Shown here piece after piece: positions 1 through 229 of a stretch of DNA of 229 nt. How positions within the stretch are numbered: the first letter of the stretch is position 1; the number at the start of each line of letters is the position of its first letter. The translations under genes and the position numbers were made by a program. Under the pieces are notes generated by a model. It made no database searches and was not told the DNA's origin. It saw only the letters and a list, made by a program, of their open reading frames with translations. This DNA comes from Escherichia coli (GTDB lineage Bacteria; Pseudomonadota; Gammaproteobacteria; Enterobacterales; Enterobacteriaceae). The DNA lies in assembly GCF_003334385.1 (NCBI RefSeq), contig NZ_QOWN01000226.1, one strand, 5' to 3'.

Positions 1-32
1 TAGTCACAAAAAGAAGAAAGTCAAATAATCAA

Positions 33-62
33 ATTGTGCTTAACTGTTTACATCAGCACAAT
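33..62. repeat. Perfect 8-bp inverted repeat ATTGTGCT-N14-AGCACAAT; candidate operator or RNA stem-loop, function unknown
   Basis: Read directly: 33-40 ATTGTGCT is the exact reverse complement of 55-62 AGCACAAT, with a 14-nt spacer at 41-54. I estimate chance occurrence of such a perfect 8-mer pair within about 20 nt in a window this size at under 10%. The stem has only 3 G:C pairs of 8. Confidence 0.55.
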
Positions 63-65
63 CTG

Positions 66-229
66 ATGACCATTGAAGGACGCACTAAATTATTTTCAGC
101 AACCCCTCAGTCTACGAAAATTCTGTATTTGATAATTGTTTTATTTGCTCTATTTTTATGCAGCCATTCTGTTGCTTATAAAAAAGCACCACTATCCGCG
201 CCCTCATCTCAATATCTTTGTCGCCGGAT
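66..229 (+). CDS. Hypothetical small protein, N-terminal 54 codons, 3' end beyond the window; single hydrophobic segment (possible signal peptide or membrane anchor). Start is uncertain: the frame is open from position 3, so the gene may begin upstream of the window.
   Basis: Frame 3 has no stop across 3-229. Using the window base composition I estimate roughly a 1% chance per frame of 75 stop-free codons, an approximation. ATG at 66-68 translates as MTIEGRTKLFSATPQSTK-ILYLIIVLFALFLC-SHSVAYKKAPLSAPSSQYLCRR. Third-position GC is the lowest of the three codon positions (about 28% versus 41% and 46%), as expected for coding sequence in AT-rich DNA. Against: no Shine-Dalgarno motif in the 15 nt before the ATG, the ATG lies in a possible stem, and the hydrophobicity could simply reflect the T-rich tract at 121-180. 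Confidence 0.35.
   Translation, partial: MTIEGRTKLFSATPQSTKILYLIIVLFALFLCSHSVAYKKAPLSAPSSQYLCRR
112..229 (-). CDS. Alternative model (excludes the + strand CDS): C-terminal 38 codons of a hypothetical protein on the - strand, stop TAG at complement of 112-114
   Basis: Minus-strand frame is open from the window edge to TAG (complement of 112-114), translating as ...SGDKDIEMRARIVVLFYKQQNGCIKIEQIKQLSNTEFS*. First codon positions are purine-rich (about 63%) and the - strand is the purine-rich, G>C strand. The stop is followed about 50 nt later by the 33-62 hairpin and a T-rich tract. Against: third-position GC (about 42%) is not the lowest position, and a 38-codon open stretch is only weakly significant (roughly 4% by composition). 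Confidence 0.2.
   Translation of the reverse strand, partial: SGDKDIEMRARIVVLFYKQQNGCIKIEQIKQLSNTEFS

What the first reader, a model, noticed from the sequence alone, without database searches (positions are those of the whole stretch)
1..229. Strand ambiguity: antisense reading gives a gene 3' end plus a terminator-like hairpin and T-tract
On the - strand the open frame ends at TAG (complement of 112-114). About 50 nt downstream, the 33-62 inverted repeat is immediately followed (complement of 1-32) by TTGATTATTTGACTTTCTTCTTTTTGTG, which is T/C-rich. Hairpin plus U-tract is the layout of an intrinsic terminator, although this stem is weak (3 G:C of 8, 14-nt loop). This model and the + strand CDS cannot both be true, and which is real changes the meaning of every other feature here.
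Basis: partly seen in the sequence, partly recalled or inferred. Interest (0 to 1): 0.35.

Follow-up and report, generated by a model that had tools for sequence, protein, structure and literature searches.

The report
Non-coding control region upstream of eib
The window is non-coding spacer DNA from an E. coli prophage, lying upstream of an immunoglobulin-binding adhesin gene (eib); it encodes no protein on either strand, and its "terminator-like" hairpin is a strongly conserved inverted repeat next to a probable CRP (catabolite regulator) binding site.

Summary
The window sits in the 681-683-nt spacer between a tail-fibre-assembly-like gene and an eib adhesin gene of lambdoid E. coli prophages. 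Both flanking genes are on the window's - strand.

- **Neither strand codes.** The - strand ORF is only 31 aa. It is lost or remodelled in relatives, and the changes seen in it among nine copies are all nonsynonymous. The + frame-3 ORF is broken by 2-, 11- and 114-116-nt indels in 7 of 9 copies and has no homologues outside this element.
- **The hairpin is real.** It has 13-bp arms (28-40/55-67) and is rarer than chance. It is invariant, loop included, in 51 unique copies.
- **It is not a classical terminator.** The stem is AU-rich and the loop is 14 nt. The U/C tract exists only in this lineage.
- **The tract runs into a CRP-type palindrome.** A perfect TGTGA-N6-TCACA straddles the window's left edge. 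CRP-like sites occur 260-277 nt upstream of the eib start in every eib lineage examined, and 113-116 nt from a conserved -10-like motif.

Best reading: this is the distal part of the eib control region. What the hairpin does is not established. The case is ordinary and modestly interesting.

The parts
1..229 (-). Non-coding DNA: the distal part of the spacer between a tail-fibre-assembly-like gene (DUF4376 / orf-191A) and eib. The sense orientation of the locus is the window's - strand. Window position 1 lies 264 nt upstream of the eib ATG. Position 229 lies about 190 nt downstream of the upstream gene's stop.
   Evidence: no annotated feature under the match in RefSeq, and the same flanking genes in every copy; no conserved ORF and no protein homology.
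28..67 (-). Inverted repeat / hairpin. The arms are 55-67 (ATCAGATTGTGCT on the - strand) and 28-40 (AGCACAATTTGAT). The loop is 41-54.
   Evidence: -: 13-nt arms, 92% complementary.
- -17 to -19 kcal/mol, z about -3; a G.U pair on the - strand only.
- 17 of 2000 shuffles reach this.
- no variable site in 24-67 among 51 unique copies (P = 0.0035).
40..48 (-). Loop motif AACAGTTAA (- strand). It is shared with the eib upstream lineages D-G, where it forms part of the palindrome AACTGAACAGTT(AA).
   Evidence: sequences aligned on the CRP-like site.
9..27 (-). U/C-rich tract TATTTGACTTTCTTCTTTT between the hairpin and the CRP-like site. It is specific to this lineage and tolerates changes at 22-23 (TTTGAC to TTGGAC or TTTAAC).
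   Evidence: Lineages E, F and G have only about 13 nt here and no U-tract.
1..8 (.). Left part of a perfect CRP-type palindrome TGTGA-CTAACT-TCACA (L001 5993-6008). On the + strand, window 4-8 is TCACA and window 1-3 is spacer. The other 8 nt lie just outside the window.
   Evidence: -: 10/10 core match; chance about 0.001 per 700 nt.
- 76 of 77 unique eib upstream sequences carry a site of at least 8/10, 260.5-276.5 nt from the ATG.
- 113-116 nt from a conserved TAnnGTA(A/C)G motif; polymorphisms fall only in the N6 spacer (Fisher P = 4.7e-5).
67..77 (-). 11-nt unit TTCAATGGTCA immediately 5' of the hairpin. It is present in 1, 2 or 3 tandem copies in different prophages. Position 68 is a common C/T polymorphism that keeps a G.U pair in the extended - strand stem.
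113..128 (-). 16-mer ATACAGAATTTTCGTA, which never varies over positions 113-127; position 128 varies in one copy. A second copy lies 176-177 nt upstream in the copies that carry the insertion.
112..207 (-). 31-aa ORF (MRARIVVLFYKQQNGCIKIEQIKQLSNTEFS), judged not to be a gene.
   Evidence: -: 41 codons from stop to stop.
- absent in L006/L007; its N-terminus is replaced by the 114-nt insertion; the substitutions seen among the nine copies are I to R, L to S and G to D, none synonymous.
- no family match.
3..229 (+). Open frame 3, part of a 119-aa TTG ORF in L001, judged not to be a gene.
   Evidence: -: broken in 7 of 9 copies.
- indels of 2, 11 and 114-116 nt; the internal ATG at 65-67 becomes ATA in many copies.
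- the only hits are near-identical E. coli 'hypothetical protein, partial' entries from short contigs.
- no PHROG, NCBIfam or Pfam match.
194..196 (.). Junction where many copies carry an extra 114-116 nt, with GAT microhomology.
   Evidence: (matches in two pieces).
129..176 (.). Block with two divergent haplotypes: 17 sites differ in about 22-24 of 51 copies, with a 2-nt indel at 185-186.

Best explanation
The window is non-coding on both strands. It is the distal part of the upstream control region of a prophage eib gene. Eib proteins are YadA-type trimeric autotransporters that bind immunoglobulins. The window reads in the sense direction on its - strand.

**CRP-type operator.** The T/C-rich tract ends in a perfect CRP-type operator, TGTGA-N6-TCACA, centred at the window's left edge. 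I infer that cAMP-CRP binds there and helps activate eib. The site sits at a fixed distance of 113-116 nt from a conserved -10-like TAnnGT element. That element lies just before the 5' stem-loop annotated in AF151091.

**Hairpin.** The 13-bp inverted repeat directly upstream is a separate cis-element under purifying selection, loop included. It is most likely a recognition site for a regulator, or an RNA hairpin in read-through transcripts. It is not a classical intrinsic terminator.

**Shown versus inferred**
- Shown: absence of coding, genomic context, conservation patterns, and the position and substitution pattern of the palindrome.
- Inferred: CRP binding, which promoter the site serves, and any role for the hairpin.
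For: **Context**
- 71 places in 27 of 5426 complete E. coli genomes, and 8 phage records including P-EibA. Every copy examined lies between a DUF4376/orf-191A gene and a YadA-C-terminal (eib) gene, both on the - strand.

**No coding**
-.

**CRP-type site**
- 10/10 core match; chance is about 0.001 per 700 nt.
- CRP-like palindromes (8-10 of 10) lie 259.5-276.5 nt from the ATG in seven upstream lineages that otherwise share little sequence, and in 76 of 77 unique sequences.
- The distance to the TAnnGTA(A/C)G motif is 113-116 nt in all of them. This holds even where the ATG distance shifts by 12 nt.
- Within-lineage polymorphisms hit 9 of 24 spacer positions and 0 of 40 pentamer positions (P = 4.7e-5).
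- Eib levels were highest in LB and lower in two media containing 1-2% glucose (PMC5450701).

**Hairpin**
- Rarer than chance and stable.
- No variable site across 24-67 in 51 unique copies, against 14 variable sites elsewhere in 1-127.
- The loop motif AACAGTTAA is shared with other lineages, whose outer stems differ. Between lineages E and F one pair changes C-G to U-A, and there are G.U pairs valid only on the sense strand.
Against: - There is no experimental evidence for CRP binding or for any transcript end.
- A centre at about -126 from the inferred start is far for direct CRP activation, and the inferred start is itself only a motif.
- The D-lineage site matches only 8/10 and can also be read as TGAGA-N4-TCTCA.
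- eibG with only 168 bp of upstream DNA on a multicopy plasmid was used successfully for complementation and EibG production (bioRxiv 10.64898/2025.12.25.695649). The window is therefore dispensable in that setting.
- The copies are very similar, so some of the invariance may reflect recent spread or gene conversion.
- The spacing between the loop motif and the CRP-like site differs by 18 nt between lineage A and lineages D-G. That argues against a rigid two-protein geometry.
- The cross-lineage stem covariation rests on a few hand-aligned sequences. The automatic alignment failed.
Confidence: 0.6

Rival explanations
1. The hairpin plus U/C tract is a weak, non-canonical intrinsic terminator or pause site on the - strand. 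It would stop transcripts reading out of the tail-fibre genes before they reach the eib promoter, insulating eib in the lysogen.
For: - The - strand is the sense strand.
- No canonical sense-strand terminator lies between the upstream gene and eib; the GC-rich hairpins there carry their T-tracts on the other strand.
- With the loop limit relaxed to 14 nt, this is the only sense-strand hit.
- The extended fold (-19 kcal/mol) ends directly before UUCUUCUUUUU.
- G.U pairs and the C/T polymorphism at 68 are compatible only with - strand RNA.
Against: - The stem has 4 G:C pairs of 13, an AU-rich base and a 14-nt loop. The standard scan rejects it.
- 6% of shuffles give a relaxed hit.
- The eibA terminator in the same locus is canonical.
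- The U/C tract is absent in lineages E-G, where the hairpin-like region abuts the CRP-like site.
- The loop is invariant, which a terminator does not need.
- The tract tolerates T to G and G to A changes.
- From general knowledge of lambdoid phages: late transcription is Q-antiterminated and would ignore such a terminator.
Confidence: 0.15
2. The conservation is historical rather than functional. The block spread recently with eib prophages and is homogenised by recombination between the several copies in a genome. On this view the hairpin has no role.
For: - The element is confined to 27 of 5426 genomes, with a median of 3 copies each, at 90-99.6% identity.
- The window sequence is missing from other eib lineages.
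- It is dispensable for plasmid complementation.
Against: - Variable sites are not spread evenly. None falls in 24-67, while 14 fall in the rest of 1-127, and variation starts exactly at the stem's edge.
- The loop motif is shared across divergent lineages.
Confidence: 0.15
3. A small non-coding RNA is made from the - strand. It would start near the invariant 16-mer (window about 128) and end at the hairpin and U-tract, giving about 110-125 nt.
For: - Invariant blocks at 112-127, 82-100 and 24-67 are followed by a U-rich tract.
- The hairpin is more stable as - strand RNA.
Against: - No sigma-70-like promoter is found on the - strand in or just above the window.
- The candidate -10 positions lie in the block that differs between haplotypes.
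- There is no Rfam match.
- The terminator is non-canonical.
Confidence: 0.07
4. The + strand frame-3 ORF, or its internal MTIEGRTKLF... version with a hydrophobic stretch, encodes a small protein.
For: - The frame is open through the whole window and reaches 119 aa in L001.
- Gene callers have predicted it on short contigs.
Against: - It is broken in 7 of 9 copies by indels that are not multiples of three.
- The ATG at 65-67 becomes ATA in 12 of 51 unique copies.
- No homologues exist outside this DNA element and no family matches.
- It is antisense to all neighbouring genes, and RefSeq annotates nothing there.
Confidence: 0.02

Closest known systems
CRP (cAMP receptor protein) operator sites of E. 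coli, consensus TGTGA-N6-TCACA
   Same: - Perfect 10/10 core, with A/T-rich flanks.
- One perfect and one imperfect half-site in the sister lineages.
- Substitutions are confined to the N6 spacer.
- Expression is lower in glucose media.
   Different: - Binding has not been tested.
- The centre is about 126 nt upstream of the only conserved -10-like motif. That is farther than the classical -41.5 and -61.5 positions. Distal sites such as acs P2 CRP II at -122.5 are known (recalled from memory, not checked here).
- The promoter served by the site is not identified.
Intrinsic (Rho-independent) terminators, for example the eibA terminator annotated in AF151091 (L002 4505-4533)
   Same: A hairpin followed by a U-rich tract, on the strand of the neighbouring genes.
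   Different: - AU-rich stem with 4 G:C pairs of 13.
- 14-nt invariant loop.
- Interrupted U-tract that is specific to this lineage.
- The eibA terminator has an 11-bp GC-rich stem, a 9-nt loop and eight U.
Lambdoid-phage 'moron' cassettes: an extra gene with its own promoter and terminator, inserted after the tail-fibre genes (concept recalled from memory)
   Same: - eib lies after the lom / tail-fibre / assembly genes.
- It has its own conserved upstream region and a canonical downstream terminator.
- The conserved block begins inside the spacer rather than at the upstream gene.
   Different: - The upstream region is unusually long, at least 300 nt conserved in layout across lineages.
- It carries a CRP-like site.
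- The window's own sequence is present in only one eib lineage.
Stem-loop annotated upstream of eibA in GenBank AF151091 (record 3777-3814)
   Same: - It is another AT-rich inverted repeat with a long loop in the same spacer: 12 bp with a 16-nt loop.
- It is also conserved.
   Different: - It lies 104-141 nt from the ATG, outside the window.
- It sits directly after the -10-like motif, so it is probably the 5' end of the mRNA.
- The window's hairpin was not annotated by the depositors.

Membership tests
Intrinsic terminator | G+C-rich stem, especially at its base next to the U-tract | tested here: not met
   4 G:C pairs of 13. The base of the stem is A-U, U-A, C-G, A-U, G.U.
Intrinsic terminator | Short loop (3-8 nt) | tested here: not met
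   The loop is 14 nt, and the standard scan finds no terminator in the window.
Intrinsic terminator | U-rich tract directly after the stem | tested here: inconclusive
   TATTTGAC follows the core stem, giving 5 T of 8 only from offset 2. UUCUUCUU follows the extended stem. The tract is absent in sister lineages.
Intrinsic terminator | Lies downstream of a gene on the same strand and coincides with a transcript 3' end | not testable with these tools
   The hairpin begins 353 nt after the stop of the upstream tail-fibre-assembly-like gene. The 31-aa ORF just upstream is not a gene. No transcript data are available.
CRP binding site | Palindrome TGTGA-N6-TCACA | tested here: met
   10/10 at L001 5993-6008. 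About 0.001 of shuffled 700-nt sequences reach this.
CRP binding site | Conserved as a site: half-sites kept and spacer free, at a fixed position in diverged relatives | tested here: met
   - Present in 76 of 77 unique upstream sequences.
- 0 of 40 pentamer positions vary against 9 of 24 spacer positions (P = 4.7e-5).
- 113-116 nt from the TAnnGT motif.
CRP binding site | Centred at a standard activating position relative to a mapped transcription start | tested here: inconclusive
   No start site has been mapped. The site lies about -126 from the start inferred from the conserved -10-like motif.
CRP binding site | cAMP-CRP binds, and expression depends on crp/cya | not testable with these tools
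   The only support is indirect: lower Eib levels in glucose-containing media.
Protein-coding gene (either strand) | Reading frame kept in relatives, with mostly synonymous change | tested here: not met
   The + ORF is broken in 7 of 9 copies. The - ORF is lost or remodelled, and the changes seen in it among nine copies are all nonsynonymous.
Protein-coding gene (either strand) | Homologues or family membership beyond the same DNA element | tested here: not met
   No PHROG, NCBIfam or Pfam match. The 5.8-billion-protein search returned only near-identical E. coli fragments.
Known RNA family (Rfam) | Match to a covariance model at or near the gathering score | tested here: not met
   The best hit in the window scores 19.8 bits against a gathering score of 60. 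Nothing has E <= 1 in the long form of the spacer.

The most novel reading that the evidence does not exclude
The invariant hairpin (loop motif AACAGTTAA) next to the CRP-like site is the cis-element through which eib prophage genes are switched on. It could be the target of the IbrAB activator, whose mode of action is, to my knowledge, uncharacterised. Alternatively, it could be an RNA element that modulates read-through from the phage late operon into eib. Either way, it would define a previously undescribed regulatory module for prophage-borne adhesins.
Probability: 0.12. Interest if true: 0.5.

Novelty: new member of a known kind. Interest (0 to 1): 0.25.

Why it matters
For genome annotation, the result settles that nothing in this window should be called a gene on either strand.

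For biology, Eib proteins contribute to serum resistance, immunoglobulin binding and chain-like adherence in commensal and Shiga-toxin-producing E. coli. How their expression is controlled is poorly understood. The published conditions are static culture, stationary phase and complex medium, plus an IbrAB dependence that I recall from Sandt et al. 2002 but could not check. A conserved CRP-type operator and an invariant neighbouring dyad give concrete, testable cis-elements for that control. The scope is narrow: one prophage cargo gene family, present in 0.5% of complete E. coli genomes.

Tried and rejected
- **Rfam.** Scans of the window and of the long-form spacer found nothing meaningful.
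- **Plasmids.** No match.
- **Phage collection.** Only eib prophages matched, even with the whole spacer as query. The sole exception was a 71.7% match of the proximal 168 nt in phage GER2.
- **Protein families.** PHROG, NCBIfam and Pfam gave nothing for four candidate peptides.
- **Large protein search.** A search with the + ORF returned only the same element.
- **Literature.** Sandt & Hill 2000 (Infect Immun 68:2205) was not available by DOI or PMC id. Searches found no paper on eib promoters, CRP or IbrAB mechanism.
- **Cross-lineage structure.** Automatic alignment and RNAalifold of the hairpin region misaligned lineage A and predicted no pairs. The cross-lineage stem comparison is therefore hand-made and only suggestive.
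- **Other consensus sites.** By eye I compared the hairpin and tract with IHF (WATCAANNNNTTR), FNR (TTGAT-N4-ATCAA), LexA, boxA and ops consensus sequences. None fitted, or the match fell in a non-conserved haplotype.
- **Other copies of the arm.** The hairpin arm AGCACAAT occurs only once more in the 12-kb locus, inside a gene.
- **+ strand promoters.** The sites at window 1-29 and 129-156 were not pursued. The first overlaps the CRP-like site at a non-standard distance. The second lies in the variable block.

Full report
**1. What the window is**

The 229-nt window (36% G+C) matches 71 places in 27 of 5426 complete E. coli genomes at 90-99.6% identity. All matches are chromosomal, with a median of three per genome, and none carries an annotated feature. 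It also matches 8 phage records, including prophage P-EibA (AF151091), and no plasmid.

In every copy I opened, the window lies inside a 681-806-nt spacer. On one side is a tail-fibre-assembly-like gene (orf-191A / DUF4376). On the other is an eib gene, annotated as "YadA C-terminal domain-containing protein" or "immunoglobulin-binding protein EibA". Both genes, and the lom and J genes further upstream, are on the window's - strand. Window position 1 is 264 nt upstream of the eib ATG. Position 229 is about 190 nt downstream of the stop of the upstream gene. The - strand is therefore the sense orientation of the locus, but the window is intergenic.

**2. Checking the observation**

- The - strand ORF does end at TAG (complement of 112-114).
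- The 33-62 repeat is the core of a longer inverted repeat. Its arms are 28-40 and 55-67: 13 nt, 12 of them complementary, with a 14-nt loop.
- Only 17 of 2000 dinucleotide shuffles contain an equally good repeat.
- As - strand RNA it folds at -17 to -19 kcal/mol (z about -3). The mismatch becomes a G.U pair. As + strand RNA the mismatch is A.C and the fold is weaker.
- The T/C-rich tract follows as described.

**3. Neither strand codes**

*The - strand ORF*
- It is 31 aa from its ATG and 41 codons from stop to stop, so it cannot be the end of a longer gene.
- Among nine copies it is missing in two (a 2-nt deletion).
- In the copies with a 114-nt insertion, its first 14 codons are replaced by unrelated sequence.
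- The substitutions seen in it among these nine copies (I to R, L to S, G to D) are all nonsynonymous.

*The + strand frame-3 ORF*
- It reaches 119 aa in the best-matching genome.
- It is interrupted in 7 of 9 copies by a 2-nt deletion, an 11-nt duplication, another 2-nt deletion or the 114-116-nt insertion.
- Its internal ATG (65-67) is ATA in 12 of 51 unique copies.
- A search of 5.8 billion proteins returned nine clusters. All are near-identical E. coli "hypothetical protein, partial" calls on contigs of 638-1719 nt, with differing lengths.
- PHROG, NCBIfam and Pfam gave nothing.

That test is negative, but the - strand "gene" fails as well.

**4. The T/C tract ends in a CRP-type operator**

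Reading the - strand past the window's left edge gives ...CTTCTTTT**TGTGA**CTAACT**TCACA**ATTAAAG. This is a perfect TGTGA-N6-TCACA palindrome at L001 5993-6008. Its left pentamer is window 8-4. A 10/10 match arises in about 0.1% of shuffled 700-nt upstream regions, and a match of at least 9/10 in about 2%.

I then collected eib-type loci in two ways:
- by protein similarity from viral contigs;
- by a motif next to the start codon from metagenomes.

The second route is independent of the window sequence. Many of these loci share no detectable similarity with the window. Even so, 76 of 77 unique upstream sequences carry a CRP-like palindrome (8-10 of 10) centred 260.5-276.5 nt from the ATG.

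| Lineage | Palindrome |
|---|---|
| A | TGTGA-CTAACT-TCACA |
| B | TGTGG-TGCTTA-TCACA |
| C | TGTGA-CGCATA-TCAAA |
| D | TGAGA-TTTTTC-TCATA |
| E/F | TGTGA-TGTTGC/TATTGA-TCAGA |
| G | TGTAA-TTTTGT-TCACA |

(Sequences.)

Within lineages, polymorphisms fall on 9 of 24 spacer positions and on 0 of 40 pentamer positions (Fisher P = 4.7e-5). The centre lies 113-116 nt upstream of a conserved TAnnGTA(A/C)G motif (TATAGT, TACAGT or TAATGT) in every lineage. This includes lineage B, where the ATG distance is 12 nt longer. This is the signature of a transcription-factor site, and the sequence is that of CRP.

Indirect physiological support comes from PMC5450701. Eib proteins were most abundant in LB and reduced in the two media containing 1-2% glucose. 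The authors did not interpret this as catabolite repression, and I found no paper linking eib to CRP.

**5. The hairpin**

*Conservation.* In 51 unique lineage-A upstream sequences, retrieved by a motif about 250 nt away, window 24-67 has no variable site. Fourteen sites vary elsewhere in 1-127. Variation resumes exactly at position 68 and at 22-23 (P = 0.0035 for the 40-nt hairpin). The loop is as invariant as the stem.

*Comparison with other lineages.* The loop contains AACAGTTAA. This motif recurs at the corresponding place in lineages D-G as AACTGAACAGTT(AA). In lineages E and F the motif is enclosed by a different outer stem: AATATCAT/ATGATATT in E and AATATTGT/ATAATGTT in F. These differ by one C-G to U-A double change and two G.U pairs valid only on the sense strand. 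This comparison is hand-aligned and based on few sequences, because the automatic alignment failed.

*Is it a terminator?* It fails the usual definition:
- 4 G:C pairs of 13, an AU-rich base and a 14-nt loop;
- the true eibA terminator 1.3 kb downstream is GACGGCAGGCA...UGCCUGCCG followed by eight U;
- the U/C tract is an insertion specific to lineage A, while in E-G the hairpin-like region abuts the CRP-like site with about 13 nt between;
- the tract tolerates changes.

In the terminator's favour:
- it is the only sense-strand hairpin-plus-T element in the spacer when the loop limit is relaxed, although 6% of shuffles give one;
- the three GC-rich hairpins after the upstream gene have their T-tracts on the opposite strand.

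From general knowledge of lambda, those opposite-strand terminators probably stop leftward b-region transcription, and Q-modified polymerase would ignore any of them.

I therefore rate "weak terminator or pause" at about 15%. I prefer "conserved dyad cis-element of the eib control region", with the binder or RNA role unknown.

**6. How the region probably works**

This section is inference. Reading in the sense direction, the elements are:
1. the upstream gene's stop;
2. opposite-strand terminators;
3. a variable block, with an optional 114-116-nt insert;
4. the invariant 16-mer ATACAGAATTTTCGTA;
5. one to three 11-nt repeats;
6. the hairpin;
7. the U/C tract;
8. the CRP-like site;
9. about 114 nt of spacer;
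10. the -10-like TAnnGT motif;
11. the annotated stem-loop, which probably forms the 5' end of the mRNA;
12. the leader;
13. eib.

cAMP-CRP would link eib expression to carbon status. The hairpin element may add a second input. A construct with only 168 bp of upstream DNA on a multicopy plasmid was used successfully for complementation and EibG production (bioRxiv 10.64898/2025.12.25.695649). The distal region is therefore modulatory at most in that setting, and vector-driven transcription cannot be excluded there.

**7. Comparison with what is known, and verdict**

This is an ordinary kind of object: the upstream regulatory DNA of a prophage cargo ("moron") gene, with a probable CRP operator. 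I could not find the specific elements described.

Interest is low to modest.

Noticed in passing
L001 5747-5824 (- strand), outside the window: A 25-aa upstream ORF (MRAARHQIFFIYPMLNCFICIQIIL) has an AGGAG Shine-Dalgarno sequence 8 nt before its ATG and ends 10 nt before the eib ATG. One copy (L009) differs by two synonymous changes (TGT to TGC, CAG to CAA). The ORF is not kept in lineage C. The only sigma-70-like - strand promoter found by the scan (TTGAAC-17-GATAAT, 5782-5754) lies inside it.
   Followed up: partly
L001 5881-5886 and 5840-5877 (- strand): A -10-like hexamer TAnnGT (TATAGT / TACAGT / TAATGT, once TATGGT) is conserved in all eib lineages about 147-160 nt from the ATG. The stem-loop annotated in AF151091 follows it directly. 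The arms of that stem-loop differ between lineages while keeping much of the pairing (A: GGAAATTCCGAA/TTCGGAATTTCT; D: ATAAATCCTAAA/TTTGGGATTTAT). It is probably the eib promoter and a 5'-terminal mRNA hairpin.
   Followed up: partly
L001 6306-6327 and 6390-6409; L003 2967-2984, 3007-3032, 3096-3113: Two to three GC-rich terminator-like hairpins lie between the upstream gene and the window. All have their T-tracts on the window's + strand, opposite to the flanking genes (2-3 found against 0.6 expected). Lineages B and G show the same orientation. They may be relics of terminators for leftward transcription of the phage b region.
   Followed up: partly
Insertion at window 194-196; for example L003 2786-2899: About half of the copies carry an extra 114-116 nt. 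The insert contains a 9-bp hairpin (ATGCAATAC-AGAATTTTC-GTATTGCAT) and a second copy of the 16-mer ATACAGAATTTTCGTA, 176-177 nt from the first. The junction has only GAT microhomology. In PhiR5_1 a 41-aa 'hypothetical protein' is annotated across it.
   Followed up: partly
Window 67-77 (- strand TTCAATGGTCA): This 11-nt unit occurs once, twice or three times in tandem in different prophages (L099 has three). Each extra copy shifts everything upstream of the hairpin by about one helical turn.
   Followed up: no
Window 129-176, plus the 2-nt indel at 185-186: Two sharply different haplotypes (17 differing sites) coexist within otherwise near-identical copies, which suggests recombination between diverged eib prophages.
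   Followed up: no
L001 about 5762-5771 (- strand TTTGTATACA): The palindrome TGTATACA and its surrounding motif TTTGTATACARA-N6-7-ANAGGRTAT, directly before the eib start codon, are conserved in all eib lineages. Used as a search pattern, the motif retrieved 85 metagenome contigs.
   Followed up: partly
L018 about 2188-2197; L022/L024, about 30-40 nt upstream of their CRP-like sites: Lineages B and C lack the hairpin. They share AATGCATYGAWAAAAAA upstream of the CRP-like site. AATGCATC resembles the CytR octamer (AATGCAAC on the complementary strand; recalled from memory). L018 also has a second CRP-like site 90 nt further upstream.
   Followed up: no
L007 2586-3283: An IS1 transposase is inserted next to the truncated tail-fibre-assembly-like gene in strain JNEC-KY203.
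   Followed up: no

Follow-up and report, generated by a model that had tools for sequence, protein, structure and literature searches.

A tandem octamer repeat upstream of prophage-borne eib genes of Escherichia coli: probably a chance similarity beside an inverted repeat

Two octamers that differ at a single position lie next to each other in a 229-nucleotide stretch of Escherichia coli DNA (hereafter, the window). Are they the half-sites of a regulator, or is their likeness an accident of A+T-rich DNA? The initial annotation of the window had floated the first idea while voicing doubts about it, and its description of the pair was correct: AGTCAAAT is followed immediately by AATCAAAT, the two agree at 7 of 8 positions, and the second overlaps the left arm of a palindrome. 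These octamers and the features around them are listed in Table 1.

Table 1. Positions of the octamers and neighboring features in the window
Feature	Position	Strand	Remark
Half of the CRP-like core TGTGACTA / ACTTCACA (sense)	1-8	-	other half outside the window, L001 5993-6000
Pyrimidine run CUUUCUUCUUUUU (sense)	8-20	-	directly 3' of the extended stem
Octamer 1, AGTCAAAT	19-26	+	between the inverted repeat and the pyrimidine run
AATAAT, -10-like hexamer	24-29	+	spans the octamer junction
Octamer 2, AATCAAAT	27-34	+	28-34 form the outer bases of the left inverted-repeat arm
13-bp inverted repeat, ATCAAATTGTGCT / AGCACAATCTGAT	arms 28-40 and 55-67; 14-nt loop 41-54	-
11-nt tandem duplication site, TGACCATTGAA (plus strand)	66-77		adjoins the right arm of the inverted repeat
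GACC (sense GGUC)	68-71	-	predicted pairing with GACU of octamer 1 (19-22)
114-117-nt insertion/deletion polymorphism	194-199, between 196 and 197

The locus and eib expression

To which locus does the window belong? Among 5426 complete E. coli genomes, 27 contain matches to it, at 71 places in all; these are chromosomal without exception and carry no annotation. It also matches eight phage records, one of them prophage P-EibA (GenBank AF151091, from E. coli ECOR-9), whose positions 3425-3653 are 98.7% identical to it. Each locus that we fetched has the same order of genes: J, lom, a tail fiber gene, a DUF4376 gene (orf-191A), a spacer of 680-800 nt, and a gene annotated as "YadA C-terminal domain." The P-EibA version of this gene is eibA, the gene for an immunoglobulin-binding trimeric autotransporter. 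All of these genes are encoded by the minus strand, and the eib ATG is 265 nt from window position 1 in each locus. Hence, the window represents the distal part of the DNA upstream of prophage eib genes, with the octamers at -283 to -298 from the ATG and the inverted repeat at -292 to -331. P-EibA and the other eib loci of lambdoid prophages form one locus family with the window, and we saw no differences between them. Eib proteins have been linked to serum resistance.

The depositors of AF151091 annotated neither the inverted repeat of the window nor the octamers. They did record a stem-loop on either side of eibA, the upstream one at a distance of 104-141 nt. This upstream stem-loop is a perfect inverted repeat of 11 bp, GAAATTCCGAA / TTCGGAATTTC, whose loop is 16 nt long (5840-5877 in locus L001); it is present in all copies, with substitutions in the loop only. 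Closer still to the gene, the sequence just upstream of the eib start, TGTTGAACTGTTTTATTTGTATACAGATAA (sense; L001 5755-5784), is complementary (85-93%) to three upstream segments of 13-15 nt (L001 5968-5982, 6037-6049, and 6134-6147), among them the loop of the window hairpin and window positions 134-147. Judging by this complementarity, the start region and the upstream segments could pair in a long leader RNA.

Other adhesin genes are found at the same place. Other lambdoid prophages (L101, NZ_AP022811.1 1253075-1256427, and L008) carry different YadA-like adhesin genes after the DUF4376 gene, and their spacers are unrelated to the eib spacer except for ~40-170 nt by the start codon. The presence of different YadA-like genes at the same position marks it as a hot spot for adhesin cassettes. 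Might the hairpin be a cassette or recombination junction? Homology with prophages that lack the region stops inside the DUF4376 gene, and homology with diverged eib-like loci stops ~170 nt upstream of the ATG. Since neither boundary falls at the hairpin, we rejected this idea.

How much upstream DNA does an eib gene need? In the case of eibG, 168 bp of upstream DNA were enough for plasmid complementation (bioRxiv 10.64898/2025.12.25.695649), a result that may owe something to read-through from the vector. The diverged eib-like loci share only ~170 proximal nt with the eib loci, and the segment of the window is absent from them. Taken together, these two observations place the octamers outside the minimal expression unit. 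The best promoter-like site on the sense strand, TTGAAC-17-GATAAT, is found 20-50 nt upstream of the eib ATG, and its GATAAT -10 also occurs in a diverged YadA-like cassette. We found no description of the eib promoter region in the accessible Eib literature. Eib levels are reportedly high in static LB cultures, in stationary-phase cells, and at a growth temperature of 37°C, and low in media that contain glucose (PMC5450701).

The octamer pair and its variation

If the octamers were a functional repeat, we might expect their similarity to stand out from the surrounding sequence. It does not. In dinucleotide-preserving shuffles of the window (n = 5000), a tandem 8-mer with at most one mismatch appeared in 7.3% of cases, and a tandem repeat of similar quality, with a period anywhere from 6 to 12, appeared in 17.5%. 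The similarity of the octamers is therefore not statistically unusual, and the early caution that A-rich repeats are common by chance proved well founded. No direct-repeat family came up in a repeat search of the window. The motif ARTCAAAT occurs 5 times in the complete 50-kb genome of the eib phage PhiR5_1, against 3.95 expected, and a scan of the same genome for a second tandem 16-mer with at most three mismatches returned only the locus itself. A third TCAAAT element, inverted, is present in the window at 127-137 and is changed or lost in many copies; for this reason, we rejected a long-range inverted repeat pairing 24-34 with 127-137.

Are the octamers conserved? We aligned 14 loci from E. 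coli and IMG/VR, and a pattern scan of IMG/VR and metagenomes brought the collection to ~70 copies, 64 of them distinct. Both octamers, along with ~90 surrounding columns, were invariant in the 14 loci. Among the 64 distinct copies, the only variable sites within positions 3-65 were C22>T, seen in one contig, and A23>C, seen in three. Both are in octamer 1, and each leaves the octamers with 6 of 8 positions in common. No variation was seen in octamer 2 or in the arms and loop of the inverted repeat in any of the ~70 copies; the search pattern itself fixed 22 of these bases. Hence, the octamers are not conserved above their surroundings: the flanks are equally invariant, and the sole variable sites in this interval fall in the repeat.

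The conservation check proposed in the initial annotation thus gave a divided answer. Both octamers are indeed present in all ~70 copies, but the whole block is 97-99% identical, which makes their presence uninformative. The 345 nt upstream of the eib ATG are 97.4-99.7% identical between loci L001-L021 (mean, 98.5%), whereas the Eib proteins of these loci are 45-80% identical (mean, 58%). Given this disparity, conservation of the octamers says nothing specific about them. That a noncoding leader should be so much more uniform than the gene that it precedes suggests, from the alignments, either cassette-like recombination or strong constraint. With diversity so low, purifying selection on the octamers would be compatible with their presence in all copies.

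Larger changes occur to the right of the inverted repeat. The TGACCATTGAA site is duplicated in L004, L005, L013, L017, L021, and ~20 metagenome contigs, making up about a quarter to a third of copies. The 114-117-nt polymorphism was seen in L003 (2697-2810), L004, L006, L009, L010, L013, L017, and L021. In the inserted segment, the 17-mer TACGAAAATYCTGTATT (window 113-129) and CTCCCCGTTTTT each occur once more, and on account of these repeats the segment looks like part of an old, diverged duplication. A 31-amino-acid open reading frame on the minus strand (112-207) was rejected as a gene because a 114-nt insertion splits it in many copies.

IbrAB is an activator of eib expression. Could the octamers be direct-repeat half-sites of such an eib-controlling factor, either IbrAB or a response regulator sensitive to static or low-oxygen growth? 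Eib expression is regulated, as described above for static growth, stationary phase, and temperature, and both units occur in all ~70 copies. As in the sites of the OmpR/PhoB family and of ArcA, the window has two adjacent, similar, short units that are A/T rich and distal to the promoter. However, these direct-repeat regulators use a spacing of 10-11 bp, while the octamers are spaced at exactly 8 bp, so that the objection first raised against the pair, its mismatch to the helical repeat, still stands. The sites also differ in that the octamers do not recur in the phage genome, where the motif is at chance frequency and the recurrence check named at the outset fails, and in that natural variants lower rather than maintain the identity of the units. 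Moreover, the repeat is not statistically significant and, at 283-298 nt from the ATG, is outside the 168 bp that suffice for complementation. No IHF consensus (WATCAANNNNTTR) is present at the octamers; allowing one mismatch gave a single match in the window (133-145, minus strand), which is at chance level. The FNR consensus (TTGAT-N4-ATCAA) had no match with up to two mismatches. A regulator with an unusual 8-bp register would be compatible with the bases present. Having found no support for half-sites, we regard this explanation as very unlikely.

We conclude that the octamer pair is probably not an element of its own. Most likely, it is a chance self-similarity of 7 in 8 positions in the A+T-rich distal upstream DNA of prophage-borne eib, and the 8-bp periodicity itself probably has no role.

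The inverted repeat and its predicted fold

If the pair is a chance similarity, to what do its bases belong? They are split between two neighbors. Octamer 2 is the outer part of an inverted-repeat arm, and octamer 1 is a linker that runs from the inverted repeat to the pyrimidine run leading into the CRP-core palindrome. The functional part, if there is any, would be a hairpin on the eib-sense RNA.

The inverted repeat is statistically more unusual than the octamers: 14 of 3000 shuffles (p ~0.005) gave a 13-nt inverted repeat when no more than one mismatch and loops of 3-20 nt were allowed. It is also asymmetric between the strands. In the eib-sense RNA, all 13 of 13 positions pair, one of them as G.U, whereas the plus strand has an A.C mismatch there. 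The folding energy of the 40-nt hairpin is -15.9 kcal/mol on the minus strand versus -10.3 on the plus strand, and the z score of an 80-nt fold is -2.57 versus -0.93.

Octamer 1 reads ATTTGACT on the eib-sense strand. There, pairing of GGUC with its GACU extends the predicted stem by 4 bp across a 5-nt bulge, UAUUU. Overall, the folding energies are -15.9 and -18.6 kcal/mol on the sense strand versus -10.3 and -12.4 on the other strand, an asymmetry that is partly built in, since the program that proposed the octamer 1 extension allows G.U pairs. Natural variation touches this pairing as well: G68>A is found in 14 of the 64 distinct copies, and the pair is kept, as U.G, on the sense strand only. 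The polymorphism thus fits the predicted sense-strand fold. Covariation within the hairpin is uninformative because positions 27-67 are identical in the ~70 copies from E. coli genomes, IMG/VR, and metagenomes.

Is the hairpin a terminator? The predicted sense-strand fold of -18.6 kcal/mol is followed by UUCUUCUUUUU, with which it makes contact only through the bulged extension. The pyrimidine run resembles a terminator tail, though not a canonical one. A canonical Rho-independent terminator was defined by a G+C-rich stem, a loop of 3-8 nt, and a T-run no more than 2 nt from the stem. We rejected this assignment: the loop is 14 nt long, the base of the stem is A-U rich, a scan of the window for intrinsic terminators found none, and the discriminant score was negative (an approximate d'Aubenton-Carafa-type score of -20 to -33). 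Nothing in the window reaches half of the gathering score of any Rfam family, and the 951-nt intergenic region has no Rfam matches.

The hairpin can also be compared with the Rho-independent terminators at moron boundaries in lambdoid phages. Like these, it forms on the sense strand with a U-rich run behind it, and it is placed between late tail fiber genes and an accessory gene with its own proximal promoter-like site. Unlike them, it has a stem that is A-U rich at its base and a 14-nt loop, and its U-run would adjoin the stem only through the bulged 4-bp extension. Octamer 1 would supply the 5-nt bulge and the 4-bp extension of the stem, after which the U-rich run would follow. The predicted fold suggests that the hairpin and U-rich run act as a weak insulator or attenuator between the tail fiber late genes and the eib cassette. 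With a noncanonical hairpin, a negative score, and no match in the terminator scan, this mechanistic half of our explanation is weak.

The CRP-like core and a possible divergent promoter

A second neighbor of the octamers is found at the edge of the window. The sequence TGTGACTAACTTCACA, at L001 5993-6008 (window -7 to 8, sense strand), is a perfect TGTGA-N6-TCACA core. It is centered 264.5 nt upstream of the eib ATG and is 11 nt from octamer 1. Such a core is found once in the 50-kb PhiR5_1 genome against 0.05 expected, and it is kept in 15 of the 15 loci that carry the region of the window. By comparison with known CRP binding sites, the core at the window edge is a perfect match, while the octamers fall outside the 22-bp site. 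From its sequence, this CRP-like site may be functional as well. The reduced Eib levels in glucose-containing media are compatible with a role for it, without being proof.

Perhaps this stretch matters only through its A/T composition, as a nucleation point for H-NS silencing or as an UP-like surface near a distal, CRP-dependent promoter? The similarity of the octamers would then be a by-product of low complexity. The intergenic region and the 5' end of eib have 37% G+C versus 50-55% in the flanks, the perfect CRP core is close by, and the glucose effect (PMC5450701) would fit catabolite control, again with no proof. However, inspection by eye revealed no convincing -10 at the class I or class II distance from the CRP center. 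In addition, the A-tracts are out of phase with the helical repeat. We consider a purely compositional role improbable.

The octamer junction also contains a -10-like hexamer, AATAAT. Together with TAGTCA (1-6) and a 17-nt spacer, it gives a 9/12 promoter-like match on the plus strand. Might this be a promoter divergent from eib and overlapping the CRP-like site? It would make a noncoding RNA of ~250-400 nt that ends at plus-strand-oriented terminators by the DUF4376 gene. The match is invariant in all copies, and no other promoter-like match on the plus strand is conserved across the intergenic region. Furthermore, at distances of 35-190 nt past the right end of the window there are two to four terminator-like hairpins whose T-tails are on the plus strand, against 0.5-0.6 expected. 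However, a 9/12 match is at chance level, with 0.7 expected per window and ~2.4 per 830 nt. CRP-activated promoters have the CRP center at -41.5 or -61.5, whereas here it would be near -36. Prophages whose downstream cassettes are unrelated also have an antisense-oriented terminator behind the DUF4376 gene, so that such a terminator needs no promoter here. Nowhere in the intergenic region are variation and indels more abundant than in the part that this RNA would span. The plus-strand reading frame is disrupted in many copies and lacks homologues elsewhere. Hence, we find a divergent promoter at this site doubtful.

The terminator-like hairpins are located at 6306-6327 and 6390-6409 in L001 and at 6264-6281, 6307-6326, and 6393-6410 in L002. 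They come right after the DUF4376 stop codon, their T-tails are opposite to the tail fiber/eib strand, and their stems are kept while their loops differ between variants. L101, whose YadA-like cassette is a different one, has a hairpin of similar orientation behind its DUF4376 gene, at 1897-1914.

A protein gene on the plus strand across the window, 119-155 codons long in some copies, was rejected on the grounds of its start, its stops, and its homology. Its ATG is ATA in 3 of the 14 aligned loci, and G68>A gives ATA in 14 of the 64 distinct copies. The frame is cut by stops in the group formed by L006, L013, L017, and L021. It had no PHROG match and no tblastn match outside eib loci.

Could the octamers, the 13-bp inverted repeat, and the CRP core instead jointly control eib from a distance, as a module responsive to catabolite state? 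We think this unlikely. Such a module might take the form of a divergent promoter that overlaps the CRP site, uses AATAAT as its -10, and makes a noncoding RNA ending at the antisense-oriented terminators; in another form, it would be a sense-strand attenuator hairpin. If true, it could explain why Eib is made in static LB and much less of it is made with glucose.

Our preferred reading, a chance similarity within eib upstream DNA, means that the octamer repeat can be dropped as a regulatory candidate. The context of the locus is mildly useful, Eib proteins being phage-borne immunoglobulin-binding adhesins. The inverted repeat and the CRP core are testable candidates for the medium- and agitation-dependent expression that has been reported for EibG and other Eib proteins.

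Follow-up and report, generated by a model that had tools for sequence, protein, structure and literature searches.

A seven-codon frame with paired cysteine codons in the tfa-eib gap of lambdoid Eib prophages is very probably coincidental

The mini-ORF MQPFCCL* is very probably, as comparison of its homologous copies indicates, a coincidental frame in the non-coding gap between tfa and eib of lambdoid Eib prophages, on the strand opposite to the local genes, and judged from sequence it is not an attenuation leader peptide. It lies in the window, by which we mean the whole 229-nucleotide stretch of DNA that was analyzed; the features of the window and its surroundings are collected in Table 1. 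The initial annotation had read the frame exactly (frame 2, ATG CAG CCA TTC TGT TGC TTA TAA) and, having weighed an attenuation leader peptide on account of the two adjacent Cys codons, had considered coincidence more likely. That judgment was supported, as the Cys pair was not preserved among copies, no conserved structure was found downstream and the mini-ORF runs antisense to all of its neighbors. Its statements that a Shine-Dalgarno (SD) motif was missing upstream and a terminator or antiterminator hairpin downstream were likewise borne out: the 25 nt 5' of the ATG (TAATTGTTTTATTTGCTCTATTTTT) are without an SD-like purine run, and positions 182 to 229 offer nothing beyond a weak hairpin at 194-229 that no T-run follows. 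The fold of window 130-229 on the + strand was not significant (z = -1.55).

The level expected by chance was assessed with 2000 dinucleotide-preserving shuffles of the window (G+C content, 36%). At least one ATG-initiated ORF of 3 to 30 codons with an adjacent pair of identical residues was present in 91% of the shuffles. A mini-ORF with Cys-Cys specifically, again among ATG-initiated ORFs of 3 to 30 codons, was present in 8%, a figure for which Cys had not been specified in advance as the doubled amino acid. The Cys-Cys mini-ORF is thus no more than chance gives.

The window is part of a gap of approximately 680 nt between the tail-fiber assembly gene (tfa, orf-191A, DUF4376) and eib, which encodes a YadA-like immunoglobulin-binding trimeric autotransporter (adhesin), in lambdoid Eib prophages such as P-EibA. 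The distance from window position 1 to the eib start codon was always 265 nt, in every annotated copy. The window was 99.6% identical to the chromosome of Escherichia coli SCU-104, 98.7% identical to prophage P-EibA (GenBank AF151091) and 90 to 97% identical to the induced phages PhiR5 and PhiR12. Of 5,426 complete E. coli genomes, only 27 carried it, with 71 occurrences in total (a median of 3 in each genome), every one of them chromosomal; it also matched 48 metagenome contigs, mostly from the human gut. A plasmid collection yielded no match to the window, and 100,044 species-representative genomes yielded no exact match to its 35-nt core. The gene order in loci L001, L002 and L003 was J, lom, tail fiber, tfa, window, eib, two small ORFs, a dinI-like gene and then chromosomal genes, and all genes from J through the two small ORFs are encoded on the window's minus strand. 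In the + direction, only minus-strand genes (tfa, tail fiber, lom and J) were annotated over a downstream distance of at least 5 kb. With all flanking genes on the opposite strand, the mini-ORF is left without a downstream gene or operon to regulate. A tRNA and tmRNA scan found none. In strain JNEC-KY203 (L018 2586-3283), an IS1 lies immediately beyond the tail-fiber assembly gene and replaces the tail-fiber gene neighborhood.

Table 1. Features, alleles and diversity (pi) in the window and the surrounding tfa-eib region
Feature	Position (window, unless a locus is named)	Strand	Count or value	Remark
Distal end of the nearly invariant block, continuing 265 nt to the eib start	1-128	-	pi about 0.01-0.02	
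U-rich tract UUCUUCUUUUU, directly 3' of the 19-71 hairpin	8-18	-		sequence read directly
eib-sense hairpin GGUCA-UCAGAUUGUGCU-(14-nt loop)-AGCACAAUUUGA-UUAUU-UGACU	19-71	-		
ATG-initiated frame, stop-free to the window end	66-229	+		not a gene; no SD, only self-hits
Diverging segment	111-193		pi ~0.09	
31-aa ORF MRARIVVLFYKQQNGCIKIEQIKQLSNTEFS, overlapping the mini-ORF	112-207	-		not conserved
First copy of exact 16-nt direct repeat TACGAAAATTCTGTAT	113-128	+		
Variable patch with two haplotypes, holding the mini-ORF	129-186		19/58 positions differ (33%)	including a 2-nt deletion
Small AT-rich hairpin containing the mini-ORF	146-188	+		ATG and TAA in the TTTTTAT/ATAAAAA arms
Mini-ORF MQPFCCL*	158-181	+		no SD; very probably a chance ORF; alleles compared across homologues
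MQPFCCL allele			30/64 copies	
MQSFCCL allele			4/64 copies	
MQLFFRL allele			29/64 copies	no Cys
Stop-loss allele (TAA>TCA)			1/64 copies	39 aa
ATCC microhomology at the 114-nt indel junction	194-197			window is the short form
+ strand terminator-like hairpins	L001 5265-5282, 5306-5327, 5390-5409; L019 1709-1735	+		
~400 nt from the eib start to window ~110			pi 0.01-0.02	
eib passenger-domain coding sequence			pi 0.4-0.6	

We aligned 18 copies of the region (from genomes, phages and IMG/VR) and tallied the alleles of the mini-ORF in 64 scorable copies, metagenome contigs included; all copies were at least 84% identical overall, which limits comparative power outside the variable patch. Haplotype B, which encodes MQLFFRL, differed from haplotype A at 7 of the 24 positions of the ORF (CAG>CAA, CCA>TTA, TGT>TTT, TGC>CGA and TTA>CTA). 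Three of these codon changes are nonsynonymous (P>L, C>F and C>R) and two are synonymous, a pattern that gives no hint of purifying selection on the mini-ORF. The two Cys codons were replaced by Phe-Arg in 29 of 64 copies (45%). The attenuation idea fails here on a ground that the initial annotation had itself named, preservation of the mini-ORF in homologues: the Cys pair was lost in 29 of the 64 copies and the stop codon in 1. Conservation upstream of eib was lowest in the patch that holds the mini-ORF; window 1-128 differed between the haplotypes at only 3 of 128 positions (2%). The mini-ORF thus sits in a spacer that diverges rapidly (window 129-229) and borders the nearly invariant block that precedes eib. 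Its start ATG and its stop were nevertheless retained in 63 of 64 copies, including those of the haplotype with seven substitutions between them, which could be read as selection for an ORF and thus as a point against a chance origin. For six specific positions to stay unchanged at approximately 30% divergence, the chance probability is approximately 0.1. Both codons sit in the conserved arms of an A/T inverted repeat (TTTTTAT/ATAAAAA), and it is by virtue of this placement in A/T-rich arms that they persist while the codons between them change freely.

That the mini-ORF should be a ribosome-sensing leader peptide, coupling the availability of Cys-tRNA to termination downstream on the + strand, is next to impossible. 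Besides the two adjacent Cys codons, what speaks for it is a good + strand terminator (GGGGAG-N8-CTCCCC-T6, at L019 1709-1735) that follows the ORF stop by approximately 35 nt in the long forms of the locus, with further + strand terminator-like hairpins beyond. The copies with this terminator, however, are exactly those that encode the Cys-less MQLFFRL, and the mini-ORF has no SD before it. Past the terminators the + strand enters the tail genes in antisense, where there is nothing to regulate. The sole nearby promoter-like site on the + strand (window 129-156) would place the transcription start within the ORF itself; haplotype B lacks the site, and sites of this kind occur at chance frequency. 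Folding through the downstream sequence, a check that the initial annotation had proposed, brought out no conserved structure 3' of the mini-ORF. No antiterminator alternative was seen, and no terminator/antiterminator pair involving the mini-ORF, in the folds of window 130-229, L001 5145-5345 and L019 1645-1790. In the short form (L001 5145-5345, + strand) the mini-ORF lay inside its own small and weak hairpin, and the terminator-like hairpins downstream folded independently; the long-form fold with the L019 terminator was not significant. Searched against Rfam 15 at permissive thresholds, the window and loci L013 and L017 gave only noise, with no hit near any gathering score. We know of no Cys leader-peptide attenuator in enterobacteria, and cysteine biosynthesis (the cys regulon) in E. 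coli is controlled by CysB. It is also highly unlikely that the A/T inverted repeat (TTTTTAT…ATAAAAA, 153-184) is itself functional and thereby conserves the ATG and the TAA, be it as curved or H-NS-bound DNA or as an eib-sense RNA hairpin that modulates eib expression. The two 7-nt arms were indeed kept in both haplotypes with the sequence between them diverging, and Eib expression is low by default and condition-dependent, varying with temperature, growth phase and static culture (PMC4352079, PMC5450701). A 7-bp A/T stem is nonetheless marginal, and its fold was not significant. The A-run copy is 2 nt shorter in haplotype B, the segment is wholly missing at a distant paralogue locus, and the repeat lies outside the 168 bp used for eibG complementation. 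In haplotype B, both the inner and the outer stem of the 146-188 hairpin were destroyed, without compensatory changes (z = -0.2).

An extremely slim prospect is that the window is a real or recently decayed protein gene of the + strand, read from the ATG at window 66, whose hydrophobic peptide product (…ILYLIIVLFALFLCSHSVAYKK…) brings a type I toxin to mind, with the mini-ORF as an out-of-frame by-product. The stop-free + run of 155 codons in the L001 gap (L001 4862-5326; window-relative -138 to 326) is the longest there; only 0.2% of shuffles contain one as long, and the run ends within a + strand terminator-like hairpin. Other forms keep 105 to 145 codons open with shifting frames, and the ATG at window 66 is placed in the 3' arm of a strong hairpin. 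Against a gene, this ATG was ATA in 14 of 64 copies and had no SD before it, the products ranged from 4 to 148 aa, the frame was broken by 2-nt and 11-nt indels and by a stop in haplotype B, and the polymorphisms within haplotype A were mostly nonsynonymous. PHROGs gave no match, and tblastn against phages and a search of 5.8 billion proteins returned only translations of this locus, without a Pfam domain; these self-matches were mostly partial calls on contigs of approximately 1 kb. The longest versions of the frame run through all four + strand terminator hairpins into tfa in antisense. Three coding candidates were rejected. A small hydrophobic protein resembling a type I toxin would lack its ATG in 14 of 64 copies, and in haplotype B a stop precedes the hydrophobic stretch. 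The 31-aa ORF of the minus strand becomes unrelated peptides of 16 to 27 aa in the long forms. All three, the + frame of 119 or 155 codons included, are interrupted by frame-shifting indels and have variable ends, no homologues and no purifying selection. By comparison of the copies, then, the window is non-coding, with the mini-ORF very probably a coincidental frame in it; open + frames are in excess, though for most copies only marginally so.

The window is the short form of a 114-nt indel, for which 41 of the 64 copies were long and 23 were short. Haplotype A was seen in long and in short forms and haplotype B in long forms only, so that the window is probably a deletion derivative that has lost one + strand terminator and the second copy of the direct repeat. 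In long forms, this second copy of TACGAAAATTCTGTAT lies 177 nt further on (L017 1790-1805), inside the 114-nt segment missing from the window. The two copies bracket the variable patch together with the greater part of the 114-nt segment, and the second one supplies both the loop and the inner stem in a perfect 9-bp palindrome (ATGCAATAC…GTATTGCAT). A mobile-element origin of the variable patch and the 114-nt segment was considered and rejected, since outside the eib loci of the same 27 genomes the unit did not occur. Some copies (L008-L011, L015 and L016) carry an 11-nt tandem duplication, ATGACCATTGA, after window position 65, beside the hairpin. Between the window and the tfa stop codon there are three to four + strand hairpins that resemble intrinsic terminators (3 found versus 0.6 expected), a stack that is kept in both haplotypes of its segment. 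At the distant paralogue TAA locus (L020/L021), the gap measures 374 nt and only the proximal ~145 nt are kept (73% identity), possibly together with 18 nt left over from the loop region of the window hairpin; window 129-229 had no counterpart there.

On the side of eib, we infer that the eib moron has window 1-128 as its upstream edge, and that the eib-sense hairpin and its U-tract there would probably stop transcription from the tail genes or insulate eib's own proximal promoter from them. The core inverted repeat of the hairpin, ATCAAATTGTGCT/AGCACAATCTGAT, occupies positions 28-40 and 55-67. Its folding energy was -19.1 kcal/mol (z = -3.66) in the eib sense versus -12.4 (z = -2.0) on the + strand, the eib-sense fold being the stronger through G·U pairing at two positions, which is possible in that orientation alone. 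Together, the hairpin and U-tract (8-71, minus strand) are terminator-like and essentially invariant among copies, and the 3' end of the hairpin lies about 280 nt upstream of the eib ATG. A consensus terminator scan did not call the 8-71 hairpin, whose stem is AU-rich and which has a 14-nt loop and an internal loop. We read the element as a putative terminator-like insulator or leader element that borders the eib moron on its upstream side. A deletion of eibG was successfully complemented from a multicopy plasmid with 168 bp of upstream sequence (bioRxiv 10.64898/2025.12.25.695649), and a promoter-like site, TTGAAC-17-GATAAT, occurs at L001 4782-4754 (minus strand), at consensus level but of a type found at chance frequency; both are consistent with eib having its own proximal promoter. 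The Eib literature that we searched gave no mapped promoter, terminator or transcription start site of the eib moron.

The 8-71 hairpin could alternatively act within a long eib leader, as a regulated attenuator or as an inverted repeat bound by a protein, and so be the cis target of activation by IbrAB, a reading that we regard as unlikely and under which the mini-ORF would still be incidental. Sandt, Hopper and Hill are said to have described in 2002 how IbrAB activators switch on otherwise silent eib genes. A CRP-like or other known operator was considered for the ATTGTGCT-N14-AGCACAAT repeat and provisionally rejected; the spacing of the repeat does not fit CRP. A second stem-loop is annotated in AF151091 upstream of eibA (GGAAAUUCCGAA/UUCGGAAUUUCC; z = -4.6), at L001 4840-4877 on the minus strand (window-relative -160 to -123). 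It is kept at the distant TAA paralogue locus (L020, about 2575-2628) with other arms, GAUAUU.CCUAAAAA/UUUUUAGGAAUAUC, and these compensatory arm changes suggest a functional RNA hairpin or an operator. Across L001 3459-5130 and the loci aligned with it, diversity was 0.4 to 0.6 in the passenger domain versus 0.01 to 0.02 in the signal-peptide region and the ~400 nt upstream, a contrast that resembles the outcome of swapping adhesin heads as cassettes within flanks that are conserved.

The result removes a false lead, as there is no cysteine-sensing leader peptide here, and this in itself matters little. The by-products are of modest value for the study of Eib adhesins, namely, that approximately 400 nt upstream are almost invariant and the eib passenger domains highly diverged. 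The invariant block, with its two strong eib-sense hairpins, may bear on the poorly understood regulation of eib (dependence on IbrAB, static culture and temperature).

The mini-ORF resembles the trpL, hisL, pheL, thrL, leuL and ilvL/ivbL leaders in being a very short ORF with two adjacent like codons. Unlike these ribosome-mediated attenuation leaders of amino-acid operons, it has no ribosome-binding site, no terminator/antiterminator pair and no biosynthetic operon downstream, is antisense to its neighbors, has its doubled codons replaced in 45% of copies and matches no Rfam leader. Membership of the attenuation leader class was rejected, every testable defining feature (ribosome-binding site, conserved codon run, terminator/antiterminator, same-strand operon and Rfam match) being absent. 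The eib-sense hairpin is like intrinsic (Rho-independent) terminators in that a stable stem (-19 kcal/mol) is followed by UUCUUCUUUUU, and it is unlike the consensus of that class in its AU-rich stem, 14-nt loop and internal loop. Lambdoid moron cassettes are extra genes (lom, bor and eib) in or after the tail region that have their own promoter and terminator. In L001, L002 and L003, eib agrees with them in position, as an accessory gene after the tail-fiber genes and near the prophage end, and the comparison of moron boundaries draws in part on the GenBank annotation of AF151091 (P-EibA). The window is like such cassettes in its placement between tfa and eib, its AT-richness, flanking hairpins and mosaic structure and its restriction to prophages. 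The invariant block, moreover, starts in the window and reaches eib, with the roles of the window elements put forward by inference. As a whole, the window fits the mosaic moron boundaries of lambdoid prophages.
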